Part shown: one piece after another, positions 1-64,000 of the stretch | Layout of the letters: the number at the start of each line of letters is the position of its first letter | Position numbering within the stretch: position 1 is the first letter of the stretch | DNA from: Moniliella sp. 'wahieum' | Taxonomy: Eukaryota | Reading direction: 5' to 3' | NCBI GenBank assembly: GCA_003971905.1 | Contig: RSEE01000018.1 | Location: 124,001 to 188,000 of the forward strand | DNA length: 64,000 bases | Notes under the pieces: model-generated | Told to the model about the DNA's origin: nothing | The model's input: only the letters and a program-made list of their open reading frames with translations | Database searches by the model: none | Made by a program: the position numbers and the translations under genes

Positions 1-368
1 ACATTCCATTCCGGCTCTCAGGACACGCGATGCGTAGGCAGGGCCATGTTGTCTTTTCCACACCGCCTTCTCTGCCGCCTACGGGAGAGACGGATGCGAC
101 GAAGAAGAAGCGAACAGATGGTTCGCGCACCGTCGCCTCTCGCCCTAAGTCGTCTCACCAGGCCAGGTGAGAAGTGTGGATCGTAGCTGGTTACGCGAGG
201 AGGATGGGATTGGAATGGGATTGGGGGGCGGTGCGTAGCCATCAATGGATTACGTTGTGAACCTTGGCAGGGGGGGGGATGATCGATGAAGTAGATCGGA
301 GGCGAGAGGAATCAAGGGGTTGAATGGATGGGGAGGTATTCGACGGAGGCGACGCGTGTGTGCCCGGG

Positions 369-1629
369 TTACGAGTCGGCACCGAGTGCTTGGGCAATAT
401 CCTTTTCGCTGTACGCGGGCGGGGCGTCCGTGGGCAGCGGAGCGGAGGAGGCGGGGGCAGGAGCCGAAGGAGGCCGATGGGTGAGGTCCCCAGCACCGCC
501 GTCCTTCCCAACGGTAGTGGACTGTGCCATCCCGTGGCCAGCGCGCCGGCTGCCGTGGTCGAGGAAGAAGAAGAAGAAGAGGGGGGGGCAAGTGCAGGGG
601 TGGGTGGTGCGTGTTGTTGTTGGGCTACTGCGTGCTGACGCTTTTCCAAGTCGTGCGCCAGCATAGCCGCTCCGACACGGTTGGAGATGCTTAAGGCAAT
701 GCCTAGGAGCGGGATGCGTTCCAGAAACGCGCACATGAACCCGAAACTGCTCAGGGACCTCCTGCGCTCGGTGAGGAAGAGTTCGACCTGCGTCTTGGTC
801 ATTTTTCTGTGCGAAAAAGGGCGTGAGCAGTTGCTGGGCATAGGAGGCCGATTGAAAGTACGACGAGACGGCCATGGAGAGACAAGGAATAAAGTCCAAC
901 GGCAAGAGAATGACTGTGGAACGACCGACGACCGACGCATCGCATATACCCTGGTTAGTGATGAATCCAAAGATGCCCTGCCCAACTAATCTTGCCCAAC
1001 CCACCAAAAGGCATTATCATGGACACCGTTCCCGCTTGGGTAGGGCAAACGAGCTCAGGAGAGAAAACGTACAACGGACAAAGACGCGCTGGAACAGCTT
1101 GTTCTGCAACCGGTTCGACAATGGTTGCTTGGCAAACAAGGCCTGAGCCTCGGCCAGAGGCGGGTTGGCCCATTCTTCCACATAGGGAATCCACCACGTT
1201 GTGGCATACCCGCGCGAAGCTACCGTCGCACCGTACGCCTCGGTACGGAATTGGCGCAGCCGACGGCCCATGACCAGTTCCAGGATGGTCTGGCATTGGC
1301 CCAAGAGGAAGAGGAAGGCGGCAAAGGTGGTGAGGGAAGGCAGCGGGAGGATCTGGGCATGGTCCTCTGCTTCTTCCTCGGCATGGACAAAGAGATAATA
1401 CAGCCCGCGCATGCCCAGCACACGAGCGCTGCCGTGCATAAAGTGGTTGACGAGGAACTTTTGCACGGGCCACGTCACCAACGCCCAAATCGACGCCACC
1501 ACCGCACCCGCCGCAGCAAGGGCTGGATGGAGGTCCACATGGGCTGCCACAGCAGGTCGGATCGTGCGCCAAGCGATACGCTCCGACAAAGGGGTAGACC
1601 GCAGGGATGTGAAGGAATTCTTGGGGCAT
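369..1629 (-). CDS. EI24/RRT8-like multi-pass membrane protein (stitched across frameshifts)
   Basis: Stitched peptides: MPQEFLHIPAVYPFVGAYRLAHDP, hydrophobic TTFAAFLFLLGQCQTILELVMG and C-terminal LFLTERRRSLSSFGFMCAFLERIPLLGIALSISNRVGAAMLAHDLEK, which resembles fungal EI24-domain proteins. Stop at 369-371. Confidence 0.6.
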
Positions 1630-2509
1630 CCTGGGATATGCTCTTGGTGGTCTTAGCCACAGTTGGCTTGGGAGCAAAGCAAAGGGGTTAAGGAGGTGGA
1701 GGCAAGGACGCGGGAATTGAGGGCGGGTAGGAGGGTAATAAGCAACAGAAATCCGTTGCGCTGTCCACGACGAGAGTCTCTTGCGTATCATGCATTGCGT
1801 TCAAGTGTCCCGCGAGAAGAAAACTCAGAGTCATTATAGGCGTGAGACAAAGGTAATATAGGATGTGCCTGCCGGCCTGCCGTGTCTGTGCCACCGGACG
1901 AGCGTGTTCTGTTGGGTTTTTTGGTGGCAGTGCGCGCGGGCACGGCGAAGGCAGGGGTTCCGCTGGTGGGGACAGAGGGACAGCGTAGCGCACTAGTAGG
2001 TACCTACTTTACTGGTCCTGAGATGCAGATGGCTGTGCCCTCGGCCAAATCTACGTGGACCAGGCTGCTAGTCCGCGGGGGTGCGCGGCCTGCGCGCCGT
2101 TGGACCGGCCGGCGGATGGAGCTGCTCGCCCAGGATCCAAACAAGTTTCAAGCTCCCAACATCGACATCGAAGATCCCGTGTTTCGTCCCACACTCGCCA
2201 CGACATGGTGTCACGTTGTAGTGCGTGAGATGTGAGATCAGAGATCAGCTTGGGAGGGTTGCCAGCGCGCCGTGCAGGCTACATGTTACATTGTTACCAC
2301 CGCATCCGGCTTAAGGGGGTTGCGAGCTCCATTGGCATGCTCGGCGCACTACGTCACCAACCGCATAGCCACTCTCAGGTCTCGCGTCTTGCGTCTTACG
2401 CCGCTCCATTCAGACGTTCCGATCTTGCAACCACACCCTATGTCATGCCCTGCTTATGCGCCACAAGGTGGTGAGATGGAGAATGGGGAGTTGGGATTGG
2501 CAGACCAAA

Positions 2510-2706
2510 CGAGAAGGAAAAGGAAAGGGAAAGAAAGGACAGAGGAAAGGAAAGAGGAAAGGAAAGAGGAAAGGACAGGAAAGGAAAGGAAAGGAAAGAG
2601 GATAGGAAAGAGGATAGGAAAGAGGATAGGATAGCATAAGGAAGGATAAGATAGAGAGAGGATCGGATAGGATAGGATAGGATAGGATAGGATAGGACAG
2701 GATAGG
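2510..2706 (+). repeat. Purine-rich compound microsatellite, (GGAAA)n grading into (GGATA)n
   Basis: Directly visible: ggaaaggaaagaggaaaggaaagagg...ggataggataggataggatag. Confidence 0.9.
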
Positions 2707-5700
2707 CAGAGGGGGTATGGTATGGTCCCCGGCACAGCCTGCCCGCGCACCTGCCGGCGCAGCGCCCAGATCGAGGACCCAGGAACGACGACGAGGAGGA
2801 AGCAACGTCCATCTCGGCTGGCTTCTCTCGTGTGCGCCCTTCGTCGCCCAGCGGGGCGCGGGGATGCGGACCACGAGACTTAGTACGCGCGACGACGCGC
2901 TCGGCGGGTTACCAGAACGTCGCCCCTGGTCCGAATTGGTCGAGACGACAGGGAGAGCGGGTGGGCAAAGTCGCGGAACGCAGAGGGCGGTGGGGCGGGA
3001 AGACTGTGAGGACGGGGAGGAAGAGCCAGGCGCGGCGGGGACCACACCAGCTGCAGGAGCTGTAGCCGCGTCAGGCGCGGTACGTGGCGCCTGAGTCTGA
3101 GTCGGGATCTGGGTCTGAGTCTGGGTCTGGGGCTGAGTCTGGAGCTGAGTCTGGGTCTGGGACTGGGTCTGGGCGGGCGCACGACCGGACGCAGCGTAAG
3201 TCCAGAGCGTATCGGGGAACCGACCGGGCGGGGCCCAACGTCGATCGACGTACTTGTAGATCCAAAACAAGTCGGCTTCCCTTTGCTCGGGCGAGGGGCC
3301 GGGGCCGGGTCGAGGTCGCGTTTGCGCGCGGGGCTGGCCGCGATGCGCGGTGGCTTGAGCGCCTGCGGCGACGCGGGCGACCGCCCGCGCGCAGGAGAGA
3401 TGGCTCGGTGCGTGCTCGACCCGACTGAGGACGGGGGGGGCGCACGGCAAAGCCGCTCCCAAGCGCCGGTAGCACGTTGGACCCTCCCCCCAAGGTATGT
3501 GCCGCTCCTGGCCCAGGCACCGACGCCGGCACCGACGCCGGCGCCGGTTCCTGCTCCTCCGCCGAGGCATCGCGTCGAAGAAAGGTTCGTCGATCGAGGA
3601 CGGTCACCGCCCTCTTTCGCCACCCGCTCGAGGTGACGCGGATGCAGATGCTGAAGGTGCTGGACGACAGCCTGGTGCGCCCGGTGCGCATGGTTGGACC
3701 GATGCGATCTTGTGGTTCAGTGCCTGCGGCTCCAACGTTGTTGCCAGCGGTGAGGTGGGCACCGATCCGCCAAGCGACTGGTTGTGCCCGATGTGGACGG
3801 GGAGGTGGAGCCACCGCCCGCGGGCGGAAGGCGCGACAACGGGGTGAGAGCTCATCGCCTGCGACACTACATTGTTGCATTGCAGAGGGCGCATGCCTTA
3901 AAACTGGGGCGGAGCCGCATACTCCCAGTACGCGTTGGCGCGCACATTGCCCCAATCCCGTGCCGCCGCCGCCTGTGGCTCGGTCCAGGCGTCCAAGTCG
4001 AGACTCTGACCTTACTCACATGCACACCCAGCGCACGGTGAACCGAGGTGCACTGGATACAGAGAAAGATGCAGCCAAGGCTGCTCAAATAGCGACCACG
4101 AAGCCCAGCGCGGATCTGAAAAGTAAGTGAACGCGAGCTCGGGTCAGCATCCACCCCAGTAGGAGCAGGGCAACAGAGGGGGGGCAGGGAGGGGGGGGCA
4201 CGTACTAGGGGCTTGGCATCGGCACAAAGTCGGTTTTCAGGCAACTGGGCCAGAGCCCTTACTTCTGCAGCGTAATCCACCGGGGGTGGAGGCGTTGAAT
4301 TCGACGCTGGGACTGCGAAAGGCGGCGGAGGGGTGGGGAGGTGCGCGATGGGGGATACGTAAAGAGAGGACGCGGGGAAGGATCCATCTTGGCTGGGTGA
4401 TACCACGGCCTCGGTCGAGGGGGCCCAGTGGGAGGACGTAGTCACCGCCATGTCCGACATGGCAGAGGGGATACTGACGCTCGAACCAGCAGTGGCCGTT
4501 GTGGCTGGAGGCACGTCCGAGCAATGCATCACGTTGCTCGCTGAGCTCAAGCCGGGGAAGAACGGTCGAGGCTACTTGTCAAGGAGCCTGTGTGGCCCGG
4601 CCTGATCCCCAATTCCCCGTCGCCCGATTCGGAGCCATCGGTGGCACTTGTTTGGGATAGCGCTGATGCGGCGGGGACAACCGAGGCCTCGTCCATTGGC
4701 GTGCCTTCCTTCCGGGAGGGGAGGTTTGAGCAGAGCATCTGCAATTCCCTCGCGAATCGCTTCAACCCACTCGGCTAAATCGGTCGCGTCGCGCGGCAGT
4801 AGTATGAAGCGGCGGTCATTGAGTGAAACTAGCTCAAACACGTGGCCCCGGGAGCGATGCGAGTGGCGCAAGAGGCGACTTGGGGAAAGCTTGGACGTAT
4901 GGCCTTGATGTTGCTTGGCCGAGCCGCCACAGGTCGTTGGGGAACAGAGGAGGGACAGGATGCACACATCCGCCAGGGGCACGGCATTCAATGATTCCTG
5001 TAGCGCGGCGCACTGAGCGGAAAGCGGCTGGTTGCCCCCTCACCGACTTGAAGGTGTCTGGTGCAATGTGTTGGAGGGAAGGTTGGTGCTGCGACCCCGC
5101 TCCGCCAGCAGGAACACCAGGGATGCGGATGGTGGTATGATGAGCGGCAGTTCGTCGACCAAAATGTCCTCCGTGTGGTGGGCCTTGGGCGGTTTGGGGC
5201 CCTGCGATTGACGCTGATTCCGCACGGCATTCCTCCGATCTTGCTCTGACGGGGCGGGGCAAGACCCGTGTAGAGAAAGAGCGACTCGGGGCCCAGCTCC
5301 ATCCAGCAAGGGCGCCAGGCCGATTCCTTAAATAGTTCCGTCGGCCAGTCCTTGTTGCCACGAAAGGTAAGCGACCGTTGCCAACAGGCATGCGCATTTA
5401 CGCGAGATTGAATCATGCCCTTTTGGTCCCCAGTGCCTTGGGCCGGCAACGAGAAAGGCGCCGAGGTGGACGAGTCGGGAGTCCGACTCGAATTGGGGTG
5501 AACCAAGCGTGAGGGGGCGGAGACAACCAGAGCCTCGGGGTTAAAAAGTGCTCGGAAGGCGTGGGGTGGTGGAAGATGCGTGGGAGGGACGGGCAGAAGC
5601 GGAGGAGAAAGATCCCATTGTTGGAGGCGAAGCGGGCGTACCATTGGCCACGGCGGGGCCAGCGCGCAGAGTGGGTGCAGATGAGCCTCCGATGCGAATG

Positions 5701-6564
5701 GGAGTTGCCGTTGACTCGGACAGACGCGGGGTGCAATCATCCGAAGTGGAAGGCTGGTGATGGGCAGACGCGCTGTGGTTGTGCGGGTGTGATGCCGAGG
5801 ACGGCGCGGCGGACACGGGGGCAGCGGGGTCGCGAGAGGTGGAGTGGAGTGGGAGCGGGGAGAAAAGACCCAGCGGGGACGCATATCGAGGGAGGCACGA
5901 GAAAAGCGAAAGGCGGAGGAGCCGGCGGTGCCGAACTCCGAGTTGGCATGCGACGCGTGCGAAGGACGGCGGAGAGGAGGCACAGACGGGCGGGCTGCAT
6001 CCTCCTCGTGCGCGCCCGCCTGCGGGATCATGCTGGCGGAGGAGGAGGACCAGGGGCGGGTGAAGAAGGGGCGCGACACGTCGGAAGAGCGGCGGAGACT
6101 GAAGCGTGCGGACGACCCCCCGGCCGCAGAGAGGGGGCGGAAGCGGCGGCGGGAAAGGGCGTACGATGGGCGGGAGCAGAGGCGGCTGGTGGTGGCACGT
6201 CGAGCTCCTCGGTGTGCTCGGCGGGGAGGGCGCGGGGGTTGTGCCGGAGGCGCGGGTGCGAGGGGTGAAGAGGGCCAGCAGACGGCGTGGGCGGCGGGGC
6301 AGGCGTGGATCGGATGCGGGGGAGGCAGTCGGCATGGATGGGTCCAGGGCGGGCGCAGGTGCGGGCGACTGGGGCGGGAGGGCGGGGGGCGCGGGCGCGG
6401 GGCCGCAAGCGGGAGCGGGAGCGGGCGGGGGGCGCATCCTGCGTGGTGGGTGCGGGTGCGGGCGGTGGCGATGGCGGCGGCGCGGGGAGGGCGGCGGCAG
6501 GCCAGGGCCGGGGCGCGGTGGGGTAGGCGGGGACGCTGTCGAGGCCCAGGGCGGGGGCAGACAT
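2700..6564 (-). CDS. PH-domain plus ArfGAP-domain protein (centaurin/AGE-like); both ends approximate
   Basis: PH-like segments WRPCWMELGPESLFLY and HVFELVSLNDRRFILLPRDATDLAEWVEAIREGI. ArfGAP signature LPENRLCAD...IFLCIQCTSVHRALGVHVSKVR...WGNVRANAYWE...FWIYKYVDRRW. Putative start MSAPALGLDS at 6564. Confidence 0.75.
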
Positions 6565-7170
6565 GGCCGACGCAGGAAAGAGCAACGGCAGGCTGCGTCC
6601 GCAGCTCTGTCTGTCTGCAGAGTGGTGGTGGGAACGCAGCCGAACCGGCCGCGGCCGGCGGCTGCTGCCGTGCGCCTCCACCTGCCCGCGAAAGCCACCG
6701 CACCCGCACCGCACCCGTGCCGCGCCCGGCGCCCGCCGCACCCACGCACCGCGCCGCACTCCTGCCCCGCGCCTCCTTGCAGCCTGTCTCCCTGCAGCTG
6801 CCTCCCTGCAGCTGCCTCCCTGCAGCCTCGGCCACGCGTGACTAGTGACTGTCAACGGTGGGCCGCCGCCAACCGCGAGGCCGCCACTACTCACTGGATG
6901 CTGCTGCTGCCAGGACCAGGAGCAGGACGCGCTGACGCGTGACACTGGAGCCCAGCGTGCGATCCGAGGTACGCGCCTGGCGCCGCGCCCGTCTGCCAGG
7001 CTCCCGGCGGTCTGCCGCAGCCACGCCACCGCACGGCAGCGCACTGCGTGCGCTGGCCTGGGTGACCGATGGCCAGGCATGCGGCGTGACGCGGACGCAT
7101 CACACGTTCGGGGGGTCCGCGCTCGGCCGTCGGCGCGCCCAGCGGCTGACATGCATGACAGGCACCCGGG

Positions 7171-7212
7171 CTTGTGCTTGTGCTTGTGCTTGTGCTTGTG
7201 CTTGTGCTTGTG
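7171..7212 (+). repeat. (CTTGTG)7 hexanucleotide microsatellite
   Basis: Seven direct copies are visible. Confidence 0.95.
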
Positions 7213-8815
7213 GCTCCCCGCTGCCGCCGTGCTGCAGGAGCGCGTGGGCCTGGCGGGGAGCGCTCAGGCTGAGCGCTGAGCAGAGACGCGTGACGTGGTT
7301 TCTTTGTGGATTTTTCCTGGGCTGTCGCATGCAGCTTGCAGGCCGCCCAGCGCAGCCTGGCGATCGGGCAGGCTGCGTGTTCTGGGGTCTGGGCCGCCCA
7401 CGCTGCATCACATGTCACATGTCACACGTCACCCAGGGGCCTTGGCCCACATCACCCACCGGCGCGCACGTGCAGCATCGCCCTCCTTCCGAATCCCTAT
7501 TGAATCGCCACGCCCGCCCACATCCGCACCCGCCGGCGGGCTGCGTCCGGACGACGTCAGAGGCCTCTGGGTGCTCAGTCAGCGCCTGCCACCACGCATC
7601 CGCCGCACCCATGCCGAACCACAGCCCTCCCATTCACCAATTCATCCCCCAGGCGCATCATGCCGGCCCCGCCCCCGCGCGGGATGGGTGTGGGGGACGG
7701 GTGTGAGAACGCTGAGCGTACTGAGTACTGAACGTTGAATGACGTTGATGCCACGCCGCCACCGCCGCTCTGACGTCGCAGCCTGAGGCCTGCCGTATCC
7801 GCCGTCTCAGCCCTCCGCCTCCGCCCTCAGCTTGGCCGCCGAGGTGAGTGGGTCAGTGCGGACCTCAGCACTCCTCAGGCTGAGTCGGAGTTGCACTCAA
7901 CCTCCAGCGTTTGACGTCCAACGTCCATTGTGTTCACCCTCCTGATGGTCACAACGACGAGCGCACAGGTGGGACGTTCCAGGGCCACAATGTCTCCACC
8001 TCCGCCTCCCGATCCCCCCGCCCGGCCGCCGCAGGGATCGAGGGTATCCGGCCTAGGGATAAGTCCTCGATGAGGTCGATGAGGGCCGCCGCTAGCTTGA
8101 CGCCACAGGGAGCAGCGCAATGCAGGATCCATGCCGGTGCGTGAGGTGGCGGGCGTGCATCAGCAGCTGTAGAACTGCTGCGGTGGAATGCAATTCACCC
8201 TTCTTTTCCTGCCTCGATCGATATCTGCCGTCCCCACCCTCAAGCCTAAGTCTACTAGTAGTACCGAGGGCCCGTTCCGTCACATGCTCCATCCCAGCCT
8301 CGGCGAGGATGAATAATACTAGAGAACTAGAGACCCTTGCTTGCTCTTGCAGCCACTGTCACAGTCGTTGTCCAAAGTCCAAATCCTGTTTCCTGACTGC
8401 TGTCAACTAGTCACTGCTTCCGCCCCTTTCGTCCTGCCACCTTCCCATATGGCATACGGCTCGACAGGTATGGCCAGTAAGGTCATTCAACAACTTCTAC
8501 CTTGAGCTTCAGTGTGCTTCGCACGCCGCTCTCGTCCTTCTATACCACGCATTCCACCCCCCTTTTCCCACACGCCGAGGGGGGGCAGCACAGTTGAAGA
8601 CTAGACAATATAATGCCACATTGGACTCTACCGAATTGACCCTAGGAACCCCACGCGCCAACGCATCCTCTCAGTTCCACCATGCAACCAACCAGCCAAC
8701 CAGACAACCAGACAACCAGAGAGAAGAGGGCAATCCAAAACGCAGAGACAACGATCTATTCAGAGCAGGCCAACCGAGGCCGTCGGGGAGTTAGGAAGGG
8801 GCAGTCGTAATGGAA

Positions 8816-11800
8816 TCAAGCGTGGTAATCAAACGCGGTAAGCACCTCGGCGTCTTTGGCGGTCAACTGGTCTGTGCGTGGGCGCACGGTGGCCTTTTGG
8901 GTGCGCACGAGGCTGGTGGGCGAGGGTGGGCGGGGGCGGGTTCATCGCCTGTGCCTCGGCGAGGGAGACGGTCTGCGCCTGGTACGAGGAAAAGACCGGG
9001 GTGGTAGTTTGGCGCGCAATCGACGCCTTCATCAGCATCTTCATCCAACTCTGTACCACCCCCGGGTTTTCCGAGCTGAAACTGTGCACCACCTTGGCGC
9101 CTGTTGTCGGGTCGGTGTGGATCACCTTCAGGCCATAGTAGCCCGCATGCACCGATTCGTCCGACACGACGCGCGCGCCCTTGAGCGGGATGTAGGCTTT
9201 GATCTTGGTCGCCTCCGCGTCGCGCAGCACCACCAGATCCGCTCCTTTCACAGCCAAGTAGCGCGGTTTCCACACCGCATACCGCTCCCCGCGCTTCTTC
9301 ATCCACCCTTCATAGTCGACCGGACGGATGCGCGCCATGACCTTGGCCGTGCCGTCGTGCGCGGCAGGCACAGCCATCGACCCTGCCGCCCCACTCTCCA
9401 CGCCATTCGACACCCCCACCGGCTCAACCACGGGGGGCAACGGCGATCCGGCCTTGGTCGCCTGACCCGCGGCCCCAGGCCCGCCCAAGCGTTTGGGAAT
9501 CAAGCGAGCAAGCGCCTTGTCGCCCCGGAGGGAGCGACGGCCAAACAGGCTGGACGAACGCTCGTCGCGCGCAGCGGGCGACAGCGGCGCTAGCGGCACC
9601 AGCGGCACAGTCGGCACAGTCGGCACAGTCGGCGACGTAGGCAACGATCCACCAGACGGCTGCGTTGGCACACTCGCGCCTGCTGCGCTCACGCCGGGAG
9701 CAGCGCTGAGGTTACGCTCGTGCTGCAGCGCAGCCTCCTGCTCAGCCTCGGCCTCTCTCCGCGCCCACGCGGGCAGGTTGGAGGGCAACTCGGTAGAGCG
9801 GGTGTGCTGGTGCCGGTGCCGCACGGCAGGCGCGGCCACGGCCGCCACTCCTGCCCCTGCCCCCGCCGCCCCCACTGAGAACACCCGGCTCGGAAGTGGA
9901 TGTGACAGAAGCCTCGGTGGGGTGGGTGGAGCTCGACTCGGCAGCCACGGCCGACGAGGGGGCCGAAACGTGGCCCACCGGACTGGCGGCGGACGAAGCG
10001 TAGGGATTGGACAGGTGCGTCGGCTCCACTGGCGTCGCGTTTTTCTCCGTAGGAGCAGAGGCAGGGACCGCAGCGCGGCAGAGGTCGAAACAGGAATGGG
10101 AGCCGACGTAGGAACAGAAGCGGGGGAGGAAACGGAGGCAGAGACGGGGGGGGAAGTAGAAAACGGAATAGGAAGAGGAGGGAGCAGAAGCGGGAGCGGA
10201 GCGGGGGCGGGAGCGGGGGCGGGAGGGGGCGGGAACGGGAACGGATCTGGGAGCCGGGACGGGAGCCGGAGCCATAACCGGAACCGGAGCGGGTGCGGGG
10301 GCGGGTGCGGGTGCAGAAGCAGGAACCGAAGCTGGAGCTACAGGTTCTTCATACGGGTTGGGCAGCAGCTCGGTTTGGACGGGTTTGGCCCAGGTTGGAG
10401 TTGCGCTGGTGGGCAGGGAGGTGAGGGAAGCGGGAGAGGCGGGCGAGGCCGCTGCGCGCTGCGCGTAGCCCAATGGGACAGCCTGGGTATGGGACTTGTT
10501 GCTCCCCCAAGACGGTTGGTGACCGGGGTGCACAGGAGCGGGCGCAACGACCGAGTACGTGCCGAGGGGGGAGGCGATCGGGGCCGGGGAGGCGAGGTGG
10601 GAATACGCGTTGGTCGGCGCCGAGCCGTTGGAAGACGCGACGTGCCGCTCGGGAGAGTGGATCGAGCTCGTTTGACGAGTATGGTGGGTTGGACTGCTGC
10701 TCCCCGTCGCGGTCCAGAGCGGAGCGGGCGTGGCAGGCGTCGCGGGCACATGGCTCCCCGTCCAACTGCGATCGGCCTCGGAAGGAGCACGACGCAGCTC
10801 CCCAATGGCCACAGCAATCTTGTGGCGGGCACCAAAGGTCTTGATGTCAATCTCCTTGAGCATATTGATATCCATGTCGAGCAGCACGTCGCCCGAAATC
10901 TGTTGCTCAGCAAATTTGGATACAATCGACCCTTCATCCCACCCTTTCGCACGAGCCCATTGGCACACCTGTGCCACCGACCAATCCACCGGGTCGCCAG
11001 GGGGAATGGTTGCCACTGGCGAGTAAGCCATTCGGGTTGGGCCATGGGACACTGTCGATGCAAAGGAGTGCTCGGGCAGATCCCGTTCGTGCACCGATGA
11101 CGCGACGGATGGGGTGCGCACCGAGGCTGAGCGCCGCGAGGAAGCCAGCGGAGGGGTGGTGTGCGAAACAGGAGCCACTGCCACAGGAGGGGTGGGACAG
11201 GACGAGATGCGGCAACCGGAGGCTGGACAAAGGAGGCGCTGGCTGGCGGAACAGACGGGGGGGCTTGCTCTATGTCCCGATGATACTGGTCCGCGGGAGG
11301 CTCAGGCTGTTGGGAAATAAGAGTCGAGCCCGAGGGAGGAAGCTGACGGGAAGCCGAAGGCTGCGGTGAGGTCTGCAGCTGTGGCTGCTGCTGCTGCTGC
11401 TGCTCCTGCGGCTGCCGCCGGGACGGTGTCTGCGTCTGAGACGCCACCTGGGCCGGAAGCGTGGTCACCGTCGCGAGCGTAGAGCTGGAGAAGAGAGGCG
11501 GAGTAGGGGGGGGTAGGCGGCAGCAGGCTGGGAAGCGGGTTGGACGACTTGGGGATGAGGTGTGGTAGCCTGGAGGCCATTCAAGCCGGAAAGGTGATTC
11601 TTGTCCTCGTCATCCGATTCGTCCGACAACTCCATCCCGTCCAGAGCCATCGACAGCCGCGCCGGGTCATCCGTGCTCGTGCTCACCCGCCCGCGCGACG
11701 CCCAGGTTTGTCTCTGTGCCTCCTCCTGCTGGTGACGCTGGAGAGCCTGCGCCGTCCGACGCTCGTCGTGCAAGCGTTGTTCCTCCTGGGCCGAACGAAG

Positions 11801-12761
11801 GTTTTGCTGTGCGTTGGCCGCCAACGCCGCCCGCGCCGCGGCAAACCCATTCGGGCCTGCGTACCCAACTTCGTGCTCGTCCTCCGTCCCCGACGCATCT
11901 CCAATCGTCGAGGCCGTCTCATGGTGCGAAAAGGGCGCGGGATGGGCAAGCGGGGAAGACACTGCGGCAGAAGGTTGAGGACTCGAAATGTGATTAATCG
12001 CCGCATCAATGTCGTCCATCGTGCCGGACGCACCCATCTCGGCGACAGAGATGGATGATGGCAGTGCCGGCTGCTGAGCCTGTTGGGCAGACGCGTTGGG
12101 AAAGGAGTTACGGACGGCGGCGGTACCGACGCGGCTGCCGGCGCAGGCTCAGGTTGCGGTTCTTGCACCGCGGCAAGGCTAGGGCCAGTAGGAACAGTGG
12201 CTTTTTCCGCCGCAAGAGACGGATCCGCACGCGTACCGGGCTGGATGGCCGCCGCACCTGGAGCCTCGGCAATCGGCTGCAACGAGGAATTACCGAGTGG
12301 CCAGCGGACGACGTGAAAGACGGAATCCACCGGGAGGGAGGCGGGCCTCTGACGAAGACTCGGCGGCTGGCGCCGCGCTTTGAGGATGCGCCACCGAACC
12401 TGGCTCTTTGGCTACCTCGGGGATGGTGGGCGGCGCGGGGCCGACGCGGGGGCGGGAGCCGGAACTGGGGCGGAGGCCGGGGGTAGGCGACAGAAGAGGG
12501 GGGGCGGCTGCAGCTGCCGCAGCAGCAGCAGCTGCGGTTGATTCGACTGCGGCTTTGTTGACCAACGCAGCGTCCTTTTCGGGGGGGTGGTGAAGGAGGC
12601 CGGGAAGAGACCCGTCACGCCTTGGGGATTGGTGCCCTGCCACCAGCCGTCTTCGTACTCTTCGTCGCGTTCGAGCACCACGATGGGATCGCCGGCGCGG
12701 AAGGCGACTCGTCGGGGTTCTCGGGCTCAAAGTCGTGCAGCGCATACACCACAAGCGTCAT
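8816..12761 (-). CDS. BOI1: Boi1/Boi2/Pob1-like polarity scaffold (SH3-SAM-PH)
   Basis: N-terminal SH3 (VYALHDFEPENPDE...VLERDEEYEDGWWQGTNPQGVTGLFPASF), SAM (PVDWSVAQVCQWARAKGWDEGSIVSKFAEQQISGDVLLDMDINMLKEIDIKTFGARHKI) and C-terminal PH (DYEGWMKKRGERYAVWKPRYLAVKG...SWMKMLMKASIAR). ATG at 12761, TGA at 8816-8818. Confidence 0.85.
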
Positions 12762-13596
12762 GGTGGCGGGGGAGGGAGAGGGGGAGGAGGTAGAAGGGAG
12801 CAGGCTAGCGTGTGTTTGCTGGGCGGAGAACGTGCCGTTGAAGGTTGAAGCTTCTGCTGGCGCTCAGGCCTGACCTCAGGCTGAGTGCTTGGAGGCAGAG
12901 CAGCTGAGCTGAGCACGGGCTGACCCTGCTGACCCTGCGCACACTCAGCGCTCAGGCTCAGGGCTCAGGCGCTCAGGCCTCAGGAACGCAGTATCACGCT
13001 TCTCACCACATGTGTCATGCACTCCGCATCAGATGCATGCGTGATTGCACGAGTAATTACGAGCGTGTGTGCCCTGCTGCCCCAATCGGGTAGTCAGCCA
13101 GCACGCACAGCGGCAGTGCTTGTAGTGCTCTGACGTCACACATCGTTTGCGATAGCGTGCGAACATTGAATATCGAATGGGCTTGCAAGAGAAACTCGCA
13201 TCAGCATTCCGGACTCAAGCCAATCAAGCCATGGAGACCATGGTTGGTGGTGGTGCAGAGCAGCATCCGTCAAAAAGAGAGAAGGGACGACGGGAAGAGA
13301 GCAAGGGGATGTCAAGAAGGGGAGGTCAAGCGGTTAACGCTTAATAGCGGTGCAAGGGTCGGTGAAGCAGTCGGACAGGCGACAAACTATAATTATACGC
13401 GATGAAGATCTGTGGCAGAGAGAAGCTCCGGAGGGAATCAAAAGGCGAGGGCAGAGCAGAGAGAGAAGCAGCGAGTTAGGTGAGCAGTCAGGGTGCAATT
13501 TAAGCCAAAAGGTGGGGGAAATGAGACAGGCAACGGATGCCGTTGAGTCTCTGATACTGAAAATCCTAGACCAGTTCCGACGGAGCCGAAGGGAGG

Positions 13597-14180
13597 GGTT
13601 AGAGTTGTTGCCTGCTGGGCCCTTCTTGCATGAGGAAGCGTAATTCACGCATGGCACGGACCCGTGCATAAGCCGTCTTGAAAGGGCTTCCTGAAGGTCA
13701 GACCAACCGTTAGCCTTCATTGAGTATATGTGCGTGCAGCATCTTCAAGGCGATGACGACAAGCAATGCCGAACTTGATGCGATCCTTCAGGAAGTCGGC
13801 CACCTCGGTGGAGTCAGGATCGGGGTCTGCTGGCAGGTCCTTCTCTGCTGTTGCTCATCCAGAGGCTGGAGCCATTCCTCAAAACGCCACGGTTCCGGCG
13901 CGTAAAGACGGTACGAACACTGCTCAGCGCAGTGAGGGTGGTCTAGCGGCTGCTGAATCTGCCCCTTTTGGCAAGGGAAGCACGAAGTGGCGAGTTGCTC
14001 CTAAAACTAGCGACAGCAATCATCCTCGCGAGCTTCAGTTCAGATGCGCGATAGTCTTCTTCTCGCTGCGCACAAATAGTTTGGCCAAGGTCGAGGCCAT
14101 ATAATGCCCTTGAGAGTGTTCAACGCGAGCGGCCGTATCACGGTCGGTTGCTTGGGTTTCCGAGCAGGAGTTCCGGCCAC
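13597..14180 (-). CDS. Possible small hypothetical gene (structure unresolved)
   Basis: Intron-like signals (GTGCCC...TTCTCAG near 14267-14181; GCTAAC...CAG near 13715-13691) and coding-looking fragments such as DPDSTEVADFLKDRIKFGIA and KTAYARVRAMRELRFLMQEG. No family recognised. Confidence 0.25.
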
Positions 14181-16633
14181 TGAGAAAGATGGGGAGAATT
14201 TCGAAGGAAGAGGGAGGATGGGTTCAAGTCAAAGAATTGGGGAAAGGCGGAGGGCGTGAGGGCACCTTATGCTGCGAGAGGCGTTGGTGGTGCGGTAAAG
14301 GGTGGAGGGTGAGCGAGGCGTCAACTTCGGCGGGCAGCGTGAGGATTATGGTGGTGTCTATAGCTCAGGAGAGGCGCGGAGGGGCGAGAGAAGATTGATG
14401 CGAATGGTTGTGGGGGGAGGCTGCGGGGGGAAGGGAGGAGAGAGGACGAACGAAGCGAGGGCGCGTGAGGGGGCGTGTGGCGTGTGCTGGCACGGCGGGT
14501 GTCTGTCGGAGTTGGGCGTGCGGCGCACGCGTGTGGATATTAATTGCGCGGGGACAGGCGGAGAGGCAGGGGGGCAGATGTTGGGAGCGTACCAACTGCA
14601 AGGGAGGCGCTGCTGCTGGCGCTGCGGCCGCAACGAGCAGCAGGCGGTCGCAGCCGGCATCGCATGTAAGCTCCCGGTGCCTCGGCTGCGCCCTCGGGGC
14701 GCGCGCACACAGAAGTGGGGTGGCGGCGCATGTAGTGTCTGCGCCGAGCAGCCTGCTATTTCCGATGGGCGCCACTAATCGCAGAGCATCCCGCCCCTAG
14801 GATATCCCCACCGGCGCCCTCGCCCCCATAAGAGAGCGCTGCCTCGGCTGTGGCGGCGTCGGCGTGTCCAGCACAGCCTCATCGTCCGCATGCCCATCCT
14901 CACCAAGGCCGCTTCTTTGCGTCGGCAGGCCGCCCGCCCACACCTACGCGCAATATGTCTACACCACCCCCGCCCCTCCGTCCCACTCCTTGCCACCCCA
15001 CCCGCCCCAACCCTCCACCCTCGCCAGCCACAGCCCCCTCGCCGTCCTCTCGCTCAACGGCCCCGCCTCCAACCACGACGATCTGCCACCGCCGCCGCCA
15101 CCGCCGCCCCTCGGCTGCGCTGTTTCCAGCCCGTCCCCTTCCGCCTCCCTCAGCCTCACACGACCCACAGCAACAGTCCTAACCCACCCCTGATGCCTCC
15201 CATGATTCTTCCAAGCCCTTACCGACACCGCCCTACGTATTCGATGCGCCGCCCAGCAAGTCGACTCCCTGACCCAACCCGCTCTCGCCTTCGCCCGCGC
15301 CCGCGGCATGTCTACGCCACCACAGCTGACCCGCCTACGCCCCCCGGTCCCGTCGCCTTCGGCTCCTCGCTGTCCCCCAACCCGATCGGCCTATCTCCCC
15401 AACATGCGCGCAGCCCCCACAGCGTCATGCTTGAAATTCGTCGGCCGGGCTGATACGCGGCCTGGTACGCAATTCCTAATTGTACATGAGCTCGTGGCCA
15501 GTTTCCCTTCTTCCAATCATATCGACATTCGTCGCTGGGTTTGCAAGCCACTCAAAAGCCTTGGCCCTGGACGACAAGTGCTACAAATCTCAGACCAACA
15601 TGGTAACCGCTTACCACGCTCGCCCGAGACATGCGACGGAAGAAATGGGAATGTAGGCCGAGCGTTGGGCCCGCAAGCCGAGAGCTGCTCGGTCTCCCCA
15701 ACATCAGCAGTCCCTCCGTCTTTCGGGAAGCAGCAACGCGTCCCTCACCTCGGTTGCCAAACCCAGCGTCCGATCTACTCCGTCCTCCGAACCAACCCAC
15801 AACTCGGGCACGCTTCTGTTTTCGGTTCAGTTCCACCCGCCTCACCCTGGCCAACCGCCGCTCGTGCGCCTTCCCACCAATTATGCGGGGAACAGAGAAA
15901 GGGCCGCATTGGCCCCCGCGGTGGACACGTTACTCATCGTTCCGAGCCAAGAGAGTTTGACCAGGTGGAACGTCACCACAACGTGGGGTCGGGTTTGGTC
16001 AAAGTACAGGCCCATTGGCTTCCGCACCCTGGCCAACGTACATGGTACCGTATACATCTTATGTGGTGATAAGTGTGTAGGATGCGAGAGCTGACACCCA
16101 CCCATTCCTGTTTGCTAGTTGCGCCTTACGTCGATACCTTTTTGGCTTCCATGTTGGCCATTGCGGGCGGCTGGAGGAAGCAGTATTGGAACAGCCACCA
16201 TCTGCCTACTAATCTCCTCTGTCTGCTTTGTTTGGTTTTGTTCTTCTTTCCTCGTTCGCCTGACAGCAAACAAGTTGCCATCACACCCCATCTCACGGAT
16301 CGAATCTCCCTCTCTTTCTCCATACCCCCTTTACCGTCTCTGATCCCCTCTACTCTCAGTTAGTTACGAACGAAGTGCATGTACAATGGCGTGGAAACAC
16401 GCATTTCAAATGACGACACGGTTTGAATTGGTTTGTTTGTAGAGCGATGCTGTAGAAGGAAAAGGGCTCAAACAGGACACGGATCAAGCTGTTAAAAACG
16501 GGATCAAGTATAGTAGCGCGCGTTAAATTGGGCCAAATTGGATCGAGCCGGATGGAACCAAAGAGATGCAACTAATGGATCCATCGCGATCCACAGGAAA
16601 ACGGCTGGCATGACCGACGCCACCCCGGGCCAA

Positions 16634-17541
16634 TCATTCTTCTCCAGGCTCGCCACCTCACTCTTGAGCTGGAGAACCAAACCAAGGGGTGACACGATTG
16701 CAGAGCACGTACGTAGGGCCAAAGGTCGTAAAGGTCGTAATCGCCGTGACGTGAAAAAGCGGTCGTATAATAATAGTTGTCGTGTTGGTTGGGTATATAC
16801 GAAAAAGAGGGCCGGGCACACGCAGTCGCACGTGGAGATACCACCCAACGGCACGAGGCGAAGAGCCAGGAAAAACAGAAAAAGCAAAAGCAGAACAGAT
16901 CAGATCAGAACAGAATGGTGTAAGCGGTAGGCAAGACCAGACCACTAAGCCAAAACACAAGGCAACCCCCCGCCGTTGAAGGTGCACGGTGTGAGGAAGA
17001 ATGGTAGGAAAAGGAGGGACAGGGAGAGGGTGAGGGAGGGAAAGGAGATGGCAACTGCTTCTACCTCACGCAATCGTGCACTGCATGCCTTGAGGCTTTT
17101 GAGAGGAAGAGGGGCCTACCTTTTCAATTTCCTTCTTGTGAGCCTCGATTTTCTCTTTGTCTGTTGAACGCCACAGTCAGGGAACAGCTCGGCAAGGAGG
17201 GAAGAAGGGAAGAAGGGAAGAAGGGAAGAAGGGAAGAAGGGAAGAAGGAAGAAGGGAGAAGGGAAGAAGGGAAGAAGGGAAGAAAGGAAGAAAGGAAGAA
17301 GGGAGAAGAAAGGAAGAAAGGAAGAAGGGAGGGAGAGATGATGATACGCACACTTCTTGAGCTTCTCCCGCTCCTGAGATTGGACATAAAACGTTTCCTC
17401 TCCCTGTTCGCGGTTCTTGAACGAAGTGGACGACGCGGTGGCCCCAGCCGACGGCGACGTGGTCGGGCCCGAGACAAAGCGCACTTGAGCCAAACGCGGG
17501 GCGGCAGAGAGAAGCGAGCGTCGAGCGGGTGCAGCGAGCAT
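16634..17541 (-). CDS. INH1: Mitochondrial F1Fo-ATPase inhibitor IF1 (IATP family), 3 exons
   Basis: Presequence-like MLAAPARRSLLSAAPRLAQVRFVS, then GATASSTSFKNREQGEETFYVQSQEREKLKK. Intron 17351-17161 (GTGCGT..CAG), exon YKEKIEAHKKEIEK, putative intron 17119-16669 (GTAGGC..CAG), last exon LKSEVASLEK. The stop requires one indel. Confidence 0.85.
17197..17335 (+). repeat. Pure-purine (GGGAAGAA)n-like repeat inside IF1 intron 1
   Basis: About 140 nt made only of A and G, with an 8-nt period. Confidence 0.9.
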
Positions 17542-18359
17542 GGCGTACAACAAAAGGTGGAGGTGGTAGTTGGCGAGAGGACGATCAGAGGGTGGTGGGG
17601 GGACGGGAGCTTGGTGGCGGGGGGGGGAAACAGCAACCGCAACAGGCAGGGTGGGGGGGTGGGGGGGTTCAAGACACGGTGGGTGACTCAAGATTCAGGG
17701 GATGAATCGCAATATAGGAGACTGACTGCACGTGCACGGCCCACCCCACTTTTTTGCACTGCCGCGTGCCGCAAGCTTCACGCTTCACGCTTCAAGCCGC
17801 CCCCCACACGCGCGGGTGGCAGCACGGGGGCAGCCACATCCATGTTCAGAACCCTTGCGGCCCATTGCGCCTGGTGGGGATGGGAAAAAACATATATAAG
17901 TGTGTGGCCACATAACACAAGGCAGATGCATGTGCAAGTTCTGGCGGGGCCGCGGTGCTCTTGGATCCAAGGTCACCCACCGGTCTGTAGCCCACCGCTC
18001 CGGATTAGCATCGTGTCCCTGTTCCGTGTAGTCAGTCCACCCTTTCCCCCCGTTCCCACAGAGAAGAGAAAAGGGTTATTAAAAGGGGTGTGTCAGCGCA
18101 TCATGCATGCAGCTGATCACGCATCACGCATCGCGCTGTTCTATCCGACTCTCCCCATGTTCTGCCCCTAACGGGCTCCTCTTGGAATAGATCCATCACC
18201 TCCTCCCTCTCTCTTCTTCTCTCCGTAGGCCTTTGTCCTCTTTTAACAAGGGGATCGGCATTAGGGTTTGGGAGGCTGCGGAGAGGTTTTGACATGCTTT
18301 TCTCGTCGCCGGCAGTCACTGACCCATGTAAATATGTGGCAGATTGTTGGTATATTCAT

Positions 18360-18468
18360 GAGAGGTGAGAGATAGAGATGAGAGATGAGAGATGAGAGAC
18401 GAGAGACGAGAGAGAGAGAGATGAGAGAGAGAGATGAGAGATGAGAGACGAGAGATGAGAGATGAGAA
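18360..18468 (+). repeat. (GAGAGAT/GAGAC)n low-complexity microsatellite
   Basis: Directly visible: gagatgagagatgagagatgagagacgagagacgagagagag. Confidence 0.9.
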
Positions 18469-18916
18469 GACCTCGAGTATGATGTCGCCCCTTGTAGTCT
18501 TCGAGGGTGATCATGCAGCCGCACTATAGTGTTGGTGATTGTGCCAAACTACCCGACAACACTTACAGAGGGACAACCAGCAGCCAGGCATCAGCACGTA
18601 TTATTCTGTACGCACTCTCCCGATCGCCATTGAACAACAGAAGTGACATACCCATGGGAGCGCCTGTGCGTGCAGCACCACCGCGCCATCCTTCTATCTC
18701 ATCGACACGAGCTTTGGATACGATACGTCTATGCACTATCCGACGAAGAATGTAGACGGTGAAAAATAGGCATGCAAGAATACCAACAGCTGCATGATGG
18801 GGTAGAACACCACAGCACGGAAGACACAACAAATCATGAATAGGACTTACAGGCCCACATGCAGGTGATCCGTAGTGCCCCCCAGGCAGATCTGGACAGT
18901 CCGTGAGCCACATGAC

Positions 18917-20715
18917 TTAGTCGCCCGCAGCGAACTTGGAAGAAGAACGGAACTTAGCGCCCGTCATGTAGAAGAAGAAGGGGATGGGGAGCATTCCAAC
19001 GGCAATATAAAGCCAAGCAAAGAGCCTGCCCACTGGTTCGCATGTGATGGTACATGGGTGCGACAAACAATGGCACAGCCGAGGCGCAAAGCGAAGGAGA
19101 GTAGCGTCTTGGCCGCCAAGGCGAGGCCGCATAGCTCGGGTAAACATCCAACCAGGTAGTTGTTGGCGCTCAAGTAGACACTGACGAAAGCAAATCCCAG
19201 AGTCATACCACCGCCAATGCAGGGGCCAGTCCAGTGAACAAACGGCATGCTGGTCCAGGCCAAAATGAACAGACCACAGGGAAGAATGACCGCGCCAATC
19301 ATCATTAGCGGCAAACGATCTCGGGGGTATTTCCCACTTGCGCCCTTGGGCCAATCGCTTGGCAGCCGCGCGCTTGTACATAGGCTCGTTCACAAGATGA
19401 CAAATGTCAGCGCCCAACAGAATACCACAACAATTGACATAAAGGCGGTTCGGTCAAGCCTTCATGAAGTGGTGACCCTCGAGGAAAATGATCGGGAAGG
19501 CAAAGAAGAGAAGGTAAAGCAGGGCTGTACACAAGCAAGTGTCAGTACCACCTTCTCAGGATCATGGGATCTTAAGCACATACAGTGATAAGGCAAAGGT
19601 AAAGAGAGAAAAGAGTGAGGATCGCTTCCTTGACAAGCATCTCAAACGGACGGAAAAGAGAGATAACCATGTCTTGGTGAAACTGAGCTCGGTACGTTCC
19701 ATCGCAGTCTGGTATCGATCGTCACCAGTCTTTTTACGCAACTTCCTGGCCCGGGCCTTCAGGATGGCCGAGCCAAGGGTTTCAGGAACAATGATCATGA
19801 TAACAAGCATGATAAATGTGTAGGCAAAGAGAGTCCAATAAATCCAGCGCCAACCCTTGTAAATGGATGTACCCGTGGCGATCCAGCCACCGATGAGAGG
19901 TCCCATGGCGGGCCCAAGGAAGAGCACATAGAAAAGATGGCCATAGGGATACCTTTTTCCTCGACCTTCCAGATATCCGACAGGGTACCCCCACATCGTC
20001 ATGGGTGCGACGCGGCCAAGCCGGCAATCATGCGGCAAGCTAAAAAGCGTAGCCAGATTTTGGGAAATTGCGCATGGGAAACGTGAAAGACTGAGATGAG
20101 ATATGACATATGTGACAGCTCAGCAAGCAACCCCAGCGCAACCATGCTGGAATACGTACGCCAGTAGAGGATACCAGTAGCCAGATAAACGGGGCGCGAC
20201 CGATAAACTCAGAAAGGGGAGCGAAGAGCATGGGTCCAAACCCAAAGCCAGCAACGAAGAGAGTAATAGAGAGGTTGGACGATACCATCGCCACGTGCAA
20301 ATTGGCAGCAGCACCCTCAAGGTCACCAGTGGGCATGGAAGACCCAATGGCCATGCAAAAGCACAGTGCTGATGTGAACGAAGTAATTGCCCTGTTAGAG
20401 ATTGTGTCAGTGTCGGCCGCTGAGTGAGAAGGGAATGAGAGTAGGATGTGTACGGCCATTTTTTATGGTGCCGGAAGTTGCGAGGGTTGTCAGGATCATT
20501 CGGACCAACTCGACCAGAAAAGGGTCTGCTTCTCATCCTCAGCTGTACGAGAGCGGCTGGAGGTCGTATCATCAACCAGAGCGCCCTCGGCGTCATTTAC
20601 TTCCGGTTCTTCATTGGACAGAGCATCATCGTGCGAGTAAATCCTAGTGGCAGGTTCGGGCAAGTGCGACGTGTTCACGCCTTGACACGCGCGAACCGAT
20701 GGGAGCAGGAGTCAT
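18917..20715 (-). CDS. MFS multidrug/polyamine transporter, DHA1 family
   Basis: Motifs GPNDPDNPRNF..KKW, LSITLFVAGFGFGPMLFAPLSEFIGR, FLGPAMGPLIGGWI..GWRWIYW...PETLGSAILKARARKLRKKTGD and C-terminal PIPFFFYMTGAKFRSSSKFA. Confidence 0.9.
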
Positions 20716-23046
20716 GCCAAAGTCATCGGGCGAGGTGAATGTGGGAGGCTCCAGAGCTCGGTTCTCAAAGGAATGGTCAGCTGAGGACGAGACTCGCGCA
20801 TTTCGTTTACTGGGCATTTTCCGCCTTTTCGTTGACACGATGAGGGTCGGCCGCAGTAGTGGATTCAGAGGCGGAGGAAGCGCTGTTGTTGTCTGCCGTT
20901 TCAGCAGACCCAGTATGCGGCCCACGGAGACCATGATCGATGGATAAGATGTGGGATCAATGGATCTCTGGCCTCAAGGCGGGTGCGAATCGCTCGGTTC
21001 TCGTTCAAAGGCCACGAGTACGTGGCTGGCAATGGGACAAAGGGGTTGGGCAATCGTGAGAGTAGCGAAAGGAAACACGAGCAAAGAATCAGCAAAGAGA
21101 ACCGACGGTTATATACTGACTGGAAGACATGTATGGATCGGGCGATATATGAACGCCGTTTGTGCAGGTCGCTCTCGACATTGGTTTTCGATGTCTTCTG
21201 TATCAAATGTGACGTCAAATGCGATGCATGACTGGCTGGCTTGGGGCGCGATGACGCGACAGCAGGCAACAGCGCCTTCGCCTGCATCAGCACAAGGCGT
21301 AACCTGGTGCATGAGACACGGTGCTACGCGTTGTACACATTTGACCCATATGTGCATTAGATTTATGTGGTCCTGTCTTGGCGTCAGCTCCGGGATCTAA
21401 GCGTCGCATCTTCCCTGCTTAAATCTTAACGCTCTCTTGAAGGTTCGGCTTCAAGGCTGAGCTTCAGCCTCAGCTTCCGTCCGCCTCACAGGGTTCCTAC
21501 TGTGATTAATGATTGGGCTTAGTATGCACTTGCACTATGCTGTTTGGAACGAGCGCAGGGCAGCAAGAGGACCTACTGTGATGATGAGACCTGTGGACTC
21601 GAGGGCAATGCATCGCACTGGTGTGGTGGTGGTCTAACCCAAGTCAGCACCGCCTACAGATGAGGAACATCAAGCAGTCCTCATGCATCAGTCGTGCCAT
21701 GAGACCTGAGGCCGGGAGTCTCTATAGGCTGCTGCTAAGGTGACGCCGGTGACGGGTGACGGATTGCTTGACATGATGCATGATGTATGATGGGACGTGC
21801 GACGGCTTGCGGCCGCGTGTTGCGATGTAAGATGTGTAGTATGGTGGCGCCCTGGTCGCTACGGTGGCCAGTGCGTGCGAGCTTCATGGACCCGATAACT
21901 GGATTACTCATTACTCAGCTGAGTACTCATTGCCTCTGCAGGTATGCAACTCTCAGAACGACTTTCTGCTCGATGGTCATCCGGTCATCGGTCCTCATCG
22001 ATCATCGATCATTAATCATCGACCATCTAACGTCTAACATCGATCAAAAAGCCACAGCTGATGGCCTCATAGATCAGCTGGGACGCCGGCTGTCCGGGTG
22101 CCTCCTTTTGTATGACCCTTGTCCATCCTGTGTGTCTCGATCGCAGGTTGCTCGGGATGCTCTTGGGACTGCATTATCGAAATCTGAGCTGACTAAGACT
22201 TGTCTTGGGCAAATGGGTTGCCACAGGGGGAACCCACTAATTATACACTTTTTTTTCACCCTGTGTATAGTGCTACTTAAACATGCAAAAAGCACGCCAG
22301 GGAACCCTCTTGACATTCTCGCTGTAGCGAGCACCGCTCTGTGTTGGTATCTAGAATTGGAAGGACCCGTGAACGTCGTCGCGAACGTTGGATTTGATTG
22401 ACATGTGACGCCTATATCGATAGATCTCGACGTAGAGATCAACGCCCCAACGAAGCACTCGCTTGTTCCGTGCCCGATGCCTGCAGAGGCCCAAGGTCTG
22501 AGGAAGGCCCAAGCGCTGAGAGGGGCCTGAGGGCCTAAGCCTGACGGCGCAGAGGACTGGGGCTCTGATATCCGATGTCGCTGAGGGCCTTTATTAGGGC
22601 TGAGGGCCTCTCTGTGAAGCTTTGTTGCCTCTCTAGCTGAGATGCTGAGGACATTTATATCGGGCTGAGACGCTGAGGATGCTGAGGCCTGAGGAGCCTC
22701 CAACTGGGGTGGCTGGGGGGTTGATCTTCGTCAGCTGGTCACCTGCGCCGGTTACCGGTGAAGGCCCATGCCCTATATTAGGGCTTAGCGCTAAGGCTTA
22801 GCGTTATAGAAGCATCTCGGACAGAGTACGATGATAGTGGGGCGTCCGGAGGACGATGTATCATGGTGAGTAGTACGATGATTCCGGTGTGGCCTGTGAT
22901 GTGGAACCTGGTCTGCCCCCTCATCCGTCCGTAGTCTCCGGTCATGCACATGCATTTTGGTCCTGGGACGCTCGAGTCAAAAGCTGCCTGGCAACGTCCT
23001 TTCCACTGGTCTCGAGAGAGTCACGTATACTCGAGTCACCTCCATG

Positions 23047-23415
23047 TGTTGGGGTTCAACGTTCACTAAGAACAAACAAAGGGACCAACGAAAATCCTTG
23101 ACGAGAGAAAGAGTCAAGGTTGGAATGGCAGGTTATAGGCCCGACCCTGGGGGGGGCAGGGAAAGAGGACAGATGTTGGAAGAGACTTTTGCGGGCCAAA
23201 TTACGACGCCAAAGGTGTGGGAGAGGAATAGAACATCAAAGGTGCTGAAGGAGGAGTGGAATGGAGGATGTGGTTCTGAGGAGAGGTACAGGAGGCTATG
23301 AGAAGGGTAGGGCCTTATATAGACGAGGGTACCGCGGAGCTGAGGAAGCTTCCGGGCGGATAAGAGGGGGGTAATGACTATCACGCGGATGTGCGTGATT
23401 GGGCATCGCCCCACA
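23047..23415 (-). mobile_element. Possible solo or relic LTR of a second family
   Basis: Bounded by TGTTGGGG...CCCCACA. Minus-strand CTATATAAGG (23313-23322) is followed by a C/T-rich tract. Contains Copia-PBS-like GGTTATAGGCCC at 23131-23142. No TSD found. Confidence 0.35.
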
Positions 23416-23484
23416 AAAGGATGCCACATATTCTCCTGTTTGCTATACTCAGAGGGTTGTGTGGCTGGCTGTGTACCATATACC

Positions 23485-23735
23485 TGCTAGAGTGCGACTG
23501 GGAGCACTCGCGATCCTAGGATCAGCTGCGAAGCAGCCTTCAGACAAGGCATGAAGGCAAAGTGGGAGCCACAAGTCTTCAAGCAACGTCTGAAGGGAAG
23601 GAGAAAGGAGAGAGAGAAGGGAGTGAGAGCGAGCAGGGGTGCGCGGCCTGCGAGCGGAACGCTTCCGACTCGGCTGGCGAGCGTCACCGATCCATTGAGG
23701 GCCCCGCAGGAGAAACCCTAGCAGTACCTCTAACA
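23485..23735 (-). repeat. 3' LTR
   Basis: Near-identical to 27191-27443 (mostly single-base indels). TG...CA ends with an imperfect 8-bp terminal inverted repeat. Confidence 0.9.
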
Positions 23736-23899
23736 GCCCCCTCGGTGAGCTCGCCAGACACAGGTGTGGTGGTCCTCGGCCAAGGGCCAAGGCATGGATG
23801 AAAGAAGAAGAAAGGATGTCTCCAGCGCCTCTGGTCAAAAAGTGAAAGGAAAAAAATTGGCAAGCGATGTTGCAAAGTCGAGGGTAAGAGAAACAGTAG

Positions 23900-24260
23900 A
23901 TTCAACGCATGGAGGTAAGGAGGAAGCGTAGAAAGTCACAGAGGTCATTCAACTGGAAGTATAAACAATGTTCCAAGTCGAAACAGGATGTTCAGTGAGT
24001 ATGAGGGAGGAAAGTAGAAGTCATAGAGGTCGATTCAACTTGGAGGTAGAAAAAACATGTTCCAAGTCGAAAGAGTATGTTGAACGTGTGCAGGTAAGGA
24101 AGTTTTGAAAGTCATAGAGGTCGATTCTCAACTTGGAGATATAGACAACATATGCCAAGTCGAACCGAAGCCAAAGTCGAACAGAAAACGTAAGTTGGAG
24201 GTCGAGAGTAGAGCCATAGAAGGCAATTCAACTGGAAAAGAAACCAACAAGTCAAGTGGC
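23900..24260 (-). repeat. Degenerate ~87-100 bp tandem array, about 4 copies, inside the LTR element
   Basis: AAGTCAYAGAGGTC(G)ATTCAACT(T)GG...CCAAGTCGAA recurs near 23933, 24018 and 24109, with a degenerate copy near 24211. Confidence 0.75.
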
Positions 24261-24469
24261 ACAGTCATGAAAAGAGAAAAAGGACCAAATTCGGAACAGA
24301 AAAAAGATGACGACTGGTTCAACCGCCACGCGGACCAGCGTCAACGATGGTTCAAAAGTTACCTTGTAGGTGATCAGTACACTTCGCAAGCAGCACCGCT
24401 GGCAAAGGAGCGACCAAAGTCTTCCGGGCCCGGGTCAGGGATGAAAGTGCAACGGCTGCCCATGTAGCG

Positions 24470-25085
24470 TACACTAGAGACAGTGCCTCCCGTCTTGAGA
24501 CAGCCAAAGAAACTCCCACTTGGGCCAGAAAGGAAACCATAGCCGCCCATGCAGCCCACATAGTTAACAGCACCGCCAATCTTGGAACGGTCAAGGTACC
24601 CGCGCCGGGTCAGGTAGGAAACGGCCAAACCATTAGTGTAACCTAAACCGTCAACAGCGCCACTGCTCTTGAGACGGTCGAAAGTATCCCCCGCCCGGGT
24701 CAAGTAGAAAATTGCCACAACCATTAGTGTAGCCGAAACTGTCAACAGTAGCACTGGTCTTGGGACGGTCAAGTACCCCCCGCCGTGTCAAAGAGGAAAC
24801 TGCCACCGCTGTCAGTGTGGCCCAAACTGTCAACAGCAGCACTGGTCTTGGGACGGCCAAAGTACCCCCCGCCCAGGTCAGATAGGAAAGTGCCACCGCT
24901 TCCCGTGTAGCCCAAAACATAAACGGTGCCCCCGATCGTGGATCGGTCAAAGTACCACTGGTCTGAGTCAGGTAAGAAACTGCCACAGCCGCCCGTGTAG
25001 CCCAATCGTAAACGGCGCCTGTGATCTTGGAACGATCAAAATACCACCCGCCCGGGTCAGATAGGAAGCCGTCAGAACCGCCCAT
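24470..25085 (-). repeat. ~90 bp tandem array, about 7 copies, reading as 30-aa units
   Basis: Anchors (GTCAACAG/TAAACGG) near 24564, 24650, 24741, 24829, 24920 and 25009. The minus-strand unit approximates GYTNGCGNFLLDPGGGYFDRPKTSATVDSF. Confidence 0.85.
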
Positions 25086-25564
25086 CATGTTGGGTGCAAT
25101 GGGAGAGCGAGACGTTAAAGCAGAGCACACAAGAGGGCCAACGAGTCCGCACATTACCTCCCTAGTAACCAAGTAAGAAGGGCAGCTAGGGTGGATTGCG
25201 TCGGTGGGCCCGGCCTTGGGACCTCAGATCAGTATCAATATTCTCTTCCGACATGACAATGTGTGCCTGAGGATCGGTACCGTGCCGTACGCAATTTGGA
25301 ACAGGCAGGCCTGCCAACACATGGTGAGATCGCTGAAAAGGGTGGGTGGGAGGGAACAGTAAGGCAAGGTGGTCCGGGCGCGTAAATGCATGTGCGGAAG
25401 GACGGGGGTAGCCCCCCTTTTTTCCCGCATCCCGTCGATGGCCGCAAGCTCTGACACAGCGGCTCGCCTTCCCTGCGTATGGTGCTAGGCCGACCATGCA
25501 AAGCTTGTCCGCAAGCTCGGCGACCGTTAATTCTCCATGTCCAGCCGCCAGGTCGACACCGCCA

Positions 25565-25815
25565 CAGCCATCGGCCCCCTTGATCGGACGCTCGGCCAAT
25601 AGCAGCGCACGACATCGGTCCCCCTTGGTCAGGCACCAGGCCGACACGTCCACACGCCATCGGCCCCCCTTTGTCAGGCGCTGGCCAATGCACCACACGC
25701 TATCGGCCCCCTTTGTCAGGCGCTTGGCCAATGGCACCACACGCGGTCGGCCCCCTTTGTCGGGCGCCTGGCCAATAGCACCTCACGCTATCGGCCCCCC
25801 TTGGTCGGGTGCCTG
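25565..25815 (-). repeat. ~44-45 bp tandem array, 6 copies
   Basis: ATCGGCCCCC(C)TT(T/G)GTC(A/G)GGCGC-TGGCCAAT-like units near 25570, 25614, 25659, 25703, 25746 and 25790. Confidence 0.85.
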
Positions 25816-25899
25816 ATGGACGTCAATGGGAACCGGGCCACCAAGCGCCTGATCGGGTGCCTGATCCTGAGCCACGATAGCAACTGACATGGGCCTGGT

Positions 25900-26420
25900 G
25901 GAATGCACCTCCCGTGACGCATAGTCACCACCCGCTGGGGGTAAGTCCGGGCCGACAGATGCCATCGCAGCCACAGGATCCGGCTTGGCGATAGCAGCTG
26001 GCGTGGACCTGGGGGATGCCCCCAGTGACGCATGATCACCACCCGCTGGGGGGTAATCCGGACCAACAGATGCCATCGCAACCGCTGGAACCTGAGCAGC
26101 AACAGCAACTGACCCCTCCTGGAGCGAATGCGCCCCGACGTCGTATGGACTTGATCCGCGGTCGTGAATCAGGGTCGACGGATTCCATCGGAGCCACAAG
26201 GTCATGAACCACGACAGCAGGTGACATGGACTCGGAGGAATGTGCTTCCGACGGTATACAGGCACCATGTTCTGTGAGTAAGTTCGGGCCTACAGACGGC
26301 ATTGCTGCAACAGGGTCATACCCAACAGCAGCTAACTCAGCCCCGGACTTGGGACTAGCGGAATGCATCGTCAGTAAATCAGGACCAACGCGTGGCATCT
26401 TGCCCAGAGGCTCATGGGCG
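25900..26420 (-). repeat. ~100-115 bp degenerate tandem array, about 5 copies (AMASVGPD-like peptide unit)
   Basis: GTGACGCAT..TCACCACCCGCTGGGGGTAA..CCGG..C.ACAGATGCCATCGCA at ~25914 and ~26025. The peptides MASVGPD, MESVDPD, MPSVGPN and MPRVGPD recur on the minus strand. Confidence 0.7.
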
Positions 26421-27190
26421 ACAGCAACTGGCTCACACGCGGGCGAAGCAAGGTGTCCGCTGGCTCGCTGGCACCACGAGCCGGGAAAGGCTCGTCAACG
26501 AGTGGTGCTGCAGCCAGAGGTATACCAGCACGATCACGAGGGCAATCCACATGCTTGGGGCCAGACCGACCACAACTTGGGGCTCTCTGTACAGTTCGCT
26601 GGGTCGAGGAGCATGTCACGCATGGCACGACGCTTCAGAGCGACACGCTTGCGAATTGTTTGGAAGCCTGATCGATCTCGTACAGTTTCCAAGCAAGCCG
26701 CACATCACGGAGACACTGGTCAGTTGCCACGCAAGTCATCAATGCTAGAGAAGCAGTGGTTCCTGGTGTAAAAGGCATAGGCAACATAGAAGTCGGTCGG
26801 TGTGAGCAAGACGTCTTCGCCGCCATGGTCCTTGCTGTAGTTGGCAACGAGATTAGCCACCAAGGAGTCCTTGTCTGCCACTGTCGAACCAGGGAGCGGG
26901 GAGGCGATGCCACTCATCGGCATACCCCAGTGGCGAATGGTAGGAATGACTTCAGGATGAACTGGCAGCGACGTCCTCGTCAACGTCCGAAAGAACGGCG
27001 TTCAGTTTAGCCCAAGCATAAGTCGTGCCTTGATGCGAAAATCCGGCCACTTCGCTGTCGTGCCAGGGGCTATCCCGACTTGGGAGTTGGGGTCAAACTC
27101 GCCACGACGAACATACGCTTCCACAATGTCGCGAGGCGAGTAAACCGGGTGCGCAGAATGCGCAGAGGCAGAGATAAGGGCGACATAACC

Positions 27191-27443
27191 TGCTAGAGTG
27201 CGACTTGGGAGCACTCGCGAGCCTATGGATCAGCTGCGAAGCAGCCTTCAGACAAGGCGTGAAGGCAAAGTGGTGAGCCACAAGTCTTCAAGCAACGTCT
27301 GAAGGGAAGGAGAAGGAGAGAGAGAGGGAGATGGAGCGAGCAGGGCGTGCGCGGCCTGCGAGCGGAACGCTTCCGCTCAGCTAGGCGAGCGTCACCGATC
27401 CATTGAGGGCCGCGCAGGAGAACCCTAGCAGTACCCTCTAACA
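27191..27443 (-). repeat. 5' LTR
   Basis: Homologous to 23485-23735 and followed on the minus strand by the PBS. Confidence 0.9.
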
Positions 27444-28268
27444 GGAGGGGGCTGGTGACCACGGACTATGGTAAGTACTGTTTCCAAGGTTGGTTCAAGC
27501 GCACGGGTGTGGGTGTCGTGGGCGTGAACCCTGAGCACAGTCGTGGTTGTACACCGAGCTGTAGTGTCTGTGGTTCGCCATGATTGCGGTAGCCACAGCA
27601 CCGGCTAAAGTATACTCCACCACATTCTGGTCTGCATCTGCCGAGATAGCCGCTGATCGGGCTCGCTCGTTGTGGGGGCAAGAAAACATCTGCCTCCGAT
27701 CCATGGGTCCGGAACGAAGCGGTATAGGGATGTCGAAGCGATTAATGGGATCATAGTAGAATGTATTGAACTCGTCCATGACTGTCTCCTAGCCAGGATG
27801 ATCGGGCCGTCGCCCAAGACGGCTGCGCACTAAATATAAGGGGGGATGCGTAGGAGGCGCAGCTGTGCTAGGCTTCGCAGGAACTGATGGAGGTGGCCAA
27901 ACCTGGGGAGTCCTTGGCAGAGTAAGATCCATGCCGATAGGTGTATAGGCACCATTATGTCGACCAACTCACAAAAAAAGTAACGGCCATTTCGCAGCCG
28001 TTTCCCGCATTTGCACCCCCAAGAGATTACATGGATCGATCGATGATCGGGTGGTGGTCGCGTCTATCGCATCGGAAGTAGACGGGAGAATTTCCATTAT
28101 CACAGCTCACCTAGCGCGGTTAGTTAGATGACGCGCCTGCCCTGCCAACTCATCTTTGTTGCCCATATACCCTCCTTGTTTCGGATGAGACCCACATGCA
28201 ATCACAGTCGTCGTTCTTGTCGCTGCGTGCACAAGGCTCCAAAAGAAACACGACAGAGGAACCCCCCG

Positions 28269-29115
28269 TCAGGATGAGGAGTGGAAAAAGGAACCAAAAA
28301 GGAAAAACAGGATGATCTCCAGAGCAGCCGCAGCAATTGTTAGCCAACAAGCCCAACGAAAAGAAGAACCGAAAGTGTATCTCGCACGAAAGCACTTACC
28401 AGCGCGCAGAATACCGCCATGGCCATTACCCGCGTGTTCTTCCACCACATTTGCCTCCGCAGACCCACAGCGCGGCGGCGGAAATGTAAGCTTTGGTTGG
28501 CCGCTTGGTCGGTGCGGTCCACAAGCGTGTCCAGTCGTTCCCCGCGCGAAAGAACTTGGTCAATGTTGGCCTGCATAACTTCGCGCGCGCCTCGCAGCTC
28601 TGCGCGAGCGGAGGCGGCGGCATCGGCCGAGGGTTGTTATAAGACTTGAGGATTCCCGATAGCCACGCAGAGAATGATGTGTACTTTTTGGTGCCATCCT
28701 GTCCCGCCGACTTGCCCACCTGCGCCGCTTCGGCAACATCGAACTGCGCTCCAATTTTTTGCATCGCACTCAGCATCGCGAACGGCACCCGGCGGCCCGA
28801 GTCGGCATCGGAGACATTGAGGTAGACCAGGCCGTCTTCGGCAATAAAGTGGAACATCCATGGTTCGTTAGGGATGGCATACGACAGGCGCGACGCGTTT
28901 GGAGGGATGCGCGCCAGAATGGTCCCGGCCGCGGTCTGTTTAGGGTGTTAGTGTTAGCGCACCGTCCGACTAAGCCGTTCCGGGCAGCAGGGGCGGCCAG
29001 CGGGCCAGATGGCAAGGAGGGGGGGGGATTACGCACCAAGAAGCGCGCATGCTCTTCGTCGTGGGATTCGACGAGAACAGGGACCGCTGGCCACGAGCGC
29101 AAGGACGATGGGCAT
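28269..29115 (-). CDS. VAMP7: Longin-domain R-SNARE (VAMP7/Nyv1-like synaptobrevin)
   Basis: Longin MFHFIAEDGLVYLNVSDADSGRRVPFAML, R-SNARE MQANIDQVLSRGERLDTLVDRTDQ...FRRRAVGLRRQMWWKN and a C-terminal TM segment. Putative intron 28399-28317 (GTAAGT, GCTAAC). Confidence 0.85.
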
Positions 29116-29494
29116 GAGGGGCGGTGGCGGTGTGTGGAAGGAGGCAGCTGGCGGGGCGGGCGATCGGCCATGGCGGATGGACCACGAGGCCCGCGGGCAG
29201 ATGGCGCGCATTGCGCTTGCGCCCTGGGGCTGCCTGCAATGTTCAACTGCGCCCGTCCCATCTCCGCTGCGGGGGCTCATCAGCGACCGCCTTTCCCATT
29301 GCAATGTTCAATGTTCACCTTGCCAGGCACCCACTGCACATTGAACGTTCAGAATGGTCACGTGCCGGGTGTTCGCCGCCACGCTCCTCCCAGCGCAGCG
29401 CCTGGCCGGCTGCTGATGCCTGACGAGTTGGCCCGCTCCTGCCTGTCGCCAACTGCCTGCGCGCGGCCCATCGCGCTGTCGCTGTCTGGCCGCC

Positions 29495-32400
29495 ATGTCG
29501 GGCCTGCTCCAGCCCGGCGACGGCACCTTCCTCCCGCGCCTCGTCAGCGTCTTCTTCGCCATCTTCCACCCCCAGCACGGGCCCGTGGTGCTGTACGACG
29601 TGCCCGAGGGCAGCGTCGCCGAGACATCCTCTCCGCCCCCTCCCGCCCGCCTCCCGCGCCTACGCCGGCGCGCCCGCCGCCCGCCGCCCGCCGCACCAAC
29701 CCCCCGCCCATCCGGCGACCTCCGCCATGCCCAGTCCTACTTTGCGCCCGGCGACATTGACCGCGTTTCCAGCCGGCCCGATCCGGCGGCCAGCCTTGTG
29801 TACGGCTCTCCCACCACGCCCCGTCCCCCCTCCGATTCCCAGGGGGACTTGGCATTTTCCCCGCCGCTCCCTACGCCTCGGCAGAACGACCTGGGACCGG
29901 CGCCCGATTCCCTGGCTGGTCTCTCCCCCCATGCTGGTGGACCGCAACCCGAGGCAAGTGTGATCACCATTCGCGCTTCGGCCGGCCAGAGCGCCATGAC
30001 CATTCGGCCCTCTCGCTCCAGCAGCAGCCACAGAAACGGCAGGCGCACCAGCCGCCCTGGCCATCTTGATGTTGGCCCGCATCACACGTCCTTGAGTCCC
30101 GAACCACAAGAAGACGAGGATGACACGCCGGCGCTGATCAAGCCCGCTGTGCGCCTGTTTGACTTTAACCTTGTTTCCCACCTCCTCATCCTCCTCCACT
30201 ATGTGTGGACGCTTGTTTATCTGCTGTGCTCCTGCGCTCCCTCCGCCCGAATCGGCCGTCACAGAGCAAGATGAGGAGAAGGACAAGGATAAGCGCGGAC
30301 GTGGACGGGGCCGGGGTCGTCAATGGAGCCGCTCCCCGTCGCGGGAATCTCTTCTAAGTCGTGACTCGACGCAGTCCTCCTCCGTTACGAGTGGCGCTAC
30401 GGAGTACAAAATTGTATCCCATCCTGTCGCTTTGCAACACGAGAAGTACGAGCGGATGAACTTGGTGTACAATTGTGCTTTGTCTTTGACGCCGGTGCCA
30501 GTACGACCGCGTACGAAGGGGTGGTACGCAAGTGTGCCAGGGCTCTGCGTGACCTCGAGTTGACGGCGGGGTTCTTAAGCCAGCCCCACAATTTGCGGAG
30601 AATGCACAATGTGCGAGCAGTTGTATGAAGACCTCAACTCCTACTGCGAGTCCTTTGTCGCCCTTCCGTCTCAGCCTCACACGAATTTTCTCTTGGACGA
30701 TGGCAGCACCCCTCGCTTGGCAGTGAATGCCGCCCCCGAAGTCGCCGAGCGTGCCATCAATCGTATCCACCCGTCCCCCAAGCGGGACCGAAAGAAGTAC
30801 TCCTCTCCCGACTGGTCCTCCGCCAACGCCAACGAAGACACGTTGGAAGCCAAGGTTCTCCTCTCTCTGGGTGACTCGGAAGAAGGAAAGAAGTTGCAGG
30901 AGGGACTGTTGAGTTTGAACAAGGCCGTTGCCGCAGCCATGGCCGGGGAGGAGCTTGAGACTGACACGCAAGCTCTTCCCCAGATTGACCGAAAAGGCCG
31001 CCCGCTTCCTGTTGCCACCAAGGAGCTCTTGCCCAAACGGCGCGAACCTCCGCATGGGCTTGGAAGAACTGTGCAGGAAGCCATCAATGTGAAGCTCTTC
31101 CCCACTTACCCCAACCCTCCTCCGGCCCAAGACTGGGACGTGCCAGTGGCGCTGCTGAGCCTGACCGAACGCATTACAGGCGATTGGGATTTAACCATGT
31201 CCAAAGTACGAGGCTCTCCTCCCCTGTTTTGGCTGAGTAGGAAGGCGAGAACTGACTTGCATTGGGCTCTCTCTGTAGGTCATTCCCTTTATTGACGGCA
31301 TCCGTCACGTGCGCCGCATTGCCCAGCTTGCCGATACCGACTTGGATCTCACCCGCCAATGTATGGAGCACCTGTTGTTTTACGGCTGCATTGTCATGAA
31401 TGACATTTTCCAACACTCGAACATTTACACCGTCCGTCCTCTTCTCGCCCGCGAGGGAAGCAACGACGAGCTGTTTGCCGAATGTGGCCAGTACGTAACC
31501 CGGCTATCGTATCCGGTTGTGGGGCACGCCAAGCTGCTGGAGCTCTTTGCCGCGTTTACGCCAACCAAGACCGTTGCGCAGTGGTGCGATGAACAAAAGG
31601 TGGACAGCCTTGGCATTGACGCTCGTCGGTTTGTCTCGTTTGGTACGCTCAAGGGATTGCTACGTCGGATGCACCGGATCCCGGTGGTCTCCTCCTCGGA
31701 CTTTCCCTTGGACGTGACGTTTGAGCAGCCGGCCGTGTCTGCGCAGAGCCGGTCTCGTTCCGGTGCGCGCAGCCGCCGAACGGTGTACGATGCCGACATG
31801 GACATGCCCAGTCCTGAGGACTCGCGCCACGTTCCTGCGCCCTTGATCAGTCCGCAAGCGCGGGCCTGGTGGGGATCCATCTCGGGCAATGGTGGTGTGG
31901 CTGCCCCGCACCTTCCGGCCCCCGATCGGGGCCGGACGCGCAGGGGCGTGGCGGGCAAACGTGATCTCCAGCTGATCCGGGAAGAGAGTTGGGCACCGAG
32001 CTCGACCCACAGTCGCGAAGGATCGTACACGACCCAAGACGATTCTCACCACCGTCATCACCATCGCGCCCGTCCGCGCTCGCACCACCGCCGGCCTATG
32101 GCCAACACGGCAACCGACCCTGCTTCGCTCGCGTTCCAATCTGCTGCCCAAGCCCAGGCGCTGTCGGAGAAACCGCCGACGACGACCAGCTCGCCTGGCC
32201 CGGAATTCCCCAGATTCAAGGGACCGGGCAGTACATCCCCGTCTCGCAACGGATCCGAGGGGCGAATCCCAGTTCTGGATCGGGCTCTGGGTGGGCTCCC
32301 GACCCAGTTATCCCTCGACAGCTACGTTTACCCCGGGCATGTTTGCGCCTCAGTCCTCCCCGCAACGCGAGGGGGACAGCATGGACGTGTCGGGCACGCC

Positions 32401-33039
32401 AGGGCGCAAGGCGGGTAAGAGCGCTAGTTCGTTCGGGCTGCAGGTTGGGCTGAACGGGCGGTGGGATGGACGGGTGGCTAGCCTGGCCACGTCGGTGCCT
32501 GCCGGCTCGCGCGGGGCGATGGGCTGGTCGTCCCGTCCCAAGCCGGTTCCCTCTGAACTGCTCACCTTTTTCGACGGCACTCATACCGACGATGCAATTT
32601 GTACGCACTTTGCCGTGCCGTGGGCCGATGTAGAAGGGTGGATTGAGGTGATCAATACCGAGGCGGCCCGCGTGCCGATCCCAAACCCGATCCCAAACCC
32701 GATCCGCCCCCGGACCCGGGCCTTGCGGGCAGCACCGATCCCGACGCGCCCTACATGTCCGCCTTTGTTATCTCCAACGCCACGGGCGGCGGCGAGGCCA
32801 GCGTACCGGCAGCCACGGGCGCAGAGCAGGCCGGAGCATCGTCGTCTCCCCCGGACGTACCGAAGCCGCTTGCAGCAGAACAGCTCGCCCCTCGTACCGC
32901 CCACGCTGCGGCAGGGGAGCTGAGCCGGAACCTGGGCGGGCTCGGTGCCGGCCCGAGGCAAGGCCATCAAGGTACTCATCATGTAACGAGTAGCAATCCA
33001 TTTGTTGTACCGCTGCACCCAACCGCACGCGCTCGATGA
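29495..33039 (+). CDS. NPR2: Nitrogen permease regulator 2 (GATOR1/SEACIT subunit) with long low-complexity insertions
   Basis: VFFAIFHPQHGPVVLYDVPEG; YKIVSHPVALQHEKYERMNLVYN; EQLYEDLNSYCE; INVKLFP...WDLTMSKVIPFIDGIRHVRRIAQLADTDLDLTRQCMEHLLFYGC..DIFQHSNIY; LLTFFDGTHTDDAICTHF. Intron 31206-31278. The 3' end is approximate. Confidence 0.9.
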
Positions 33040-33655
33040 CAATCGTCGAGGTAGGGTAGATCAAAGCCAAGTCGGGCCTCAGGATTGCTCTCGAGGGGGG
33101 GGGGGGGGTCTCCGAACAGAAGGGACGCTGACAGTGCCCGCTAGGTAGTACCCCTCCCATCTACCGAGCAACTGGCAAGACAACGCTCCTGGCAACCCCC
33201 CGGTGGCCCCTTGGGCATTCAGTAGTTCGGAACCAGTACTCAGTCTGAGTTTTCAGTCCTGCCACGTCTCCTTCTCCGGCTGCATTTGGGCTTCATCTGG
33301 CTTGACCGCGGTGGCAGTGTAACTAATGCGCAAGGCGACAAGATGTGGTCATTCTGCGGGCCCGCTACACAACGCTACTAGTTGGATGTGGCGGCAGTGG
33401 GCCCGGCAAAACCCATTCATTAATCATTCCCTGGAGATTTTTTTGGACTGCCAGCCATGGAATCGTAACATGTAACGAGGTCCCAAGAACGTTCCAACGT
33501 TCAACGTCTCCGTTCAACGTTTCGGCGTTCCGTTCGGCACGGCCTGCGATGTGCATGTGACACACGACACGTTCCGTCTGCTACAGTATGCATTCCCACA
33601 CGCGCCGTTCGCTCCTCCCCCTGCGCCTGGACGCGGTACGTGTCTCGCGCCAGTC

Positions 33656-34003
33656 CCAGCGTCCAGCGTCCACGTCCAGCGTCCAGCGTCCAGCGTCCAG
33701 CGTCCAGCGTCCAGCGTCCAGCGTCCAGCGTCCAGCGTCCAGCGTCCAGCGTCCAGCGTCCAGCGTCCAGCGTCCAGCGTCCAGCGTCCAGCGTCCAGCG
33801 TCCAGCGTCCAGCGTCCAGCGTCCAGCGTCCAGCGTCCAGCGTCCAGCGTCCAGCGTCCAGCGCCAGCGTCCAGCGTCCAGAGCGTCCAGCGTCCAGCGT
33901 CCAGCGTCCAGCGTCCAGCGTCCAGCGTCCAGCGTCCAGCGTCCAGCGTCCAGCGTCCAGCGTCCAGCGTCCAGCGTCCAGCGTCCAGCGTCCAGCGTCC
34001 AGC
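33656..34003 (+). repeat. (CCAGCGT)n heptamer array, about 50 copies
   Basis: Directly visible, with three small interruptions. Confidence 0.98.
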
Positions 34004-34191
34004 TGCGAAGCTCGTAAATGTTCGGATGGACTACGTTGCGTTCCACGTTCACGCGTCACGCGTCACGCGTCACGTTTCCCCCCGGGGGGCCGTACCACCA
34101 AACTGCGACACCTAAGCTTGGCTTCCTGTGCGTACTGCGTTGCGTTCCTTCTAGAGTAGCTACCACGCGCCACGCATGGAACGTAGGGTCC

Positions 34192-34287
34192 CCAACGTCC
34201 AACGTCCAACGTCCAACGTCCAACGTCCAACGTCCAACGTCCAACGTCCAACGTCCAACGTCCAACGTCCAACGTCCAACGTCCAAC
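34192..34287 (+). repeat. (CCAACGT)n heptamer array, about 13-14 copies
   Basis: Directly visible and perfect. Confidence 0.98.
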
Positions 34288-35599
34288 CCAGCGTTCGATG
34301 AAACGTGGGATCTCAGGAGAACTGCACCCTGCACCAGCCCAGCCCGCGGATGCAGGATGGCCCAAGCTCCAACCTGCTCTATCCAACACACTACCGGTTG
34401 GGGCCATGCCCCATGCACCATGAGATCTGGCAAGCTGTTTGGTCGCCCGAGGTTCGTTCGCAGAGCCCAAACGAACGGTCATTAACATTGGGAGAGAGCG
34501 AGCGGATCAAGCTCCAAGGATAGTCGATAGCGCCAGGAGAATGCTACTTGGTGGCAGACAGGACGGTGTATACAATCGCACTCAGTACTCAACACTCAAC
34601 GTTGAGTGTTCAACCCCGAAAGCAACGCATCAAACCAACGAACGCGAGGGTACTAGTTACGCTTCGAGACAGGTGCGGGCCGGACAGGAGCCGACGAGGC
34701 AGAGGGCTTGCCGCCGCACCAAAGCAACCAAGGTAGGACCGCACAAGCATCTGAACCGAGTGTCGAACCGCGTCCTTCGGGGCACCTGGGCGCCCATACG
34801 CGCACAATGCATCACGAGTCAAGGGCGCGGCGAGGGACGGGAAAAGGAGGGAGAGGTCCAAGTCGGAGCCGCCGATCGAGGCCAGTGGCAGCCAGTGCAA
34901 AGGAGCGCTGTTGACGTCCACGTGTTCACGGGGGAAGGCAACCGAAACCGGCATGCAGACCCACTGAGCTGGCGACCGACGACGGAGAGAGTGCACCAAG
35001 GTAGAGTGTCTCGTAGTGCTGGCGTCGTAGGATGGGGAAGAGCCCAGGCCTGTGGGAGAGGCAGGGGTGTGCGTACGAGCACGAGACGCTGGACAATGTG
35101 GTGACACACCAAGAGGCAAGAGAAGAGAACAAGGCTAAATCAAATGAGACGAGAATGGGGTCGTGGTAGACAACGGGATGGAGCAACAGGGAGAAGAGGG
35201 GCAAAGAGTATGTGGTGGTTGGGAGGAGGGAGGAGGAGGAGGGAGGAGGGAGGGGGGAGGGGGTTCACTTGTATCCATCCCAAATGCACAACGCATCAAG
35301 GGAAGACCCGGAACGCATATCACACACCGACAGGGGCGCTACGTCGGTTTGCCAAGTTCTGGGCGGGCGAACCGAGCCTGAGGGCCCCATGCCAACCTAC
35401 CTGTCTCATGCCAAAACGGGAGGGAAAGCAGAACAGGATGGAAGTGGAAACAACGAGTGGAACAAGAGCGATGTGGACCAAGAGGAAGCAACGCAGGTAG
35501 GCGTGAGTACAAACGCTGGGCGAGGGGAGGGGAGAGGATGAAAAAGCAAGAGAAAAAAAGGGGGGTATACGCGCAAGTCCAACCCAACTCTGCCCCATT

Positions 35600-36747
35600 T
35601 CAACCGGCGGCTGCCACGCCTGGATCGACGCGTTTTTGTTCATTCCTTCGTCGCGTCACGACAAAGGCGACAATCGCGCCGATGGCCGAATCCATGCGGG
35701 GAGCGACCCAGACGAGCCAGTTGATGTGGTTGAGCGACTTGGGTACCACCTCGGCCAAGATCATGCCCTCGGGCGTGCACAAGGACCAAATCCGGCTCAC
35801 CTTGTGACAGCGCAACACTAGCTCCATCTGGCCCAGCTTGGGACATGGTTTCTCTTGCCTTCTTGCTGCTCTGCCAGTGTCGGCTGCTCCGTCTTGACCA
35901 GGGTGATGGCGGAAACAAACTTGATCACCATCGTCTCTTCTCCCAAGGGATCGGTATCCATCAAGCTCACCGTCAACACAGGCTCGCTCTTGCTTGTCCT
36001 TTTGCGTTGGAACGCGCCGGGGGGTAGAAGAGCCATTGGCGGGTGTACGGGCCGCGGATGACGCAGGATACACTAAACAGGGGCTTGCCCTCGTGGTCAT
36101 ACACATTGCGATAGTGTCGTCAAACAGTTTGCGGCTGACCGACCAGCGGAACTGGATCTTGTCGTCGTTGTCGATGGCGTGGACCGGGGTGGCAAACAAG
36201 CCAACACAATGGATCTTGAACAGCTGCGGCTCGTGGTGCTCCGTGTACTGGGGGAAGAGGCCAATGGGCATGCCGGGCCGGATCACAAGGCCACCAGTGG
36301 TGGGGTGGCCAAAGCTGAGTGGCGGGGGCAGGGGCGGGTCGTCGCCCTTGTGCCAGCGGGCGAGGCGGGACTTGGGGAGACCATATCCCAGTCGCGGCTG
36401 TGGGTCATGTGTTCCTCGTCAATGAGGCGGAGAAAGCCCTTCTCGACCTCGCCGGCGCGGTAGCCACTCTCGTACGTCTCGCCCTTGCGGACGATGGGGC
36501 TGGGCGGCGGCTGGGCCAGGGGGAGGCCATGGGGGAAGCGGCGGGCGAGGTGCTGCTCGCGGGTGAGACCCTCGGGGACGGCGTAGGGGGAGGTGTAGGA
36601 CTCCTTGAGGCTGCTGGGGGGCGGGCAGCGGGCATAGACTTCCCAGAGGTCGTGGGTGTCGTAGGAGGGGGGGGCGTCGGAGGGGGCGTGGGAGGGGTCG
36701 GCAGAGGCGACGGGTTCGAGGGAGACGAGCTCGTCGTCCTTGGCCAT
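35600..36747 (-). CDS. Hypothetical protein with a LURP-one/Tubby-C-like C-terminus
   Basis: Start MAKDDELVSLEPV with a PPSY motif. The C-terminus WSLCTPEGMILAEVVPKSLNHINWLVWVAPRMDSAIGAIVAFVV resembles the LURP-one V-x-P-x-x-D-helix ending. Confidence 0.5.
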
Positions 36748-39700
36748 GGTGGGGGTGGTGCTGGGGGGGGTGGTGCTGGTGGGGGTGATGCTGGTGGTGG
36801 CTGAAAGAAAAGACAACAGACAGGAGGAGGAGGAATGCACCAAGAGGCGGTGGAGAAGGCAGGCGCGGCGAGGCGCGGGAAATGAGTGATGTGAGACGGG
36901 GATTTGTAGTGGCAGGGGTGCAGCGGCTGGAGTGGCCAAGTGCGGGAGGCAGGGCAGGTGCTGGCTGGTATTTAGGCGCCGGAAACGCAGGGCAGCGCAG
37001 CGCCAGCCACGGCGCGTGCGAGCAAAGGCGACGCAGCGCTAATAATAAACCCGCTCCCGTCGCAGCCAGCGGCGCGGGGCAACACTGGCCCGCCGCGGCC
37101 TGCGAGCCCAGCCGATCAGTCGGGTACTCAGTACAGAGTGAGGAGGACTCAGTCCACGACTCAGTCGGGCACTCGTCCGCAGACGCGCCCTCGCCCAGCA
37201 CGCTGCCCCCTCCTCCGTGCGGCAGCAGCCGCAGCCGCAGCGCCGCGCTCACTCATCGATGAGCCTCATCCACCGCCCTCCGCGCCCTCCTCCCTCGCGT
37301 CCACGCCAGTACATACAACCGGCAGCCCTCAACGTGCCACGCTACCACGTCCCCACCCATCCACCGGCCACCCGCAACGTCCCTCCCTGCCAACGCCCAG
37401 CGCCAGCACCCACCACCCACCGCCCAACCCGCGCTCCTCTCGCCTCGCCTCGCCCTTGCCTGCCTGCTATCCTCCTCTCGGCCGCGGCTGGCCACAGGGG
37501 TGTGATGACATGATGGGAGTGCTGCGCATGGCATCCTGGCGCCAGGGATGGAGCCAGCGTCCGAATTGCAGCGCCAAGCTCCACGCTCCCAGCTGCAAGA
37601 CGCTCCGCGGGGCCTGCGTTGTTCAGTACGTTCATGCATCATGCATGCGTTTCATCACGCCCCATGCTCAGTACTCAGTCTGAGTAGTCACCGATCGCAT
37701 GTCCCTAGTCACTGATCCGCATCATGCATCACGTCAATCACTTGGCAGAACCCAGAATCAGGAATCACCACACCGACCGAAGCGCACCACTGACTGCTGC
37801 AGGGGCAAGCGGCATGGTGCATGTCATGCACGACATGCATGACGCATGACGCATGCGGGAGAATATCGGAATGCGCGCCAGCACATGGCACATGGTCTGC
37901 ATGCGGCAGAAGTTCTGGACAGAACTTCCCCGAGCAGCTGGCGCTGCGCGTTTAGAAGGTATTAGTACTTGGCGGGCTGCGGCACATGGCGGCAAATCTT
38001 TCAAGTTGCAGGTGCCACGCTGGCAAATTATTACTGGGCTGGCACACAACCCCAGACCGCTGCATTCGCATGTCTGTCCGCCATCACATGTCACATGCCG
38101 TGTCACACGTCACAGCCGCCACCCAACCCCCAGCAGGATTGGGATTGGGATGGATTGGCCGATGGTCCATAACCGCAATCCCCCCACGCGCCACGCTTCT
38201 CCCGTGCTTCTCCCGCTCCTCCGCCACCGAAAGAAACAAGGCATTCCTGGTACGCGCTCCGCTCGCCTTCCTATCACCAGTCTCAACCATGGCCCCACCC
38301 TGTCACATGTCAATGTCACCGCCGTCTCTCCAGATCCGCCAGGCGCCAGGCCTCTCCCTGCCCCTCTCCTCCGGCCTCGTGTGTTCTTCCCCAAGTCTGG
38401 TCCACCGCCAGCGTCATGCTCACCGGTCACCGGTCACCGGTCACCGGGGTCACCTAACCGCCGGTCCCGGTCACCGGGTCACCACGGCATGCCTAGCTGC
38501 AGCTACATAGAGCCCATCCAATTTATCCGAGACTCCCCATTTCGTTACGTACTTTTTGTTCCACGCGGTGGATACGGAATGCTTCATGCGCTGAGCCACC
38601 ACAGGCCACTGTGCGGAAAGCCATGCTCAGCTCAGCCTCAGGTCTCCTTAGACTTAGTACTGAGACTCAGTACTCAGTGTGCTAACAGAAAGCCATGCGT
38701 CCCGCCCGGGTCCAACGCCACCCGTCTCTTCCCCCCCAATAAAACCAGCCATTCAAATCGACCCCCCAAACCACCCCTCGCCCCCCAATTTGCAGCGCCA
38801 GATGGTCAGCCTGGCATATCTTGGCAGTGGCAGGCCCAGCGCCTACGCGACGCTCTGCCTGCAGCGCCGCCCCAGGTCAACCATGCAGCCAGCCAGCCGA
38901 ATTTTGTTCCGACAGACACCGGAAAAATAAAAAATAAAACACCAGATCGATGCAATGCTTTTTTTGTGTTCACTAGTCACTAGTCACTCTAGTCACTACG
39001 TTCATTTGCGGCACCCCCGCGCCACCACCACGGAAATATAATCTCTGCTGCACTGCACCTTTGCACCCCCCACGCTGAGGGTAATCGGTAACCGGTAACG
39101 TGCGGATAACGTGTTGGCGTGGTTATAGACGGTAGCATAGTTAACAGGAAGCTTGAAACGGTGCAGGTTGTGCATGCTACACTATAGGCTATACACTCGG
39201 CTACAGTGCCCCGGCACCCGTTTCTCTCCCCTCGTGACAGACCCCTGCTGCTCGAACAGCTCCAGACCCACAGCCCACACCCTCCTACGCACCGATTGCG
39301 TTCAACATATTTGCCACCTGTGCCCTCCCGTCTCCCAGCTCCATGCTGAGGCGGCGGCTCGGCCTGAGCGCTGCGCCTCAGCCCTGAGGCTCAGGAGCGC
39401 GCGCAGCCGAGACGACATACCCCCTGCCGACCACAACGCCTGTCTCTGGTGGGAGAGTATGGGTTAGATCGAGGAGATGTCAAAAGTAGCGTGGAACGTT
39501 GAACATACATACAGCTCATCGAACAGGCCTCAGGAGAAAGCGCTAAATTTTGTACCCAGCAGATGCAAACGTTTCGAGTATACGTTTTCACCTCGGCACC
39601 GCCACGCCGACAACCTGCTCCGGGCACTCCAGCAGAGGCCGGCGGGCCATCGAAATATAGATTGTCAGCTTCAAGCTTCAAGCTTCAAGTCCGTAGTGGA

Positions 39701-42700
39701 GCTAGGGCCTGCTGGAGCACCCAAGTGGGTAGCACGACGGATATAGCAGAACTGGGGATCGCCTCGATACACGTGAGATGCCGAACAACGTGGTTTCCGC
39801 CGGTAACGCTCACGTGTACCGATCACCGGGCACGTGGTTCGTCAGGGTCTCTCGATATTCGCGCGCTCGGTGGGCCGTGGGTGGGGTAAAAGATGGCCAG
39901 CAAGCATATGTCTAGGTCCGGGGCGAGATGCATGATGATCGATGGGGCTGGGGCCTTGGAAGAGACCGGCGGGGAGGCCGGAGAGGAAGGGGCAAGTGCA
40001 AGTGCACTCAGGGCGTAGAGCAAAGACAGGACCACCGTGGGCTGGACGACTCCGTGGGCCTTACAAACCGTAGTCTAGACTTTCGCGTGGAGCCACCAGG
40101 CACCATGGTCCACATCTAGACCACGTCCATTTCATTGACAGAGCTTAAGGCTGGGGCAGGGGGAACGCTACGTCTAGACTAACCGTTCATCTTGCGGGGG
40201 TTACTTGGAAGCGCCACCAAGGTTAAGGAACCAGCGGGATCGCCAGGATATCAGGACCCTCCGGTTTCATCCGGCCCCGTAACCTAGGAAGCGGGTGGAC
40301 ACGGATGAAGTGGTTGACATCCGAGCGGGAACCATTTCCACTGAGACTTGTAGCCAATCCTCCAATGCGCAAACAACTGCCCGCCGTCTGGTGCCGTAGT
40401 ATCCTCGCGTCGTCATAACAGGGGGAAAAACGGCTCTTGAGTGCGTCGACTATATTAAAATCCAACGGGGTGTGCACCACTCTTTTACATAAGCATCGCG
40501 TAAGCCACCGGGGGCGCAGCCAGCACGCCAGCCAGCGCGTATCGTGTGATATTGTTTCCAGCGTGGAAGGGTTCACGCGTGGAACGGGGCTACGGTGGCG
40601 ATGGTGGGCGGGGGGAAGGTGGCTAAGGTGGCGACGCAGCCACAAGCTGGGGCGAAGCCCCAGCCGACGGGCCGTAGGCCGGTGGTCCTCCTCGTACCAA
40701 TTATCTCGGGGGTGTGGGGGTAGCCTCAGTTTAGATTACTGCTCGAGAGCCAAAGTCGGAATCCGTGGCTCTGTGCGGGAAAGGGATAGAGAACGGTACA
40801 ACATCAGTCTGGTAAGGCAAAGCAAAGGTTCGCTGGTGGGGCCAGAAGGCCATAGGTGATCTGTTTAACACCACACTGACATCTGCGGCGCGCCTCCACA
40901 TCCACTCGAGCTGAGGGTATAGGGGGGGGGGAATGGCGGTTTGCCCGGGGTCAGTGGAGAGGCCGTTTATCTCTTTCATTAACGCCCCCTTCCCCGTGTT
41001 CGATTACTATGTTCCATTCCTGGAGCCCCGAAGGATAGCATGCTGCATCAACGCAACACCACATATTCGCGGTCGCATCGTTTGTGTCCCATTCAAAAGT
41101 CTTGCCGGTGCCCAAGGCGAAGACCGAGGACCACATGATCCCGACCAAGTTTGCGCCACCATCTAAACCGAATAACAAGAGGCCTATTTCTCTCGAATGA
41201 TATCAGCATACCACACCGCAACAAGCCAATGTGTTTTCATGGTTCGCAGGTGGCCGTCGCTTCTGACCCTGGCGCATGGCGTTTGGTCGTATTAGGGTGA
41301 TCCAGCCTCTATGCCAACGGAGTCTGTCTTCCACATCGGGACGGGATAGTGAGGAGGGCACAGTGTATGTGGATGAGGGCCTGGGCGCTGGCGTTCAAGA
41401 AAGTGGTAGTGAATAGTATAAGAGGTATAAGAATGACGCCATGCAGAAAGGCGGTGCGCATGTGTATGCCTCGTCATCATCGGATTGTGTTGGCCGTAAG
41501 AGTTGGAGAAGGGGGGGGGGGGAGCACAGGTTGGACAAGAGAAGAGGATTGCAATGAATCCGCATCCGATCGTGTGCGGAGGCTGGCTTCCTTCTGGCTC
41601 TGGCATTTCCTCCTTCTTCGTTCGCCTTCTTGTAGCGCATCAAGAGCGTATGCGTTCCAAAGGCCATTCGCTTCATTATTATAGGACCGCGATATAGTTT
41701 CTTTTGTTTGTATGGCGCCCAGGGGCTGCATTTACTAATAGTTGGGAGGGGCTACTTCCAAGTGTTTCGACGTCCTGCAAGTCCAACCACCAAAAGTAGA
41801 CTACAGACGACCACATGTTTACCTGGACAGGCCTCCCGCACACCACGGACGACGGAGAAGTTTGCGTAACCACAAAGGAAGAGCGGCTAGATCATCTAGG
41901 GCGCGGTGAATCCGCCGTGTGCGGGTAAGAACGCTCATGGGCCACGAAGCGACTGGCAATTCCACCTCACGTAGCACAGAGGGGGGGGGGGGGGAAGAAC
42001 AGGCTGCGGGCGAGCATGTGCAACCAGCTTTTCATTGGTACTGCGCCCCTCCTTTGACAAGGGGGGAAATGGGTGGAGCAACGAAATGGCGGTGGGCCAA
42101 CATACTGGAACTGGCGATCCAAGATGGTGATGAGGGTACCTTGCTGGATCCATCGGCACCCAAGCTTATGTCGTGGTCATTCTTAGTATGCGTATGGGCG
42201 AAAGACAAGTGAACAGATATGCCAATGAGAGGTCTGAAGGTATTGGCCCTTGTTTCATGAAGCACCAGGTGGAGGGATGATCGATGAGTACATGAGTTGG
42301 GAAAAGAACTTATCTGGGGTCCCTGATGGGCCCAGAAGGGCAACTGAGAAACGTAATGAGCAAAGGATCAGCCGCGATTCAGATTGTGCTCAGCACCGAC
42401 GAGATGGTAGTGGATGAGCAGGTCAGTTGGAAACAATAGAGGTAGGTATATAGGAAGAGCGAGGCAATGGTGCAGGTAGAGTGTGCAAGAAGGGAAGGGG
42501 GCACCGTGAATTGGACTGAAGCGATGATGAATCAACCCATGAATGACAACTGAAGTCCAGTACAACATCGGAACCACTTGGCCTGGCATATCGAGCGGAC
42601 CGAATGGTTGATGGGATGGGGTCCAGGTCCATAAGACACCTCTAGGATGGTGAAATGTCTTCCCTGGCCTGTGTGCAGATGTGCTATATCTGGCTCGATA

Positions 42701-45700
42701 ATGTCATGGCAGTCAATGAAACGCGAGTTGTCGAGCCCCGCTAACACCACTTGCCTTAAGGCTTAAGTGACGCTTGGGGAGGGGGGCACTCTTTCATTGA
42801 GCTGCTGCCAGTGTTTATGCCAAGGGCATCATGACATGAGCTGAATGAGCCTCTCAATCGCTGGATTGGAAGCATGGTACCTGCTTGACTTCCTTATTCA
42901 CCATGTGCTGTGAGCCTTTTCCAACCCAATCAAGAGGTCAGAGGCCCACCCGTACCTCGGACCGTGTCTCTGGCTTCCGCCATAGATCGCTTTCAAACCC
43001 GCGACTGACCGTGGCAGGCATGTGAGCAGGGAACCAGTTCCAACGAGACTCGCGGTATCCAGTGCGCAACACATTCTTGCCAATTTTGGCGGCATAGTAC
43101 CCGCCATATCTCATCATGACCACTGGAGGGAAGAACAGCTTTGGAGTGAGTTCCTCGTACTTGGCGTTCTTGTGGCGTTCCCCTTGCTCCAGCAGCCGAT
43201 GCATGCAACCCCTTCTCCTGCGCTGCCGTCTCCGCGTGTACCACCTTCATCGGACACGCAGTCTGGACTCCTTTGTACCCGAGAGCCCCTCAGGATATGT
43301 GATTCACCGCCATCCCTGATCCTCCAAATGCTCTTTTGGTCGCAACACTCGGTAATCCGTGCCTTGGGCCTACCTCCCCCAACACATTTCCTCTTCTTCC
43401 TTCACAGTCAGCTCATTGAGAACAAGGGACGTTCCCGGGTGGAGCCCAGAGATTATATAGGCTTGGGGAACGGCTTCACACAATCTCATGCAACGCGCTC
43501 AACTTTGGGTGCACATGCGGGCCAAGAGGTGCTCTAGCCACGACATCCGTCCACCCTTGCACTTTTCCTGGGTAGCAAGGACACAGGGCGCGAAGTTGGC
43601 GACGAATCTGGACCGAGGAACGGCACAGGGCACGAAGTTGGAGACGAATCTGGGCCTACTTGTTGGTCAGCTCGAAGCTCATGGCTGCGGGTATGGAGGT
43701 CAGCCAGGTGCCGCAGAGCGCACGCGCTGTGCTCAACCACGCATTGTAGCCATCGACCTCTTGTTGATGTTTCTTGAGTAGCTCTGGTCAAACGCTCCTC
43801 CCATCTCTTTTTCCTGCAGCGCTGGCAGCAACTGATCTGAAAATGTTCGTCTCCGTCGTCGGCCCTCTTCAGACAGGGAGCTTGGCGACATGAATATTGA
43901 ATGTCAAACCCAAAGTGAGGTAGTGGCGTCCCTTCTCGGTGACATGCGACATGGAATGCAAGCTTGGCAGAAGGTGGCGGACTGGGGGCCGCGATGGTGT
44001 GGGGGCGGGCGGATGGAGCTTCTACAACCTTTCATTGGGACTTACGCCAGAATGCACTGCTCTGATGCAGGGGAAGCACATTTGTCAGTAACCTGGAAGC
44101 TTCAACCTCTTGGTGCATCCCATCGAGGGCGATGGTCGATGGTAGGCGATGGTGGCAAGGGCGGTGCCGGTGATGCCGATGATGACGATGACATCAATAG
44201 CAGGTGTTGGCTAGACCGCGAGAAGACGGCCAGGGGCCGGAGGAAGCCGTCGCCCACTGAATGGCTAATGGCGGGCGACCGGGGATCGTGCGGACACGGG
44301 GATGACCTGCTGCCACACCGGTCAGGTGCGGGGCGTCGGACGAGGGGGGGGCAACCGGTTGGCGCGCTGCCCGCGCTGAGCGCCGAGGCGCTGAGGGGGC
44401 AGGGCAGCTGCCAAGCCTGCATGTCCAGATACTGGCCTGGTGCGGGTATGACTGTCTCACAAAGATCTCAGACGGGGCCAGCGCGATGTCGACAGCGCAG
44501 TTCGTGAAACCGGCAGAAGGCACCGCGAAATTTACAGCGCAACACTAAGTATGGCGCGCGCCGCAGCGGCAGTGCCTGAGTGCCCAGGCTGAGCTCGGGT
44601 GGCCAAGCGCCCAAGCAGGCTTAACGTCCAGCGCCCTCCGCCCGTATATCCGCAACGCAAGGCACGGCTGGGCGATGCATAGTGGCGCCGTGCCCCGCAT
44701 GTGCGTGCGGCGGCTGTATTGGTTCTGCGACAGCTGGCCACACGAACGTCGAACCCTTGTGACAAAAACGTAAGGACGCCCGCCCGGCACTACGGGGCAA
44801 CCTCCTCACACACACACCATGTGCCAGCTGTGCGAGCTGCTTGCAGGCTCTCAGCGTCCCAGGGCCTTCCTCGTGCCTGCCCATCGACCATCCCCTGCGG
44901 CACCCGCGCTATTTGCGCGTGCGCGTGACAGCTGCGGTGCTGGCTTCCTGGCCCAGCACCCAGCGCACCCCGTTCGCCAGCTTCAAGCTTCAATATTCAA
45001 TGCTCTACGAGGGCGTTGTCAGGTGGACGGTTGGTCCGTTCGTCGGCCTGACCTGCTTTGGGAGGAGGAAGGGAGGAAGTACGTGTACGCCGCACCCTCG
45101 AGCCAACACCGCCCTCGCCTGTTTATGTATTATCGACGAACGATAATCGATAATCGATCATCGATAATCGAGATAATCGACTATCAGTCCAAGCTATCCA
45201 AACCTGACGGGCGGCTTGGTGGGCAGGCAGTTGGCACTGCACTCCTGAGGCTCAGCGGCTGAGCGCAGCCCGGGCGTGGTGGCGATAGTCGATAGCCGCC
45301 AAACCAACCGATACCACTAAGCCGGACCAAAGTTCGCACGGGGCTACTGACGGGAAAACGGAGAAGGACGCGGGTAGGTGGCCGCCGCCCTGCCCCTTCT
45401 TGGGCGGCAAGCACCCTGCCTTGCTCCGCCGCGTGCGATTGAGGGGGGGGCAATCGACCCGTGCCTTGGGCACCGAGCTTGTGTGCGTCGGTGTGGTCCT
45501 GGTGCGCCCCCTGGTGCTGCGTCGTCCTGCGACACGGCGTGTGTGCCTGCATGCTGGGCGCCACGCGTCACACACCCACTCATCATCGTGCATCGTCACG
45601 GGTGGGCGCTGCCTGGGGGGCAGCCTGGGGCAGCCGGCAGCGCAAAAAGCGCTCTGCGTTCGACAGGAACGGCAGGCAACCCCAACGCGCCGCCCCCCGT

Positions 45701-45978
45701 CTGCGCTCGGCAGGCACACGCGGGCACCCCTTGCTGATTTCAGATCTCAGTTCTCAGATCGCAGGTCTCAGGCTGGGCGCCTGACCTGGGCGCACCCCCC
45801 CCCACCCACCGCGCAAGCCCGAGGCATGGATGGGACAGCGGCGCGGTGCGGCGGAAAAAAATCAAGAGGGGCGGAACTGTGCGAAGAGTGGGTTTCGCGC
45901 GGCCACACTGCTGCTGTGCCTGCGCTGGCGCGTGTGGGCGCTGCTCCTCCCCAGTGTGGCTTTGGCTCCTCGGCGCCA

Positions 45979-45984
45979 TATATA
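45979..45984 (+). promoter_or_regulatory. Putative TATA box of the amino-acid permease gene
   Basis: TATATA in a GC-rich context, about 112 bp upstream of the ATG at 46096. Confidence 0.45.
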
Positions 45985-46095
45985 GCCCGGCTGGGCCTCT
46001 GCAGGTGCTCGGTCGCAGCTGTCACCGCCACCGCACCACTCTTCCTCCCTCGCCTCCATCGGACCAGAGCGGGCGCTCCTCAGCTCTTCTTCACC

Positions 46096-47929
46096 ATGTC
46101 CGACTTCGTTGCGCCTGTGCATGCACCCCCCCTTGGCGATGACAAGAGCATGGCCAAGTTCCCCAGCAACGCCGATCTGCCCACCACGCACGTCGTCGCC
46201 GCTGGCGAGGACCAGCGTCACTTGTCGGATGACGACGAGCTGGCCGAGCGCATGGGCCATCACAGCGAATTTGCTCGTGAGTTCAAGAGCATGAGCACCA
46301 TCTCCTTTGCCTTTTCCATCATGTGCGTATTCACCACCGTTCTTCCCCCCTACCCTCTCTGTCCTTGGGCGCGTTTGGCGCAGCCCCCGCCCGTCCCCGA
46401 GCCCATCAAACTGACTGTTATCGCAGGGGTCTCGTTTCCTCTGTCGCCACCACGTTCAACTCGCCATACCAATCTGGTGGCCCCACTGCTGTCGTTTGGG
46501 CCTGGTTCATGGGTTCCTGCTTTAACCTCACCCTCGGTTCGGCCATTGCTGAGCTCGTCTCGGCCTACCTTCGGCTGGTGGCCTGTACTCTGCTGCTGGT
46601 CTGGTGGTTCCCCGCCGCTGGCGCCGTTGGTTGCTTGGGTTACTGGCTGGCTCAACTTTACTGGCCAGATTGCCGGCATTGCCGGCACGGCGTGGGGGTT
46701 GTCTTCGATGCTCTGGGCGTACGCGTATGTGGCCAATGGATACATCCCCGCCCAACAGCTACGGTTCCAACACGGGCGCCTATGTCGGCCTGTACATTGC
46801 CATCATGGTCATTCACGGTGCGATCTGCTGCTTCCCCAACAATGGCTGGCCCGCTTCACCTCAAGCTATGTGTTTATCAACTTGGGTGCAACTGTCGTCA
46901 CGTCCATCGTGTGCCTCGCTCGTACGCCCTCGGACCAGATGTTGAGCTCGCACGATGCCGTGGGCAACCTCCAAGACCTGACTGGCTGGGGCTCCAAGGC
47001 CATGGGCCTCTTTGTCGGCTTGCAATCGGTCCAGTTTGTCATGACGGACTATGACGCGAGTGCGCACATGTCTGAGGACATTGCGCGTGCCTCGTTTGCT
47101 GCTCCGGTGGCCATCTTTGTTGCTGTAGTAGGCACCGGGTTGTTTGGCCTCTTCCTCAACATTGCCCTCGTCTACTCTTCTGGTGGAATGGACTTGAGTG
47201 ATGTGACCACTATGCCCGGAGAGCTGATCTTTGCTCAGATTCTGCGCGTGCGTGCTACCAAAGTGGGCTTCCTCATTATCTGGCCCTTCATTATGGCCAC
47301 GGCCTGGTTTGTCATTCAAACCGCGCTCCAGGCCAATGCTCGCTCCTTCTATGCCTTCTCGCGCGATGGTGGCTTGCCCGACCGCAAGTTCTTTGCCAAG
47401 GTTAGCAAGAAGACCAAGCAGACGGTCAATGCGTCTGGCTCGTCGTCTTCCTTTGCATCATTCTCATTTTCCTTGCGTTTGCCTCGCGGGTCGCCGTGAC
47501 GGCGATCTTTTCCCTGTCGGCTGTGGGTATGGACACGTCCTACCTCATCCCCATTGTCTGCCGCCAAATTTTCCAAAACCACCCCGACGTGCAATTCAAG
47601 CCGGGTCCCTTTATCTCGGCCAAGGCCTGCTGTCGCGCGTGGTGAACGGCATTGCCATTGTTTGGACGTCGTTTGAGGTGACGGTGCTGTGCTTCCCGGT
47701 GATTCGGGACTATGACGCGTCGACGTTCAATTACTCGTGGGTCGTTGCGTTGGGAATTTTGTTGCTGGCAATGATTTGGTACGCGGCGTATGCGTGGCGC
47801 ACGTACCACGGCCCCGTCTCGTCGCTGCACAAGTCCCAGCTCGACAAGCTGGGCGTGGTGGACCGCGACAATGACCCCAGTGCCGAGTCGGACAGCCGGC
47901 CCGACACGCAGTCGGAAAAGGACCTTTGA
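46096..47929 (+). CDS. APC-superfamily amino acid/GABA/choline permease (UGA4/HNM1-like)
   Basis: LAERMGHHSEFAREFKSMSTISFAFSIM, SGGPTAVVWAWFMG..AIAELVSAY, WVTGWLNFTGQ, MTDYDASAHMSED and ANARSFYAFSRDGGLP. Intron after ..FSIM; stop at 47927-47929. Confidence 0.9.
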
Positions 47930-48904
47930 AGAGCGCACCCCCCCCATCTTTTTGGGTTTGCTGGATACCTGTTTTTGCTTTTTGCTGGGCTTCACCCTGT
48001 CTATATATCGCACCGGGCCGTCGGCTTGGCATTGCTTCTGTCGGCGTTGTGGCCTCGCACCAACTACTTCACCTTCCACATCTTGTACGACTAGAAAAAC
48101 ACAAATTGATGATCGATCAATCGCTTTAATGTTCCTCCGGCTCTTCTCTCGACGCACGTCGTGTGATATAGAAAACAACCCACTACTAGTAGGATGGGAC
48201 GAACCAGATGATTTTCAGCCCTGGTTCGGGGTAACCGGTAATTGGGATGGGTTGACTTGCCGCTCGGTGCTGGGGGTTCTTCTTGCAGTTGGGAAAGATC
48301 ATCGCCGATTGGGGCGCACTATATTTATGTGGAGCACACAGGGAGGGAATTTCACCGTTCCAACGCACCTTTTCGGGGGTCCACCGTGCATTGGAGAGGG
48401 GCAAGCATGGTTGGTGTGGTACGTCAGGCAGCGATAGACGAGCGGGCGAGAGTCGGTGATACGCGAGCCAAGATGAGGGCGAGTGTGGCCAGGGGGCGGA
48501 AGGACTTGCCCTGAAAGGCACCACGTTGGACCAGAGCCTCCTTTATCTTGCTGCAGACCTGGGTGACAGCCAGAGCGCTCGGGCTATGGCGGCCGGTGGA
48601 TTGGGGGGGAGCGCCCCTCAGCGGCGCAGCCCGCACGGCGTCCGACATGGCCACGAAACAGGCGGCACAGGTACGGTGGGCCGAGTCGACTTGAACGTTC
48701 AATGTTAATGTTCAATGCGCCCTGGGACAATCGGCCACCTGTCACGTGCCCCACTCACACGCCTCGTCCGCCCCCGCCGGCTGGTCCCGGGCCGGCCGTG
48801 CACATCCGGCTGCGCCGTTGAAAAGATGCCCGCTTCCGGCCGGCCCTCCCGCCAGGCCACCCCGCCGTCCTCGCTGCCGCCACCGACCTCGCCACTTGCC
48901 CCCC

Positions 48905-49862
48905 ATGTCCGCCACCCCGGACGTGCCAGACACCTCCGCTCTCGTCCACCCGCCGCCGCGCACCGCCACCGACAATGTGCTCGGCTGCTTCCACCGCCTC
49001 CCGCCCCTGCCTGCCCTCGACCACCTCCTCCGCTTTCTTTCCACTTGGGGCGGCACCGACAAGGCGCTGATGCTGACCCAGTATGGCTCAAGATTGTCAT
49101 TGCACTCTTGCGTCTGTCTGCCCTTGTGCGCTTGCGCGCGTCGGCCAAGAGCGCGCCTTCCCTCGACTCGGCCTCCATCGCGCTCGTCCCGCCACTATCT
49201 AAGCTGAGCGCACTTGCTCCGACGCTCGTGTGCTCTACCGCATTTGGACCACCCTGGGCATTGTCCAGTGGATGGTATCCATGGAGCGCACGCCGCCGCT
49301 AACAAGACCTTGCTCAATATTGAGCGTCTTCAAGGCTGGAGCATGCTCATTTATGGACCCCTCGAGGCAGCCGCCTACCTTGCTGGGCACGGGATCCTGC
49401 CCATCTCGGTGCCAGCTCAGAACAAGCTCTGGCTCCACTCTTGCCGGCTGTGGGCTGCCTACACGGTCCTTCAGCTCGCCCACATTGCTGAGGACAGCCG
49501 CTTGCTCCGTGCCGATGCCCGAGCATTGGCCAAGAGCGCTCGTGCCCCCCCGCCCCGCTTTCCACTGCCTCGGCCTCGGCTGTAGCCGAAAAGGTGCCAT
49601 CGTCGGCATCCAAGTTGCAAGAGGCCAAAAAGCGTTGGCCCAGCGCAAGGATGCTTTGATCACCGACTTGTTTGTCCAACTAGGTTACCTTCCCTGACTG
49701 CTCACTGGTACGTTGTTCCTCCCGCACGACCACAGGGCCGCACGCTAACCTTGGCTCTAGGTCCCTCGAGGCTGGCTTCCTGCCGGACGTTTGGTGGTGG
49801 GTGTGTTTGGGGTTATTGCCTGCGCTGCTGGTATTCGGCGTACATGGGCGGCAACTGCGTGA
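48905..49862 (+). CDS. PEX11: PEX11-family peroxisomal membrane protein (PEX11C-like)
   Basis: LDHLLRFLSTWGGTDKALMLTQY, IERLQGWSMLIYGPLE, KLWLHSCRLWAAY and LGYLPLTAHWSLEAG. Intron 49708-49760 (GTACGT..GCTAAC..TAG). Confidence 0.8.
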
Positions 49863-51295
49863 CCTGCTTACTAGCTGCTTACATCTTTGATGTACATACT
49901 AATTGTATCGTTCGGCGTTGCAGCCGATGAGCTAGACCTCCAGCGGCAAAATTAGCCAATACACTTGAAGAGGTTGGACCGCTAGTTACCGGTTACAGGT
50001 TTATGGGTGGTACTAGGATTACCGGCCACCGGTTGAGGGGGTACCGGGCCGTTTTGTGGTCCGGTTCTCACGAAGCGAGTTGCTAGTGTATGTTACGGGC
50101 TTGTGCCGAGGCACTTCGTGCGCGCGGGTATGTGGAAAGAACGAGCTTGGGTGGTTTGTAGCCAGGCAACCAAGCTTGCAGTATTGAAGGCGACAACTAG
50201 GACGCGTGGGAGCTGAGCTCAGCTGTTTGGACTGGAGGAGACCCATCGGGGATGGGCGCATTGCAGCAGAATCAATATCCGTTCAATATCATTCCAGGGG
50301 GCATTTGGCAAAGGGAAATGTGCATCCCCTGCATGCACCTCTTCGGAATCATTTGGGATCGGTGTAGCTGGCTGCTCACGGATCCTAAAGCCTATAACTC
50401 ATGCGCCTAGGTCAACCAATCTTTCAAGGGGCCCGGTTCAACCTGCGAGAGCAACGTCACTTTTGCTATGGTAATGCGGAACAGAAGCACTTCGCCGTTG
50501 CAGCCTCGTCATGCTAGAACGGGGTCCATCTGGTGTGTACGGGGCGCTGGTACCCGCGTCCATGTTTGATTAGCTTAATTCATGAAACGACTGATGGAAG
50601 ACCAACAAGTGGAGCAGGTATTGAACCGCTGTGTTGCCTATATCACGGGATGGGGAGGGAGGGGGGGCGGACTGGAGTCTCAACAACAACCGTTTTCAAC
50701 GGCCTCAATCTTTGTGGCCTACATATTGAACGGAAAGTGGATCGTGGAGGGACACATGTTGTCCGGCTCAAGCCCCTCAATAGAGAACACCGTCACACAA
50801 TACAGCTCAAAGGCTCCAATGGGTCAGACTGAAAGACAAGGTGATGGCAAACGAAGCGCATGTCAACTTGCCTCCGCTTGCAAGACCACAGAGGTCGTCA
50901 TCAATCGCAGACCATAACCAAATTGGGAAGGTTGAACAGACCATGCAACACCGGGAGGAGACGAGTGTGATGGAGGGCTGATCAGAAGCTCAATGGACCA
51001 GGAATGTAAAAAGTCCTTGTAGACAAAATGAAAAGCCCCAAAGCAGTAGAGGAGTGCACTCCTGGAGGCACTCAGACGCCACTGAAAGTCATTGGCCCCA
51101 ATTGATGTGCCTATTCCACACCAGTGCACGGGAACAGGGCATGAAGGGAGGAGGGAACGAAGGAACTCTGCCGTGCCTCCCAATGCAATAAAGGGGAGGA
51201 CCGGGGCCAAGAAACGCGATGAAGAAACTGAAGGCAGAACGGGTGACGTGGTCTAGGCCATGGATGTTCAGGTCGTTGCGCTGCCACTGTGAACG

Positions 51296-51846
51296 TCAAG
51301 ATTTGGAAACGCTCTTGACGTTCGCAGAGAGCCAAGCAAGACCCTCGAACAAGCCCTCGCCCGTTGTGGCACAGGAAGGGTGGACAAACCAAGGCCGCCC
51401 CTTGAGCCTGGCGAGGCCCAGCATTTCTGTCACTTCCGTAGGGGTATAAGCACCGGGTATGTCTGTTTGTTGGCGAAGACAAGTAACAGGCAGTCTTTCA
51501 TCTCGCGGTCGGAGAGGATTCTGTGAAGAGCGGAGGAGGCCTCTGCCATGCGTTCCTTGTCGGCAGAGTCGACGACAAAAACAAGACCTTGGGTGCCAGT
51601 GTAGTAGTGCCGCCACAGAGGCCGGATCTTGTCCTGACCACCGACGTCCCAAACGTTGAATTTGACGTTGCGATATGTGACAGTCTCGACGTTGAACCCG
51701 ACGGTGGGGATGGTGGTGACCGACTTGTTCAGCTTGATCTTGTACAGGATCGTCGTCTTCCCGGCCGAATCGAGGCCGAGCATGAGGATGCGCATCTCTT
51801 TGTTGCCAAAGAGCTTTCCCAATGCCTTGCTGAACGATTGACCCAT
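51296..51846 (-). CDS. ARF6: ADP-ribosylation factor 6 (class III ARF)
   Basis: [36 protein letters not shown]...[34 protein letters not shown]...FANKQD. One indel near 51463. Confidence 0.95.
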
Positions 51847-53776
51847 GGTAGCCGTGCTGACGGGGGCGGCGGGGAGAGGAAATTCGGGGGGACGGGGCGT
51901 GGGTCGCGGGGGGGTATGATGGAGGGAGGCAACGGGAGGCGGGCGGATGGGTGGGTGGCTGCTGCGCGCGGACGCACAGATGGCTGCGGAGGGGTCGTGC
52001 TTGAGGATCGGCTGCAAGTGGGGTAGGTGTGGCGCCGATCCACCGGCGATGCGATACGTATTGGTCGGCTGCGTTTGCTGTCGCATCTTGGGAGCCTGCG
52101 GGAGCCTGCTGGTGCAGCGCATCCTCACGCGTCCCAGCCGGCACCGCTTGCAATGTTTCACGGGGGTGCCGCAGTGCCCCGTTCTTCCGCAACCTACGAG
52201 TGTGGGTCGTGGATCACGTGACAGGCCGATTGTCTCCCCTCCTTGCACGGCTGCATGCTAGCCTTGCCACCACCGTAAAGGATGGATTATTGTTGTTCAG
52301 CGCGCAGGAGAGGTGGTGGGTTGCTTGTGAGCATACCAGTCTCTGCCTAGAGCAGCCGATGACTCAAGTCTCCAAAGGGGCTGCCTCTGCAGCTGGTAGT
52401 ACAGCGGCGATGGGGAAGTGTGTGCTTGTTTTGCTATAGTTCTCCGGGATGGGAGATATGATGAGGCGAACGCGGCCACACAACAGCCGGAGAGTCGCAC
52501 AACCATGCATATGATTGGGAAGCTTTACAGAGGAGAGCACCGAGGACCGTCGGCGTGTGCCTCTGTAACATGTCCCTGTGGCAAAAATGACTTGCGGTGC
52601 CCACCTCAGGTTAAGAAAGGCAGGAGCGATACCAGCGTTTTTTGCTTATATTGCCTGTGGTCGACGAGAGAGCGTGTATATATATCTACTACGTTTCGTC
52701 AAAATCCACCCTTGACCCAGGCACTTCGCATTATTTCTTTTGGGACTGTAGCCGATCGGTTTATCAACCCACAGCTTCTAGAGCGCTGCTCTTCATCTCC
52801 CAACAGTTGTCGCTCGATCGAGCACCTATCATGATTGTGTTGCAATCCTACCAGAGTCGGCTAACTTATTGGGTGGTTCTAGTGACATAAATACAAACCA
52901 TAGGGAGTGTGATAGCATTAGAAGCCTTTGGAGGATCAAGGAAAATATAAGTCAGTAAAGGAGGACCAAATCCTCAGGGAGTCTGATACAAAATCATGAT
53001 GGAAGAGGCCAAAATAGCATACCGGGAGGTGGCGCATGAGGTGCACGAGGAGAAGGAAATACTCGTGGGATTCCAGGAAAATGAGCTGCATTGACCCAGT
53101 TATTAGAGCAAAAAGTGAATGCTACAAGAACGCCAAAAAGTACCAGGCACGCATTCACAACCGTTCCTTCCTGTCCATATACCGTCAGAGACACGCGGCT
53201 ATTATTCCACCCAACTGGCCAACAAGAGTCTCATTTGTGGAGGTAGTTCATCGCTCACGTGTAGTACCACACTCATTCCTAGCTGTATCCACTCTCGTGG
53301 GTCATATCCAGGTTCTACGCGAGAAAGGGAGGGAGTCAGAGGATCCTGTGGCGTGCTGGCGACCCCACTGCGGCTTCCTCATCTAGTTCTGTGGTTGTGG
53401 CACGAGCACCCGCCGGATGAGCGAGCCTCGCAAGCTCAGCGTACCTTGGACGCTGTCTTCAGCTGTTTGCACATTATGCATGATATGAAAGCAGAGGTAG
53501 GGAATATAGGTCCCAAGTGGGCCATCATTGGAGGTGGAGACCATAGAAACCTGGGAAATTGGAGCTGGCAACAGTAGTCATAACAACCCTACCAATACGG
53601 TCACGGGCTGGTGATCATCAATTAGTGTACTTTAACTATTCAGATACAACCCTAGCGCCACTTTCCCGCAGCAGGGAAGCCCATTCCACGCGATCGGTTG
53701 TAGTGGTGGCCAGATTAGTGATCGACCCACCGACCAAGTATTCCTAAGTGTGCCTTTGGTCACCTCTGATTCTACC

Positions 53777-54196
53777 ATGAGTTACGTCGCCAAGGACCCT
53801 AAGGGCGATGCCCAGCCTCAGGCTCAGCAGCACAAGATTCGCATCACGCTGACCACAGCCGCAATCTCAAGAAGCTCGAGAAGGGTATGCTTTCTTTGCC
53901 TGTCGCAGAGTACGTTTGGCTTACCATTTCTCGTTTTAGTATGCTCGGACTTGGTAACGCGCTCTAAAGACAAGGGTCTGCGTGTCAAGGGCCCCGTCCG
54001 CCTTCCGACTAAGGTTCTTTCGTACGTTGTGCGCAAGTCGCCCTGCGGTGAAGGATCCAAGACCTGGGACCACTTTGAGATGAAGATCCACAAGCGTCTG
54101 ATTGACTTTTCCGGCACTTCGGAGGATGTCCGTCTCATCACCCGCTTCAACTTGGAGCCCGGTGTTGAGGTGGAGGTCACTATCATTAACGCTTAA
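53777..54196 (+). CDS. RPS20: 40S ribosomal protein S20 (uS10)
   Basis: [21 protein letters not shown]...[37 protein letters not shown]...[10 protein letters not shown]. Intron 53885-53939. Confidence 0.97.
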
Positions 54197-54876
54197 GTTA
54201 TGGTTATGGCCCTTCCTCGCGGTCCACAGGATGCCGGATGCTGACTCATCTACCTTAGGTAAAATGAGCATCCGTCGGGGTGCACCTTTTCGTTCAAAAT
54301 GTACTAATCTATCGATGCATATTGGCAGTTATCCCTCTGTGTGGTGTTCAACGCGCTGCCTCTTTGAAGCGTGCTAATCGCTACTCATACATGGGGTACT
54401 CCTCATTGTCTATCCGGAAATATCATCCTGATGGGGACAAGCGGATTGCTGCTGATGCACTGATGGCTGATGTGACGAGGTTATGAATGCAGCTCCAAAA
54501 AACCGAACAGGAGGTGGTGGGAAAGGGCTGGCTTTCTATTAGCAGATGATACTAACGATGCCCTTCGGGCTCGACCCCAGAGAACAGCAACACAAGCCAC
54601 TGATTAAGGAAGGCCAATGGTGAACATCGTTCAATATATATGAGCGCTATGAGGGCTAAGCTTCAGTCAAGATCACAGACCATAACGGAAGGAGTTTGGG
54701 CAACAGAAAAGACCGTAGGTCAACATCAAGACCACGATGGAGATTGTCTATGTCGCGTATGGGCCATGTAGGGCATACGGGGAAGAGAAAGCAGAAAGAT
54801 GGATGAATAGTGACTGCAAGAGGATGCACCCCTACTATTGGAGGTCAATACTCAACCCTCCTGATGCGCCCATCCA

Positions 54877-55051
54877 GACTCATAGTACAGTGGTCAAGCA
54901 CACATAGCTAATCGAAAATGCCGGTAACAAGGTTCCGGATAGATATGTGAGGACTACGTACGAAGGGCAAGGCCCACAAGATTGTGCACCAGAAATTTCG
55001 ATTAGCCATGCACCCATACGGAAGACCGGGGTTCGATTCCGCGTCGAGTCA
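54877..55051 (+). ncRNA. tRNA-like Pol III-type gene with a long hairpin in place of a normal anticodon arm (isotype not assignable)
   Basis: Acceptor halves GACTC[G]A / TCGAGTC-A, A box TAGTACAGTGG, T arm CGGGG-TTCGATT-CCGCG (B box), TTTT at 55054-55057, and an internal inverted repeat 54903-54930 / 54982-55010. Confidence 0.7.
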
Positions 55052-57848
55052 CGTTTTCACTCTGTCCACCACTAGTCACTCCGGGTTGCTCCTCTCACAC
55101 CTCCAACTCGCTCAGGGGCGGGCGAAGGCAGGTGCCCGTCTGCCCGCTGCGTGAGGTCGGCCTCTGGGGGCCCTATGGTTGGCGGTGGTGGTGGTGTTAG
55201 CGCTTAGCTGTCCGGCGGGGGTACATGACCTGCATGGTGGGGCTGGTGGTCACTGTATACGTAGGCCAAGGCGCCTTATCGATCACCGGTCACCCTTCAA
55301 CCAACCCCTATTTGACCTCCGAAGCCTCCACTGTGTATACTCCGGCGAACCCCTGTCTCTTTAGCACTGGTGTGGCAGAATGCTTTAGATAGACTTTAGA
55401 GCTTTGGCCACCTCACCTCCTTCTTGATTGCAGTGCTCTACATCTCTCCCAAGGTTCTTCACCCAAATTCTGCGTTCTTCCGGTCTCCTCTGCATTAACA
55501 GGACTAAAACTGCTAGAAGGAAATATGGCGTTTGGAATCCGCCACTTTATTCAACAAGGCAGTATTTCCTTTTCAGGTGCCACAAGCATGCCTTACGCAT
55601 TACGCGTTACGCAGCAATAACCCTTTTCTTGGAGGGCAGGAGCATTCTCCAGCCACTGTAGCTCATCATGCATCTCATGATGATGCAATGCAATACGCCA
55701 TCAACTGCTTGCTCTCTATCTTCTGCAGTACTGATGCACTGATGCAATTGATGGACTGATGGACTGATGCTGAGCGCTGATCGGATACGGAGTACTGATG
55801 TACTGGTGGTACTGATGCAATGCTTGATGCATTTGGAATCCGAGCAAGCACCTGGGCGCTGCTCCACACTGCTCCCTGCTCGCGCTCCTATGCCTGCCCG
55901 ATGTAGATAGCAAAATCGATAGCAATTTGAAGGCGGTGAAGGGTCCAGCCGCCCTGCCCAGCCCTGCCCCGCCTGGACCAGCCCCAAACAATGGCAGCTG
56001 TGGATGTCTCTGTTGTTCCTGTTGATCGTGAGCGCGTCAGCGCCTCGCGCGTCACTCGTAACGTCAGCGATCAGGCCTTTGTGGCTCAGATCTCAGATCC
56101 TCAGAGGCGCTCAGGCGCTCAAGCTTCAAGGCGCGTTCGCCTTCAGACCTTCGCGCTTCTCAGATCTCAGACTGAGATCTCAGCGTCCAAGAAACACGTC
56201 ACCGACAGGGAGTCTGTGGGGGGTTATAGTTACTAGTTACTAGTTACTAACTACTTATCGATGATGGATGTCGATGTAATATGAACAAGTCAAAGCACCG
56301 ACGCCACTCTTCGCGCTACAGCCTGGTACGGCCTGCTATGGCAGGCTATGGTACCAACCCTATGGACATCTGAGGCCCCTCAGGCATCCGGCCCAAGGCC
56401 TCAGGAGGCATGAGCCCCAGGCCTTTAAGCTTTAAGTCTCAACGCCTCTATTGGGGGCTTTTTGGAATTTGATGCAATATTGACGCCTCAACTTACGCTT
56501 GAAGCTTGAAGCTCAAGAGCTTGGGCGTTCCTTGAGCGTTCCTTGAGCGTTCCACGTTCCTTGAGCACTTGGAGCTAGCTTGAAGGGCTTGGAGTGGGAT
56601 GCGTTAAGACCGTGCACGCGGCGAGCACGCGAGTTTGCTTGCGCGTGAGAACGAAGCGCGATTCTGGAAGCGCTGCTGCACAAAGCTACGCACTGCTACA
56701 CTTGCGAGAGCTCCGTCTCGGGTGAGACAGGCTATGCGGCTTGCACAGCAATTAGGGCACACAATAAGGCACGCAATGTAGTATTTACATGTTCCACGTC
56801 ACTAGTTATTCGCTCCGTCCCTTCCACCGCCCCCGGCTCCTATTCGCACCCTCCGGAGAACTACTCTATGCGCGCTTCCCCAACACAGAGAACAACACGC
56901 AACAGCTCCAACAGTCATCGACGTGAATCAGTAATCCCTACTGTTCTACCATGCGTCTTGCGTCTTGCATCAGATGCGCCTGTTCCGCTGCAGGGCGCAG
57001 CACATCCGTCTGAATGGGGACGGGAGTGGGATCGTGAGATGCTGTTAGTTTAGTGTTGAGCGCGTGGGGCATGTGTGGGATACATATGTTCGGACATCTC
57101 GGGGGCCGTCGCAACACAGCTGTGTGTGTCCTTCTGGCCGGTTCATCGATCTCATCGCGCTCATCGAGAGATACTCCTTAATCATTTTTTTCACGTTCAC
57201 GTCCATGCATCATGCACCCTTTCCATACGCGCGGTGGTCTGCGGTGGTGTGGAGAGCATCCTGTCCGCGACCTGTGTTGAATACGTTGAAGGGAGAGTCC
57301 GTGCACGGTACTCCCGTCGCTCTCGCGAATCGCTGTGGAGGCGGCGGTCAAGGGCTACTTACACAGTCCCCTGTGCTACCCCTGCAACGAACGCACGAAC
57401 CAGCCTCCCTCCCTTTGGGGCTATGCACTACGCCCATGGCGAGAGAGGCTGGATCCAGTGCAGATCACGCACGCAGATCACGCACAGCCCCTCCACCGGC
57501 TCCACTGCACCCTGGCGAGGTCTGGGTACCGTGCACCAGCCGGCAATCCCCTTTGAAGCTCGAGGCTTGAAGCTTCAAGGCTTGAAGCTGTCGAGTGGGT
57601 GCTGTGGCATGTCACTGAGTCTGCCAGGCCACCTCGCGGAGGCTTGAGAGGGAAGCACGTGCACAGTCCCCTCCTGGCCAACCCACCCCACCAACTGATC
57701 CGTGCACCGCCTGCAACAGCTTTCGTAGTCCCCGCCAAGCATAAAAGGAGCCCCTTCAACCCGTTTTCCGTCTTTCCCCACCCACCCCTCCTCTTCCCCA
57801 CCTCCTCTTCCCCACCTCCTCTTTCCGTTCAACTCATCTCTCTGCACA

Positions 57849-58224
57849 ATGGGCTTCTTTGGCGAGGACCACTACAACACCGTCGACAACTACGACGGCT
57901 CGACGAGCACAAGGCTAAGCTCTCGCACGAGGTGCTTGGCGGTGCCGCCGCCTTCGAGGCCGCTAAGGGTACGTCCCTCATCCCATTCACTTGGAAAGAA
58001 TGAATTGATTTGCTGACCCTGGTATGACAATTCATCAGCTTACGAGACCACCGCGCCAAGAACGGCGAGCCGGACGACCACGCTCGTGCCAAGGAGGTCC
58101 TTGCTGGCTTGGCTGGTGCCGCTGTCGATCGCCTGGCCGAGACAAGGGTCTCGACTTCGTCGACCGTGAGCGTGCCAAGCGTGAGGCTGAGAACCAGTCC
58201 TACCAGCAGTTCGGCTACAACTAA
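57849..58224 (+). CDS. cipC: CipC-like protein (DUF3759)
   Basis: EHKAKLSHEVLGGAAAFEAAKAYE..NGEPDDHARAKEVLAGLAGAAVDRLAETKGLDFVDRERAKREAE. Intron 57969-58038; CATAAAAG upstream at ~57740. Confidence 0.9.
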
Positions 58225-58585
58225 AGCTGTTCAGCTTACGCCTGGTCATGGCGCGGGCCACTGTTGCGTCTGTCCTGGCCCCGCACCCCCTCCAGTCAGA
58301 GGCTGCAGGCCCAGAACTAGCATAGATGGTCCCATTATTCAATGTGGATTCATATAACCTGTTCTACTTGATCCCGTAGCGTTTGTCTAGAATGCGTCGA
58401 GGCGTGGAAGAAGGTTAGACGTTAGACAGTCCCCATCAGTGTGGTGCAAAGCGCGCGAGTTTACCCCACACGCAGTGGTCTTCTTCGGTTGGAAGTTCCG
58501 CCCGTAATTAATAATTCCGCAGGCTCACGTTTGCGGTGCACGGGTCCCTTGCCTCGCGCCGACAGTAGGCAGCAGTTGGTGCACC

Positions 58586-60533
58586 ATGACCACCACCACC
58601 ACCACGCCGACGCCAGGACAGACCGGGGAAGATGGCATCCATCGTTCCCAGTCGCTCCACGCGGAGCAATCAGAGGCGGGGGGAGCAATAGCCACTCCTC
58701 TGCTGAAACCCAGACGGGTGTAGCTGACATGCCTGGCACGGCGGTCGCTAGCCTGGTCGCCGAGCCAGTGAGCGAAGGGGAAGGGCACTCGATGGCGATG
58801 GGGGGTGGTGCATCCGACGCGCAACCCTCGCGTGGGCCGATACAGAGCCTAGTTCCCGCGCGTCCCCCTTCCCCCCTGCCCCTGAGGTGGCCCAGCCGAG
58901 GAAGAGCCTTCCAATCCCCCTGCGTTCGAGCCCCCCCCGCCCGAACACAACCTGATGCGCGCGCGCGGACATCCAAACCAATCCGGTATGTGCACCCCCC
59001 CCTCGTCTCCACTTCTGCTTGGCTATTAGCGCTCACTCCCTGCCCATTGTTGATGCTCAGTTTATGCCCCCGGGAACGACGCCTCTGCTTTGGCTTCGAG
59101 GCATCCGCCTTGACGGTGCGGACAATGTACGAACCAATTTCCTCATCTCGGTCTTACGGCCCTATTTGGACCGCAGAGTGACCAACCTGCCCTGGGCCCC
59201 TTGGCTCTATGGCGACCGCCTCACGCATGTGCGCCCTGGCCAACCCGCCGCTAGGCAGTCTCACTGAGCTGACCGAATCCATCTCCATGGACCTCAGTGC
59301 CTTCGACATTTTCCGTGCTATTGACGCTCGTCTCGAGCCCTCCAACCAGCCAGGGGCTGGGCAAGAGGATGTGGAGATTGTGTTGGACTGCACTCCCAAG
59401 GGCCGCTATTTTCTCAAAACCTCGACCGACCTGGGCAACAATGGGGACAAGTCTGTCTCGGTGCAGGGGCATGCGCGCAACCTGTTTGGTGGGCCGAAAT
59501 GCTGGAAGCCTCGGCCACCTGGGGCACCAAAACTCGACGAGCGCTCAACCTGTTGTTCTCACCCTTTACTTGGCTCCCCAATCTTCCGAGCCTCTCTTTC
59601 GGCCAGCACTGTCGACCGAGACTGCACCGCCTGGTCCAACGTGTGGGAAGCGGTGCGGGGGTTCGGAGTGCGCTCCTGTTTACCCTGCGCCTGGCACGTC
59701 GCAGGAACTGGCGGTGGAAATCTCGCATCGGCACGTGGGCTACCCGACCGCGTCGACGAGTGCGGCAATGCGCGCCTTGATGGGCGATACCATCAAGGTC
59801 CCTGACGCACACCTGGGTGCGGGATACCGCTGATGCCCCGCTGCTCGCTTCCGAAGGTTGGAGCAGCCGTCTAGTCCAGGAACTAGCGGGAGCAGGTGGC
59901 AGCACGTCCCACTACAAGCTGGAAGCTGAGGCCAAAGTGTCACGTGCTCTTGATGCCCTTTTCCCAGGCAAGGCGTCAGGGTGGGGGTTTCGCTCGCAGG
60001 CTCAGTAGGTATGCTGCGCAGCTTGACAGGCCAAGCCAGTTGCTTTAGTGACCGCTTCCACCTCGGCGGGCCGACGACGATGCGAATGGTGCGTCAAAAC
60101 GCAATGGGCCCCAAGGGGGTCAACAGTTTCATCCCGGATACCCCCGAGCGTGGCGATTCTCTCGGCGGGGATGCCTACTGGTCCTTAGGAGCCAGTTTGT
60201 TCGCCCCCTTCATCAAGCGCGAATGGGGCGACTTCAAGTGGCATGCATTTGTCAACGCAGGCCAGCTAGCCTTGATGGATCAAAAACGGCCATTGCTCTC
60301 CCATGCTTCCCTTACTCCCGCCGCGCCAGCTGAGGCCGCCGCGCCATCTACACCCGGGGCCGTGCAAGACTTGTGGAGACAGCTCTCTCTTCCTACGGTT
60401 ACCGCTGGTGTAGGGCTGGTGTACACTCAAGCGCGCTGCGTGCCGAGCTCAATGCTGGTGCCCCCTGGCCAGTCGCCGCTCGGACGGTGTTCGCAAAGGT
60501 CTACAGCTCGGAGTGGGGGTGTCGTTTTTGTAA
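58586..60533 (+). CDS. SAM50: Mitochondrial sorting and assembly machinery subunit Sam50 (Omp85 family)
   Basis: POTRA-like IRLDGADNVRTNFL, then ARNLFGGAEML, DRFHLGGPTTMR..NAMGPK, DSLGGDAYWSLGASL, HAFVNAGQL, AGVGLVY and terminal beta signal GLQLGVGVSFL*. The start is uncertain. Confidence 0.9.
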
Positions 60534-60942
60534 TCACGATTCATCGATCATCTCTACTATCGATTTGGAAGACTCGCTGCTTGCCTTAGGATCCCTCGAT
60601 TGCAAAACGGAACATGGTGTATTCATGGAGAGATTGACAATCCCAGGTAGCGAGACGAAACACTCAAAAAAGAGGCGAGGGGGTAGGCTTCAAGATCGAT
60701 CCAAGGATGGCTTACCCAGTGTAGAGAGACGGGAACAGCGAGATAGCATACACACAAAGACAGGCAAGGTACAGAAAACGTATGGGTAGTACAATAGTCG
60801 GGGTGAGTATGTGACAGTAAACGAGGCGAAAGGAGGTACAAAGGTCAAAGGCCAAGTAGTATAACGAATGTGATGAAGTGATGGGGGAGGGTAGGCGTAA
60901 GGTGAGATATTATCAAGATAGGGTGCCTGAAAGGGAGAGAGT

Positions 60943-63247
60943 TCAGGAAACCCATGGGTTTCCACAGCAAGGGCATGCCTGTTTCGCCAGGTCGACACCG
61001 AGCTGGGTCTTGACCCACATCAATTCGGCGCCCAAGACGGCCATCTCAGCTTCGAGATGGTCGCGGCGCCGAAGCAGATGACCAGGATGCGGATCCTGCA
61101 GGACTAATCCTGTGGCGGTCTCGCTCTTTTCCTCCGTTGTGTGGCAAATACCTCTTCGCCTCCGCCCTCGAGGGAATTGGGGGTTAAAGGCAACGGACGC
61201 GGCGTACCACGTCCGCGGCTCGCAACCATCAGATCAGGCAAGGAGGAGCTCTCCCTCAAACTTGCCCCCGATGAAAAAATCCGCAACGCATGCCGATGCC
61301 CCGCCGAGCCAAGAGACTTGTCATCGTCTCGGTCTGGGTGGGGGTAGGGGGGCTACTGATTGACTCCACGTCGCGTCTGGTCGATGGTGCCAGTTTATCG
61401 GGGTGAATGAAAGGAGGGAGGAGGCCAGGGCTGCTTGCCACTGATGTGGCAACCTCTTCTGAGACTTGGAGGGATTCAGGACACGCGTGGGTGGGGTAAG
61501 ACTGTTCTCATCCACGGTCCACTGAACGCTGCTGTCGGCCTCGGTTTGGCCTACCGATGTTGATCCTTCGTCGCCAGCGGGTTCTTCACCCTCAAGTTCT
61601 TCGGGCGCGTCAAGAGGAGTGAAGGATTGCACATGATTGGGTACAGAAAAGGGCACTGAGGAAGAGCTTTCGGGATGGGATACCTCCGTAGCCCCCCTTT
61701 CCAGAGAAGGGCTTGTGTCTGACTCTGGTACGGGAGGAAGACGAGCTTCGGAAGAGCCAATGGCAGATAGAACAGCCATTTCAGAAGGACCAAACATTGC
61801 GCTCACTGGTCTCAAACTTAAGTGTGGACTTGTGCCCGGGACATCGGGGAAGCGTCCGACAGCAAAAGAGAGGAAGTAGGATGAGCTATGTGCAATGTAA
61901 GAGTTTCAGTATGGGTCCTTGTTTCTCTTTCGAGCGCAGTCATACGTACTTTGGTCATGTAGCTTCGGGTCGAGCTCATCTGGTCTGGAGGCCGTGTCGA
62001 GAGCAGGGCTGGTGGCAGAACTGTCTCTGGATCATAGAGGCAGTCAGAGAAGCAGATCCGCTTACAAAGCGGTGCGCAGACTGAGAGGAGCTTTCCTCGT
62101 GTTCATCAAGGGAGATTGGGGTGCCTGTTTCTACTGGCACCGCCTGAGCTGGGATAGCCTTCTTCTTGGTAAGAACCGATGGAGAGGGAGCTTGGCTTTC
62201 CAATGGCGCGTTAGGCCACACTTCATGCGTGTCTTTGTTAGCCAACTGAGGCTTCTCTTGACTCTTGGGAGTATTGAGGCTGGGGAGTGGGGCAGATGGC
62301 GAGCCTGTACTTTTCTTGCTCTTATCCCCGCGCGCGACTCAAAAGGGCAGAAAGTGACCGCTTTGTATTGAGTGGATTGCGCGGTTTCAGCACCATCTTA
62401 GGTGAGCGAGCATTTTTGGCATCCTTTGTCTCCGCCACCAACGGACTCGCCGACGTGGTAGCAAGATGCTGCACGCTTGGTGGTGTGGCTACCGCTCTCG
62501 AAGCGGCGACCGCGGGCATGTTCTGGGACGAGGACAATGATTTCGACCGTGACCCAGCCCAACGAGAATGGGTAGGGGAGTGGGTGTTGGCGGGATAAAG
62601 GTCGCGGGGCGAGGAGAGAAAGGGGCTTGTCGCGGAGGACTGCCGAGGTCGCTTCGTCCAGGCAAAGAATCGGAGGCACAGGAACCTGCAGCTTGGGCTT
62701 TATTGTTTACCGCCTGCAACGGCCCATCCATTTTGTCCAGCTGTGTGGCAATGGTAGGGAAAGCTCGCCGTCCATCAGCAAAAGAAGCAAACGGCTTGGA
62801 ATCCGCCACGGAACCAGCGAGGGGTGTGATGGGTGTGTAGGGCGTGCAGGGGGGACTGGTCTTGTAACTAGATCCAGGGCTGAGTGGGACGTTCGCGGAG
62901 AGGCCGAGGTGTTGCTACCAAGCTTGGGAAGCCGAAACATGCCCCGTGACGATGGGCGAAGACCTCCAGAGACGGCCTCATCGAAAGGGCATCGAGCGAC
63001 GGCAGAGAATCGAGGGAGGGGCGCCAGCGCATCCCATGTGGTAAACCGCCGGACGAAGCAGACGCAACAGAGACGAGGCCGCTGGGTGATGCGCCCTCGG
63101 AGCTTGGGCGGGCTGCCGACCCGTCGGAGCCAGGAAATGAGCAGTCCTCCTCCTCTTCCCACGGCGCGAGGGAGTTGCGGGTGAGGCGGGGCCCGATGAG
63201 GTCATCGGCGTCGGCAGGGAGGTAGTCGAGGCGGGTAGCACGGGCAT
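60943..63247 (-). CDS. Hypothetical S/P-rich protein with a C-terminal coiled coil and CPCCG motif
   Basis: Overlapping minus-strand ORF fragments from MPVLPASTTSLPTPMTSS to HLLRRRDHLEAEMAVLGAELMWVKTQLGVDLAKQACPCCGNPWVS*. Confidence 0.55.
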
Positions 63248-64000
63248 GACGATGAAAGGAAGCGTCGTCGGCGCGAGCTCCTCTTGGGCCAGGTCGTCGG
63301 TGTCGAGGCTGCCGGGGGTTGCGCGGAGCACCTGGCCGCTGGGGAGGAGAGGGGGCATGGGCAAGAAAAGAGAGATAGACAGACAGACGGGGCGGAGGGA
63401 GGGGGCAAGGAGCGTAGGGCTGGGCGGGATGGAGGAGACGGAGCAGAGGCCAAGACGGCTGAGAAAAGGACAGGGATGCCGGCGCTATCGATGCTATCGG
63501 TGATGCTGATGCGGATGGCGTCGCACGGCTTGGGCGTGGCGCGTGGCTGTGGCCGGGCAGAGCAGGTGGCTTGTCCAGCCTGTCCCCATCGCTGATCGCT
63601 GGCCCTGGCCGTTGATCGGCAGTGGCGCCGAGCGCTGCACGGGGCGCTGCGCTCTGCTGCCGACGGCTCTGTAACTCGCCAGTGCCCGTCTGCCCAGCCC
63701 GACCCCGCGCATCGCATTGGACCTGCAGGCCTGCCTTGTGCCTGACGCGTGTCCCGCACCATGCCAGTGTTCCACGCCCTGTGCGATCACACTGCAGCCA
63801 GCCATCATGCATCTGCATCACACATCACGCCATCAAGCTTCAAGCTTCAAGGTCTCAGGGCACCCGCCCCTCAAGCTGTCATCATGCATCAGACTTTAGG
63901 AGCTTTAGGCGTCATGCATCAGCCACCCTCAGATCCCCACCAGACCGATGCGCCTCCAGAGCCTCAGGGGCCGAGTCAGCTTTGCCAGGGTTTGCCCCTC

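Follow-up and report, generated by a model that had tools for sequence, protein, structure and literature searches.

A pol-less LTR retrotransposon copy in a basidiomycete whose interior tandem arrays may lie within a long sense reading frame

What does an LTR element carry when tandem arrays stand in the place of gag-pol, and could those arrays belong to a protein? A minus-strand, LTR-bounded element of 3,959 bp, at 23485..27443 of a 64-kb window (the whole stretch of DNA analysed here), raises this question. We lean towards reading it as a single copy of an LTR retrotransposon that lacks pol and is non-autonomous, located on a GC-rich basidiomycete chromosome, with three of its four arrays most likely situated inside a sense frame of about 900 codons. 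All features of the element described below are on the minus strand, and sense refers to that strand.

The LTR-element structure at 23485..27443 is real. The 5' LTR (27191..27443, 253 nt, reading TGTTAGAG...CTCTAGCA) and the 3' LTR (23485..23735, 251 nt) are direct repeats of one another with ends TG..CA, and they form the only long dispersed repeats in the window. The primer-binding site (PBS), GGTTATGTCGCCC, directly follows the 5' LTR at 27178..27190. A polypurine-like tract (PPT), GAGGGGGC, stands directly before the 3' LTR with no gap (23736..23743); as GAGGGGG(C) it comprises only seven purines, and is short yet correctly placed. The initial annotation had listed both LTRs, a PBS and a PPT, and all of these were located, the PBS and PPT abutting the LTRs. 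A plus-strand orientation was rejected, as no PBS-like word follows the left LTR. Rfam models matched nothing across 23000-28000 at E up to 1, and a metagenome scan with a 27-nt LTR word gave 0 matches.

The PBS is of the initiator-tRNA-Met anticodon-arm, or half-tRNA, type. Its 7-mer GGTTATG and its GCCC agree with two published antisense iMet oligos used for comparison, a yeast one containing GGTTATGAGCCC (PMC11230868) and a zebrafish one containing GGTTATGGGCCC. The mismatch is confined to the central position, where the element has TC and the oligos a single base, which amounts to one substitution and one extra base. The comparison is with these yeast and zebrafish oligos rather than with host tRNA, the window holding no tRNA genes. 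Half-tRNA priming by initiator tRNA-Met is established for copia, Ty5, and the fungal Copia and Helenus families (PMC5371799; PMC10886601). Many fungal TRIM families prime in this way too. As in those elements, the PBS starts with GGTTATG right after the LTR and continues with GCCC, which makes it complementary to the anticodon arm of iMet; unlike in those elements, its centre is TC instead of one base. The assignment of the PBS to the initiator tRNA-Met anticodon type, made when the locus was first annotated, is thus supported by the oligo match outside the central position.

Copia-type integration produces a 5-bp target-site duplication. The element is flanked by ATACC and GGAGG, which do not form such a duplication; its 8-nt flanks have no 4-mer in common, and neither LTR taken singly is bordered by a target-site duplication. 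The 64-kb window contains no second copy of the element and no further LTR pair. With neither a target-site duplication nor a second copy in the window, these two lines of evidence do not support mobility of the element family.

Two short and unexpected similarities occur right outside the LTRs: GGTATATGG beyond the 3' LTR, and the 8-mer GAGGGGGC, in inverted form, ahead of the 5' LTR. A tandem LTR-interior-LTR-interior arrangement, suggested by PBS- and PPT-like words outside the LTRs, was considered and rejected: local alignments of the outer flanks with the inner ends score 18-19, against shuffle means of 18.0-19.2, and show no significant similarity. Another explanation holds that the locus is not one insertion at all, and that recombination between copies placed related LTRs around foreign DNA, or that a host repeat-protein gene was captured by a Bs1-like transduction. 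Such an origin would account for the missing duplications, at the LTR pair and at the single LTRs, and for the words beyond both LTRs, and host-gene capture by LTR elements has a precedent in Bs1 (PMC13317346). However, the PBS and PPT lie directly inside both LTRs in the correct orientation, the flanks align with the inner ends only at shuffle level, and the interior has no host-like homologue in protein searches. We therefore consider this explanation very unlikely.

The interior of the single insertion that we favour yields no trace of pol. None of 27 ORFs of at least 50 aa and none of six read-through frames passed any Pfam cut-off, and no protease (PR), integrase (IN), reverse transcriptase (RT) or RNase H (RH) was found among them; the RVT_2, rve, RVP and RNase H profiles in particular matched neither the ORFs nor the read-through frames. 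These HMM searches bear out the first reading of the locus, in which no protease, integrase or RT had been visible, and they revealed no RVT_2 or rve remnants. A Copia-type RT and integrase in the order PR-IN-RT-RH, by which the Ty1/Copia superfamily is recognised, are absent from the element. An LTR element lacking pol must be mobilised in trans, and we infer a non-autonomous element dependent on Copia-type enzymes, the one feature pointing to a Copia partner being the type of the PBS. Outside 11.5-32.4 kb, Pfam coverage of the window was confined to ORFs of at least 200 aa; the shorter ORFs there may include the remains of a domain from some other element.

About half of the interior is occupied by four tandem arrays, for which TRF gives periods of 111, 44/45, 90 and 89 bp, in agreement with the ~110, ~45, ~90 and ~88 bp initially annotated. 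The 111-nt array (25861..26447) holds 5.4 units by nhmmer (TRF x1.8) and reads ..PVAAMASVGPDLPPAGGDYAS.. in sense, with about 37 residues per unit; its nhmmer profile has six matches with E from 1e-7 to 1e-31, and its M codons are spaced by 96, 114, 112 and 111 nt. The 44/45-nt array (25548..25815) has six units (TRF x5.8) of 45, 44, 42, 45, 45 and 45 nt, with the 15-residue sense consensus QAPDKGGPxACGxIG. Four of these units have G5 instead of G6, three of them being the frame-slipped units, and unit 1 contains one in-frame TGA. Beyond a unique spacer with no homology (25115..25547) follows the 90-nt array (24403..25114), with eight units by alignment (TRF x5.5) and the 30-residue sense consensus LGYTxxGGxFLxDxGGGYFDRxKxxGAVDx. 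The 89-nt array (23919..24164), of 2.8 units by TRF, belongs to the 3' untranslated part; its consensus has stops in all six frames and is thus non-coding. The longer unit-length differences within arrays are -15, +3 and -3 nt.

The quality of the assembly determines how such frames can be read. When the LTR pair is aligned, 240 positions match and 4 mismatch, and 12 gap events occur internally; all of these indels are of 1 nt, with six bases missing in each LTR copy. Four substitutions against 12 single-base indels point to assembly errors, so that frameshifts cannot be trusted here, and most of those in the element are probably single-base assembly errors. ORFs as long as 736 codons are preserved among the host genes of the window, so that the high rate of indels is a local feature of the element; we infer this excess to stem from poor polishing of repeated DNA. 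The element lies between an MFS gene and a SNARE gene. The neighbouring MFS gene, with just one fragment that has a Pfam match, gives no measure of frameshift density. The 3:1 excess of indels over substitutions between the LTRs is a warning of poor polishing at the repeats of this assembly, for which LTR dating and ORF calls are unreliable.

Several observations speak for a coding sense strand. Between 26420 and 24376 (2,045 nt), the sense strand contains 4 frame switches, versus 10 on the opposite strand and 11.2 +/- 2.1 in 300 shuffles. With indels discounted (in consensus coordinates), the candidate frames hold one stop in 484 codons, versus about 6.7 expected. By array, the sense frame has no stop in 225 codons of the 90-nt array (3.6 expected, P=0.025), none in 174 codons of the 111-nt array (2.5 expected), and one in 85 codons of the 45-nt array (0.55 expected). 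The periods of all three arrays in this stop-poor zone are divisible by 3, a coincidence expected by chance in about 1 case in 27. The spacer contributes one frame switch, versus 2.4 +/- 1.0 in shuffles, a difference that is not significant. The last stop of the ORF-like zone (...AACEVY*) is at 24374..24376. There is, in sum, moderate support for a sense repeat ORF, past or present, that spans about 900 codons and terminates at 24374. The initial annotation had described all four periods as near multiples of 3, which proves correct for 111, 45 and 90 and fails for the 89-nt array (three of four). It had also extended ORF fragments up to the PPT, to ~23740, an extension that we abandon: the zone ends at 24374, and the 89-bp array beyond it has stops in all frames.

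The proposal of one long sense repeat ORF, which these periods, the four switches and the stop deficit favour, is opposed by other evidence. The ratio pN/pS between units is 0.78 in the 90-nt array and 0.89 over the whole unit in the 111-nt array; the lower value of 0.49 for a 16-codon core is biased, having been anchored on a peptide motif. The 90- and 111-nt units are also open in a second frame, and no selection is needed to keep an array open if it was copied from a single unit free of stops. Word-indexed protein searches gave no match for the 168-aa ORF among longer proteins, and none for the 198-aa ORF. A phmmer search with an 88-aa repeat piece against 1.84 billion representative proteins returned five weak matches (E 2e-7 to 9e-4), which were rejected as relatives: their scores are summed repeat-on-repeat, and the three of the five that were inspected are all unrelated repeat proteins. 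The ESM Atlas contained no usable match. The language-model recognition score is 1120, below the 2300 attained by 91 in 100 proteins from known families, and AlphaFold2 run on the single sequence gave a mean pLDDT of 33.6, hence no predicted fold. GC by codon position in the candidate ORF is unlike that of host genes, and is not informative.

These results are what would be expected if the interior were that of a non-coding, LARD-like derivative, either never coding or with its coding capacity long lost, in which the arrays are satellite-like expansions comparable to those inside plant Ogre and Retand elements, and the open frames and periods are due to chance. Such a derivative would fit the lack of homology and of a predicted fold, the low language-model score, the pN/pS of 0.78-0.89, the units open in two frames at once, and the plainly non-coding fourth array (89 nt). 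Precedents exist as well: arrays inside LTR elements are well known (PMC7004042; PMC11963269), and basidiomycetes have annotated non-coding LTR derivatives (PMC5689174). What a non-coding interior explains poorly is the divisibility by 3 of all three arrays in the stop-poor zone, the strand asymmetry of 4 versus 10 frame switches, and the shortage of stops that each of the two long arrays shows in one particular frame. We regard a LARD-like interior as a genuine possibility that falls short of being probable.

If the repeats are coding, does a Gag precede them? Between the PBS and the 111-nt array lies a 5' unique region of 730 nt (26448..27177) with no detectable homology, a possible Gag relic or packaging region. 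Within it, a basic stretch is followed by a degenerate zinc-knuckle-like motif, CGRSGPKHVDC (26574-26542), which lacks two of the four zinc ligands. Pfam gag, UBN2, DUF4219 and zf-CCHC gave no match in any frame at E up to 10 and none in ORFs at E up to 1. A protein-database search with the leader, read through one TGA, found no match, and a PDB sequence search in three frames found only unrelated enzymes at E above 1. The openness of the leader is not special, with three frame switches on the minus strand versus two on the plus strand, and its KWPDF frame has no ATG upstream. The Gag-like start initially annotated here is accordingly without HMM, PDB or protein-database support, and only the knuckle-like CGRSGPKHVDC is present.

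Copia Gag carries its knuckle about 190 codons in. The motif at this locus comes after the basic stretch IRKRVALKRRAMRD, about 190 codons past the start of the leader, and the 127,996 six-frame residues of the window contain a single instance of the pattern CG..G[HP]....C. The first 111-nt unit begins about 100 nt beyond the knuckle, whose ORF (26371-26634) shares an overlap with the array ORF (26036-26494), the two being in different frames. This arrangement would suit a TR-GAG-like element in which the arrays continue, in frame, a true Copia Gag with capsid and zinc knuckle, giving a Gag-repeat fusion protein. That explanation, however, has to contend with the failure of every profile, protein-database and PDB search, with the two absent ligands, with a leader no more open on the sense strand than on the other, and with a KWPDF frame lacking an upstream ATG. 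We think it unlikely, and a fusion of Gag to the repeat ORF is unproven.

Under the favoured reading of one pol-less copy with a long sense frame, the element would retain only the cis parts for copying, namely two LTRs, a PBS and a short purine tract. Transcription would proceed from the 5' LTR, and pairing of the PBS with the anticodon arm of initiator tRNA-Met would provide half-tRNA priming. For packaging, reverse transcription and integration it would rely on an autonomous Copia-type element, presumed to reside elsewhere in the genome, that supplies Gag, RT and integrase. The place of gag-pol would be taken by the 730-nt leader and then the 111-, 45- and 90-nt arrays, three arrays whose expansion within the sense frame of about 900 codons is most likely due to slippage or template switching; the non-coding 89-nt array would lie in the 3' untranslated part. 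Whether that frame yields a repeat-rich orphan protein with little-constrained residues is, in our judgement, close to evenly balanced. A fuller proposal is tentative and rather doubtful: a pol-less LTR family of a smut-like basidiomycete, with an ORF of 37-, 15- and 30-residue repeats kept open by selection while the residues drift, would encode an orphan repeat protein, which might represent the tail of a degenerate Gag, and would ride on an iMet-primed Copia element.

Comparison with known systems places these features in context. According to their description (Chaparro et al. 2015, PMC4350172), TR-GAG elements are known from plants only, and they have LTRs, a PBS and a PPT, a length below 4 kb, no PR, IN, RT or RNase H, one proposed sense ORF and presumed mobilisation in trans, in all of which they resemble the element. 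The same source defines them by a clear Gag ORF (UBN2 and zinc finger), by 5-bp duplications and by a lack of internal duplications. At 3,959 bp and without pol, the element agrees with them in size and in the absence of pol; it differs in having no recognisable Gag ORF, any Gag being undetectable, in having no duplication, and in devoting half of its interior to tandem arrays.

LARD and TRIM elements, named in that source as non-coding LTR derivatives (PMC4350172), have been annotated in basidiomycetes (PMC5689174), which weakens the earlier suggestion that the architecture is new for fungi. They share with the element the order LTR-PBS-interior-PPT-LTR, the lack of recognisable coding domains and the need for an autonomous partner, but their interiors are taken as non-coding, whereas the three arrays described here keep a nearly stop-free sense frame. 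The length of 3,959 bp falls between the usual sizes of TRIM and LARD elements.

Tandem arrays inside plant LTR retrotransposons are described for Ogre (PMC7004042) and Retand (PMC11963269). Their short interior arrays are family-specific and lie chiefly just upstream of the 3' LTR, as does the 89-nt array. As described there, however, Ogre and Retand are autonomous members of Gypsy whose arrays fall in the untranslated stretch that separates pol from the 3' LTR, whereas the element has no pol, and its gag-pol place is occupied by three arrays with periods divisible by 3. Maize Bs1 is likewise a non-autonomous LTR element with an interior ORF unrelated to pol (PMC13317346). The hybrid ORF of Bs1, as presented there, is built from identifiable host gene fragments, whereas the putative ORF of the element consists of internal repeats with no known-protein match.

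The element belongs to a known kind of parasite but takes an unusual form. On the usual view, a non-autonomous LTR element carries a Gag or nothing at all. With non-coding arrays, the element would amount to a fungal equivalent of the plant elements that bear arrays, and would hold little further interest. If the long repeat-protein frame is true, internal arrays would arise within a retroelement frame in fungi. The protein might then benefit the parasite, for instance through a role in packaging or through competition with the Gag of the helper; alternatively, translation itself might protect the element RNA.

The segments at 23485-23735 and 27191-27443 are direct repeats, and the window contains no other long dispersed repeat. 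Both of these LTRs read TGTTAGAG...CTCTAGCA on the minus strand; a primer-binding site (PBS), GGTTATGTCGCCC, abuts the upstream LTR with no gap, and a polypurine tract (PPT), GAGGGGGC, stands immediately before the downstream LTR, both on the minus strand. The plus-strand orientation offers no PBS and was rejected, and the element is therefore placed on the minus strand. Antisense oligonucleotides to initiator tRNA-Met (iMet) contain GGTTATGAGCCC in yeast (PMC11230868) and GGTTATGGGCCC in zebrafish. By its match to these two published sequences, the PBS is therefore assigned to the iMet anticodon-arm type, with TC replacing the single central base. Priming of this type has been described for copia and Ty5 (PMC5371799); it is the dominant type in fungal Helenus TRIMs and is also present in rust Copia families (PMC10886601).

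The element ends lack a 5-bp target-site duplication (ATACC vs GGAGG), for which flank deletion or recombination between copies are simple options. On the minus strand past the 3' LTR (23470-23484) lies GGTATATGG, resembling the PBS word GGTTATG, and before the 5' LTR (27444-27460) the PPT 8-mer is found inverted, adjoining GGTGACC; GGTGAGC occurs within the element. A tandem element structure, considered from these words, was dropped because flanks and inner ends are otherwise no more similar than shuffled sequence. A small 16-nt tandem repeat (22664-22695, 1.9 copies by TRF) lies ~800 bp from the 3' LTR.

The surrounding DNA is GC-rich and eukaryotic, and encodes fungal housekeeping proteins: SAM/PH/SH3 proteins, NPR2, an amino-acid permease, Arf, an Omp85/Sam50-like protein and a longin/synaptobrevin SNARE. 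Of these genes, the one for the SNARE (28343-28947, minus strand) borders the element on one side; on the other side is an MFS-like fragment (~19.6-20.1 kb). Within 18900-21000 (minus strand), the MFS_1/Sugar_tr match is limited to one ORF fragment, 19565-20119, and neighboring ORFs have no match; this transporter gene is either decayed or badly frameshifted. A long stretch of 14-nt-spaced (2 x 7) tandem repeats, of family D1 with 29 registers, is divided into three blocks at 33608-34343.

Pfam searches of 27 ORFs of at least 50 aa returned no family above cut-off, and reading all six frames through stops added just two isolated lines below threshold (E 0.2 and 9.1). Protease and integrase as well as reverse transcriptase and RNase H are therefore absent, in agreement with the initial annotation, which had seen none of the first three. 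The element thus has the cis-acting parts that an LTR retrotransposon shows, but no enzyme at all. The Gag-like start proposed earlier was not supported: no Gag is detectable by Pfam, in the protein database or in the PDB, leaving the knuckle-like CGRSGPKHVDC. A basic stretch precedes this peptide. The pattern of the peptide itself is found once in the 127,996 six-frame residues of the window, a rarity that is suggestive but was assessed post hoc.

Comparison of the two LTRs gives 4 substitutions and 12 indels, the latter all of one base, with six missing per copy. Neutral decay produces the opposite ratio and varied indel lengths, while an uncorrected long-read consensus yields exactly such a pattern rich in single-base indels. 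Within the 45-nt array, G5 stands in place of G6 in four units, three of which are the units with frame slips. Together, these patterns mean that the element's frameshifts cannot be read as biology nor its insertion dated by LTR identity; with indels outnumbering substitutions 12 to 4, neither such dating nor the calling of ORFs is safe on this assembly's repeats. Host-gene ORFs in the window of up to 736 codons are intact, though NPR2 carries at least one frameshift, and it therefore seems that the element holds most of the sequence noise, as might be expected if multi-copy DNA was poorly polished. At the NPR2 frame change (31279-31292) the Pfam profile continues without a gap, one ORF ending and the next starting at its position 227; the change is likely a single-base assembly error.

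TRF recovered the four tandem arrays claimed initially, which together fill about half of the 3.4-kb interior: a 111-nt array (26447-25861, minus strand, 5.4 units by DNA profile), a 44/45-nt array (6 units), a 90-nt array (25114-24403, minus strand, 8 units) and an 89-nt array (2.8 units). Every frame of the 89-nt array is interrupted by stops, and the array is part of the 3' untranslated region, the array position outlined for plant Ogre (PMC7004042) and Retand (PMC11963269) elements. The single long ORF first proposed across the repeats fails at this array. For the three upstream arrays, the chances are roughly balanced that the family has, or had, a ~900-codon sense ORF ending at 24374. 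Their periods (111, 45 and 90) and larger unit-length differences (-15, +3 and -3 nt) favor it, as does strand asymmetry: 26420-24376 requires 4 frame switches on the sense strand vs 10 on the opposite strand and 11.2 +/- 2.1 in shuffles. With units laid out in consensus coordinates and expectation taken from random substitution at the observed divergence, stops number 0/174 in frame AAMASVGPD.. (2.5 expected), 0/225 in LGYT..GGGYFDR.. (3.6 expected) and 1/85 in QAPDKGGP.. (0.55 expected). Against such an ORF, an array copied from a single open unit inherits its openness without selection, and two arrays have a second open frame too. pN/pS between units is 0.78 (90-nt array) and 0.89 (111-nt array); a 16-codon core gives 0.49, a value biased by anchoring. 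Relatives are absent among 1.84 billion representative proteins and from three word-indexed protein searches, the language-model recognition score is low, and AlphaFold2 pLDDT is 33.6.

Transcription would start from the 5' LTR, cleaved iMet would serve as primer, and an autonomous Copia-type helper would supply packaging, reverse transcription and integration; the arrays may have grown by slippage or template switching. The element would work like LARDs and like TR-GAGs as outlined (PMC4350172), but lacks the detectable Gag that marks the latter, and it is not classifiable as Copia because Copia domains are absent. Arrays in LTR elements, pol-less LTR elements with odd ORFs, as outlined for Bs1 (PMC13317346), and fungal priming by an iMet half-tRNA are each already known; keyword searches of open-access text found no pol-less element from fungi that carries several arrays in frame. 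The element is real, and its class is ordinary though its form is unusual; the interesting part would be a maintained repeat ORF, argued from moderate statistics on unreliable sequence.
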